From Ylistrum balloti (taxonomy: Eukaryota): a stretch of DNA of 64,000 nucleotides. This document shows positions 1 to 64,000 of the stretch, piece by piece. Position numbers and translations under genes: made by a program. Each line of letters begins with the position of its first letter. Positions within the stretch are counted from its first letter, which is position 1. The stretch is from NCBI RefSeq assembly GCF_031769215.1, contig NW_026782492.1, forward strand, positions 248,001 through 312,000, written 5' to 3'. The notes beneath the pieces were generated by a model. The model had not been told where the DNA came from and did not search any database. It saw only the letters and a list, made by a program, of their open reading frames with translations.

Positions 1-2900
1 AACATTATTAGAAACTAATAATAAATCTGGGCCAGGAATTTGGAAATTAAATAACAGTATCTTGGAAGACAAAGACTATATCAAACACCTGCAACAATGT
101 CTCGAACAAACATTGGAAGAAACTAAAAAAGGACATATAAATAAAAGACAGACTTGGGACTATTGCAAAGCAATCATTAAAAATGAAACAATATAATTTT
201 GTAGAAAAAAATCTCAAGAAAGAAAATCTACTATTAACAGGTTAGAAAATAAACTGAGCTTTTTGAATGGCAAAAGAAATATATCTGTGGAAGAAACAAA
301 TGAGATAGTTGCTTTTGAAAAAGAGTTAGAACATTTATACGACCAGAAAGCAAAAGGGGCACAGATAAGGACAAGAGAAAAGTGGTTAGAACAAGGTGGT
401 TTTCTTAGTTTGGAAAAGAGCAGGCAATCAAAAGTGTCATTAGAAGTAAAAAAAACGAAACAGGCCAGGTGGTTTCTGAACCATGTGATGTATTAAAATC
501 CATACACGTTTTCTATGAAAAATTGTATCAGTCTGTTAACACAAATATAAATGACATTGATGAGTATATAAATAATACTGAAAGAGAAGCTAAGCTGACA
601 GAAATCGAGAGTAAAAATGTGATTGGTATATTACTTTGGAAGAAAGTACAAAAGCTGTTCATAAGATGAAATTAAATAAAAGCCAAGGAATGGACGGATT
701 AAGTGTATAATTTTATCAGACGTTTTGGGATAGGATTGGACATATAGTTACCGAATCTTGAAATGAAACGTATGAACAGAAAGAATTGAGTGAAACACAA
801 AGATTAGGCTTAGTTAACCCTTTTAAATATTGATTATAAGATAGCAGCATATGTATTAGCGACTAGACTAAAAAAAAATTCCAAAAATTATTCACACAGA
901 CCAAAACGGATATATAAAAAATAGATTTATCGGATATAATATTAGGCAAATACAAGACATAATTGATTATTCAGAAAAAATTAATTTAGATGCATCCATA
1001 ATTTTCATAGATTTCAAAAAAGCCTTTGACACAATTGATTGGAATTTCATGTTTTCTTGTTTGACAAAATTTGGTTTTGGTAATTCTTTTAAGGATTGAG
1101 TTAAAACGTTTTATTCTGATATCAGGGGATGTGTAAAAAATAATAACTGGATAACTCCAGATTACGAAATAACAACAGGAATTCGACAGGGGTGTCCACT
1201 CTCATGCCTACTCTTTGTAATAGCTGTCGAGATAATGGCTTGTAGAATAAGAAATAATGAGAACATATCGGGATTTAACATATGTAATAAGAAAATAAAG
1301 ATCTCACAGCTGGCAGATGACACGACATTGTTTTGGAAATATAGAGACATATTGAATGCCTTAAATATAATAGAAGAGTTTGGAAAATTATTTGGACTAA
1401 GTTTAATTAGAGGGAAAACAGAAGCTTTATGGCTAGGCTGTAATAAAAACAGGGGTACGTTTTATGAAAATATCAAATGGACAAGAAACGATATTAAGTC
1501 ATTGGGGGTGTATTTCGGTACAAATAAGAAAGTTTGCAATAACATGAACTGGGAAAGCAAAATGGTAACAATTGACGCATTGATGAAAAACTGGAAAAGA
1601 AGATAATCAACTTTAATAGGGAGAGTTCTGATAGTGCAACCCTTCTCATACCAAAAATTACGTATCACGACAGTACACAAACTGTCTCGGGTAAACAGAT
1701 AAAAGAACTTGAACAAAAGATTTATGATTTCATATGGGAAGGAAAAATAGACAAAGTAAAACGAAGAACTATAATTGGAAATTATAATCAAGTGGGGCTA
1801 AAATTAAGAGATATAGAATCTCATTTAGACATATTAAGAATTTGCTGGGTTAAAAGATTAAATGATGGAATGGTGGCTAATTGAAAAATTATTCCAAACC
1901 TAAAGTATGAAAAATATGGAAAGGACTTACTTATTTTCAAAAAGAATATTGCATATTTAACAGATATAGAAAACGTGAACAGTGACCTGTTTGATTTCTA
2001 TTATGACATTTCAAAATCGTGGGTTAAGATTAAAGGTTCAATTAAAGTTTACCCCATATAATAGAGATATAAGAAACTCTATTATATGGGGTAAAGGAGA
2101 TATACGCATACGGAAATCACTAATAAACAAAACTTGGACGGATAGTGACGTAGCTTTTGTAGAAGATATAATAAACAGACAAGGACAAATTGACGAAAAT
2201 ATCATTTACAAGAAACTAAAAGATAAACGAAATTGAATTGTGGAAACAACAAGGGTGAAGAAAGCAATACCAAAAGAATGGAAAGAAATATTGCTATCTG
2301 AACAATCGCGTAAAACAAAACTTAAATTGGGTAAACGAATAACGATAAACATAAGGGGAACAAAAATCAATATGTTTAGTTTGAAAAACAAAGATTTATG
2401 CAATAAGGCCGTAAAAAGGAAATTTTTAAAAGGCTACTGCTTGAATATGTGGAAAGAAAAGCTAAGGCCTGAGAAAACTGAAATACACAAATATATGTTT
2501 GATTTTAATTTTAATACAATGAAAGATAACCGTCATAAAGTATTGAAAGAAACTTTTTCATTACATTATACCTTGCAATGTTTTGTTGAAAAGATGGAAA
2601 ATAGAAAAAAATATGTTACTGAAGATTATAACCACTATTTTATTGAATGCGAATACTTTAAAGATCTGTGGGATTTTGCTATAAAAATATTTGAAAATTT
2701 TGGTTAAAGAACTGATATGAAGAAATTGAAATATATTATATATGGATATATATGATATACCTAAAGAACTGTACTGAAATCAATATATTATTATGTTTAA
2801 TAGGTTTTACAATATATAAAGTTTACCATTTGAGCGAACAAAAACAAAAAATAATAAATTTGAAGGACATATTTAAGAATGAATTAAAAATATGCAAATA
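1..2900 (+). mobile_element. Decayed non-LTR retrotransposon ORF2, Tx1/L1 clade (endonuclease tail, reverse transcriptase, C-terminal zinc-knuckle region); runs off the left edge
   Basis: Seen: translated fragments GPGIWKLNNSILED (end of APE region), IFIDFKKAFDTIDWNFM, GIRQGCPLSCLLFVIAVEIMA, ISQLADDTTLF (catalytic LADD), KSLGVYFG, and EDYNHYFIECEYFKDLW near 2620-2670. Many stops and frameshifts. Established: these motifs are typical of L1/Tx1 ORF2. Confidence 0.92.
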
Positions 2901-3238
2901 ATTTATAAGAGTAAAAAACCTATTATGCTCAACTCATTACTGGACAATCTGGACCATTGATATGTTTTAGGTATGTGATGGGAACAAAAAAATGGCATGT
3001 ACAATAGAAAACAAGGTGATAATACAATAATTATTGAACAGATAAAAGAAAAAAGCACAATGATGAGACAAAATGATAGAGTACGATTCAGCAACAGAAA
3101 AATATATGTATGTGTATAAGAGTTTAATATAAAACATATGATTATGAAAAGAAAAAGACATATACTTAAATATTTCTTTGTGCGTGAAAATTGAAATAAA
3201 TGTATGTGTGAGTAGACGTTTGTTTATTTTATGTATGG

Positions 3239-3476
3239 TATGCATATATGAATATACACCTTTATTTACGTGACGGAAAATTTATTTACGATTACATTTT
3301 TGTGCTTTTGGAAAGTATGATCACCCCTTTTCTTTTTTCTTCCATTTTTGTTCATGTTTGATTATATTATATATGATATGCATATATGAATATACACCTT
3401 TATTTACGTAATGGAAAATATACATATGATTATATTTGGCAAATATGATCACCCCTTTTCTTTTTTCCTTTTTTTT
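3239..3476. repeat. Imperfect tandem duplication, ~138-bp period, in or after the LINE 3' region
   Basis: Seen: tatgcatatatgaatatacacctttatttacgt...atgatcaccccttttctttttt starts at both 3239 and 3377. Confidence 0.8.
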
Positions 3477-3594
3477 CATCTTTCCTTTCAAAATCTTTCT
3501 TTAATCGAAAAATCCGAACATATCTATTCGGATCTTATACCATGCTATCCTGTCAAAGTGAAACAAATATAGGAATATATATAGTTAAAGTTTT

Positions 3595-3866
3595 TTGTTG
3601 AGTTGATTGAAAAACAAAACAAGGCTGCAGTGAATGTGCTGATAAGGAATGTAAGTATGAGCGAGTCTGTGAATGAGTAAGAGTGTTCATTTACTTATTT
3701 AAAAAATAGATACCTTGTATGTTCATGAATGTAAAAACAATACAGGGATTATGACAGGTACAACCTTTTCTCAGACACGGTCTGCTAAAAATGTTTGGTT
3801 AATTTGATTTAAAAACAAAATAAGACTGCTATAAATATACTGATAAGGAATGTATGTATGAGAGAG
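3595..3866. repeat. Diverged ~70-bp direct repeat, copies ~200 bp apart
   Basis: Seen: aaaaacaaaacaaggctgc...ctgataaggaatgtaagtatgagcgag (~3610-3665) versus aaaaacaaaataagactgc...ctgataaggaatgtatgtatgagagag (~3811-3866). Confidence 0.65.
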
Positions 3867-6800
3867 ATTTTTACATCCATGCCATTTCACTGGATTTTTA
3901 CATCCACCCCATTTTATTTATATTTACATCGATGCCATTTAATTAGATTTTTACATCTATGCCATAGGATCGGATTTTTACATTCGTGTGGTATTATTGT
4001 ATTTTTACATCCATTCCCTTTTTGAAATTTTTAAATCGATGCGATTTTATTGAATTTTTACAGCACTGTCATTTTATTGGATTTTTCAATATATACCATT
4101 TTATTGGATTTTTCAATCCATGTCGTTATATGATTTTTTACATCCATGCCATTTTATTGGATTTTTACATCAACCCCATTTTGTTGGATTTTTACATCCA
4201 TGCCATTTTATTGGATTTTTACATCCACTCCATTTGATTAGATTTTTACATTCTTACGATTTCATTAGATTTTACAGCACTATCATTTTATTGGATTTTT
4301 CCATCCACCCCATTTTATTGGATTTTTCCATCCATCCCATTTGATAAGATTTTTACATCAATGTGATTTTATTGGCAAATTACATCCAGGTCGTTTGATT
4401 AATTTTTTCACATTCATCCCATTTGATATGATTTTTACATCCATGTTATTTTATTGGATTTTTACAATCATGCCATTTTATTTGATATTTACATCCATCC
4501 CATAGGATTGGATTTTTACATTCATGCCATATTATTGGATTTTTTTTTGTATCTATGCCATTTTATGATTTTTTGACATCCATGCGATTTTATTGGATTT
4601 TTACATCCAATCAATTTTATTCGATATTTACATCCACTCAATTTTATTCGAATTTTACATCCATGCGGATTTATTAATTTTTTACATCCATGTGATTTTA
4701 TTGGATATTTAATCCTATGCCATTTTATTAATTTTTTACAACCATCGAAATTTCTTTGATTTTTAATTCCATGCCATGTTTTTGCATTTTTAAATCTGTG
4801 TCATTGGATTGGATTTTTACATCCATGTCGTTCTATGGAATTTTTACATCCACCCTATTTTATTTGATTTTTATATCCATGTAATTTGATCGGATTTTAA
4901 ATCCATGCCATTTTATTAGATTTTTACATCCATGCCGTTTTATTAATTTTTTACATCCAAGCCATTTTATCGGATTTTTACATCAATGCGATTTTGTTTG
5001 ATTTTTTCATCCATGACATTTTATTGGATTTTTACATCAATGCCATTTAATTCAATTTTTACATCTATGCCATTGGATTGGATTTTTACATTTATGCTAT
5101 ATTATTGGATTTTTTACATCCACCCAATTTTATTGGATTTTTGTATCCATGCCAATTTATTGACTTTACATCCGTCCCATTTGATAAGATTTTTACATCA
5201 TTGTGATTTTATTGGCTAAATACATCCATGTCATTTTATCAAATTTTTCATATTCATCCCATTTGATTTGATTTTTACATCCATGTTATTTTATTTTATT
5301 TTTACATCCATGCCGTTTTATTAATTTTTTACATCCACCCCATTTTATTTGTTATTTACTTCCATGCCATTTTATTGGATTTTTACATTCATACCATATT
5401 ATTGGATCTCTTTAAACATCCGCGCCATTTTATGAAATTTTGACATCCATGCGATTTTATTGGATTTTTACATCTATGTCATTTTATTCGATTTTTACAT
5501 CTATGCCGATTTATTAAAAATTTACATCAATGCGATTTTATTGGATATTTAAACCTATACTACTTTATTAATTTTTTACATCCATCGAAATTTCTTTGAT
5601 TTTAAAATCCATGCCATTTTATTGCATTTTTAAATTTATGCCATTGGATTGGATTTTTACATCCCTGTCGTTTTATTTAATTTTTACATCCACCCTTTTT
5701 TATTTGATTTTTTCCTTCATGTCATTTTATCGGATTTAAATCCATGCCATTTTATTTGATTGTTACATCCTTGCAGTTTTATTGACTTTTTACATCCAAG
5801 CCATTTTATCGGATTTTTACATCCAAGCCACTTTATCGGAATTTTACATCAATGCAATTGCATTGGATTTTGACATCATGCCATGTTAATGGATTTCAAC
5901 ATCCACCCCATTTTATTTGATTTTTACATCAATGCCATTTAATTCAATTTTTACATCTATGCCATTGGATTGGAGTTTAACATTTATGCGATATTATTGG
6001 ATTTTTACATCCACCCAATTTGATTGGATTTTTACATCCATATTATTTTATAAGATAATTACATCCATGTCGTTGTATCAAATTTTTACATCCACCCTAT
6101 TTTACTTGATTTTTACAACCATGCCATTTAATTAGATTTTTACATATATGCCATTGTATTGGATTTTTACATCCACTCCATTAAATTAGATAATTACATC
6201 CACGTCGTTTTGTTAATTTTACATCAATTCCTTTTTATTGGATTTTTACATCAATCCCAATTGTATTAGATTTTTACATAAATGTCATTTTATGCGATTT
6301 TTACATTCATGCCGATTTATTAAATATTTACATTCATGCGATTTTATTTGAGTTTTACATCCATGCAATTTTATTATTTTTTTTATATCCACCCAAATTT
6401 ATTTGATTTTTACATGCATGATATTTTATTGGATTTTCCAATCTATGTCATTGGATTTGATTTTTACGTTCATGCGATTTTAATGGATTTTTACATACAT
6501 ACCGTTTTATGTAATTTTTACATCCATGCCATTTGTACTAAATTTTTACATCCACCCAATTTTATTGGAATTTTACATCCATGCGATTTTATTGGATTTT
6601 TACATCTAGCCATTTTATTAGATTTTCACATCTATGCCATTTTACTAATTTTTTACATCCACCGAATGCTATAGGATGTTTACATCCACCCCATTTTTTT
6701 TAATATTTTTACATCCATGCGATTTTATTAGATTTTTACATCCATGCCGTTTTATTAAATTTATACATCCGTGCGATTTCATTGGGTTTTAACATCCATG

Positions 6801-7490
6801 TCATTGGATTGGATTATTTTACATTCATGCGATTTTATTGGGTTTTTTTTACATCCATGCAGTGTTATTAAATATTTACATCTATGCCATTTTATCTGAT
6901 TTTCACATCTATGACAATTTATTTGTTTTTTATATCCACCGAAATTTATTTTATTTTACATCCATGCCATTTTATTGGATTTTAAAATCTATGCCATTGG
7001 ATTGTAGTTTTACATCCATGTGATTTTATCGGATTTTTTACATCTATCTCATTTCGATTTGATTTTTACATCCATACCATTTCATTTGATTTTTAAATAC
7101 ATGACTTTTTATTGAATTTTTACATCCATGCCATTTTACTAAATTTTAACATCTACCCAATTTCATTGGATTTTTACACCCATGCCATTTAATTGGTTTT
7201 TACCTCTACCCCATTTTATTTCATTTTTACATCTATGCGATTTTATTGGATTTTTGCATCCATACAGTTTTATCAAATTGGTACATCCATGGGATTTCAT
7301 TGGATTTTTACATCTGTGCCCTTTTATTGAATTTTCAAATCTATGCCATTGGATTGGATTTTTACATCCATGCCCTTTTATTGAATTTTCAAATCTATGC
7401 CATTGGATTGGATTTTTACATTGATGATTTTATTGGATTTTTACATCCATGCCGTTTTATGAAATTTTTACATCCATGATATTGTAATGG
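3866..7490. repeat. Degenerate ~29-bp satellite array (~3.6 kb, roughly 120-125 monomers)
   Basis: Seen: consensus ttttacatccatgccattttattggattt repeated continuously, strongly T-rich on the + strand. All ORF-track hits here are repeat artefacts. Confidence 0.95.
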
Positions 7491-8814
7491 ATTTTAAGCA
7501 GTAAACCCTTGGATACAATTCTGAATCCAGAACATTACCCTATATATAAGGTAGATATTTTTCCACTTACTTGCATACAACTTATTTTTGCCCAATGTTT
7601 AAGTATATAAAATATAATATTTCAGCATTTGCATGAAACTTTATCCCATCTATTATTATTATTTTTTTTGTCAAAACATCTAAATGGGCGAAAAATAATC
7701 TACTTTGAAAGTCACTCTGGAGTGAATATTGAACCGTGTCAAAGTTTTCCAAATACAGCACTCAATAAGAATTTTTTTTCTGTATCATGCTAAACAGAGC
7801 TATGTCCATGATATAAACAAATATAGGTACACTGCTAAACACTTACAGTGTATAAACAAAAGAAGAGACAAAAATCCAATATTCATTGGACTCAGGTATA
7901 TTATGGTTCATTTATCAAGGAACCAGATTTCAGAGGTAGATGTGTATACAAACCATTCCTAATAAGAATAACGGACATGTTTTGAAAATACTTCCAAACT
8001 TTGTTCACAATGTTATTTGCTTTATAAAAACAAGTTATAACCAGAATATTAAAATTTATAGTCTGGGATTGAACAAATAACAGTGAAATATCGTTACGGT
8101 AATAAAATCGTATTTGTTTCATACAATAATCTCAGTACTGGAAATATAAAGGAATTATGTTACACGCATGTAATCCAGTCGACCTGACAGACAATCTCCA
8201 TGTATTTTTAATCACAGTTATAAAACTGTCCAAATACTGTAGCTTCCTTGTAACTTGACCAACTCATGTTTTCTGTTGTAATTTGGAGATATATTAGGGA
8301 ATATTTCGTATGAGGAATGACTTGGAATGAGAGAAAATTAGATGAAAAAGGGACAGATTTATTTATAATTATAGTTAAGTGTGAGTGTGTTTGATAATGC
8401 TGTTAACTTGAGATATTATGTAATGTTATTTCAGTGACATTTGTAGAAGCTGGATTTCAGTTTGAAACCTTACTAAACTGGACACAATGTTTTCATTTAT
8501 GTGTAATTTTAATTATGTGAAATCTGCCTAAGTGAATTTCTATATGAATCTTGACTGACCTCAACTAGAGAGTTACCAAGTTTGATAAACCTTTTGCTAA
8601 ACTGGAGAAATATTTTACTTATAATGGCAAAATCTGGCAAAAAATGATTCTATATATGAATATAGAAAACCTGATTGTTCTATATTAGTGTTATGGAACA
8701 TGTTACACTGGACATAGGTGGCATTGATCTGAAATCATGATAAATAGGATTCATGTTGTAGGAACTGACTAAACAGGACATTTTGTATTGTTATGCAGCA
8801 CAAATGCCTAATTA

Positions 8815-9327
8815 TTTACAGGTCATTTTCCCTGAAGAGTCAAGATGAACTATAGCCGTCGTGCATCATCCGTTGCCATCCGCGGTTTTCTTTAAAACCC
8901 TACTCCTGCTTTATACCGTGGTGGATTTCAACCAAATTTAGTCTGATGCATCATTTGGTGAGGTTAATCATTTTTAAAATTCCCCTAGTGGTCGAGGGAT
9001 GGGATACGAAAATTGCTGAAATTAGATTTAAAATCCTAGTCTTGCTTTCTGCTTGGATGGACCAGATTCATCAGTTAGGGTAGGCAATTATTTATTTATT
9101 TCAGGAATCTGATTCGACCCTTGAGGACTTGGGGATGGGGCTCCAAAATGGGAAATTAGTCAATATTTTGCTTCAAAACGCTACTCCTTTTTAAGACTTG
9201 GTTTGAAACAGCATTGAGAGTGGAGAATCAGTTCTTAAATTCAGTAATGCTACTCTTTCTTAATGCTTTAATGGATTTCAACCAAATCTAGTCTAAAACA
9301 CCATGGAGAGTTGGGAGTCAATCAATT
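8815..9327. mobile_element. Remnant of a non-autonomous repeat (Helentron/HINE-like), truncated where the LINE begins
   Basis: Seen: internal repeats ctactc...tggatttcaaccaaat.tagtct at ~8900-8945 and ~9250-9295. Inference: resembles the mollusc non-autonomous family also seen at 28416-29080. Confidence 0.5.
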
Positions 9328-10670
9328 ATGAATCTTCAAAATAAAAGCGATACTGACTCTCCCCTGATAATTAATGATGATCTGAAAATACATCCTCCAG
9401 ATAAAGCTGAGTCTGTCGATGATTACTTCACATCTATTTCAACGACAGACAAGAATGCTGATGATTTACCACTTGATTATCCCACACCAATTATTAACTT
9501 CTCTTCTATCGACATAACTGGACAGGACATTATTGACCAACTTCAACTTCTAAATACTAACAAACCTGCAGGCCCTGATGCCATCCCTCCCAAATTCATA
9601 AAAGGAGTTTCTCAATCCCTTGTTAAACCTCTCTCTATAATATTTAATAAATTTATCTCTGCAGGTGTACTTCCTACCTCCTGGAAAAATGCCTATGTAA
9701 CACCTGTATATAAAGGGAAAGGAGGAAAAAGTGACCCCTCCAACTATAGGCCAATCTCTGTTACTCCAATCTTCAGTAAAATCCTTGAGAAAATTGTTTT
9801 CAAATATTTGTACAACTATCTTTCAAGATACAATATTATCAGGTTTCTTACCAAAAGATTCTGCTGTTAATCAACATTTAATTATATATGATGAAATTAT
9901 TAAACATTTGGATACAGGTAAAGAAGCAAGAATGATATTTTGTGATATTAGCAAAGCGTTTGATAGAGTTTGGAATGATGGATTAATTTACAAAAATATG
10001 GTATTAGTAATAACATGTTAAAGTGGTTTTCATCTTATTTATCTGACAGGAAACAGAGAGTGGTCCTAGATGGGTACAGGTCCAACTGGAAAACATTACA
10101 GGTTGGGGTCCCATAATGTTCAGTTCTTGGTCCTTATCTGTTCTTGCTATATATTAATGATATTGGTGATGATTTACTATCTAATGTGAAATTATTTGCT
10201 GATGACAAATCTTTATATGGCCTAATTGAGGGTGACAGGCAAGATGCTGCTGATATACTAAATGATGATCTCTGAAAAATTTCTAAATGGGCCAATAGGT
10301 GGGGTACTATTTTTAATCCGGATAAGACTGAATCCCTACTTTTTTCTAGGCAAATAGATTCTGAAATGCTGCATCCAAATCTGTATTTTGATAACTCAGT
10401 TATTAAAAATGTTACCTGTCATAAGCACCTGGGTCTAATTTTTAACAGTCATGCTAATTGGTCCAACCACATAAGCTTTATGTATGAGAAAGCTTATTAA
10501 CGAATACATATTCATAGAATGTTAAAGTACAAAATTGACAGAAAGTCACTTGAATTAATATGTATTACATTTATTCGTCCTATTTTAGAATATGATGATA
10601 TTGTTTGGTCTAACTGCACAGAAAGGGAATGCAACATCTTAGAATCAGTTCAATTAGCAATACACATTAT
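9328..10670 (+). mobile_element. 5'- and 3'-truncated CR1/L2-type LINE reverse transcriptase fragment, inactivated
   Basis: Seen: NKPAGPDAIPPKFIK, PTSWKNAYVTPVYKG, DPSNYRPISVTPIFSKILEKIV, IFCDISKAFDRVW, SVLGPYLFLLYINDI, KLFADD, HKHLGL, with frameshifts and stops. Established: CR1/L2-group RT motifs. Confidence 0.92.
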
Positions 10671-10858
10671 TATCAGTTTCAGTAAAAAAATTAGAAAGGC
10701 AATACACATTATTGAAACTGTATATTTGTATGTCTGTATATAATTGAGGTCCATGTTCTGTCATTGCAGATGTCATGTCCAGTACATTGCCAGGTGATAG
10801 TGTGAAGGAGATATCAACATATAAGTATCAACTGAAGCCTTAATTACAGAATCTGAAG

Positions 10859-11213
10859 CCTAAAGTCCCTACCTGTTAACAGGTTGGTTCATTAAATACT
10901 TACAAACCTAAAGTCCCTACCTGTTAATAGGTTGGTTCATTAAATACTTACAGATCAAAAGTCCTTACCTGTTAATAGGTTGGTTTACTCAATACTTGCG
11001 GACCTAAAGCCCCTACCCGTTAATAGGTTGGTTTACTCTATACTTACAAACCTAAAGTCCATACCTGTTAATAGGTTGGTTCATTAAGCTACTTACAGAC
11101 CTAAAGTCCATACCTGATAACAGATTGGCTTATTAGATACTTACAAACCAATAGTGCCTACCCGGCCAGACCTAAAGACCTTACCTGTTAATAGATTTAT
11201 CAATACTTACAAA
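10859..11213. repeat. 48-bp minisatellite, ~7 copies
   Basis: Seen: cctaaagtccctacctgttaataggttggttcattaaatacttacaaa. The first copy carries the perfect palindrome ACCTGTTAACAGGT (10871-10884). Confidence 0.9.
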
Positions 11214-11344
11214 GCTAATCAGCAAACTGTTAAGGTATTGCTTCACCATTATTCATGTAGTTCTACTAATATAGCCAAGAGAGTATTGTAGCCTTTAGAT
11301 GTATTTTAAAGTGTGTAATTGTGTCAGTGATTTTCACCTGAACA

Positions 11345-11989
11345 GATGACCTTGACCCTAGTATCTACCATCATGGTATCTGGATAGATGATCTTGACCC
11401 TAGCATATACCATCATGGTATCTGGAAAGATGACTTTGGTCCTAGTATCTACCATCATGGTATCTGGAAAGATGACCTTGACCCTAGTATCTACCATCAT
11501 AGTATCTGGAAAGATGACCTTGACCTTAGTATCTACCATCATGGTATCTGGAAAGATGACCTTGACCCTAGTATCTACCATCATAGTATCTGGAAAGATG
11601 ACCTTGACCTTAGTATCTACCATCATGGTATCTGGAAAGATGACTTTGACCCTAGTATCTACCATCATGGTGTCTGGAAAGATGACTTTGACCTTAGTAT
11701 CTACCATCATGGTATCTGGAAAGATGACCTTGACCCTAGTATCTACCATCATGGTATCTGGAAAGATGACTTTGACCCTAGTATCTACCATCATGGTATC
11801 TGGAAAGATGACTTTGACCTTAGTATCTACCATCATGGTATCTGGAAAGATGACCTTGACCCTAGTATCTACCATCATGGTATCTGGAAAGATGACTTTG
11901 GCCCTAGTATCTACCATCATGATATCTGGAAAGATGACCTTCACTCTAGTGTCTACCATCATGGTATCTGGAAAGATGACCTTGACCCT
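11345..11989. repeat. 42-bp minisatellite, ~15 copies, highly homogeneous
   Basis: Seen: gatgaccttgaccctagtatctaccatcatggtatctggaaa, which contains the TACCAT-C-ATGGTA hairpin. It produces the repetitive ORFs 11324..12025(-) and 11388..11993(+). Confidence 0.97.
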
Positions 11990-13114
11990 GTAGAGATAAC
12001 ATTGAATTTCACCACAAAAGATCACTGTATTTTCTGGATTTTAGCCCCGAACATTTTTGCTTGTAGGAGGGGTGTATGGCTTGAATACCGATGTGGCTTA
12101 CTAGTAGATCAAATAAAAAATTAATTAAAAAAAAAAGATAAAAGATCTGTGTTTTTATACATCATACATAGTATAGACATTAATATTCAGTCACTCTGAA
12201 AAACATTTTTACCAAACTTTGTAGCATATTAGTAATGTGTTTTTACAGTACCTGCCCACTATATTATTGTGACTGAAACAGATGACTTGTAATCACATTC
12301 AGGATGACTTGGGAATTGCAAAAAAAACAACATTTCTGTGGATTTAATTAATTATGCTTTTTAATATGTATCCCAATAATACCTTGACTCTGGTGGTTAC
12401 ATCGCAGCAGTTCCAAGAAGGCAAGCAAACGTTTATAATAGACCCTGGGATCTATTGGTCATGGGAAGATATGTCAATTTCTTGAAAGGTCACCATGTTT
12501 TCCCCATATGAATGGCTTTGTTGTAACTTACCTGAATATACATTTTTGGATTGTAGGAACTTTTTTCAGGTGCCTTTATCAATGTTTGATATTACAGAGA
12601 CTGGTGGAGATATTGTTTAAAATAGTTACTTATGTACGTAACGTCCGGCCCTTTATCTGTACATGGACAATCTTTCAAGGCCCGCAACAAAACATTATTT
12701 CATGTAGTTTACATAATCAGAATAATTTTTGAAAATATATCAATAAAATAAACAATTTGATGCATAAAGCATTTGTAAACTGTATAACCGAGTAAATGTT
12801 TCACTGACGATCTTGATAAATTACCCTTTGTTGTCTGTTATATCAACAAACTTGGATCAACATAGCGGTCACTGTATCGTAAGAAAAGGGTGCAGCTTAT
12901 ATTCTGAGATGGCTAATATGTGGGTAAAACAAAAAAGTGGTTAAAAATGCCTCTGCAGCTTATATACTGGAGTGACTTAAAACCCCAAAACGTGGTATGT
13001 TAAATTTGAAGTTTACCTGGACAGATATCCTTGTCTCTGAGTTTTACCTCTGAAAATGATAACGTTGAACACTGCTTTTATGTCATAAGTTCATATTTGT
13101 TTTGTGTGTTTTAG

Positions 13115-13244
13115 GTCTGCAGTATGTGACAAAGTTCCAGCCAGAAGAAGGAAAAGATACGTGTGTAAACTATGTGAATCTAAGTGTGATGGTAACGCGC
13201 TTCCAACTCGTGTATCAAGAATCAAGCACCAATTTAAGTAATTG
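13115..13244 (+). pseudogene. Inactivated exon encoding a matrin/U1-type (C2H2-like) zinc finger
   Basis: Seen: ttttag| acceptor and |gtaagt donor. With one frameshift it reads GLQYVTKFQPEEGK/RYVCKLCESKCDGNALPTRVSRIKHQFK*L. It has CxxC-x11-R-x5-H, with Arg (CGT) where His (CAT) is expected, and a premature TAA. Inference: the GL.YV.E...Y.CKLC...H..G.KH..KY repeat family. Confidence 0.65.
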
Positions 13245-13837
13245 GTAAGTAGTAATCATAAATGGCCTACAATCACTTTACTGTTAAATTGTTTATTTTC
13301 ATGGGGGCTTTAATTTTGATGATTTTGAAGGTTCTTCAAACCCACAAAATTAATCTATATATATCAATGATGTGATAAATACTGGTTGATTCTCTCGATA
13401 ATTATTAACAAAATCAAATGCCAACAAAATATTGATTTTCTGAAAACAGTGAAATTTGATCTCCACAAAAAATATGATTTCACAGTATACCTATGTGTCA
13501 GAAGATTGTTATTATTTCATATACATGTTTCCATTCTGTGATTACTAAGTTGGTAGAATACTGCACTTTTGTTATGCTGGAAAAAGATCCAAGGTGTGTT
13601 GTTTGATCACTATACAGAGAAGGTTTTGTTTCTCAGAAAAGATTGCCATGTGGTGTCAGAGTTCCCTTAATTATAGAATGTAGTGGGCCTCCTGCATGTT
13701 GTCCAGTGAGGAAGCTGTCAGCTTCCTCAAGGAGACACCCACCATGAAGTATCTATGCCTGTTTATCTAGCAATAAACCCTGCAAACAGCAAAAAAATCA
13801 ATTATGTTACCACATGATTCTTTCCTTTACTATTCAG

Positions 13838-14073
13838 AAATCCCAAAACTCCTGCTATTTACGCTCATCTTACTACCTTCAATAGTGTAAAGAAGAAATC
13901 TGAACTGAACCAAATTTGTGCGACTTTTGTTGAGGATAAAATTGATAAATATGGCCCGGAGAAGGTGACGGTTAAGATGTAGATAACTAAGCGCTCAACC
14001 ATTGCTGCAGAAGCACTCCTAAGGCAAAGTGTTATCGACATTTCCTCTTCATCAGTTACTGAATACCTCAAAG
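13838..14073 (+). pseudogene. Second exon of the same decayed zinc-finger gene
   Basis: Seen: tttcctttactattcag| acceptor. Reads PKTPAIYAHLTTFNSVKKKSELNQICATFVEDKIDKYGPEKVTVKM*ITKRSTIAAEALLRQ...EYLK with an internal TAG (13980-13982). It ends at AAG|GT, where the 40-bp array begins. Confidence 0.55.
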
Positions 14074-15321
14074 GTGTGGGATTCTAGATCTAGGTATTCA
14101 ATAATACTCAAAGGTGTGGAATTATTGAGCTAGGTATTCAATAATACTCAAAGGTGTGGAATTATTGAGCTAGGTATTCAATAATACTCAAAGGTGTGGA
14201 ATTATTGAGCTAGGTATTCAATAATACTCAATGGTATAGGATTCTAGAGCTAGGTATTCAATATTGCTCAAAGGTTTGGGATTCTAGATCTAGGTATTCA
14301 ATATTGATCAAAGGTTTGGGATTCTAGATCTAGGTATTCAATAATACTCAAAGGTGTGGGATTCTAGAGCTAGGTATTCAATAATAATCAAAGGTGTGGG
14401 ATTCTAGAGCTAGGTATTCAATAATACTCAAAGGTGTGGGATTCTAGAGCTAGGTATTCAATAATACTCAATGGTATAGGATTCTAGAGCTAGGTATTCA
14501 ATAATACTCAATGGTATAGGATTCTACAGCTAGGTATTCAATAATACTCAATGGTATAGGATTCTAGAGCTAGGTATTCAATAATACTCAATGGTATAGG
14601 ATTCTAGAGCTAGGTATTCAATAATACTCAATGGTATAGGATTCTAGAGCTAGGTATTCAATAATACTCAAAGGTATAGGATTCTAGAGCTAGGTATTCA
14701 ATAATACTCAATGGTATAGGATTCTAGAGCTAGGTATTCAATAATACTCAAAGGTGTGGGATTCTTGAGCTAGGTATTCAATAATACTCGAAGGTTTGGG
14801 ATTCTAGATCTAGGTATTCAATAATACTCAATGGTATAGGATTCTAGAGCTAGGTATTCAATAATACTCAAAGGTGTGGGATTCTAGAGCTAGGTATTCA
14901 ATAATACTCAAAGGTATAGGATTCTAGAGCTAGGTATTCAATAATACTCAATGGTATAGGATTCTAGATCTAGGTATTCAATAATACTCAATGGTATAGG
15001 ATTCTAGATCTAGGTATTCAATAATACTCAATGGTATAGGATTCTAGAGCTAGGTATTCAATAATGCTCAAAGGTATAGGATTCTAGAGCTAGGTATTCA
15101 ATAATGCTCAAAGGTTTGGGATTCTAGAGCTAGGTATTCAATAATGCTCAAAGGTGTGGGATTCTAGAGCTAGGTATTCAATAATGCTCAAAGGTTTGGG
15201 ATTCTAGAGCTAGGTATTCAATAATGCTCAAAGGTTTGGGATTCTAGAGCTAGGTATTCAATAATGCTCAAAGGTATAGAATTCTAGAGCTAGGTATTTT
15301 AATAATACTCAATGGTGTGGG
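14067..15321. repeat. 40-bp minisatellite, ~31 copies
   Basis: Seen: ctcaaaggtgtgggattctagagctaggtattcaataata, with variants (aatggtatag, aaggtttggg) clustered in blocks. Confidence 0.98.
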
Positions 15322-15600
15322 TTTTGATGGCTGTTTTTCATAAATCATTTTGTTTGTGTAAGACAACTTCAGAGTTTTTAGTGTGGATTGGTATGCAATG
15401 TGCAGTCAGAAAACATCTTATTAAAATACTGCAAAGGTTGCCTTATACAATCATGTGCTGTTTTCATAGAAAGAAACTGCAGAAAACCTGTATACAGAAA
15501 CCATGAATGGAAATTAACAAAGCCAGAGTTGTGCTGTTTAATCGAAATATCATTAGACTTTCCCCATACAGAAACTATTTAAAACTAAATGTTATTCCAG

Positions 15601-16461
15601 AGAAACAAGGCCTGAAGAGAAGTATAGATAAAGATGAGGACAGGGAGGTGCAAATCCACAGAAACAACAGAAGGAAACACTTGGCTATATCAGTCCTAGC
15701 CATAGACAGAGTAAAGGTTAGATGAAGATACCATATGGGTTTAAAGAACGGATCTGTATGATTATCCTGATGATACATACTTCATGGCCAGGACGAGTGG
15801 TGGTCGGAAACCAAATGGCTTTAAAGATGATCAAAGTCCTTGGAGAAAAGGGAAAGTTTTTGATTATAGTCATTCTGATAGGTCAAAGCCTGAAGAAAAA
15901 CAAGTGTTCGTGAATGTGATGGGTGTACATTGTACTGCTCTGTGGCATTCTTTTCTTTGCACAAACATTTACTGAATACAACAGTCTGTTACCTGCATTG
16001 TTGTCTTTACGAGATTGAAAATACTGCTAAGGATGACCCCCGGAGTAATGCCTCAAGCGAACAAAATCGTATGGTCAGCCAGCTGGTCAAGGAACAACTT
16101 GCCTTGGGTAAGAGCAGCAAGGTTGAACGTCAACAACCCAGCAAGTCGATAACATCCAAAAGTTCCCCTACCCAGACCACCCCTCCGTTTACAGTCAGCA
16201 GTCCACAACCATCACAAATGGTTGCTCAGTCGTCACAACCAGGGATTGTATCTTACCCTGCAGGCCCATCAGTACACAACCCAGTGCAGAAATCTGGACA
16301 GTGATCACCAGGTCAAGTGATACAAGCTAGAGTACAGTCATTCCATGCCCAGCACCTTTACCATTAGGTGCACAGTAGTTCAATGCCTGCAGCTTAAAGG
16401 GTGCTGGGGTGAAGTGAAGGAGAAAGAAATGAAAGCTTGGCAAGAGTCACTCAAGAGACAG
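15601..16461 (+). pseudogene. Further decayed coding exon(s): low-complexity R/D-rich then Q/S/P-rich region, probably the same pseudogene
   Basis: Seen: ttattccag| at 15600; fragments EKQGLKRSIDKDEDREVQ, DLYDYPDDTYF...WRKGKVFDYSHSDRSKPEE, EQNRMVSQLVKEQLALGKSS...QPSQMVAQSSQPG, and EVKEKEMKAWQESLKRQ|gtacta, separated by stops and frameshifts. Linkage to the zinc-finger exons is inferred from strand and position. Confidence 0.5.
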
Positions 16462-16489
16462 GTACTAGCTAGTGTATCCCACTTATGGT

Positions 16490-16784
16490 GGCCACCCTAG
16501 GGGCAGACAACCTGGTGTGCCTCTTGGCCACCCCAGGGGCAGACAACCTGGTGTGCCTCTTGGTCACCCCAGGGGCAGACAACCTAGTGTGCCTCTTGGT
16601 CACTCCAGGAGCAGACAACCTAGTGTGTCTCTTGGCCACTCCAGGGGCAGACAACCTGGTGTCCTGGCCATCCCAGGGGCAGACAACCTGGTGTGTCTCT
16701 TGGCCATCCCAGGCGCAGACAACCTGGTGTGTCTCTTGGCCACCTCAGGGGCAATCAACCTGGTGTGCCTCTTGGCCACCCCAG
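16490..16784. repeat. 36-bp GC-rich minisatellite, ~8 copies
   Basis: Seen: ggccaccccaggggcagacaacctggtgtgcctctt. The unit is quasi-palindromic (ccagg...cctgg). Confidence 0.93.
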
Positions 16785-17126
16785 TCTCTCCTACAATTTA
16801 TTCTCTAGACACACAGGATCACGTTTACTTTTTTCTGGCAACAAGAGGACACTGATTTAAGTTCATTGGAGGATAATTAGCTAAAAACTGACCAGATTAT
16901 GATGACTAAGCGGAACCATGTCTTCTAACCCTATTGAACATGTCTTATATGAAAAATAAGAACTGAAAATATGAGAAATTTGATCTTGAATCTTAAGGTT
17001 AGACTTTTTCTCTTTTGTTGTAAAGAAAAGATACAAATCAATGGTAAAAGAGTACATTTGCATTTATTACAGAATATGCCTTCTTTAATATGACATTGTT
17101 TATTACCTATCTAAGCAGCACCAGTA

Positions 17127-17941
17127 CAGTCAAGAAACCTATCGATTTCAGGGCTATATTACCTGTCTAAGTTACACCTGTAAATTCCAGGACTGTGTTA
17201 CCTGTCTTAGTGACACCTGTACAATGAGGAAACCTGTAAATTCCAGGGCTGTGTTACCTGTCTTAGTGACACCTGTACAATGAGGAAACCGGTAAATTCG
17301 AGGACTGTGGTACCTGCCTTAGTGTCACCTGTACAATGAGGAAACCTGTAAATTCCAGGGCTGTGTTACCTGTCTTAGTGACACCTGTACAATGAGGAAA
17401 CCTGTAAATTCCAGGGTTGTTTAACCTGTCTTAGTGACACCTGTACAATGAGGAAACCTGTAAATTCCAGGGCTGTGTTACCTGTCTTAGTGACACCTGT
17501 ACAATGAGGAAACCTGTAAATTTCAGGGCTGTGTTACCTGTCTTAGTGACACCTGTACAATGAGGAAACCTGTAAATTCCAGGGCTGTGTTACCTGTCTT
17601 AGTGACACCTGTACAATGAGGAAACCTGTAAATTCCAGGGCTGTGTTACCTGTCTTAGTGACACCTGTACAATGAGGAAACCTGTAAATTCCAGGGCTGT
17701 GTTACCTGTCTTAGTGACACCTTTCAATCAGCGGCTTATTGAAGAACAATGAAATGGAAATTTTCACTGTAATGATTTTGGTATATTGCGAGATAAATAT
17801 GGTATGTGAAAATTTTAAGGTACCTTCTCGCTTACACCTATGAACCTGTCTTGTTGGTATATCACATATTTTCTCTGAAACACTCAGTTCTGGTTTCAGT
17901 CCTGTTCCAACAGGTGATAGTTTAATACAGGTTTGAATGAT
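17127..17941. mobile_element. Degenerate MITE (Tc1/mariner/pogo-like ends) enclosing a tandem array
   Basis: Seen: left end TA-cagtcaa(ga)aacct at 17125-17140 and right end atacaggtttgaatgatgta at 17926-17944, imperfect inverted termini resembling CAGTCAAACCTGT. Superfamily assignment is inference. Confidence 0.45.
17176..17722. repeat. 56-bp minisatellite, ~10 near-identical copies
   Basis: Seen: acctgtaaattccagggctgtgttacctgtcttagtgacacctgtacaatgaggaa, built from three ACCTGT-headed subunits. Confidence 0.97.
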
Positions 17942-19216
17942 GTATCATTAAGTTAAGTTGTATATCACCAGAAAGTTAGCCTTCCAACTTATAATCTGAT
18001 GGTATTATTGGACTGATTTGAACAGAAGTGACACAAAGTATTATTAAAGATAACCACAAAACACTGGAATTATAAAACAAAACGTTTTATTTTCCACAAC
18101 ATCTTTTACACATCTCCCTATATCAGTCATATCACAAGCACAGATATTGCACCACTAACTCGTGGAACAAGGACCATGTCTCATCTCCTAAATATTACAG
18201 GTACACTCACAGAAATGTTTTATAACAGACATATTGCGAGTATACTACAGATTCAGAATACAAATTAACTTTAGATAAGAAATTACATTTTGAAATGATT
18301 ATATCCAAAATTATTGTTCTAACGAAAAAAATGCATATTAATTTTCTTCTAGAATGAAATCTAAAAATTCTCAACAAAACTCCATTGTTACACTGTATAC
18401 CCAGATATATACATCACACTTTCTGTACAAGACCTTACAAACAGAAATAAATCTCGTTTTCTGGGATTATGAGACAGAAAAACAGAATAAAGATTGAATG
18501 ATGAGGTTGCCCTATACTCAGAAAGTGTGGAGATTAATAAGGCTCTGTTGTACAATACACTGACAAAATGGTTACACTATATGCAAAAAACATTGGAATC
18601 AAAATTTCTCTAACTCACTTGAACATTCTGACCTAAAGAGAATGTTAAATAAGCACCCCACAGTCATCGCTTGTCAGTTAATTTTGGTGTTGGGTAGCAC
18701 TTTTCATTACATTCTATTTCACAACTAACATTAACTATTCATCTTTACCAAAGTTTTAGAAAAAAAATTTATCTCTGGGTAAATCTGGCATATATGTGGG
18801 TTAAATGTAAATCCTCCAGGACAGGCCAATTAAGTCTTTATACCATCTGGCTTCTCTGCCAGACATTTTGATAGACACATGTCTACATGATGTCTGGTGT
18901 GGTTCCTGTACATCAAAATGTTAATAACATGCAAACAATGGATTGATAAGCATCCATAATTAAAATAATTATGTTGATAAGTTCAATACTAAACTTGGCA
19001 TTTTTTCATGTGATGCACATGCATAACTAAAACAGCATAAGCCATCTTCATGATACAAAAGGCAGTAAACAGGAGGCTCTATTCTGGATATGTGTCTTCT
19101 CTACACTTCAGAAAATGTTGTCACAACATCTCATGGAAAATTAATTAAGAAAAAGCATCTGGCGACATGGATATTTAATTAAAGATGTACGCTACCGTGC
19201 TGTAACGTAGAGGCTC

Positions 19217-19803
19217 AAGGATGTATGCTACTTTTCATTATGACCTGGAGACTTAAGGATGTATGCTACTTTTTACTATGACCTGGAGAATTAAGGATGT
19301 ATGCTACTTTTTACTATGACCTGGAGAATTAAGGATGTATGCTACTTTTTACTATGACCTGGAGAATTAAGGATGTATGCTACTTTTTACTATGACCTGG
19401 AAACTTAAGGATGTATGCTACTTTTCACTATGACCTGGAGACTTCAGAATGTATGCTACGTTTTATTATGACCTGGAGAATTAAGGATGTATGCTACTTT
19501 TCATTATGACCTGGAGACTTAAGGATGTATGCTACGTTTTATTATGACCTGGAGAATTAAGGATGTATGCTACTTTTCATTATGACCTGGAGACTTAAGG
19601 ATGTATGCTACGTTTTATTGTGACCTGGAGAATTAAGGATGTATGCTACTTTTCATTATGACCTGGAGACTTAAGGATGTATGCTACTTTTTACTATGAC
19701 CTGGAGAATTAAGGATGTATGCTACATTTTATTATGACCTGGAGAATCAAGGATGTATGCTACTTTTCACTATGACCTGGAGACTTAAGGATGCATGCTA
19801 CTT
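19217..19803. repeat. 38-bp minisatellite, ~15 copies
   Basis: Seen: aaggatgtatgctactttttactatgacctggagaatt, with alternating gaatt/gactt variants. Confidence 0.97.
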
Positions 19804-22800
19804 TACTGAGATATGCATCTCATCTCATTAGCATTTCCAAATTATTCATAGATATCATTCAGTCTTACCCTACCAGGTAACTGAAATTTGAATGGTATAA
19901 GATATTATCAAATTCCTAAATGTCGTTTTGTAATAACTTGTATTTCATGTTTCAGATACATAACTGCAGAGATGAGTATTCTGGCATGCATATACAATTC
20001 ATATTTTTGATTTCTAGCAAGCTGACCTGTGTGAGAGTATTGATTATGACTGATGATAAAACTCTGGACTTTGGGACACAAGTAATAATTAAACAAATAA
20101 AAATAGTAGGAGGCCAAAAAACATCAAACATTTTAATACAATCAGATGTCAACAACAGTTTATTTGGAAATTATGAATCAGAAGTAATCTGGTCTATAGT
20201 CTACATGAGTGTAGGGTTGAGTGATAAAAATGTTCAATATTAGTGGAAATTTCCTTTTAGCCAAGTTTCCAGCTAGCAAATGAAAGGTCATTTAAGTTCC
20301 AGCCCCTGCAAGGGCAAGGAAACTGTTCATTCCCTTTTCGGATTGGCATTGTGACCAGGATAAAAGAGAAGTGTAGAGTTGACAGTACAGGTCACCATAC
20401 ATATCTTGACTTGAGGGAATTTCTCTTTAGCCGAGCAGTTCAGTACCAGCTAGGAAATGAAAGGTTAATAGTTCTAGCCCCAGCAGAGGCAGAACATTTT
20501 TCAATACTTCTTCCTGAAGTGTGAAAGAAAACAAACATATTGTTCCCAGTAATTCATGGTGCATGGTATTCATCTTTTTTGTGAGACTTCTGTCAGACTA
20601 GAATTGGTATAACATGATCGTTCTACAAAATATTTTAATGTATTTAGAGAGTAAAAAACTTTGTTCGTAACATTTCATCAGAATTAACGTACAGAGAATC
20701 TTAAATGAGTTTTTGTTCATGCGAGATTTATCAATCGAGTATTAGGATTTTTCATTTTAATGAGCCTCTGCTGAGGTGAAATGAAAAACTTGTAACAATT
20801 TTCATAAATCTATTCTGTAGCCATAAGTTTGATAATTTCATATTAGAGTGACATAAAATCTTTATAAAATGGTGATATTCTAGCTGAACATCTCTTTCTT
20901 TGGTGACGTCTAAATGCATGCAACACCATAAAGTTATGATGCCACAATAAAAACAATGGAAACCTTAAGTCACCCACAGTTCTATTAGGTCATGTGACAT
21001 GCATGTAATAACATATCATTATTACACTGATAGCATTACGTGATAAATTTATTTATCATAACTCAAATTAAATCTCATATTCAGTCACTAACATTGACCA
21101 GATATTATTTATGTAAAAACTGGACATGCCTATGTATATACCAATAAGAGGAGATTCTATGAAGAGGTATTTGTGTAAGATAAAAAAGTTGGATTTGATA
21201 AATCAGACTTATAACAGATACTCCATCATAAACAGAAGGCTATCGAGGCATACAGTTTCATATCTTGAATTCTAACTGGCTAATTTTAGAAAATTAAACT
21301 CATCAGACCAATATTAGTAGTTTATTGATAAATATGTTGAAATTTTACAAGACCTGATATGAAATCTGTAGGGCTTGGGGTATTGTACACTGCTTACTTT
21401 CCTCTGGCCCCTGTGCCAGATATTGGACATAATGACAGAATTAATTTTACTAGTAATTTTTACCCCCTCCTTCACTACCATCAATCTCCTGGGGTCCTCC
21501 TCTCCCCCAGGTCTATGTCACATCCATATCAATACAATCGATTGCTCACAATGTTAACACAAACCAATTTCATGCATGTACCTGGAATGTAACTTGTAAA
21601 CATCAACTAAATATAGTAACATGAATATAAATAATAATAAATAAAACAATAAACATACTAACATTACATACACATTTCATATAACACACCATCAGACAAT
21701 AAACGAAGGTACAGGATGACATTGACAAAATGTGTATTGTTCCCAGAGTTAAAATGTTTAACCCTGCAAGTCAAAATAGATGTAGAACTATACAAAAAAA
21801 AAAAAAAAAAAGAAAAAAAAAGGCTATCGCAACACTTCTCGAGTAAAAATTGAGACAATATTGACTTTTTTGTTTGTGAATTATGCCATCAAAACTAGGA
21901 CTTGATCATTTCAACAGAGTATAGTTACACTTTTGGAGCATCTTGGTTCTTCCTAAAATCTTGGGTTAGCTGGAGTACATTCATTAGGCAACATCTAAAA
22001 GTGTGCAATTGTTCTAGTTCAAAAATTCAAAGTATACTCAATTTGTACAACTGCAATCTCAGGGTTAGAAACCTTATTAAAGCTATTTGAAATCTATGAT
22101 TTTTTTTTCTTTACAAGTTTTCATTTATTTTTCAACCAAATAAACCAATTTGGCTACATTTACATATGAAGATGAAAGTTTCTTGAAGTAAGTTCAACTG
22201 TATGAGGCAAAAACCATAAAATTAGTTAAAGAAAAAAAAGAAATCTAAAACTGAAGTTACTAATGAAAATTCAGTAAGATACTAGTTATTTATACAGTAT
22301 GGATATAACGGAACAAGAAAATATAGCTGAATTTATTAACAAGCCCAGTTGTCACGGCTTCTGTAATACTATGAATTTGATCCACATCAACAGATCCTAG
22401 CCTCTAACTTTAAAAAAAGGTATTTTGAAATTTTTTAATTATTGAATAATTTGTATCCAGAAAATTGTTAAAAGAAATAAAAAAAAAACTACTTTGTGTG
22501 ATCCACTCTGTAAAATCAATCACTCGTTATTATTTTGTTGGTACTCTAAATCTGCAAACTCATATTTCACTTATAAACAAATTTATTTAGCTATATTAAT
22601 CCAGTAAATCTAGAGTTGAAGAAATAGGAATTTGTTTTTTTCAAAACCTCCAAAATTGCACCCCATGAAATTATATGATTACATGACAGTGATTTTTTTC
22701 ACACAGCAGGAGGGTCACTGGTAACAATTATCAAGTACTTAATACCTGATTAACAGTAAAATTGTTTGCCATTCCTTGTGAATTCAGTGAACAAATAATC

Positions 22801-23399
22801 TCCCTACAAATTCTCCTGATAAAAATTTGGAAGAAAAAAGAAACCTAGCTGCTTCATTCTGACTTGTCTGTAACAATACATCAGGTGTTTAAACTGCCAT
22901 ATCTATATCCAGGAATAACCCAAGGAAGGAAACTGTAATAATCTCTTACTTCAAAGTAATAAAGGTGGGATTGGGCTTGAAAATAGACAAAGATACTGGT
23001 GGGCTTATTTTGAAACATAATTCTTATTGCCTGATACATGTAGTAAAAAGAGTAAGAAATGACTACATTTTCAATACTTTGATCACATAATAAGCTAGTT
23101 TGGTCAAGATATGAATTCTGACTCACAGTCAAAGGGTTGGCTTATCACAATAGATGTTGAAAAAGCATTTGCTAGAAATTTTATTGAACACTGATAATAT
23201 GGATGGGCTTATTACCCAATAAAGATGGTACATATTTTTTGAGTTATGCTTTTTATAATGAATAATCAGTACTGGTTTTCATGTTTAATATGATTTCATG
23301 GTTTTAAATACCTGGTTTCATTTCAGGAGGACAGAGCGTGTTTGTCTGTTGAGTTTATTTCACCATGAACCAGGATCTTCTTGCAGTAGATGTTGGCAA

Positions 23400-23475
23400 T
23401 AGTAACCTTGCTGAACAACACACAGAAGGCCCATCATACGCCATCTCAAGCAATTAAGGTGAAGTGTCTTGCAAT
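23400..23475. mobile_element. Short SINE-core fragment
   Basis: Seen: gcaattaaggtgaagtgtcttgc matches gcaattaggttgaagtgtcttgctcaaggacacaac at ~39995-40030. Inference: conserved central domain of an aquatic-animal SINE family. Confidence 0.45.
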
Positions 23476-23715
23476 AGATCTAGATATAATTTTTCAATTC
23501 TTGAATATGTAACGAAAGCAACTCAAAAAATCATATCCATCTCTTACTAGATTGATGATTTTTTTTATTTCTTTTTTACTTTGAATCTGTAACTATCAAC
23601 TAAACTTCAAAGATGAGTCAGTATTGATTTCATATGCAATGGAAATGGAAATGAACAGAAATCTGACAATGTTCAGTTTTATGATTTTACTGTATTTCTA
23701 CATGTTAAACACTCA

Positions 23716-24458
23716 TTATGTAGGGGTATTAACTGTGTTATTACTAGTAGAAAAGTTAAGAGGTTGGTCTCTATTATTACTATCTGTGGGTTTGTCACTT
23801 ATTTCACATTTCTGTTGAAACTCTACTTTGATTGACTTTTGAAGTATGTCGGACTGCGTAGTCGTTTCTGTCATAGTACTATCAGGTACATGACTTTGTC
23901 CTCGAGAAGAAGAATAACTCTGACCATTTAAATGACTTTGACCTTGTAAATGAGCTGGTAAAAGTCGATTTACATACGGCTTGCTCTTAACATGAGCAGC
24001 CATTGGTAAAGACTGACCACGGAATGAGTCCGAGAGGTCAGAGGATGAAAGACTAGCGGAATTTTGACCTTGTAAACTTGGAGGTAGATGTGACATACTT
24101 TGTAATAAATGAGTTGAGAGATTAAACGGCGTTGCGTGACTATGTGGAAAGCTTGCCGCTTGTAAACTAGCATCAGTTCTACTGGTAGATGAGGTAACTG
24201 TATCCATAGCACCAGCAGTCTTTCTGGAGAAATTTGATTGGCTGAGCATTTTCTTTGCTGGGAATCCTCGTGCACGCTGATTCTGAAACCAGATGGTGAT
24301 TCGGTCGACAGGGGCCCCAAGTTTCTCAGCAAGAAGTGCTCGAGTTGACAGATTTGGATTTGGGTCCTCCTCAAAGAACCGACACAGTACCATCAACTGA
24401 AAAACTGTGAACTTTTCTCTACGACCAAATCCATCCTTAGGGCCGGTCTTCTTATATT
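23716..24458 (-). CDS. CUT-class homeobox gene, exon 4: homeodomain plus S/Q/H-rich C-terminus, with stop codon
   Basis: Seen: ttttttcttcag| acceptor (phase 1). Reads EYKKTGPKDGFGRREKFTVFQLMVLCRFFEEDPNPNLSTRALLAEKLGAPVDRITIWFQNQRAR, a 60-aa non-TALE homeodomain with R5, F8, L16, F20, W48, F49, Q50, N51, R53. Open to TAA at 23716. Confidence 0.92.
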
Positions 24459-25168
24459 CTGAAGAAAAAACAATGTATTTGTATTATTGATGCAGTTATC
24501 ATTGATCCTACAGCCGAGTGACTGTTCAGTCAATTCTAATGGTGACTCTACCGTTAGCAAGAACTTTAAGTTTGCTAAAGCTGGATTTCATCTCGCACAA
24601 CAAACGGTTTGTTAAAATGATATAATCGACCTAATAAGAACATTCTTTCACAAATACTTCTTGGAATACAGAAACATTGCATGCAAATTCCCAAGACTTT
24701 CTGACATTAAAACCCATTTTCATTTCACATACTAGACATTATCTTCAAAAATACTCAGGCTATAGTTATAGAGATGTAGACCTAGATTTTCATGGCAGAC
24801 CTGATACATGTGACAAAGTGTTGCTGATAAAACTGAAGAAGCTTACTCTTCTGGAACCCCTGATGTTTTTCTCTTTTAATTTTCAAAGCTATTTGTGTTC
24901 ATCTATCAACCGTTAATATTTTGCCTCAATTCAATGGTTTCAAGTTTGACTTCTGTTGACATGTTTAAATTGTCTTGTTCTTTTATCAAATACTAGGTAT
25001 TCATATTCATCATTCAAACCCATAATAAGATGATGAATTAACTTATTGAAAGAGATCCATGAAGTAACTATTTCTTCATTTCCACAATCCTCCTGAAATT
25101 TCCTTTCTTTTCTTATTGATCTACTTAGTAAAATTTTATTCTTCTATTCAACAACTTTCATGGCTTAC

Positions 25169-25427
25169 CTTTTGATTTCTGTAGTAGAGACATGGTGTGT
25201 TTCTGTTCGTCTGTACTGTCTAGCCACCGTCGCATACGTACATATGGAACACGACCACGGGGACTGAGTTCGTGCCACTGTTTATTACGACCTTTGTCCA
25301 ACAGAAAACTGAGGTTGCCTTGACTGGTCTTCTCCATAATATTCTTAGCTGCAAACCGTTGTGAAATTCCAAATTTCTCCAACACATCTTTGAATTCTTT
25401 AACTGTACTTGGTATATCAACTTCACT
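25169..25427 (-). CDS. CUT-class homeobox gene, exon 3: CUT domain
   Basis: Seen: tgtttctag| acceptor and G|gtaagc donor; 259 nt (phase 0 to 1, matching exon 4). Reads SEVDIPSTVKEFKDVLEKFGISQRFAAKNIMEKTSQGNLSFLLDKGRNKQWHELSPRGRVPYVRMRRWLDSTDEQKHTMSLLQKSK. Established: the CUT signature is ISQ..F...SQG.LS.LL...PW..L...GR..Y/F.RM..WL. Confidence 0.92.
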
Positions 25428-25693
25428 CTAGAAACAGATATGAATTTTTTTCCTTGTAAAATGATTTGACAGTAATTGATATGTAAATAGATTCAATGGC
25501 TAACACAATTCAGTAATTTTCAGTGATTACGTTCTGTACAAGCAATGCAATAAAATTCAAACTACATTTAATAAGTTTAAATCAGACATAAACTTGTGAC
25601 AATGATCAAAGTTGTGATAATTTTCACATTGACACCTTCAGAGGTTAATACATAGCATACCTTACAATACAGTGATGTATCTCTTGGGACCCT

Positions 25694-25871
25694 AGATGAT
25701 GTGTTGAACTGATAACCTTCGACCCATGATAAAACTGACTCCAGATGATGTGTTAAACTGATAACCTTTGACCCCTGATAAACTGACCCCCCCCCCCCCC
25801 CAAAAAAAATGATGTGTTGAACTGATAACCTTTGACCCCTGATAAACTGACCCCAGATGATGTGTTGAACT
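25694..25871. repeat. 48-bp tandem repeat (~3.5 copies) spanning the exon-2 splice donor, with a C15/A8 homopolymer insert
   Basis: Seen: agatgatgtgttgaactgataacctttgacccctgataaactgacccc. The last partial copy is exonic. Confidence 0.9.
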
Positions 25872-25971
25872 GGTCCTGTAGTTGTTGGTAGATGTTATGA
25901 AACTGACTGAGCGGCTGTCCATCACTGTTTTCCGTTTCCTCCAAACCGCTGTCCGGAGGCTGAGGGTCCTC
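25852..25971 (-). CDS. CUT-class homeobox gene, exon 2
   Basis: Seen: tttcatttgttttatatag| acceptor and GGG|gtcagt donor; 120 nt, phase 0-0. Reads EDPQPPDSGLEETENSDGQPLSQFHNIYQQLQDQFNTSSG and joins exon 3 in frame. Confidence 0.8.
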
Positions 25972-27409
25972 CTATATAAAACAAATGAAAAGAGAAATGT
26001 TTATAAACTACCTTAGGGTATAGTTTTTTGTATGAAAACTTTTAGATAAAATATAATCTGTTGTGAGGAAGGTAGGTAAATAACATTTTGAAACATGTAC
26101 ATATATATGTTCTTGATGTTATTTATTTTATGAACCTAGCACAGTTACTATATCTTTGTATCTTGTAAAATAATCCCAGAAGTGAAGACAAACTTTGACC
26201 TCAAAGAAGGCAGCAGGCTGATTACAAGACAATCCATGAAATAATATTTGTTAACATTTTAATAAATTGCAATAGACATGAGTGGACTTATTAGCAGGTA
26301 TGGGGTAATTACTGGATGAATATGGTATGTACGGTAGTGATCTCTAACACGTCATCCACAAGGCTGAAACTTTAATTTTAGTAGTATTGATTAAAATAAC
26401 AACACTTTGTCTCCTAACAAACAGCTAGCTGTTCTACATCTCTCTTTACACTCCAATTTGTTTTTCTCCCTCTTACTCTCTCTCTCTAAAACATCTGGTT
26501 TTTAATATAAGTTAAAGGTTTTTTTGGGTTTTTTGCCCTACTAACAACACTTGTACAAATTTGTATATACATGTATTCAACCTGTGCCACTATTATTTAT
26601 TTATGATAGATCTTGCAAAAAGGAAAGTAATTTATACTAATACATGCACCCTGAATGATATCATAACATCTTTCCAACAAATTTCGGGATTACTAATGCA
26701 TGGTACAGCCTAGTACAGATTCTGGATCTGTACATTACAGGGCTTTATTAGGAAAATACATTACTCACCAACTTACCAACCCTCTACCTAATCAATACAT
26801 ACATATGTAAGTCTATATTACGAGCATCATTTGTATATACTACTATAAGGTGGAACAGGTGTTTGTTATGTTACCAGTCTACATTTCCAGCAGCTCTTAC
26901 AGTAAACAGCATGCTAGTTTCCTGTACTGAAATACTGCAGAAAAACGAAACCTATCAAGTACCATTCACCAAATTAGGTGAAATTAATAGGCAGAAATTT
27001 AATGCTACCATATTAGATCTTAAACTCAAGCCAGATAGGCCATAATTATATAATAAAGCTGATATAGTAGAACCCAAAACCACAAGTCCCAAGTATAACT
27101 GTGACAATAAATAAATGTCATTTTACACAATTTCTAAATATGTTTATCCTTCCAGGTTAATTGATATTTGTACAAATTTTGTACCATTATACATTGCAAT
27201 ATAGCAAGGAAACCAAGAAATGAAGTGTTATTTATCAGCCTAACAAAACAAAATCTTTTTTCCTCAAGGGGATAGGGGGTGGGATTCTTGTTCTGAACCC
27301 AAATAAATGTTTTCACTCCTAGCAACTTCCATCCATATTTAGGGAATCTTACTGGAAATACAGGTAAGATAAATGATATTACATTACCATTGATGAATTT
27401 ATGTTTCAG

Positions 27410-27503
27410 GGTGTGGTGCAAAGGTCAATGTCAAAGTCACCATTTATAGTATATTTGTATTGTGGTAGGTCAGGGGCATTCAAGTCTTACAGACATCTCT
27501 AGT
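27410..27503. mobile_element. Terminal remnant of a dispersed non-autonomous repeat (second copy near 63290-63400)
   Basis: Seen: aggtca..gtcaa.gtca...gggcattcaagtcttacagacatctctagtt here, and gggcattcatgtcttacagacattttatagtt at ~63370-63400. Confidence 0.55.
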
Positions 27504-28415
27504 TACATCTCAAAACGTATATCTAAAAATGATTTTCTTCTGTTTTTTTTTAAATTCTATGATTTTAACACCACCTTGATTTTGCATTAAATAAATCTAC
27601 TTATGGTATACTGATTTTAATGTATGTATGAATTTGTGGGTTAAGCCTTTAAACACATGAAATCAATGCAAACAAATCCTACACAAAAATTAATGGTTTC
27701 ACAAAATGTCACAAGCGTAATATACCCTAGAGCATTTTTCATTGGCTGCAAAAGTCAGAAATTGATTGTGATGTAATAATATGGACAATGATGTTTCCTT
27801 TACAAACTACAGTAACTTAACTCCTCCCAAGGAGGAACCACAGTTTTGGTAAAACACCTTATAATTAAGACCCTTCCATCCATGGGGCCTCAGATGATGA
27901 TTTTTTAAACTTCAATACATTAGGCCCCTGTTGCCCCAACCCCGTTGCCCCTCCCCAACAGGGACAGGTGGTTCACTATTTGTGTTCCTGATCACCTTCA
28001 GCCATGGAAGGTTTCTACCTTGTTTACAGCCAGCTTTTGATCAGGTACGTTGTAGCATGGTTGTCATATCTATCTAACGAAACACAAGCCCATGCCTGGT
28101 AATATGCCCATCCATATCTATTGATGTTGAGCAAAAAATACAAGCAAATGCTATTCTGTTGTCCTGCAATAAGCCTGGAAACCAGCACTTGACATAGAAA
28201 TAACCAGACTATCTGTGTTCACCCTATCATAGTTAGGTTACAAGTACAGGTACTACATGTGGTCGACCTCATCAAGACCAGTCACCTGTATGTGTCAGCT
28301 GTCAATCAAATGATCACCTTTAATCTCTATGTTAATACATACCACCTGTATACCAGTATGTAATAAAGCTAGTGTCAGCAGCTTCATAATTTACTTTTTA
28401 TAAATAAAAAAAAAG

Positions 28416-29080
28416 AAACAAGAGGCCCAAGGGGCCTTTATTGTCACCTGGCTAATTTTGCTATTCAGACATTTAATAAAGAATTCAAAATATGACAAAC
28501 AATTTCTAATATAATTTCCCATAAGGTCTTGCCCATGTGGTCAAACAGATCAGAATCACTATCCATAGAAATTGCTTCAGAACGAACTTGGACAATATCC
28601 TTGTATGGCAGAGGTACTTTTAAGAACTTATCTTTCTCCAACTGAGCCCACCAATCCTTCCCTAGCACTTAGTCCCTTTCACCCAACAATGCTTCAGACT
28701 CAATTTCATCAAAATCCAATCATTCCTACAGAAGGAGTAGGATTTTTAAAGAATTAGCTACATCAACCATATTGGACCTTATCCCACAGGCAACAGGATG
28801 CTGAGACCTACCATTTACACAAAATGGCTCCCCTTCACCCAACAATGCTTCAGACTAAATTTGGACAAAATCCATGAATTCCTACAGGAGGAGAAGGGTT
28901 TTAAAGCATATTCTCTATTATCCATATTGGGTCCTGTCCCTCAGGTTCCAGGGGGCCAAGACCTACCATTTATACCAAACATTCCTTTCACCTAACAATG
29001 TTTCAGATCAAAAGTTGCAGATGGATGACAGATGTCGCAGCATGCCATAAATCGGTCCTTCTGGACAGGTGAGCTAAAAA
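28416..29080 (+). mobile_element. Non-autonomous Helentron/HINE-like element in intron 1 of the homeobox gene, with ~155-bp internal repeats
   Basis: Seen: starts aaacaagaggcccaaggggcc (GGCCC-aag-GGGCC hairpin). Subterminal inverted repeat TCACCTG (28444-28450) / CAGGTGA (29066-29072), then gctaaaaa. The internal cacc(c/t)aacaatg motif occurs at 28680, 28836 and 28989. The class call is inference from known bivalve elements. Confidence 0.65.
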
Positions 29081-30527
29081 TTTCACAAAAATATTTAATT
29101 TGCACAATAATGAATGCTGTTTGTTTATTTAATTTTCATTAAGTTTATCCCTTCTGAACAACCACTTTGGTAGTTTAAAGTCAGTGTCTCCTAAGCAGCC
29201 AGGGACTGCTTCACTGCATGAACATCAACCATATCTATTTTCTAGAATATTTCAGTAAAGGGTCTTGCCTAAAGTTAAAAACACATAGTGCACTTGGTCA
29301 GTGATTTCAGAATTTTTCGAGAAACACAAAAAAAAAAAAAAAAAATTGGAAAATTGTATAAGGAAACCAAAAGCCTTAAGTCTTCATCTGGGGTTAGCAT
29401 AGTGTGATGTTTATCTACAATGCTAAGGTGACAGCTATAATAATACATAGGATTACTAGTAGAAACAGTGCATGTAATATGTAATATTATGAGAGGATGT
29501 CACATGTAAATGCACTTGACAATACATGTACAATTTGAATTGGTGTTTAAATGTAATCATATTCTACCATCATCTCTGGTCAGCTGGTTTACCAGGGTAA
29601 CATTAAATATGTTATAATGCACCCCAGCTGGGTTCACTCACAAAAATATGACCAATTGTATTCAGTATAGAGCAGTAAATTAAAGTGCATGTAGGCCAAG
29701 GAACCGTTTTGCACAATAATTGTTAAACTAATGTCATGTAATTACATCTCAGTCTGAGCTGAAATAAAACAAATACTGGTTTGAATTAAATAAAATATCA
29801 TCTGAACTGTTGATGCGATAAAAAGTAGTTTAAGGTTTTTGAATACATTTTTCAATATGTCTACTTTCATTATCAAATTGAGAACAAATAAATAGTTTGA
29901 ATCTATTTGGTCAAATGTATGTTACATACAAAACAGCTGTTCAGAAATATCTGTTGAAATCCTCTGAATAGTTATGAACCTTAGCTTGCTAACATGAAAA
30001 TTCTTTTCAAATACAACCCTAAATTTTAATTTCATAACCCTCAGTTTGTATATAGGTTGTTGTTATGGTATACAAGCATTTAAAAATTACATATCTACAG
30101 TTCGACTACCAGCAGAATACAAGAAAACTTCTAGACAGCTAGATATACATATGTATATATATACAGTTTTGTATATGTGTACTGTGTGAACTGAAATTCA
30201 TCATATCAACACACAACATTAAAGTTGTCGCATTTATTTCTGTCATTATTTATAATTATTTCATTCATTTATTCATTCATTATACTAATTAAGATTAACT
30301 TAAAAATACAGCTCACTTTGAAACACGGATGTGTATACGTCTGATACGATAAAGAAAGTGGATGTTTCACATGCTTATGACCAAGTCTTCTAGCTACCAG
30401 CTGATCAGCCCAGTACAAGGTAATAATATTTGGGGCTCAAGAGAGGGGTATTTCGGCATGATAATTGGTCTAAAGCCAAGTTAAACGTAAAGGTCACTCT
30501 CTATAAATATTTCCGATATATACTTAC

Positions 30528-30617
30528 CTCCATCGCTTGTTCCTTCATTTGAGAAACTTGCTGAACCCAAGCAGCAGTTCTTTCCAGGGTATCAAGGTTT
30601 ATTTGAGTATTTTCCAT
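30528..30617 (-). CDS. CUT-class homeobox gene, exon 1 (first coding exon, ATG)
   Basis: Seen: ATG at 30617 with an in-frame TAA 7 codons upstream. Reads MENTQINLDTLERTAAWVQQVSQMKEQAME, then |gtaagt; 90 nt, phase 0 matches exon 2. The four exons give ~403 aa. Confidence 0.75.
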
Positions 30618-30899
30618 TCTGCTGTCGTGGTTGTTTTAGATACCCTGTCGGAGGCCCCTCTTTGTACCTACTGACACGGAATATTCACTCCACTTTGATG
30701 TTGCCGCTCCGTCCGTATAGGTATATATTGTTACTTATACAGGCAATATATGTTTATCCAGTGTATGGTACGTAGATCCTAATATCCACAAATATCAAAA
30801 CACCATGGTGAAACTTGAATTATGTCGTATCGTCAGCCAAACGTAATGTTTTCCCATGAACTTCTTGGTCGCATGACAAGTAAACACCACACACAATTT

Positions 30900-31140
30900 G
30901 TTTTCTGTGTCTCCCACAAGGTGGGGCCGTATTCCGGTGGTGAGCGTCCCTGTTCGGTGATACTGGCCCCGAGGGAATGGCGCTCGTCAGCCAATCAGAT
31001 TCAGTCAATCGATCATACTCAATCACAATCAATCACCAATCAAGCGGCCTCGCGAGAGCGCGCGCCCCACTCATACAACGCCATAGCGTGTCGTGACAGG
31101 CTAGGCTAGTGTGTAGGGCACAGCAGTTTGATTGATCGGG
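30900..31140. promoter_or_regulatory. CpG-rich promoter region upstream of the homeobox gene: CCAAT/CAATC cluster and CGCG element
   Basis: Seen: local CpG enrichment, six CAATC within 30992-31041 (two are CCAAT), and cctcgcgagagcgcgcg at ~31048-31064. Established: CCAAT is the NF-Y box, and TCTCGCGAGA-like motifs are promoter elements. Function here is inference. Confidence 0.6.
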
Positions 31141-32324
31141 AAGGTTTTAACCGTGGAACGTGTGACTCGAATAGCTGATGAACAGTATATTATATTTTAC
31201 CCAGTGATATATTAGACGTGGAAAAACTCCACAATTCTGGATTTTCAGTTGATATACATGTAGTTTTGCACATATACTTACATAACTGTACACAACGTAT
31301 GAAAAGTCAGTTTCTTAAGATGAATAAATGATATACTAAATGTGTGTTGTAAATTTCATTACGTGTACATTCCCCCCCCCCCCCCCACCCCCAACGAAAT
31401 TCATGAGAAATTCAGAGAGTAGAAACTTGAACAAAAGTGAATAGCACCTATTTAATACAATTACATTGAATAGAGCCAAACAATTATGCTGGGGACCTGA
31501 ATTTGAAGCCGGCGTAGCGATTGATTATGCAGGTTATGGCAAATCTCGAGGACTAAAATTCCACCAGCAGTGTTTACCACTGGTTGTCTGGAATATTGTA
31601 CAAAAACAGAAATGAATTGCACCTTTTAATACAAATGTGGAGCCAAACAATTAATTAAATTGAGTCATACAGCTGTTACGTCCTTCTAGCACTCGTTAGT
31701 GATGCTAAGGGCCAAAATACTGAAGCCCAGGAAGTGATTGAGGTGAACACAAAGCGACCGAAAAATTGTCAAAACCTAGATGTTTATAAATCATATCGCA
31801 TTCCTTACAAAGAAGTTGGCAATTCTTCTGATATAGATCAATGTTTACATATGTAAGTAAGTAATTTAATATGTATCTCAATTCATATCTGTGTATTGTA
31901 TACACAATATATTTCAAGTTGTTTCTAAATTAAAATAGATTGATCCAGCTGATGTGAATGGTTTCTCTCTAGATAAGTTATTTTGATACAAAGATTAAGA
32001 AATGTTACTGTCATTCTCAGTTTACTACCCAGTCAGCGCATAGGGCACCCGTGTCCGGATGTCGTTTCACCGACGAATGACAGTGTTCTGGCGACATGGA
32101 TGTTTTGGTGACGTAATGATAAATGCGACGAAAAAAACAAACAAAACCAAAACGAAAATGTCACAGTGCAAATAGTGTACTCTTGTTTAAACATATTTTA
32201 TTGCCATTAAACGGATTCAGTAGCACAAGTTACAATAACATCATTAACACCCTTTCCTTTAGAAAAAAAATACATATATACATTTGAAGATGGCCCAAAA
32301 TAATTATATACATATTATTTTTAA

Positions 32325-32327
<3 letters not shown>

Positions 32328-32396
<69 letters not shown>
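32328..32396. repeat. (GA)n microsatellite, ~34 units
   Basis: Seen directly. It produces the spurious SLSL ORF 32230..32412. Confidence 0.98.
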
Positions 32397-32400
<4 letters not shown>

Positions 32401-35042
32401 CTGGAATTTCATGGCTAAATAAATACATTCTTACATAATACATCTGAAATATATCTTACACTATATTTTACATTTAACCGCACCAGCTGAATCATGCTAT
32501 CACACAACACAAGCATGCACGTAAGCCATGAAAATTAGGACACAAAATTAAACTAATTGGAAAGAAATAATGATGCGATTTCATAGAGAGATACAAGAAC
32601 GTGGAACGTGACCTATCTAAAACCGGCGAGTACTCAATATGTATACTTTACTCTCAGTCAAGGTCAAGGTTACAGATGTAGGTAATGAGTATAATTATCT
32701 AATTTTTGTAATATCGAATTAAATCACTACCTGTTATTTTCTTTCTAATTTCTAAATACACTGCAGGCAGAACAAATTAGTATAAATAAAGTTCGTCCTC
32801 AATATTGCCTGTGTTACAACCCGTACATTGTCGTGGTTATCATTATAATGACCAGAATCTATATTAGGTGTGTGACATTGCATTCGAAATTGATGGAATA
32901 ATTGTTTGATAATATTATTGGTTTAACTAGATTTAACTGCTACTGAAATGTACCGACCTAATGTTTGTTTTGTACACGTTGTCGTATCCAAATATAGTAA
33001 TACACAGTCTACATAATTCGCGCTTAATTTGATATACCAAATTATTTTTACAATTTGACTTCCTGACATTCAAATCGAATAGTACACTTAATATATATTT
33101 ATACGTATTTAGAACTTTTATCGAATATTTCCTCACAGCAATTTTACGTTATACATGCAATGAATACCTTAAGGTGTCAAAATATCTGTAACAATATTCT
33201 CTCTAGAACTCCATGCAGATAAACATGTATTTAATATGGAAGTAAACATTTTGACTAACTTCATATTCCTCCGAGGAATACCGGGTACTTATTATCATTA
33301 TCTCCCCTGTTTATGTAAAGGTTTAATGACTCCATGTGCCCATGATTCAGGAAAGTATTCTGTCTGTAACATAGATTTAAACATCATTTAACAGGTAAAA
33401 AATGTCCTGATATCTAATTAAATATTCGTTAATAATCATATTAATACCTATAGATTTTCTGCTAGATAAATCCTTAATCACATCCGTTACTACCTCAAGA
33501 CTAAAATTACATCAGGGTACATCAGGGTATACATATTCAATATAATTTTCTTTCAAAATACCATCCTCATCCCTCGGTAAACGATAGACTCTTAAAGTAT
33601 TGGAAAAATCAAAGTGCTTTCTAGGTGGAGCGTCTATTGTCCTTCCTTACATCCGTTACATGTCAACATTCTCAGAACTATGTGGCGTAGACTCATTACT
33701 TGGCTTAGAGGTTCCAGAAGCACGACTGTTTGTGAAAAGAAATGACCTTGACCCATATCTATAGTAAAATTTAATCTTTAACTCCAATGTCATCTGATAA
33801 GCTATGAAATAAAAGAAACTCATAAAAATATATCGCCAACATGTTCCTGGAATGTGAAACACAGTCAAGTTGCTATTTTCGAAGTGCCTTTTTATGAAGA
33901 CTTATAGACAGTTCCGCTTCTAACACAGGGCTATCTGGAATCATGCATTTGTTTTGTTTGTTGTTTTGCGTGCGTTTGTTTTTCCTTAAATGAACTTCAA
34001 TGGCTGTCTTCTTTCCTTCCCTGTAATGCTAGAAATATTGTTAATTGATACTGGTGTTCACCCCTACTACAGATATTCATGTAGACATATTCGTTGGTTT
34101 ATGTTTAGTTCTTTATAGAGTGTTTACACTAAAGATAACTAGGAATACTGATGATTTTGAAGTAAAAAACAACTATGCTAACAGGCCAATTTCGTTATCA
34201 GTCTCACGTTGTATTCATAGTTGGAATGTGTAGACCGAGGTCAGCGAGGAGTCGGCATATTGATCATAACGAGACCATTCGGTGAGTGACTAGCTACATC
34301 AATTGACCAGAAAAAAAGGAAAAGAAAAGAATGACCGCTAGTCGTATGGAATGTCTGCAGACACGCCTGTAATCAGTCTTTATCCTGACCAATACATCTC
34401 CAGGGCAGATCAATCGGACTTTAATGGTAAATTAACCAAGAAAATATCTCGGTTCACTGTAAGCTGCTTGTGGAATTACTTACAGCAGTTTCACATTCTC
34501 TTTCATTTCCATCTCATTTAGAACTCAAGCCCATTGCCAAATTACATCAGCTAACAAGGTGTTTTCAGTTTAATTTTTCGTTCGTTTTTGCTTTATTTTT
34601 GTTTGTGAGCTACCGAGTGACACTATCAGGGGTTGAACTCTATTTCTTTTTTTTCATATGTAGACTTGTACAGGCAACGGAATATTAGACCCTGTCTTGT
34701 GGGGTTTACGAAGATTGGCACGAGGTTTTCAGTATACTTCGTCAAAGCCTCGCTAAAATTTAAAGTTCTTCGCCTCGTTTCATAATTCTTAATCCTATAT
34801 CTATCATTTGATTGTCCCATTAATTGTTGTTAATTAATTCTTAATCCTATATTTATCATATGATTGTCTCATTACTTGTTGCATGTCTTTGAAGACATAA
34901 GCTACCAATAGGTGATAAAACTGATTCAGTGTACCACAGGGGCTCGATTTCGGGATTTGAGTAGGAGGCCTGATACACTGAAAATCCGGCTTTTGTATGC
35001 AATTGTACGTCCTATTTCAATAAATGTACATCAATATTAGAT

Positions 35043-35434
35043 TTATAAGGTTTTGGAATGTGTATCAACGCGGCTATTAATGTTGCCATTCAAAATTCTG
35101 AGCCCGTACTTATGTGAAGTGTACCTACCTAGTGCGCTGCGAAAAGCGTTCGAACAGAACAAAATGGAGAGCTCGTGACAAAGAAACTGTTCGTCTCGGC
35201 GACAATTACTTCTCAAAAATACGTCAGGATGTACATCCCTGGAAAAGTACTGCATGGATACCGTCTGATCTTGTCTATGAGACCCGTCAGGACCAGAATC
35301 GTTATCAATCAAAACATTGTCTAAGTCCTCGATCTTATAGCGCAACACTTTTGCTGTCAATAACACTGATAATAGTATAAAAACCAGAAATAACGCAAAA
35401 ACAGGCTGCACTTATCGGCATAGACGTCCGCCAT
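35043..35434 (-). other. Possible small membrane/secreted protein ORF, frameshifted relative to its likely ATG
   Basis: Seen: the 122-codon ORF begins with GTG right after an in-frame TAA and has a hydrophobic stretch VFALFLVFILLSVLLTAKV and three Cys. An aaaaATGGCGGAC start at 35434 (MADVYADK) is one base out of frame. No family recognised. Confidence 0.3.
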
Positions 35435-36748
35435 TTTTTCCTCCCAATATGTCGTCTGCAATTAAATGATAAATAACGTCATCAACCCTTACCTATTTTC
35501 CACACAGATGACAGACATATACTTTTACATTAGCCGCACTAAATAGCCAGGGATAGTGCGAGAAATGTTGTGACTACTGCAGACTGGTATTATTCGGGAA
35601 AGTGCGTTAAAATGTATGGGTGTATTTTTGTTGCAGTTTTTCAAACGTCACGTTGATATTAGGTGAAAATGGGTGAATGGAATGTGGCGCATTGGTAGCA
35701 TGTGGGAAAATGCGTGATTGCGAGGTGGTACATTGTAGTTTACGTGAAATACGTGGTTGCTAGCAGTCAAACGCAGTATATTATTCATGACGGTGCGTCT
35801 TCGCAGTGTTTTAAAATTTAAAGTTTTTTTAAAGTTTATCTCTCGGTGTAATTTATTCACTAGAAATTGTTCAGAAGCATGTCGTATGTAAAAGAAAATA
35901 TAGTTGACATAAACTATATACAGGTGGTTTAGTTTAGCGTAAAATATTCAGTAATACCCTAATGTTTGAAAACACTTTCGTTTGTTTTTCCATTCATGTG
36001 AGAGTACTGCTGGTGAAATACCGAATGGGGTCATTTAGTACACGTTTCACTCTAACCGGAAGAGTTGTGACGAAGCACTGCAGTGTATGTAATTATGATT
36101 AATTGGTTCTCGTTATAGGTATGAAATGAAAGTGATGTGTATAATCTTATAATTTATCCGTTTAATTTTTCCAATAGCATGCTATATGCTGAATTAATGA
36201 AAGTAAACAAGACTGGATTTACACACTAGCTTTTTTTTTTTTTTTTTACTTTTGTAGTGTAACAAACCGTAGACTGCACAACAAAACAGACTTATGTAAT
36301 ATACTAGAGAGCAAGGCAGTGTCATGGCATAAAATTACATATGTACATCAATTATCAGCACTTAAAATACATTTAGTTACATCGACTGGTACTGCTCAGA
36401 TCATTTCAAAGGGACATGATTCAAATTGCAAAATCTCACTTTTTCATATTCATGGTCAAAAATAGAATGTCTATCCAGACTGTATTAAACGCTAAGGCCA
36501 AATTTATTATTGCATTGAATTCACAATTACAAGATGTCAAACAGTTCGAGGCTAGAAGGGGATCAAGAATTTCGGAAAAGAATAGGAGAGATGTGCGGGG
36601 ACCTTTTTTTCAAATCGACCCAAAAGAAATGAATAAATAAACCCGCTTAACGATAAGATTTAGTATAGTCAATGTTGCAACAACGTTTGTCTCACACCAG
36701 TAATATTGTTATATTCCAAGCTAAGTCATTCAATAAGTTCACAACAAT

Positions 36749-39463
36749 TTAATTGACTTCCGGTGTCTTGCTCCTGTGCCGGATATGATTCCCTGTTCCG
36801 TGACGTCGCCTGAACTTTCGGTGATCGCTTAATAACGGAACACGACGGGGAAGAAGGCATGCAAACGGTTTATTTGCATCGTCAAATCCGGCTTCGATTC
36901 GACCGTTTGTGACAATGAATCCACAGTGACTAGCGTTTAGCAGCTGTGGACCGCGACAAACCTTCACACTCCAATTTATTCCGATTCTGACCTCCAGGAA
37001 GTTTGATTTCAGTTGCAAAGACATATTATTGGGAAACATCCTAATGAATTTCGGTCCAGAATTGATACTAACTTCACCTCTTTCGTTCTGAACTATTTTA
37101 ACACCATTGATTCTAACAACAGACGATCCGTTTGTTCCGTGCTCAATATTAGCTTCCTCTGCTATTGCCCTTGCACGTTGTGTGACGATATCACTGCTCC
37201 TCTGTGAAGCGAACAGGAAGTCAACTGATAGGTCATTGCGCAGGTCAGAAAATTCGGGTTCTGTTTCTTCTATATCCTCGTAGTCAAATTTATAGCACTT
37301 GAAGTTGTTAGCGAATACAATAGCCTCCGCTTTCATCTTGACCTTCCTTTGCAGGAATACTTCAACTTCTACGGCTTCAAGGTCCTGTGTTACCCTCGCC
37401 GCTGGATGGAACACGTAGCTTTCTGTTCCTTGGCTGCTAATCAGTGCCACTAGTTTTTTCTTGTGGTTGACAGCACGGAGCACTTGATCTGTTGTCATTT
37501 CCACTGAGAAGTCATGACGCAACAGCACCGTAATGAGTCCAGCCTCGGACAAGTAAATTGCTGGATACCGGAAGTCTATCTGCTGATTTCCGTTCGAGGT
37601 GTTAGGGAATTGCAAGTGCTGATTGCTCGGGCCCGTTGTTTGATCTGTTTGTTGAAAAGATGACATATCATTTGGGTTCGCATTCGGTAACAAAATGTTT
37701 CTGGGATAAACTGGGTATGCAGGATGCCCTAGTCCATGTTGACAAAAATATGGTCTTTGCTGAAGTAGGTAGCCATTGTTTGTGCAGTGGTGTACAGGAA
37801 ACATATAAGTCTCTCCATAGAAATGATTTGAATACGATGGATCGGTATTAAAGGCTGCAAGATGAGGTGGTCCATCATAGGTTAGGACCCCTGAATGAGA
37901 TTCTGATGTTTGGTACGAATTATCAGCGTTGCTATACGCTGTATACTGGCCGTTACAATATTGCATGGGGACAAATGGTTCACACTCCGGATTAAGGGAA
38001 GAATTTGGAAACGACGACAGACTTTCATTTGTGCTTGTCGGTGTGGTGTCGATAGTTCCTTGTATATCCAGTATACCGGTATTCGAATTCATAATCGTTT
38101 CTACTGACTTTGGAACTTCGGTCTTTTCTATATCTGCGTCGACAGCTTGTTGTGTTTCAACTACGTCGGCCGACGTTTGGGGATCGTACCATGTTTCTGT
38201 GATTTCACTGGGGTTTTCACAAGGTGAGAACGATATATCAGCGTCTCCGTGTTGTCCTTTATAAGGTGGCTCGTAACAAGTACCTTGTATTTCATTTGTG
38301 TTCGCTAAGTCACCATCACTTTGCCGCGGTGTTCTATACAACGTCCTGTCATTATCCACAATGTTGAACTGGTTTATAAACCCATTCGTTGATTGACAAT
38401 GACCTTCTGGTGTACGCTCCAAACTTTTTGTCTGGCCTTCGTGAAAATCTTTCGAAATTGGGGGATATTGAGATGCATCTGCAAAGTTGTCAGATATCGG
38501 ATACTCAAATGCAATGTTAGAGCTTTGATCGGGGGTCGTGTAGCTGTTTTCATAGTCTTGTTGTGGATAGGGGACGTCGTTTGTACCCGACTTCCCGTAT
38601 GATCCTTCATTGAACATTTCGGAAGCGGTATAAATAACTCTGTCGTGGTCACAATTTGTCGCAGTGGCACATATGACGCTTGGTCCACCGTCAAACGGGC
38701 TAAACACCGCACAAGAATCGTAATATTCTATCTCCCCGTCAAGATCTTCTAGCTCGGGAAGTCCTGGGTTGTCGGTAGGAATGTTCAGACGCGAAGTCAC
38801 GGTGGTCGCCTCTGGTTGCTTTTGGATTTGGTTCGGTTGAATTCCCGCGTTATTAGTTAAAGAAACTGAACTGATCATGGGCCGTTCATCAGAAGAAACC
38901 ATTTCCTCGGATTGAACCATTTCCAATATTTTGTCGAGAGTTTCACGAACTGCATTGTCAAACTCAACTTCTTCTTTAGTTTCAATGGCCAGTGAAAATC
39001 CGGAGACTTGGCGGTTTTCTGGACTGGTTTCCTCTTCTGCATCAACAAAAACATCCTTTCCTTCGTCATCTATCGTCGTATCTTCTGATGTTGATGTCAC
39101 CGTATCGACATACTTGTCAGTATCGTCGCTGCTCTCGTTTGAATAATCATCGCATTTAGGTAAAGTCTGTGCTGAAGTGACCGCCTGACACGGTACGATG
39201 ATGCAAATACCATCTGTATCTGTATCGCTATCTTCCTCAATGTCATCGTCAGTATTGTCTTTGATACCGACGACCATATCATTTATAATTTCAGATGCGA
39301 TGCTGTAAGCTACCAAGTTAGTCTCATATGCGGTTGCCATCGTAAGGGTGCCGACTTCTGGAAAACTGTTTCCGCTGTCGCTAACCATCATGTTGACGTT
39401 GACTACGCACAGTATCTGTGACGTTTTTAACACAACTATTTCAGGAAAATGTAACGTCGACAT
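36749..39463 (-). CDS. Single-exon ~900-aa protein: acidic disordered N-terminus, PAM2-like motif, C-terminal domain resembling the protostome Fest (wurstfest)-like family
   Basis: Seen: 2.7-kb uninterrupted ORF, GC- and CpG-richer than its flanks. First ATG at 39463, alternative MM at 39391. C-terminal VEMTTDQVLRAVN...VFHPAARVTQ...FSDLRNDLSVDFLF...INGVKIVQNERGEVSI...GFIVTNGRIEAGFD aligns by eye with my recollection of the insect/nematode family. The coding call is strong; the family name is unverified. Confidence 0.85.
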   Translation of the reverse strand: MSTLHFPEIVVLKTSQILCVVNVNMMVSDSGNSFPEVGTLTMATAYETNLVAYSIASEIINDMVVGIKDNTDDDIEEDSDTDTDGICIIVPCQAVTSAQTLPKCDDYSNESSDDTDKYVDTVTSTSEDTTIDDEGKDVFVDAEEETSPENRQVSGFSLAIETKEEVEFDNAVRETLDKILEMVQSEEMVSSDERPMISSVSLTNNAGIQPNQIQKQPEATTVTSRLNIPTDNPGLPELEDLDGEIEYYDSCAVFSPFDGGPSVICATATNCDHDRVIYTASEMFNEGSYGKSGTNDVPYPQQDYENSYTTPDQSSNIAFEYPISDNFADASQYPPISKDFHEGQTKSLERTPEGHCQSTNGFINQFNIVDNDRTLYRTPRQSDGDLANTNEIQGTCYEPPYKGQHGDADISFSPCENPSEITETWYDPQTSADVVETQQAVDADIEKTEVPKSVETIMNSNTGILDIQGTIDTTPTSTNESLSSFPNSSLNPECEPFVPMQYCNGQYTAYSNADNSYQTSESHSGVLTYDGPPHLAAFNTDPSYSNHFYGETYMFPVHHCTNNGYLLQQRPYFCQHGLGHPAYPVYPRNILLPNANPNDMSSFQQTDQTTGPSNQHLQFPNTSNGNQQIDFRYPAIYLSEAGLITVLLRHDFSVEMTTDQVLRAVNHKKKLVALISSQGTESYVFHPAARVTQDLEAVEVEVFLQRKVKMKAEAIVFANNFKCYKFDYEDIEETEPEFSDLRNDLSVDFLFASQRSSDIVTQRARAIAEEANIEHGTNGSSVVRINGVKIVQNERGEVSINSGPKFIRMFPNNMSLQLKSNFLEVRIGINWSVKVCRGPQLLNASHCGFIVTNGRIEAGFDDANKPFACLLPRRVPLLSDHRKFRRRHGTGNHIRHRSKTPEVN

Positions 39464-39939
39464 TTGTGACGTCACAGACCATTGTTCAAAGATCCAGATA
39501 AGGTCATAGTTGATTAGAAAGGGTGGAGGGTTAAAGAATAATGCTTAAGAAATCAAAAGAGAGAACATTGATTAAATTACATGTATATCCAACTAGATAG
39601 AAAGGTTACGTAGCTATGAATCATCCGTATTTCTTTATTTACTTGTTCTTTAGTACTTAAAAATCAAAATCAGTAGTTCTGATATTTAATCATTGGTACT
39701 GATGTGATAAGTCTCCCATGTTTTCTGTTATTAAATCTAACGTTGCACACTTTCGTCTATCAAGAAAAGTCGCGAAAGCGAAACTTTCTTGTTATTTCCT
39801 TCTCGGGAAGATAATGTGTTTTGGGGTCGAATTTTCATGTTTTGAGAATCAATGGACTTTTTTATTTACATATGATGTTTAACAATATAATTACTGGTTT
39901 TATCTCCCCGAGAACATGTAAGAGTCATTTTGAGAAGGG

Positions 39940-40090
39940 TTCTCAAGTTGTTATTTGGTACCTCACTGAACAACATACGAGAGGTCCGTCGCATGCAATT
40001 AGGTTGAAGTGTCTTGCTCAAGGACACAACCACCCCAGTCTGTCGACGAGTAGCTGAGAAACGGACAATCTGTGCTGACGTGGCTGTGGA
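39940..40090. mobile_element. SINE fragment with conserved core
   Basis: Seen: gcaattaggttgaagtgtcttgctcaaggacacaac, shared with the fragment at 23400-23475. Confidence 0.5.
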
Positions 40091-41789
40091 CAATCGAAAA
40101 GTAATTAGCGCAGTTCTTGTGAGTAGATTTCAGAGGTTTTAAATACAAATTCTTTATTGAGGACTACTCTTTAGAAATAGAGATATATCTTATGTCAGCT
40201 AGGATAAATCAATGAATTTATGGAGGATGATCGACAGTCCTTCGGCTGTACAGTCACTGACACGACATGTGGAAATTATAAGGGCGACAACTCTTTCGTA
40301 CTTATCATTGCTATTACTTTAGAAAACGGGAAACACTTGCTTCAGATTATGACATACCGTAATTATACAGCAAAAGAAATTCCATCGCTTCATTAAATGA
40401 TGCCACTTACTCTCCGTGTGCCATGTGTGGTAACAATCATCAGATTTTTATAAACTGGTATATATGGAAACACATTGAAGAAATACTAGGTTAACATGTT
40501 TTTATCAAATACTCGTAAAATATATCATGTTTAACTTTTTAAAGTTTCATTTATTTTAATTTTTTTTATTTCATTTACCCTTTTCTTTTAATTTCTGAGT
40601 TTTTTTTACAATTTTATAGTTTGCATACTTTTTTTCTCTTTCCTATTGTCTTCTCATGTGTTTCCTCTTTCACTTTTATTCAATTATATGTTTAAGAGAT
40701 GTATATTCTGAACTGATTGCTTGGTCCTAGGTTTGCAGTGTCAATGGCATGTTAACATAAAATTGTCAGTTTAACTATTTTTTTTATAATTTTAATTACT
40801 AGTGAATTCAGATTTATGACATGACCACGTATCTCCTGATACTTGGTTGTGGAGAAGAAAAGGTAAATTTTGTGACGCTTGAGAACATGGATAGCTCGGA
40901 GTCAAATGGAGCCAGAGTCCCAATAATGTCATTTCATTTTCTTAAGATTATGTCCGCCTATCAGGTAACAGAAATTTGTCATTTTTATAAAGATTCATAA
41001 TACAATTATTTCAATGTGTGGTCAGTTATCGTGGTTTTTAAACAATATCTTTTATCAATATCTATACATGACAATTATCTTTTTTTTTTTTTAAGATTTG
41101 AAAACAAAACAGAAGCATCTAGAAATACATCTAATTTGAAATGTACGTTTATATGAAACTGTAATATTGTTTCTCTAATTAGTGTCGTAGATTAGACAAT
41201 CTTATTACGATAAGAGTCATCTTTCACTTCATACGGATGTCGAATAAAAGTGACCCGTGATGCAACAAGCAGCCAAAGGTATATAAAATTCATTATTTCA
41301 ATTTTGTTCCTGTGGCTGTAGTATACATGAACGTTAAAGTAGAATCTGTAACTAGGTCAAAGCAATTGTCAATATAAAATATTAATAAAAATATAGGCTT
41401 TCTGCTTGCTGAGTATTTAATATATACAAGAAATCTAATTCCTTTCATTTGTTCTTAATACATTAAAAATAGCTTATTCCGGTTCATCAATAATTATGAT
41501 ATTTGTTGGAAATTGTCTTTACAAAACTTCAGGGGTATCAACATTTAGAGTTATATTACTGATGCCGGCAGACAGTCTAGCTCAGTAGTGCGTTGAATCA
41601 TGCAAGAGTTATGCGCCCTTGAATATACGAAACTAACCTCAGCTTGCCCCAAGCCGCTAACCCATTCAGCTGTTTATTGTACACAGCGTAGTAGGCTTGT
41701 GTATAGTAAAGGCCATGTGAGTATGTGAAAGTTCGAAAAAATATACCTCGTACATCGGGGAAAAATGGATACTGTTCTCAAATTAATGA

Positions 41790-42110
41790 CGGGAATTATA
41801 TTGGTGTGTTTCCCCAAATATGGACTGTTTGCCTCTTCGACAACGGGTAAGTGATTTGTGTATTGTGTTGATAACGGGGTGGGCTTCTGTCATGTTTTTG
41901 AATATTGATTGTTTTACTAACGGTACACGGTAAGCATGAGTCATGCACGCCAGAAACACGTATTGAACTATCGTTGTACTCATCAGGATACAATGATAAT
42001 TCGTAAGAAAGTCGGGTAAAATCTGACTTAAGGCGAATTAAGATATTTTCTAGTTTCTCTTTGTGCAGATAGATACAAATTTGAACTTGCCTCACAGCGC
42101 TGCAGAGCAT
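41790..42110 (-). mobile_element. Possible very decayed 3' end of an L2/CR1-like LINE
   Basis: Seen: fragments KHDRSPPRYQHNTQ and SLTRCRRGKQSIF in adjacent frames loosely recall the P..RT..F..SF.P terminal motif. Inference only. Confidence 0.25.
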
Positions 42111-43884
42111 TTAACAGTTCAAGCTTAGATCATTTTAGAGCTCTAGAGAGACGTTGTATGAAGGAAGAAAAGGTTAGACGCGGAGGTTCTTATAAACATG
42201 TGTTGATAATTATCAGGAAATTATGGAACTTAAAATTGGAGAACAAGCATACTGAGAACCGTGGCACTAAAAAACAATTTAAAGAAAAAAATGGCGAAGT
42301 TCATTCAAGATCCATTGATAAAGGCCATAATAATAAGGACATATTGAATCAAATGGGGTATCTCAATGATTTTGTTTTCTTTCCCTTTTTTGTCTCAATT
42401 AATATAGTTGGACATATTTTCAGTACATCCCCAATAATTATGTATGATCCATGGATAACCTCATTTAGCATTTAGCTAACAATTTTGTTGTGGTAGACCC
42501 ATAAAATATACCAGTGGATATGTGTAAGACTAGGTACTCATAGCCCATAATGCTAGGAACCTGTAAATCAGTGTTTTCCAAAACATCAAAAAATATCTTT
42601 CAGCTAGAAGAAAACATAGTTTATAAATGATTTTTTTTTTTCAAAATCCATCAGTTAAGATTCCTAAAACAGTTGAATTTGTTTTATCGGCATCCTCATC
42701 AACCACACCTAATAAATATATCTTTGACTGAAACATTTCTGACCCCAAATTTTGGGGTTTGGTGATGAAATTGAGTCAAGAATGTTTCTCATAATAAATT
42801 TTACTTTGGTAAATATATAGTTTTGAACACCCCAAGTCAACCCTCATTAACAAAGATTCTTGTGCTTTAAAGTCAAGATCTACTTGCTGTATAGATAAAT
42901 GTGATCATTATTATGGGTTAGGTACCGTTATATGGATTTAAATAATTTCTGTGTTATCTTTTTAGGCGAGTCCAGAACACAAACCCATAATGCAAGTCCA
43001 ATTACGAAGAAATATTGTTGGGTCTCAGAGTTTGAGAGTCCCACAAGAAAAGCATAGTGTTCAGTTTACAATTTATTTTCATGAACCCTTTTCAACTTTA
43101 TTGTTAAAAAAATGGGTTCCTACAGTGTAAATATAAGTATTTCCAGAAATTATATGAGTCCCATTAAAATTGATGAGAACAGGACTCAAGACTCACATGT
43201 TGATTGATCATTGAAAACACGAGTCCAGGACTCAAATATATGAGTCCCAAAACACAGTGGATTTCCCTGATGAAGGGAAAACCTTTTATGAGTTCCTCAT
43301 AAAACATTAACCTTTTGCATCTCAAGATCCAACCTTGCATTGATCATCAGAGAATTCTCTTTTCTGGGCTCTATGTAAATTTTCATAAACATATACTTTT
43401 ACCATATATGCTATATAGATTGTAATCCAGGCTGGATTGTTGCTCAGTGATGCAGAAGTAGCACATTTTTTAACCATACTTTGGTGATTCATCTCACCTT
43501 TTTATAGCTTCTCAGTCGAGATCAATACACGTCACTCAGTATATATATGGTCACTGATTGCTAGACTATTGCTGACAGTACATGATGAGAAGACTCTCAT
43601 GAAATTTTATCATCATGTAGCATGTTATTTAAGCCCACTTCCAGTGCAGTTGGAAGGTCACATATAATATATCTTCATCAACAAAAACCAAAAAATGTAC
43701 ACCCAATTTTGTTTTCATGTGGTTATGAACAGCTTTTTACTTCATTGGTAAATGTCTGAAAATTCATAGATTTGTTTGTGAATTGGTAACAAGGTTTTAA
43801 AGTTTCATCAAGGTTCATGAGACTGGAGACATAAGTAATAAGTCAAAGATGATATATTTATCTAATATTTATCATATAAATTAC

Positions 43885-44025
43885 TCTTGCTGGCCTTGAT
43901 GGAAGTGTGAGGAGTGCCCAGGAAAAGCCGTCACATAGGTGACCTGGTACCTTGAACATTCAGAGAATCGAACCCTGGACGTCTAGGTGTAAGCCAATTG
44001 TGTTACCACTGCATCACCAGGCCAC
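43885..44025 (-). mobile_element. tRNA-derived SINE remnant
   Basis: Seen on the minus strand: A-box-like ggtgatgcagtggt, B-box GGTTCGATTC (43965-43974), then ggcttttcctgggcactcc, resembling the GGTTTTCTCCGGGTACTCC SINE central motif. Confidence 0.6.
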
Positions 44026-47000
44026 ATGATGATCTGACACAAACAATTCAGCAGTTATTGTGATCAGAGGGGATCAACATGTGACAATCTGTAATGAAAC
44101 ATAGCTCAAGTTGTATAAAGACAGTACATGTCAGTATCAGTAAGGCACAAGATTATTCTTCCATGCATGACATGTGTAACATGCCGTTATTACAAACAGT
44201 TCCCAGATGTGTTTTATGATAGACAGCCAGGCCAATTGAGGTGTAGGTTACAATCACATGGGGTCATGCATATGCCAACTAATTTTAACACTACATAGAC
44301 AAATACAAAAACAAAGGAGAAAAAACAATACAATACTTTGGTTATTCAACATATTTGAAACCTAATGCTAGTTTTGTCACGAAAAACGTGAACTATCAAA
44401 TTACTTTGTGGGAATATTGAAGTATTTTATATTTAAAGGATGACATGTTCATGATTCTAATCTCCAACTTGTACATGTACATGCAATTCCAGAGTGCACC
44501 ATTTTGATTTGTAACTGTCACTGAATGAAAGTTTTTCATCTAGATCTGCAGCCCTTTCTTCTTGGTTTATTGTATGACAATGATGAGATGGTTATACAGC
44601 ATTTGAACCTTGGCTGGGTGCACAGTAGGCCTAGGTTCAAATCCCTGCATACATGTATAGTTAAAATATTGTGTGTCATATAGTTGTCTTGTTTTAGAAA
44701 TATTTTCTTAGCATCTCGTTTTATTTCTTCAGGAACTTAATACTTAATAAAATACTTGTTGATTGTTTTAGGATAAATACTTTAATATTGTAGGTAAGCT
44801 TTGTTGCTGATGTTGTTGACCAGCTTGTACATTACATGTCTACATTGTGTAAATCTTCAAGGTAATGAAAAACCAGTCTGTTAAGAATTCAGTATGTGAT
44901 TGAATAAACAAAGTAGGGGCTGATCTATTGTAATCCGTTGAGAGATCAGACATACACACACAGACAGGTTTGGTGGGGCTGGAATAATCTTTTACCTGTG
45001 TCTGGTGACACTTGTTTTAAAGAAATAAAATAAAATTGTTGAGTCAATATTGACAACAGATTGGATGTTTGATCAAGTTACCGGTTTTAACTAATGGACA
45101 GTATAGAAAGTTTTGGATTTGATAAAACGTTACACAAGGTAATGTTTACTCTGATGTAATGCAGGTAAGGTAAGGTGTACCTAGACTCATAAACAACATG
45201 AAAATACTTGTATATTTATAAGCATTTTGATATCTTATGCTACTTATACCATGGCATGTGTATTTCAATATTGCAAATTTGTGAAATTCAGAGCATTTGT
45301 TGGATAAATAAAAAACATATGTATTTCAGACATTTGAATGAAACAGTTGTAGGAATGTATCAGATTGGAATAATTTTTGTGTAATTATTTAAATACCTGT
45401 AGGCTATGTATAAAATGATAAAATGTGTCACTGAACTGTTTCAAGCATCAAAATATCCTCCTCCTTTTGAAGTGGATGTTTATGATCAGGCAAAGAAACC
45501 GATGATAACAACAGCTTAAATCAAGTGTTCAATACCTAATCAGGTAAGGAGATTACAGGACAGTGACGATAACTACAAATGGGATTATGAAGTACCCTTT
45601 TTGAGATCATAATCCCTCTACATATTTTCTATTAAAAGATAGAAGAATGTGTAAAGATATAGATGAAATTAGAACTTTAAAGAGGAAAAAGAAATGGTTC
45701 TAAACGCTAGGATATGTAAGAAAAATGACAAGATCTGGATTTTATACACAGATGTTGAAGAGGTGTGTTTGTGAGACATAGTGTATTTGCCACAACAGCA
45801 ATAACTACAGTGTAGCAGGTCCTTTCTTGTATTTTGAATTAAAATTTTTATTATGAAAGTTAATTTCCCATGACTGAAATTTCTCTGCATGATCAGTTGA
45901 GAATTTTACTGCTGAATTACAGATGGGATGTTCCCCAGGAATGTTTCACAAACCAACCACTCATAACTTCTGTCAAAGGCTTTTCTAATTTTCTGGAAAA
46001 TTTGGTGTTCATGAGCGTGACAATTAATGGAACAGCAATTTTGTTTAATGGTGATTGTTTTGTTTGTTTTTATAACATAGCTTGCAGGAAGTGGATTGTA
46101 TTTCATGTTTGAAAAAATCTGTTGGCAGAGATGTTCTTACTGGTAATGTTTTATCATGACAAAGCTTTTTGGCTGAGGACCATATGATGAGATTCTAAAT
46201 TTCTGATTAGGAATTTTAATTATAATATTTATAAAAGAAATATTTTTTGGAGTACATTTTGCATGTACAAATAATATTATGTATATCAATACAAGTTTTC
46301 CAATTCTTTTTAGTGTGACTTCAACTTGAGCACATACAAATGCATTATTTTTCAATAATGACATTTTATTTTGAAAATTTAAATTTTAGTGATGGAATGT
46401 CTTTTTAAATAAAACACAATATGTGAGAAATTAGTCTCTTCATTATTACATTCTTTTAATTGTAATTTATCCATAAAGATTTGGATAAAAAATTATCGTT
46501 AAAAATATTCCTTTGAACCTCATCAGCTGATATATTAATTGTCAGAAAAAATAATTAAAAAATGGTGAGTAATGTGAGATTTTGATCAGAAACAATCTGT
46601 TGGGTGATGAGAGATTGTAATAGATTTGATGAAAACCTCTGATATGACACAACGTCAGGGTCATAACAACCTGAAGTCACGTGTTTCTAGCATTCAGATA
46701 TAAGATGATCTAACCCCACTTGTTCTTTCTTTGTGTTCATAGCTATCCTGCTTGATACATCATCAAAATCATTTATTGATTTTTTTGGTCACATCGATCA
46801 GAGAAAAATGTTTTATCGAATGAATCTCGCATTATGTTTGCTATTGATGCTGCTTAAGCATGCACACGTACTTGCCTCTTTGTTGTACGTGTATGAAATA
46901 TTGAACACAATGCGAGAAATGAAGAAAAATGTAAATGACGATGGCACCATCTGTTGATAGAAGGATTACAACATGTCCGGACAGCGCTAACATATTAAAC

Positions 47001-49019
47001 CGTTTCATTTGGTTTTATTTCAAAGAACAAAATGTATTGCAGTGTAATCAAAGTTAATAATTTATGCATTGTTATAACACCTTGGTTATTTTTATGTGAA
47101 TTCTCTTGCAACAACAAAACATTTAGTTAAAAATTGGGTGATGTTCCAGCTTTTTACATCTGATTAATTTATAGCATTTTATTTGCAATGCCTAACTGTA
47201 AATTAAATTGAACATAACAAGACATTTTCAGTAATAGCAAACCACCTGTTGATTGAAACAGAAGGTAAATTCTGACCAATTGTTGAAATATATTCATGTT
47301 CTGTTGTGTGCAGTAACCTTGGCAATATAGCTTCTTTTGCCATATTGATCCTTATAATTTTTGGGGATTTTCAGTAAACAGAGTTAAACTTAAATTCCTG
47401 GTTTTATTGTATTTTTTAAAATTCTTCATACATGATGGACCTCTTTAGAGGTTTCAATGTTAATTCAAGTTGATAGTTGAAATAAAGATTCGTGTATATC
47501 TCATATTCACATCCAGTGAAATCACCATCAGCTTTATGTATGATCTTGTTATGGGAATCAAAAGGCAGTGCTTGTTTCTGAGAGGGGTTGGAGAGGTCTT
47601 TTCGGGGCTGATAATGGCAGCCCATTCCCATTTGAAATTATTTAGTATTTATACATAAGCCAAATTCAGAGAATTTGAAATCTCCTTTAAATGTCATTTC
47701 TATTTCATCAATTTTAAGAATAATTATTAAAAAGTGAAAGTTGATATATTGACAATGATTTTGAAACAAGGTAAATGCTTTGAGAACCCTTGGATTTGAA
47801 AGTAGACATGTTTTATAGAGTTACAATATACTTCATGCTGGGTAATATCTGTTCATGTCTGCTGTCTGGAATTTTTACAATCATCAAAATTTTTCATAAA
47901 CTGGTAACTTTATGTTTGTTTGTTATGTATGATAATGAACAAGAATTACTTCTAGATAGATGTATAAAATACTAGAAAATGTCAACGGGGCCTCATCTTT
48001 AAATTGCTTATTTATTGTAAGTACATGTTACTGCAGGTAAACTTCAAAAATGAAAGAAAAATGAGTATCAAGAAAAGTCACTCCTTCAGGATCTGATATC
48101 TACATACACTTTTTGTCATAATTTCAAATAGCTTTCTTATCTTGATTAAAGCGATACAGGCAGAATATTTTTAGCTGAAGATTTAGTCTATTTTTTTGGA
48201 CAGAAATGGTGTGATTAAGTATCAAGATTTAAAAAGAAAAGATTTGGTTTGATGATTTAGTTGTAAGTTTCTCGACAGTTGCTAGATTTGTGTTTGTGAT
48301 AAATGAGCACAGTGTCTGGTTTATTTCAGTAGACTGAGAGGATCAGAAGTACATCTTCAATATTTAACATCTTTTGAATTAAAAAAAGATTATTCATCAA
48401 ACAAGTCAGTATATGAGGTGTACATACAAGAGATTATGAAGTATACATTTTGTATTGAACAATATATTTATTTTAATTCTTAATGTTTCTCTATGTCATT
48501 ATGCTTTCCATTTAAGAAATATATATATAATTTTCATGCACAGTATGCTTAATGTATATAAAGTTGATGGAAAGAATGATCTTCTCCGTGTTCCCCATTA
48601 TCTCAATGAGGGTACGAAACCCACTAAATTGGTGAAGTTCAAGACTTGTGCCCCAGATAATCAGGTGAATTTAAAATAAAACTAATTCTGTTGGTTTTCA
48701 TGTATTTAAGTGTATTGGTGATATTTAGTGTTTCCTCCTGTTGTGGAGTTCTATGGTCAACACTACATGTGTATAGATGGAAAATGTTGTTAATTTCTGT
48801 GCTTTTACGCACATTTGCACAAATTAGCAGCCTCACTTCTCACTAGCCATGTGTTTCTGTGAGCTGAAGAATCACATAATTGCCTAATGGCTCACAAATA
48901 CTTATGAGGATTTCTCTTCAAAGTATCGATTATTTGACTGGCTCATTATTCTCTGATTATTATACTAGTACTATTTTTGAGTTACATGTCTTTTGAACAA
49001 AAGATGCCTTAAAACTTAT

Positions 49020-49210
49020 TGTACATTATGAGCTTTAATTACATATCCAAAAATCAGAGTAAAAGTCATTGTCCTTATATGGTTGACCTTCACCTTTGAC
49101 TTCATCCTTCCAATGTTGTTACTGGGGACTGGCACCTGGCTGTGTATTGCTCCAGCACAGGGGATCATTTTCACAGTGTTGCACCTGGTGGGGAGTAGAG
49201 ACTGCACTCG
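49020..49210. mobile_element. Remnant of a non-autonomous (HINE-like) repeat
   Basis: Seen: ttgtacattatgagc...ccaaaaatcag, ttgaccttcacctttgac and ctggggact, motifs typical of the same dispersed family. Inference. Confidence 0.35.
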
Positions 49211-49840
49211 CACCTACATTTGTAGTTTAAAGCGGAGAAGACATTTAAGAGGAGATGTAGAACTCTTGATTTGGTCAGACATTAAACAGGTGTGCCGACT
49301 TCCTGTTTACTTACGATGCTGTCATTAATGCAGTGCTCAGCATATGAGTTACCAGTACTTATATATCGCATTCACTTTAATTCAACCATGTTGATTAGAT
49401 AATTGTTAATGTAGTTAATTTAATGCGATGACATTTTTAGTGGAATATATATCACTCTTTGGCAAATTAGCATAATGATGAATTTTCGCGTCTACAAACA
49501 TTTCCTTTATAATAATTTACCTACATTGTGATGCATTCAGCAAATTTAAGTGCAATGTTTTCAGCACTGAAAAAAAAATTCGCTAAAATATGTATGTTAA
49601 CAGTATTGTGTAATGTGTTATCTTGGCATAACTGGGTGATAAATCGCGTACCAGGGTACAGTTTAAATGATTAATATTTGACTCAGTGTTTTATTAACCA
49701 ATCTTTTTGTACAAAAAAGGATTTTATATTTGTATGCATATTTGATATTCACATACTTGTGCTGGCTAGGAATATGGAGTTGAGTTTATAGCGTACAATT
49801 CAGGCAAGACAAAAATCACACAAAAAAATTCTTACTTCAG

Positions 49841-49951
49841 ATCTTGTATCTTGGTGAGTTTGACTTGAGATACTACACTGGCGATAGTAATGTTACCAGT
49901 TGTACAATATATCCTGAAGAGATGTGTGATCTAGGTTCATTTCTGGTACAG
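49841..49951 (+). CDS. Candidate orphan internal exon (37 aa, phase 0-0), product unknown
   Basis: Seen: ttcttacttcag| and CAG|gtaata. Only frame 0 is open: ILYLGEFDLRYYTGDSNVTSCTIYPEEMCDLGSFLVQ. No partner exons identified, and an internal TG|gtgagt could instead define a 13-nt microexon. Confidence 0.35.
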
Positions 49952-52900
49952 GTAATATATACATCAGTTCTTCTCCTTACATATATGGTGGCTAAATATA
50001 TGTTTTCTTCAACCTTGAAACAAATAAAAAAAATGAAATTATAGGCCTGACAGATCTGAGCATCTAATCTTAGATAATAAAATGGCCCTATAGCTTCCTT
50101 GTGAAATTGTTAGCATCACTGCAGTCTACAGCTAAAGAATGACTGATGTACATGTGCTGAATGTATGGAGATGTTTTCTAGAGCTATACTGGTTGCCAGG
50201 ATAGATGTTCCTAATAAATAAAAGATTGAGTCAATGGAAGCAACATGGTACATGGATGAGTTGTGTTAACCTTATACCAAGTAAAGAAAGTCTAACATAT
50301 GCCAAATTTTCTATTTTCTTTTTATATTGTTGGATTATAAATCTAAACCTCTTCTGCATAGCGTATTGGTACACATCTTTTCTTTAAAACATTCCTATAT
50401 TTTTTGAAGAGGTTCTATATTGACTATATACCTGTTAAGCCAGACTCTGAAGGTTAAGATTAGAAACTGATTTAGATATATTTATAACAGGTATATATAC
50501 CGTATATTTACCTTACTATTCCTGTATTCTTTGCCTTCTGTATTTTATGAAGAAATTATGTGAGAAACTAAACATCGTTTTAGAGATGTTGAAATTTCAT
50601 TCAAAAGAAATTTAGTTTTGGAGCTTTAATGCCATCAATTTTGTTATTATTTACACATAAATGATAGATTTATCAGCTTTGAGTGCACAGTAGAGGTTTT
50701 ACTAGAACATACTCCCCTGTGGTGGAGGCTTCTAATGAGGATTAAATCTGGCTCAGTACCAACCCAGTTGCCCTCTGTAAGTAGCAGTGTATCACCAGAG
50801 ATAAGTACTGATTAGTGTTATCATTGTATACCCAGGTGTACTAATTAATCCTATACTTCACAGACAATTAAATAAGGAAATCGTAAGTGAATTAAGATTA
50901 TTCACTAATTAAGCAGAGTTGTGATTTGTATTTGTCTTAAAGCTGCACAATTGCATTTATCACAGATTTAATTCTACCACGAACACTGAAATGGCCTGGA
51001 AGCTTACTGCTCATTCAACATAAACAATGATCATAAAAAATACTGACATCACTTCTTAATTTAAACACAAATTTTATGAAACTTGAGTGAAATACGAACA
51101 AAAATATTTCCACTGACTCCAAATTGTCAGGAGGAGAAGATCAGGTGTTAGGAAAGGTTAAGCATCTTCTTCTCCATTGATTACATAATATCACAGCGGC
51201 CATATATATCTTGTTTAATGAAAGTAAGTAAATATAGTCTCAAGTTCCTTAGTGACACTTACCGGTAAATAGACAAAAAAATGTTTGTCTTCAAACTTAA
51301 CTTACACTTAAAGTTCTATGAGGGTATGCAGTGAGAATTATCATATTGATTACTTTATTGAAGTCAGTAAATGGTAACAGATATTAGAGAAGGGAAGAAG
51401 ACAATCAATTTTTTAAGATTTTGCATCATGTACACTCATACCATGAAAACATGACATCAGATGGTTGTTTGGTATCAAGAATTCCTTTCTTTGTGTGAAG
51501 GTGAAGATTGATTTACATATCAGGAAAATATTTCTGTTTAAGCTCCATGGTCTGGTCACATTGTTTCACGTTCATCAAGGCAATATTTTTTATTGACAAG
51601 ACATCTATACTCTACTGATAGTCTGGAAACCAACTCTTCTTCAACCTCACTATATATATACATCCAGGTATAGACATTGATATACAGAATAGTGATAAAA
51701 TACATGCTAGACCAGCATAATGATAAAATATTGTGATGCCAGTCCCCAGGCCATGACAGCTAGGGATGACTGTTTGTATGACTAACAATAACTACTGATG
51801 CTGTCCGTCCATCTAGGATGGTTAATTGGCTCTTATGTTCACCTAACCATACACAATGGGAAAAGGATGTGAATCTGGCTGGCATATCTTCAACGAAAGC
51901 ATTTCAGAAAAGACTCTTGAAGACTGATATTTCTAACAGATAGCTTAATCATAATTAGTGTGTGTGTGAAATCAACTGTTAAATAAGCATGATATTTATG
52001 TATGTTAGTGTAAAATATGCCCATACAAAATATACGTTGTATCACATATACTAAAATGTATGCCTTTAGATATTGATAATTTTTTGTAAAATTATGAAAA
52101 TTGTAAATTTTAGAAATTTAAATGCACTTGCTACATTTTGTAAATACTAGTAAGTTAAAAATGAAAACCATTCAGCTACTATCATGGCTAAGAAAAAAGT
52201 TTCAAAATGATTCTTTTCTCATATATTCTGTATATCAGTATTATCCCTGCAACCTCATCTGTGATGTTTAACTTATATAGGCATTCAGTTCGGTTCTGAA
52301 AAAATTGTTTGTTCTGTACGATTCTGAAAATAAACATGATGGCAATTAGAAGTTCAGGCTGTATACTTAATGCTGATAAATATTTTCATTGAAACCTTCA
52401 TCTGCCAAGACAAATACTTGTCCTCAGCATGTATCAGTTTACAAAACTATTTGATCTTAAATCTATAAAGTAAGAGTCAACCAAGTTGTTTAGCAGCAGT
52501 ATGTGAAACCTGCAGTCGTTACCTCGGTAACAAGTTAGGAACACTCCATGAAAGTCGAGACTGTCTTGATTTCGTGAGTCAGTCTTTATATTTTACAACT
52601 ATAAAACACTAAAATTTTGGAATTCAACTTGTTTTATTGATATTCACAACTTGTTTGGCTTTATTATAAACAGCTTTACTTAAAACACCATTTCAAGTTG
52701 TAGGTATGTTCTGGAATCCATTGAGGTGGACAAGAAGCTGACCATTTATGTTAAATGTGAAATGGTTATATGGTCATTTAGACAGAAAGGCTTAAACTTT
52801 CTGTCACATTGGCAAAGATCAAGCTGCTTCTTTCCTGCCAATATGTGTTGGAGAGTTTCTCTAGAGCTGAGTATAAATAATGTTAATTAAGTTATAAGCC

Positions 52901-55900
52901 AGAGATCCTAGATTAAAACTCAACCAGAAGAATTGGAAAAATAATGACCTCTGTACTATGAGTGTCCACTCAGGGACTCCAGAATTATCAATAAAAATAA
53001 TCGGATATACTTTCGAAAGCATCACCATTAAACTCTAGAACATGTTCATCCTTCAGAATATTTTATGTCACCAGTGATGTTAAAAAATAATGGCATTTGG
53101 TATGGTTTTTTTCAGGGGAACTATATGGGATCTGTGGTACATGATTTCTTTGTGTGTAGGTACAAGAGTTCTTGTTAGTCAATAGTCTAGATTTTGCTAC
53201 AAGGGGGAGTGACGATTTAATTTACAAGGGACAGAATCTGTTATGCTTAAGATAGCTAGTAGGGGAAGCCACTGTGTTATGTGTTAGTGACACATGGTAA
53301 ACATTATGGTTTGATATATGCTTGCTTTGATATGTGTCAGATGAAAGGATTCCCATTCAACTTGGGTTCCAGGGAAAAATACATCTTTCCAAGATTAAAC
53401 ATTGATACAACAGTAAGCTTGGACTGATGTACTATTTACATATATGTACAGGACAAAGTAAATAAATAATATTAAAATGTTTTCTTTGGAACAAATTGTT
53501 TATCATAAACTGCCAAAATGGATAGTCATAAAAGTGTCCACAGACATGTGAAGGATTTAGCAATGTACCATGGTAATGATGAAGATCATTTGAATCGGTA
53601 TGAATTAATTTACTGCAGCATTAAAACCAAGTGTTTATATATGGTTGAAATTCCTGTTTTCTTTGCAGTTTGGATGATAAAGAAATATATGGCGAATGGC
53701 CGGAACACAATTACGAACAGGAAATGAAGAAATAATCAATGAACACCAAAATATTAATTTTGTGACCATCTATAATTTCCTCCCGTGATACCTCAGATCT
53801 CATCAATATAAGGAGGTCTATTAAATATTTTATATGATAAAAGAAATGTTCTCTTTTAAGTTTGCATGTTGCTGTAAATAAACTGTCATTATAGCAGAAA
53901 TAATGTCTTTATATACCTAACAGTGCATTTAAATATTGAAATAACTTACAAGCTGTTATTTATCATCACACTGGAAGAAAAATGTATACAATGTATTTTT
54001 AATAGGTTCCACATGTTAGGTAAAAAAAAGTTCATTAGAAAATTGCTCCGCCAGCCTGTTCTAGTTTACAAAAGCGATATGTTGGGGGAGTTGTGCTTCA
54101 AAGCATCACAATACAAGTTGGTAAGGCAGTTTCAACCTTCCCTCAGGCATCATGACTATGTATAAAGGGGAAAAGTGAAAGGAAAATAAAAGGAAACTGA
54201 ATTGTTATGTATATCAACTCGTTACAATTTTACACTGATTAGAGTGCAGGAAACTAATTCATAGCATGTATTTAAAGAGAATGAGCAGTCAGGAGATACA
54301 ACAGAATATGCAGGTCTCTTTCCAGGCATTTTTATTTGTCTGCAACATTTTTGTATGAGTAATGACATAATGAATGTACTGTTCAAAGGGTTGATGGTGG
54401 TGTTGGTGGATGTTTGTCACATTGACGAGTATTGTTGGGATGCTGATGGTGAAAAACACTTTCGTGGCTGTCATGTACAGCATGTATGTTAGTGATATAA
54501 GTAATGAGAAGGATTTCTTCTACATATTGGTGGAGGTCTCTGTTCCTTGATGTTAGCTAATGAGAGTATGTAGGCCATGTTTTCCAGGTGTTACTCACAG
54601 ACTAATGTTCTATCTCTTGCAGAGTGTGTGGTTCCGTACATCTCAGAAAACTCCATTCTTTACCATGGTTATATATCGTTGGGTACTTTATGCCAATTGT
54701 TCCTGATTTCAATGTTCTGGATGGCATGTAATGGGTTTTCTTGTGTGTTATATACAGGGAACTAAGCCTTTACCTATTATAAGGAGACCTTGCCTAAAAA
54801 TGACCCAGACTGTCATACACATATTTAACCTAAACCTAGCTGCCACAGGTTAAGTTGCAGTGTGTCCCTTCAAACAATTGATAATTTCATTTTCATTTTT
54901 TTTAAAACTGTTTTTTAATAAGTTGCATTGTTTACTAAAATGCAGTGAAATATTGATATCTACAAAAGTGGGCAGGCACTATACCTGTACATGTAAATTA
55001 CCATTGTTATCTGCATCACATCAGTTAGCTTTATAAAGCAACACAATGGTTTGATCTGGTCATCAAGGTATACAGCTGATCCTCATACAGAGGTTGTTTG
55101 TTACACTGACTTTGTCCAAATATATCTTTTTGACCATTGATAAGCAAATTCACTCTAAAATCACATCCTTATGAGTTTATAAGTTTATAAGTTTAATCTC
55201 TGAGAACAAAACACATATTCACTCTCAGAAAGGAACTTGAATCCTGTAGAGCAAAGTGTATCTCTGTAACTAGGCATTTTGGATTTTCCATGTTATTATG
55301 ATGTGATCAAATTCTGAATACCTGAGGTAGTACGGAAATTATGTGAAATAAGAAAATGGGTGTATTAAACACAACAGGCCCTTTGAACCTTTTTCTGACA
55401 TATAGAATATAAATCAAAATATTTTGTAAGCAGGTGAACAAACATTCTTTCAAGCATAGCTTTATGGTTGTTGCACTTTATCGTCAAAGAAACCTGTTGC
55501 ACTGTGATCATAGTGGGAACATCAAAGAAGGTGTATGAATTCTAAAATACAAGCCTCCTATTACTTGGTATGTTATTATTAAACTTTAAAAAACATCAAA
55601 CGGGTGCAATGATTTTACAGGTGATGTAATATTTTGGTGAGAGCAGCTAAGGTGACGTTAAAAATCGTTTTGTGTATAAACTTCATTTTGTGAAGATTTT
55701 TGGTCATGGTAAGACACTACAGGGATATATGATTGAAGGTGCAGGCGGAATCACACTTATAAGATATAAAACAACATCAATCATATAAACAAGAAATAGA
55801 ATACCAGTTCATATTTACCGTGAGCCGAGGAGAGGGTGTATGTGTGTAGGGACACACAATATGTGGCTGAAGATTAGGTGGGCTTATTACCGGGCACCAT

Positions 55901-58900
55901 AGGATTTGTTGGCATTTCTTGTGAAATATAAGTTGATGTACAATTATTTGATTAGGCATGGGCTTATTGCTGAATTGCACTTTCACATAGAGGTTTACAC
56001 CAACATATCACAGCCTCCCCATAACACATGTACTCAACACATGCACTCATCTGGTACACTTGGGCTATAGCTGTTGATAAAACATTAAACATTATAAAAC
56101 TATAACCATTTATTGCTTATTTTGATGTCATTCCATAAAATTTTTCCCTCAATTACTATCATCTCGCTTTCAAATTGTATCGGACCCATGTTAAATTTGA
56201 TATTCTATTTGGGATTTTGAAAACTGTCAATATCTTATAGAAGTTTTATGTTTACATCCTGTAGAATATTGCATTTCAAAAAGCTCAAATATTAAAACAT
56301 CAGAACAGTTTAAAAATGTTTCAAAAGTTTTGCTACCAATATATGAAAGACCTCTACTACATGCAGTGAAAGGCTTATATTATAATGCACCCTTCTGTTA
56401 TAAGGCTATTGAATTTCGTTATTGGAAGTGACTTTTGTGTTTTGATGTAGGGGGACGGGCAGTTCCCACAGGTGTATAGAAAGGGCACCAACAGGTCAAC
56501 AACATGTACAAGTAACTTATACTGGAATATATGCATACATAATGAGGACATAAAAGATATCGGAAAACCAACCCAATTTGATGCATTGAAATGTTCATGT
56601 TTAAAGATCTCGTGAAATGTTCATCGTGAGATATATTTAACAAGTATACGATAATCCATTAAAGATAATGTTACTCGTGACAGAGATATGAAAAGGGGAT
56701 AGTTTGTCAATCGCAGCATACCAAGATTATCTTACAAGGGGAATATACCGTATTTTACTGCAAATAAGTCCTGTCCCCCTGTGAAGAAGTTTACAAGTAG
56801 AGAAGGCAGTTATTTGCGAGCATCCCCAATGCTAATTTGTGACCACCATCTTGGATTGCCATAATCATACCTTAACTTTGACCATGCATATCTACTTAAT
56901 TACAAATAATTGAAAATTAATATATTTCATTTGATGATAATTATGTGTATACTGGTGATACTAAGAAACAATAAAAACTGAAAATATGTTTAAATCTATG
57001 AACTGCTGGACTGCTACTCATGGCAAATTAGGACAAGATAAAATTGGTCTCAACCAACAACATGAAAATGTTTATTCGCAGGCTCATAATTTTGATCGTT
57101 TCTATATTTGTATGAAAGAAGCTGCATCAAGGGAACAGATTTAAGATGGTTGGTAAAAATATGTTACAGGTAATACCAAGTTGTGTAAATGTATCTTGTC
57201 TTAGATAATGATGGAAAATAGATGTGAAAAAATCTAGTTTCAAAGAACATGCACTTTATTATAATTTGAATGCATTTGATTTACCTACACAAGTTCTTCT
57301 GGTCATCAGGGCCCCTTTAATCTGCAGCAGGGAGAGTTCATGTGTTGACATAGCATTAGGGATAAAGTTTCCAGGATTGATGGGTCTGTAATGTCTAATT
57401 ATAGGGTAGTTTTATGTCTGTAGTTTTGTTGTTGGATGAACATGGGAGGCTAGTCATTGTATTGTGAGCTACCCCCAACACTCAGGTTCTATCTTAACAA
57501 AAACACAAATTATAAAGAGGAATTTTAATTTCGTTTCTTTATGGCTTCATCATGGTGAGTCAGCACAATACTGCTATATACAATGTACTTTGTACATGTG
57601 TGTTAAGCTGCTATGAATGTGTCTATGATCTTCCTTCCTACAATATACAACTGCTTGTCACCATATTCTAACAATTTAAATCCATTGCAGGCAATTTTCA
57701 GGAAGAGATCTAGAGAAGTTTACACTTTCTAAGCTCTTTATATACTTATGTGGGATACTATACAGAGCTTCTTTGTGGAATTTTTGGGGCTGATAATGGG
57801 CTCAGTTCCTAATTGAAATTGCATTTTGTTTTCCATATTTAAACCAATTCCCAAAATTTGCAATTTACACCTGTAAATTTCCTTCTCAATTCACCAATCT
57901 ATTTCCCCTAAAATAAGGTAAAATAGCACCTACCCAACCCACTGCAGTATTAATCATATCTAAATGTTACAATACTGTTTAAAATCAAAGTACTGAAAGT
58001 ACTGAGAGGCTAAACGTTTTGAAAAATGTTCACAAATAACCGCTAAGCTATATTACTTTCCCCATACTCCTACACTTTGGAATGCAAAAATTACTAAAAT
58101 AAGAGAACCAGAGGCTATTTTTCTTAATTTTAAGCGATTTTATATCTTCTTTAATTCTTATTCCAAATTTGACGACAATAATGTGAACAAATCAAAATGG
58201 GTAAAAAAAAAAAAAAAAAATAACAAAATACACACAACCATATTTATCGCCAATAAGCCAAATGATAAATAGCTCTATGATGAAGTTGACTAAATAGAAC
58301 CTTTGAAATACCCAATATGTTGCAATTACTATCCTATCAATATGAGGATTTAGACAAATCGGAAGGACTTTATACCTACTTCTTTATTTTGAATGTATTG
58401 CAAAGTAGTAGTCCTTACTTATTATAATTATATTGTAGTTGAGGAAAGTAAATAAGGTGTACACAGCATTTCAGATAGATTAAAGTGTAAGTAATTACAT
58501 TAAATGTATTTACATGCCTATCTTCCTTGAAGTATCATGGTTAGACTTTTCTTCCAGTAATTATGTCTATAAAGACATAGTTCTTTGAGATTAAACCAGA
58601 CTTCCATATATATACAAAATTTACAATATTTTCACTATAGCTACTACTATTTCTGATCTCCAATGCATTAGATAATGTCACCATGACACGCTAAATGAAT
58701 AAATATGTTATGAAAATATTTCGTTCTAGTTAATTGATAATTATAAACATGAATATTTTGGGTTTTTTTTTTATACGTGCTTTGTTTGAAGGAATATTTT
58801 CATTTCAAGGAACTTTGATACACATTAACAAACCTTGAGAAATCAGCACAAGCAACCTTCATCAAATAAAACTAAAAGACAAAAAATATAAGTTATAGCA

Positions 58901-59009
58901 GAGTCAACGTCATGATCAGTACAGTATTAAAAATATATTATTCATAAATCATGAGCACCAAATGTAACTTGCCAACGAAGCGCAAACTTTTTATCTTCAA
59001 AAACTTGAA

Positions 59010-59440
59010 AAAGTGTCATGGCGGTGGGTGTGAAAAACCTGAAAATGTGTCATATGTTCTGTTCGCACGTTTTGTTTGTTTATAAGTGTTGTTAGTTGAT
59101 AATTCAAACTAAGCCCCCAGACTAGCTTCTTATCAACTCACACGTACAGTGTTCTGTACGCTTACGTCATGTCGAGAATTCTGTAAAATATATGTATAAA
59201 AATTGATCAATAGTTCAACCACACTGTGCTTCTTTTTGAAATATATAGTAATCGTATTGTTATTAAAAAATAAACTAATTTTGGATGCTTTTAAAATAGC
59301 GATTTGAAAGATCGCCTCATTATTTACGCAAAAAATTGCCGCTAGAGGGCTCTAACTCTTTTCGATATTTCAGCCAATGAGAAGGCCAGGATCGGTAAAT
59401 TTTGTCTGAAAGGCCGTCGCAATAGGCTATGCGCACTGAG
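59010..59440. promoter_or_regulatory. Promoter/insulator-like motif cluster
   Basis: Seen: local CpG rise, ATGGCGG (59018-59024, YY1-like), TTACGTCAT (59162-59170, ATF/CREB-like), CCGCTAGAGGGC (59339-59350, CTCF-core-like) and agCCAATgag (59374-59378). Motif identities are established consensus; function is inferred. Confidence 0.5.
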
Positions 59441-61934
59441 TATGTTTAGCCTAAAAAAGAAATATTTGAATATAAGAGATACTTTCTAAAAGCCAGCCTT
59501 TAAATTACTGCTGTCAATTGATGTATGTACCGTCCAATTAAATATTACTTTCCCTGTTTTAGAGGAATATTGACCTTTTTGACTGAAGAATCTATGCTAG
59601 TTAAAGCCATCTGACCCTAATTATTGAAACCTCCACAATCTACACATGAAATAGATTTGGTTATAAAATGAAAGTGGATGAAAGTCAGAAAGTGAAAGTT
59701 ACCATAAATACAAGGTTGTTTGTGTCCATGGTAACTGCTATAGATCCTCAGAGGTCACAAAGGTTATTGGGTACATAAAGGGGTTACAGTGTGCTTTTCA
59801 TTCATTGTTAATATGATTCATGGCAGTGAAATCTTATAAGATCATTTTTTATTGACATTTTAATTAAGATCTGTTAATTAATAGATGACTCATTACTTCT
59901 GGATAGGTCATGATGGTCACCTGTTAATGATCAGGTTTTCTGAAAACTTCGTTTTCAATTGCACTGAAACATTTGGTACATGAATTGCTACTTAGAATCA
60001 TTGTACAGAATGGAGCTTTCTGGTTCACTTTAAAACTAGAAAGTAAGTCAAGGATTTTGTTTTCAACAGAAGGATAGTCATTCTAGGGATCAAATTTCAC
60101 CCCTTGATTATTTCCAATTAAAGATTTATATGTTTTCCTTGCCAATTTAATGAAAAGATTATTTGAAAAGAGTTGTTACATTAAGATTTTATTAAGTGCA
60201 TTGCTTTATGGTAAGTAATAATGTTTTCTCTGCAGACTCCATTGTCATCAGGTGGTAGAAAATTCATAAATTAGAAGATTTGAAGTTCCAGACAGAAATA
60301 TACAAAATATTCTTTGAGGATAAATGTACAGGTAAATCTCTAACCCGAACAACCTTGGAAGATAAGGAATGAGGCAGACAATTTTACAGCTTCTGTCTAT
60401 CAAACTGGTTCACTTGAGCCACCAGTTCCTCATCGTCATGACTACAAGTGCAATTGGCATGCAGGTACAAGGTGGAAAGACAGCACCTTTAGATAAACCT
60501 ATTAAACATGTTTTCAGGACTTTTGCATCATAAAATTACCTCTATAAACCTGATAGAACCACAAGTCCTGCTGCCTATAATTATGCTCTCTTACAGTCTG
60601 TATTTAATTTAACACAAACTCAACATGTGGTTTAGGGTGTTCCTTAGGACCAGACCAGCAATCAGGATTTATCGGGTCCTTACCAAAATCCCTGGAAGCA
60701 GTCAAAGCAGATACTCTGGGAAACAGGATATGTACATAATCAAAATGCTACAGTGAAATGTTAATTTCTTGTTTACAATGTGAAGCAGATTTCATCTTCT
60801 ATTTATATTTATAGATATAGATATCCCTGAACATTGTTTTTATTTCAGTAATAATTACCATAACTCTAAGAAACTGTATGGCTGGTGTAAACACATCAAA
60901 TTTCATTTAAGATATGTAGGGGGTGAGTTTATTGCAATACAATGAAATAGTGGTTTTTTGGTATTTTTCACTAAACAGTTTTGAAGGGGCTTATACAATT
61001 AAACAGACATGGCCTTTTTGGTCAATAAAAATTGAATGTATTTGATGTTGTGATTAGAATTTCTGGAGCTGAACTTGAGGCAATTTTAAGTATGTGATTT
61101 ATATATACTTCCTGTAATTAATGATTTTTTTCTTACATTTGGGAATAAACATTTCATGATAGCCGGTTTTCAATGCCTTTGGTACCATCATAAAGCTTAT
61201 CTTTGCTGGTATTGTTATCTTGGTTATTGTTGTATTTTTGGTACATTTGAGTTCTCATTTCATGCCTGTATGTTTTATTATGCTTTGGCAGAATATTATA
61301 GAGAATGTGATGAAATGGCACATTGTGTCGACTGATTGAAACTCACTTCTCTATATACATGTAAATCTCAATAAATGTCAAAAACTACGGTTCTAGTAAT
61401 TTGTCTAAGACCTATAAACCAGACTTTAATGTTCAGCAATATGTACACAGTATTGTTCAAGATTGAATGAGATCTATCAAACGTATTGGTGCACTTTTTT
61501 CACAGAAATAGCTTTGCTTATGAATGCTGAATGGTTTCTGAAGCTAGGCTACATTGACAAGGCATGGAGACTCCAAGGTTTTACCTTGTCGATGTTTTAT
61601 GTTTTTGTGGAAGATAAATATGGAATCTGTTTCCAGATTCTTTGGACTACGACTAACACAGGTAGCGTTGTTGCCGACTGATATGTTTGGATGGCTGCTG
61701 AATGACTTAACTCATCTACATGATCCAATATAGATGAGAGCCAAGGCATAATGGTTGTTCCACTCAAGACGAGTGGTAGATATTCTCAAATGCTGAAGGG
61801 AAGAATCCAAAACTACTTGAATTAGTACTTGATCATGTTTTATTTTCCAAATATACTGCTTGTTTAACTCTGTTTAAACAGGATCCGTGAAGAATTAAGT
61901 TGATCCAGTGTGATTTTTGTCAAATAAAGTTTCG

Positions 61935-62105
61935 TGATACCTACTTATTTAAGGACATGTCAGGTTTGGATAGGGGGAGTAAAGCTGGAGCTCCTTGATT
62001 AAAACCACTGATCTGTGACAAGTACCTGTTAACTACCCCACATAGGTTTTCGAAGTCACGACCCAGAGGTGGAAGGCTAGAGGGCTTGTGATTCAGTGAT
62101 GTCAG
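61935..62105 (-). mobile_element. tRNA-derived SINE remnant (probably related to 43885-44025)
   Basis: Seen: gctggagctccttgattaaaaccactgatctgtgacaagtacctgttaactaccccacataggttttcgaagtcacgacccagaggtggaaggc, the reverse complement of a typical mollusc SINE head and core. Confidence 0.6.
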
Positions 62106-63284
62106 ATTCATCAAAATGAAATGATTTCATTTGCCAGTTAATTCAAGTAAATCAGACTTTTAAAGATCTTAAGATTGTACAAATAACACATGAGTTAATA
62201 CAAGTTTAGAGCTCGATACAGTAGAGTCTAACAATGAATTAAACTGCTTCATATGGTTGTCTCGTCCCTTTAGGATTCCTAAGTGATACAGTAAAGCCAG
62301 ATAATGAATTAAACTACATCATACAGCTGTATGGGGAGGTGCACTACAAGCCCCATTAAATTAGATTTCATAATTTTCATACATGACATAATTTTAGAGC
62401 AATGCCCATACATGTGTATATTCTGAACCATGTCACTTAATTGAGTGTCTTTTGCTAATGATACTTTTATAAATTTTTGCAAAATTTTGGGGAAATCTAC
62501 AGCATCCGAAATTTCTCATTAGATCAGCATTCAAGGACTACCAAATATTTGATTGCTTCTGCAAATACATTTTGGCACCAGGATTCTTATCACTGAATAG
62601 CAAAGACAAGAATCTACAAAACCTAGACTCGGCAGTAGATACAATCCTTAAAAAAATATAGTACTGTTTGTTGCAAGAACAATTATTTTGTTGATCAGTC
62701 AATCCTGAAAGAAAAACAAAATAAAAGCTTTAAGTCATAATTATAGGTAATTGGATTGAATATTGCTCACAGATTATTTAAATTGAAAACCTTCAGTTCC
62801 ATAAGGAATGTGATTTAAGCTGTATTGAACGTACAGTAGAAAAATTAAACGGGTATATAAGAGAAGAAAAGCATATTGATTTTGATAGAAAATTAAATCA
62901 TTTGAAGTAGAAAAGGATAAAGCTTGCAAGTTATTGTCAATCAGTTTTGACAAATTCTGTTAGCTTGCCTTTAATGTTTTGAAGCATATTAGGTAGGCAA
63001 GCATGTGTGTCTGTCCCACAATACCATTCTGGGGTTCTCTTTATTGAATGCTCTAGCTGTTTCAAGACAATTTTCATGAAATATTGTATAAATGACAAGA
63101 ATGAAAATGACAGGAGCCAGCAAAGTCAAGGCAAAAGCTGAAAAATTTCAATAACTATCTTGAATCACATCTCTGCCTTTTTAGATGGATTTGGATGGGG
63201 GAGTAGGGGGAGGGGGATGGGGTGCTTGGGCAGGAAAAGAGGGAAGAGAAGGGGAAATGGGAGGGATGTAGTAGTATTATATAA

Positions 63285-63400
63285 TCATGTCAGTTGTCAG
63301 TGAAGGTCAAAGTGTCAAGGTCAGATTTGACAACTTCCGCAAACAATGATATATATAGATGGAAGCATGGGCATTCATGTCTTACAGACATTTTATAGTT
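63285..63400. mobile_element. Terminal remnant of the dispersed repeat seen at 27410-27503
   Basis: Seen: aaggtcaaagtgtcaaggtca...gggcattcatgtcttacagacattttatagtt. Confidence 0.55.
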
Positions 63401-64000
63401 ATGGTTAGAAATACAGGAATGGTTTGGAGTTTGAACAGTCATCTAAGACCACAATTTTGATGTTTTCCTGACTTAAGCTTCTATTGGGTAAAAAATGTAC
63501 AGTCATTTGAATTATTTTATGTACATAACCAATATTGTTTATCACGTAATGTAATAAATGTACTGTGTAGATGTTTTCCTTATTGGATATTGAGTGTAGG
63601 CTGAGCATCACAGACCCCTGTAGTTAAGGCTTTGATTGATAACGTGGGGATAAATTGGACATCTTTTCTAATTGCGTATTTTCCTCCTGGAGCCAGGGAA
63701 CTAAGCATTCAGCTGGATGAAAACCATTTAGACATGTATGATGTATTAGTTTATATTTGAATTCCCATAAGTGTGCTTAAGAATGATATTTGTTCTGGAT
63801 TGTTATGCATATATATTATCAGAATGGCCCTGTGGTTTAATTTACTTTTGAAGAGAAAATAAATTTATTTTTTACTTAGAAAGTGACAGGTAAAAAATGA
63901 TTGATAAAAAAGAGTATTCATATGTTAGCTGGAAGCATAAATGCTTTTGAAATATCTTTCTTGTTGAATAATTAATGACGTAGATATTTTAGTGGAGCTA

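Follow-up and report, generated by a model that had tools for sequence, protein, structure and literature searches.

Gene structure, relatives and probable origin of a CUT-class homeobox gene in the scallop Ylistrum balloti

A 64,000-nucleotide stretch of the Ylistrum balloti genome (the window; contig NW_026782492.1) carries a homeobox gene that an earlier note, made from the sequence alone, described as a divergent member of the CUT class. The locus raises the questions of whether this gene is genuine, to which family it belongs, and from which CUT-class gene it arose. Based on our analysis, the earlier interpretation is largely right and the gene is confirmed as real, and its novelty is low.

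Gene model and domain composition

The gene occupies the minus strand of the window, with the following features:

23716..30617, minus strand: whole gene, four exons with GT-AG introns, coding for 403 aa
30528..30617, minus strand: exon 1 (from translation), ATG + 30 codons; donor GAG/GTAAGT
25852..25971, minus strand: exon 2, 40 codons, an acidic and little conserved linker; acceptor tatatAG/, donor GGG/GTCAGT
25169..25427, minus strand: exon 3, the CUT-domain exon, 86 codons and the first base of codon 157; acceptor tttctAG/, donor AAG/GTAAGC, phase 1
25194..25424, minus strand: CUT domain proper, aa 72-148, with the recognition-helix region TSQGNLSFLLDKGRNKQW
23716..24458, minus strand: exon 4, the last 2 bases of codon 157, 246 codons and TAA; acceptor ttcttcAG/
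24253..24432, minus strand: homeodomain, aa 166-225, with R5, F8, L16, F20, W48, F49, Q50, N51, Q52, R53, A54 and R55
23749..23763, minus strand: PLNFS motif, aa 389-393, a possible CtBP-binding site and the counterpart of PLDLS in heterodont orthologues
23564..23569, minus strand: AATAAA, candidate polyadenylation signal (pattern match), ~150 nt past the stop codon

The translation of the joined exons contains no internal stops in its 403-aa reading frame and is 100% identical over 403 aa to the NCBI Ylistrum balloti protein P0001, named 'homeobox protein cut-like 2', which bears out the earlier model of four exons with canonical splice sites, ~403 aa and no stops. No N runs occur within 23400-30900. 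Exon 1 encodes an N-terminal (A/T)LERTAAWVQQV motif that is kept among pteriomorph orthologues in the alignment; the exon itself has a counterpart in the Argopecten genome L001. In translation, exon 4 encodes the homeodomain, followed by a tail rich in Ser and Gln that runs to the TAA stop.

Pfam matches a CUT domain in exon 3 (55-58 bits; the only CUT match in P0001) and a homeodomain in exon 4 (about 50.5 bits). The scallop gene thus has the arrangement that characterizes the CUT class, a CUT domain ahead of a homeodomain in one protein. The strings SQGNLSFLL, WHELSPRGRVPYVRM..WL and WFQNQRAR are all found in the protein, and the proposed combination of one CUX-like CUT domain with a W48/Q50 homeodomain is supported by Pfam, alignment and profile scores. 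Aligned to human CUX2 and ONECUT CUT domains, the scallop domain shows a 1-residue insertion ahead of SQG and a 2-residue insertion past LL, in agreement with the small insertions previously described on both sides of the SQGNLSFLL helix. The C-terminal half of the domain is spaced like a CUX repeat in this alignment, as had been claimed, and 'LSPRGRVPY' has CUX-type spacing, whereas ONECUT is one residue shorter there. The family CUT profile scores 31-41 bits against CUX2 repeats versus 24 bits against ONECUT, and no SATB CUT domain matched it at E<=1. The predicted structure is confident (pLDDT 83), with the CUT region taking the CUT-domain fold, and the top structural matches of the model are HNF-6/ONECUT2 DNA-binding domains, CUX2 CUT domains and DUX4 HD2.

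The homeodomain has the standard length of 60 residues. Among PDB homeodomains, its best matches belong without exception to PRD or PRD-like proteins (DUX4, platypus sDUX (53.5 bits), HESX1, PHOX2B, Paired, Alx, Gsc and Otx), and no CUT-class homeodomain is among the best 60 PDB matches of the family homeodomain. As a single domain, it scores 37-54 bits against PRD-like homeodomains versus 10-28 bits against CUX, and the predicted model fits DUX4 HD2 structures with an rmsd of 0.6-1.9 A at 46-47% identity. Identity to the PRD-like Q50 proteins DUX4 HD2, sDUX, Alx and HESX1 is 42-47%, with IWFQN.RAR common to both; however, these proteins have R52 and no CUT domain, whereas the scallop protein has Q52 and a CUT domain. 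In sequence and structure, its closest similarity is to PRD-like Q50 domains (DUX, Alx) rather than to any CUT-class homeodomain.

Orthologues and distribution among bivalves

Exon 4 is 85% identical in the Mizuhopecten orthologue and 72% identical in that of Argopecten. CUT-HD orthologues also occur in Pinctada, Tegillarca, Mytilus, Saccostrea, Solemya, Mercenaria, Mactra, Mya and Sinanodonta; the family is represented in all major lineages of bivalves (protobranch, pteriomorph, unionid and heterodont), and WFQNQRARGFPA is invariant across 12 bivalve lineages. When 1.84 billion proteins were searched exhaustively with a profile, no family member turned up beyond bivalves, and the gastropod, cephalopod, annelid, rotifer, echinoderm and amphioxus matches in this search are canonical CUX only. 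The scores are separated by a gap, with at least 200 bits for the family, 115 bits for Mytilus paralogues and 38-64 bits for CUX CR3-HD modules. The earlier proposal of a lineage-specific CUT family therefore holds, since members are found across Bivalvia and nowhere else in the proteins searched. The family is very probably restricted to bivalves and predates the ancestor shared by all living bivalves; 'bivalve-only' here refers to genomes with predicted proteins, a set that may lack chitons, scaphopods and aplacophorans.

The gene family is not new. The oyster member Cgi_CUT1 (CGI_10006727, Crassostrea gigas) was catalogued in 'CUT Clade I' by Paps et al. 2015 (PMC5322547), and its homeodomain string and CUT domain in the supplement of that study match the oyster members P0015, P0018 and P0008. 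The homeodomain of these members reads …FQLMVLCRFFEEDQNPSLNTRMLLAEKLLVSLERITIWFQNQRARGF, with 76% identity to the scallop over the homeodomain segment. The scallop gene carries the signature of the orthology group, a homeodomain …LMVLCRFFEED.NP…ITIWFQNQRARGF with a CUT domain upstream, and by sequence comparison it is the orthologue of Cgi_CUT1, in which the CUT domain likewise lies ahead of the homeodomain. The oyster protein differs in length (about 600 aa versus 403 in the scallop), and oysters lack the C-terminal PLNFS motif of the scallop. Because Cgi_CUT1 was listed in 2015 and NCBI annotates the scallop gene itself, the scallop gene is not new either. 'CUT Clade I' is unsupported and contains PRD-looking homeodomains without an accompanying CUT domain, from Lottia, Capitella, Pinctada and Echinococcus (PMC5322547); the true Cgi_CUT1 orthology group is narrower and comprises bivalves only.

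Two further names were rejected. The NCBI label 'DUXA-like' of the Mya member is a similarity artefact, with no orthology signal to PRD-like Q50 homeodomains. Lopx (Barton-Owen et al. 2018), with the homeodomain …RERFSYTRYQLELL…KIWFQNRRRKD and no CUT domain, differs throughout from the scallop gene in the supplementary sequences and corresponds to oyster Hbx2, not CUT1.

Relation to known CUT-class genes and origin

The scallop gene does not have the defining homeodomain residues of ONECUT, CUX or SATB/Compass. The ONECUT homeodomain has F48/M50 (FFMN), as in the ONECUT rows of the Paps 2015 supplement (PMC5322547) and in P0076, whereas the scallop homeodomain has W48/Q50 (WFQN). CUX has H50 (WFHN in nearly all CUX matches), whereas the bivalve family has Q50. 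SATB helix 3 has Q50-N51-Q52-R53, as in the scallop homeodomain, and the QNQR string noted earlier as shared with SATB is indeed present; however, it is a mere resemblance, with PRD-like domains as the best matches and no SATB CUT match at E<=1. Additionally, SATB/Compass has F48 in contrast to W48 in the scallop, and Pfam matched no ULD/CUTL or COMPASS domain in the scallop protein. Oyster Cmp has a 10-residue insertion between helices 1 and 2 (PMC5322547), which is missing from the scallop homeodomain.

We infer that the family arose from a duplicated CUT-class gene, probably from the CR3-homeodomain end of Cux. CUX repeats score best against the scallop CUT domain, and the intron between the CUT domain and the homeodomain has the same position and phase in both: its donor lies 18 residues past the L of 'WL', in phase 1, in the scallops (window gene and Argopecten), and the CR3/HD intron of Owenia and Branchiostoma Cux shares this WL+18 position and phase. 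The scallop CUT-HD is collinear with gastropod Cux CR3-HD (33% identity in the alignment); over the homeodomain, identity to gastropod Cux is ~39%, comparable to that with PRD-like domains, and the stretch EDPxPxxST is shared. CUX1 has a CR3-HD-only isoform, which the scallop arrangement resembles. In contrast, CUX has three CUT repeats and the scallop protein one, the scallop recognition helix is altered and carries two insertions, and the CUX1_N/CASP region of the Gigantopelta, Owenia and Branchiostoma Cux loci has no Pfam match in P0001. The ONECUT architecture attributed to the gene in the earlier note stands for the single CUT domain and the presence of an intron, but the intron is at least equally of the CUX CR3/HD type. 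This WL+18 phase-1 intron may go back to the ancestor of all CUT-class genes.

In the CUT tree, which was among the checks proposed earlier, the family is a separate clade that falls outside the CUX repeats and attaches to none of them, with a stem of 3.8 changes per site. In the CUT+HD tree, where it is likewise a clade, it is weakly paired with Nematostella (82/76) on long branches. Whole-module scores are equal (42-64 bits) for CUX, the ONECUT-like protein, human ONECUT2 and the Nematostella CUT-HD protein.

Descent from ONECUT as an ancestral one-CUT gene, rather than from Cux, with architecture and CUT-HD spacing inherited directly, is possible but doubtful. The architecture of one CUT domain and one homeodomain is identical, with equal spacing, and ONECUT is the best whole-module structural match, with HNF-6 and ONECUT2 leading the structural matches of the predicted model. 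Against human ONECUT2/HNF-6, the A2 profile gives one equal-length stretch (2-150 to 3-151, 51 bits), and the module of the ONECUT-like P0076 scores 47.6 bits, level with CUX. The AU test on the CUT+HD tree does not reject a clade of the family and the ONECUT-like row (p-AU 0.215), where this one atypical sequence, P0076, is the sole ONECUT reference in the trees. However, the CUT-only profile favours CUX repeats (31-41 versus 24 bits), the one-residue deletion of ONECUT at 'L-SGRETF' is missing in the family and the spacing of the helix 4 region differs, the family homeodomain is without F48/M50, and the family intron agrees with the Cux CR3/HD intron.

The affinities of the homeodomain bear on an improbable second alternative, in which a Cux-type CUT exon and a PRD-like homeobox exon were joined by exon shuffling on the bivalve stem. 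The PRD and PRD-like PDB matches and the identity to DUX4 HD2 are consistent with such a chimera, as is the location of the CUT domain and homeodomain on separate exons. Paps et al. 2015 likewise grouped the Cgi_CUT1 homeodomain with PRD-looking lophotrochozoan domains (PMC5322547). The homeodomain is nevertheless collinear with that of gastropod Cux, with EDPxPxxST common to both, and the homeobox exon begins just ahead of the homeodomain and ends at the stop codon, like the Cux exon. At position 52, Q rather than R is typical of the CUT class and not of the PRD class, which counts against shuffling. Moreover, the best non-family homeodomain matches among 1.84 billion proteins are scattered at 40-50 bits (mammalian DUX, and others fungal-looking by eye), which indicates generic Q50 similarity and not a donor family.

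Slightly less probable still is a relic of a pre-bilaterian CUT/Q50-homeodomain lineage that survived in Nematostella (LOC5508153, P0108) and was lost in most bilaterians. In P0108, a Pfam CUT domain (55 bits) precedes WFQNKR homeodomains. Besides the 82/76 grouping, this protein has in common with family members a 'LLxxGxxxxW' spacing that is two residues longer past helix 3, and QNPS at positions 24-27 of the homeodomain. However, both branches are very long, with long-branch attraction flagged, and P0108 scores 51 bits, not above CUX or ONECUT. Many independent losses would also be required, in gastropods, cephalopods, annelids, ecdysozoans and deuterostomes.

Selective constraint and proposed function

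Compared with Argopecten, as suggested earlier, dN/dS is 0.003 for the CUT domain and 0.014 for the homeodomain, versus 0.22 for the tail and ~0.14 for exons 1 and 2; both domains are under strong purifying selection. A second individual differs by just 3 synonymous and 3 conservative changes. The Argopecten gene (8.4 kb) has the same four exons, and a 1779-nt Argopecten transcript contig joins all four in an uninterrupted 404-aa ORF; transcript support comes from Argopecten, the sole Ylistrum balloti run with the locus being DNA. A decaying or unexpressed copy, with the 403-aa model an annotation artefact, is hardly credible: no Ylistrum balloti RNA run holds the locus, but the reading frame shows no interruption, every splice site is canonical, domain dN/dS is 0.003-0.014, the second individual has no disruptive variant, and Argopecten has the same four-exon structure and a spliced transcript. 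In all likelihood, the locus is a functional, intact CUT-class gene of the scallop.

The 403-aa protein would act as a sequence-specific transcription factor whose DNA-binding region has two parts: as in ONECUT or at the CR3-HD end of CUX, a short linker connects the CUT domain to the homeodomain, and the two would bind DNA jointly. Its Q50/I47/A54 homeodomain should favour TAAT-type sites, unlike M50 (ONECUT) and H50 (CUX) homeodomains. The CUT recognition helix is altered, with N for S/T, F for D/E and the two small insertions, and the family may have an altered DNA specificity. The most likely course is duplication of a CUT-class gene followed by rapid divergence along the bivalve stem, after which strong purifying selection set in.

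PxDLS is a known CtBP-binding motif, and the C-terminal PLDLS/PLNFS may recruit this co-repressor. CtBP-mediated repression by the family is plausible because PLDLS/PLNFS stands at the C-terminus of many members, and the scallop variant PLNFS is a putative CtBP ligand. Across the 26 members scanned, no PxDLS-like motif was found in those of Mytilus, oyster, Solemya and Sinanodonta, and P[LVIM][DN][LF][STC] is present in 18, compared with 0.5 on average (max 3) after shuffling.

Gene structure, transcripts and constraint

Reading both strands of the region placed the CUT-homeodomain gene on the minus strand. Its four exons carry canonical, phase-compatible splice sites, are stop-free and give a product of 403 aa, exactly as the earlier note had claimed:

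30617..30528, minus strand: exon 1, stop-free translation, donor GAG/GTAAGT
25971..25852, minus strand: exon 2, stop-free translation, acceptor tatatAG, donor GGG/GTCAGT
25427..25169, minus strand: exon 3, acceptor tttctAG, donor AAG/GTAAGC in phase 1
24458..23716, minus strand: exon 4, stop-free translation, acceptor cttcAG

No N runs occur across the gene region. In Pfam, exon 3 contains a CUT domain (58 bits, cut-off 24.4) and exon 4 a homeodomain (50.5 bits, cut-off 22.9); no Pfam family is matched by exon 1 or exon 2. The exons were searched singly, and with exon 4 as query a word search found the NCBI protein P0001 (403 aa, 100% identical), named 'homeobox protein cut-like 2 [Ylistrum balloti]'. 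Joining the four exons gives precisely this protein, so the window comes from Ballot's saucer scallop and the gene is already annotated; P0001 was used in the later analyses. Additionally, intron 2 holds a few tandem copies of a ~45-bp unit (…gatgatgtgttgaactgataacctttgacccctgataaactgacccc…) at window 25690-25850, adjoining the exon 2 donor, with a C12A8 run at 25788-25807, and the contigs of a second individual break there.

In the Argopecten genome, the gene spans 8.4 kb, and its four exons correspond to those of Ylistrum, phases included. Moreover, a 1779-nt Argopecten Logan contig (run SRR19746222) contains an uninterrupted 404-aa ORF and therefore represents a spliced transcript in which the CUT exon is joined to the homeobox exon. 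Among Ylistrum runs, no RNA run holding the locus was found, and the sole holder is genomic DNA from another individual. This second individual shows three synonymous and three conservative changes (S155T, I361V, and R386G) and no disruptive variants. In oysters, many of the Logan transcripts P0020-P0029 retain the CUT-homeobox intron as an in-frame insert of ~97 residues starting GT…; the intron-keeping P0024 comprises 139 member sequences and the spliced P0018 comprises 101. As read from these transcripts, intron retention could be frequent in oysters.

The bipartite CUT-homeodomain DNA-binding region is under strong constraint. Exon-by-exon comparison with the Argopecten coding sequence, in which synonymous sites are close to saturation, gave dN/dS values of 0.003 (CUT exon), 0.014 (homeodomain), 0.22 (tail), and 0.14 (exons 1 and 2 together), in keeping with the intact gene originally proposed.

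A bivalve family and its names

The exon 4 orthologues of Mizuhopecten and Argopecten are 85% and 72% identical to the scallop sequence, respectively. From the CUT domain to the homeodomain, identity ranges from 96% down to 54% across eight bivalve genera (Argopecten, Pinctada, Tegillarca, Mytilus, Saccostrea, the protobranch Solemya, Mercenaria, and Mactra), and an orthologue is also present in Mya. Across 12 lineages, 59 positions of the 160-residue CUT-homeodomain region are invariant, including SQGNLSFL, RGRxPY, VLCR, and WFQNQRARGFPA.

Because the claim of lineage restriction depends on absence, an exhaustive search was made with a profile of the CUT-homeodomain region against 1.84 billion representative proteins. 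It added a member from the unionid Sinanodonta, and all matches above 200 bits with one CUT domain and a homeodomain are bivalve. The next-best matches are two divergent tandem paralogues of Mytilus coruscus (115 bits, WFNNQRARNF). Below them, the mollusc matches are canonical CUX proteins of the gastropods Gigantopelta and Biomphalaria and the cephalopod Argonauta; those outside molluscs are likewise canonical CUX, from the annelids Dimorphilus and Owenia, a rotifer, echinoderms, Limulus, Trichinella, and amphioxus. Mammalian DUX arrays were also matched, through the homeodomain only. The fragmentary matches all have bivalve-type sequence; one set, from hydrothermal-vent metagenomes, has its CUT and homeobox exons arranged in the same way and is probably Bathymodiolus. 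With its strong matches confined to bivalves and its members forming a clade of their own, the family agrees with the proposal of a divergent, lineage-specific CUT family. The Mytilus coruscus paralogues, P0054 and P0175, are fast-evolving and share one 533-kb contig; they have an N50 homeodomain (IRTWFNNQRARNF) and a degenerate CUT helix (CSQSTISELY).

The scallop gene is not new, being annotated and having an oyster orthologue that has been on record since 2015. Two oyster genes, Cgi_CUT1 (CGI_10006727) and Cgi_CUT2, were placed in 'CUT Clade I' by Paps et al. 2015 (PMC5322547), who noted a CUT domain in Cgi_CUT1 and not in Cgi_CUT2 and marked the clade as without monophyletic support. Allowing for OCR noise, the Cgi_CUT1 homeodomain in the supplement is that of the oyster family members. 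The other 'CUT Clade I' homeodomains (Lottia, Capitella, Pinctada 'Prop', and Echinococcus) are quite different and PRD-looking; therefore, the real orthology group is narrower than that clade. Among the papers searched, no other mentions 'CUT Clade I'. Lopx (Barton-Owen et al. 2018) was ruled out as an identity, as its homeodomain differs and it is a separate family. Furthermore, the family goes under inconsistent, misleading database names ('cut-like 1', 'cut-like 2', 'One cut domain family member', and 'DUXA-like'). In UniRef, 'One cut domain family member' is a generic label, and a word search for ONECUT relatives with a CUX CR3 query brought up CUX fragments only.

Affinities within the CUT class

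The family CUT profile scored 40.7, 36.4, and 31.0 bits against the human CUX2 repeats and 24 bits against ONECUT1/2. Both the insertions and the CUX-type helix 4 spacing reported for the CUT domain are seen in the CUT domain alignments. The suggested likeness to SATB fared less well: the homeodomain motif is shared, but superficially, and no SATB chain in the PDB matches the CUT profile at E<=1. The PDB chains that score highest with the homeodomain profile are those of DUX4, platypus sDUX (53.5 bits), HESX1, PHOX2B, Paired, PRRX, Aristaless, Gsc, Pax3, Otx2, and Alx4, with no CUT-class homeodomain among the top 60. Position 50 is Q in the family, whereas it is H in CUX and M in ONECUT. Taken whole, the confidently predicted structure (pLDDT 83) matches HNF-6 and ONECUT2; its first half matches CUX2 CUT domains, and its second half matches DUX4 HD2 (46-47% identity).

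By BLASTP, the scallop protein is collinear with the third CUT repeat (CR3), linker and homeodomain of gastropod Cux, with 33% identity over 163 columns and about 39% in the homeodomain, including EDPxPxxST. The whole-module scores are 38-64 bits for CUX CR3-homeodomain, 47.6 for the ONECUT-like protein P0076, 51.2 for the Nematostella protein P0108, and 51 for human ONECUT2; these scores do not tell the candidate ancestors apart.

The intron described between CUT domain and homeodomain is present, and it is at least as much of the Cux type as of the ONECUT type. In the scallop and Argopecten, it is a phase-1 intron interrupting a codon 18 residues past the L of the CUT 'WL' motif, and the CR3-to-homeobox intron of Owenia and Branchiostoma Cux is identical to it in position and phase. 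The Owenia CR2 exon ends elsewhere, at about WL+34, and Dimorphilus Cux has lost the CR3-to-homeobox intron. The shared WL+18 phase-1 intron thus ties the CUT-homeodomain junction to an old CUT-class intron. It fits a possible origin from Cux CR3-homeodomain, and in this comparison, made with Cux genes only, it may be older than the CUX/ONECUT split. In both Owenia and Branchiostoma, the Cux CR2-CR3-homeodomain exons are packed into 2.4 kb within the range of a CASP (CUX1_N plus CASP_C) gene model, and each assembly annotates the two as distinct genes. The nested CUX/CASP arrangement is already known.

We built one tree from 51 CUT domains (the family, a Mytilus paralogue, CR1-3 from 12 CUX proteins, and three P0076 repeats) and another from 24 CUT-homeodomain modules (126 columns after removal of the linker); neither contains human ONECUT or SATB sequences. 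In the former, a starred clade (97/93) unites the family with the Mytilus paralogue; its stem is 3.8 changes per site long, and it falls outside the CR1, CR2, and CR3 groups, which places the family apart from CUX as anticipated. For the origin of the family, we tentatively favor the Cux end over ONECUT, a chimera or an old lineage. A clade of the family with the ONECUT-like sequence is not rejected by the AU test (p 0.215). The old lineage is improbable: the bivalve family and Nematostella LOC5508153 (P0108) would be survivors of a separate pre-bilaterian CUT-class lineage. P0108 shares the LLxxGxxxxW spacing with the family, and the module tree weakly pairs the two (82/76) against CUX plus the ONECUT-like sequence, in a topology that carries a long-branch attraction warning. 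Such a lineage would be marked by this two-residue-longer helix 3-4 spacing and a WFQN homeodomain, and would have disappeared from most bilaterians while persisting in all bivalves. P0108 itself comprises a CUT domain, a WFQNKR homeodomain, half a CUT domain, and a second homeodomain.

Predicted function and the surrounding sequence

Based on the general homeodomain code, I47, Q50, N51, and A54 would direct the homeodomain to a TAAT-type site, unlike M50 ONECUT or H50 CUX. In the CUT helix SQGNLSF, F is invariant in the family where other CUT domains have D/E, and there are two insertions; the altered helix may recognize a modified CUT half-site. Moreover, a C-terminal motif, P[LVIM][DN][LF][STC], occurs in 18 of 26 family members against 0.5 expected from shuffles. 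Heterodont members carry canonical PLDLS, those of scallops, Pinctada, and Tegillarca carry PLNFS or PINFS, and the mytilid, oyster, Solemya, and Sinanodonta members lack the motif. By its sequence, the motif suggests recruitment of CtBP. Presence in every bivalve lineage together with near-invariant DNA-binding domains indicates that the family probably has an essential function in bivalves, and homeobox genes confined to one lineage are candidates for a part in clade-specific development. Beyond the 2015 entry, the present analysis adds a bivalve-only orthology group much narrower than the catalogued clade, a CUT exon sharing an exact intron with Cux CR3, a homeodomain shifted to a PRD-like Q50 form, and a CtBP-type motif in many members.

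Pfam found no matches in ORFs neighboring the gene. About 6 kb upstream of its start, a single uninterrupted ORF of 908 aa (window 36749-39475, minus strand) has no Pfam family. The plus-strand ORFs at 1235-2707 and 9328-9870 have no Pfam match at E<=0.01 and appear by eye to be LINE-type reverse transcriptase fragments (…SNYRPISVTPIFSKILEKIV…). Finally, a tandem array of ~16 copies of a 42-bp unit (…VKVIFPDTMMVDTR…) at 11324-12025, open on both strands, resembles a minisatellite more than a gene.
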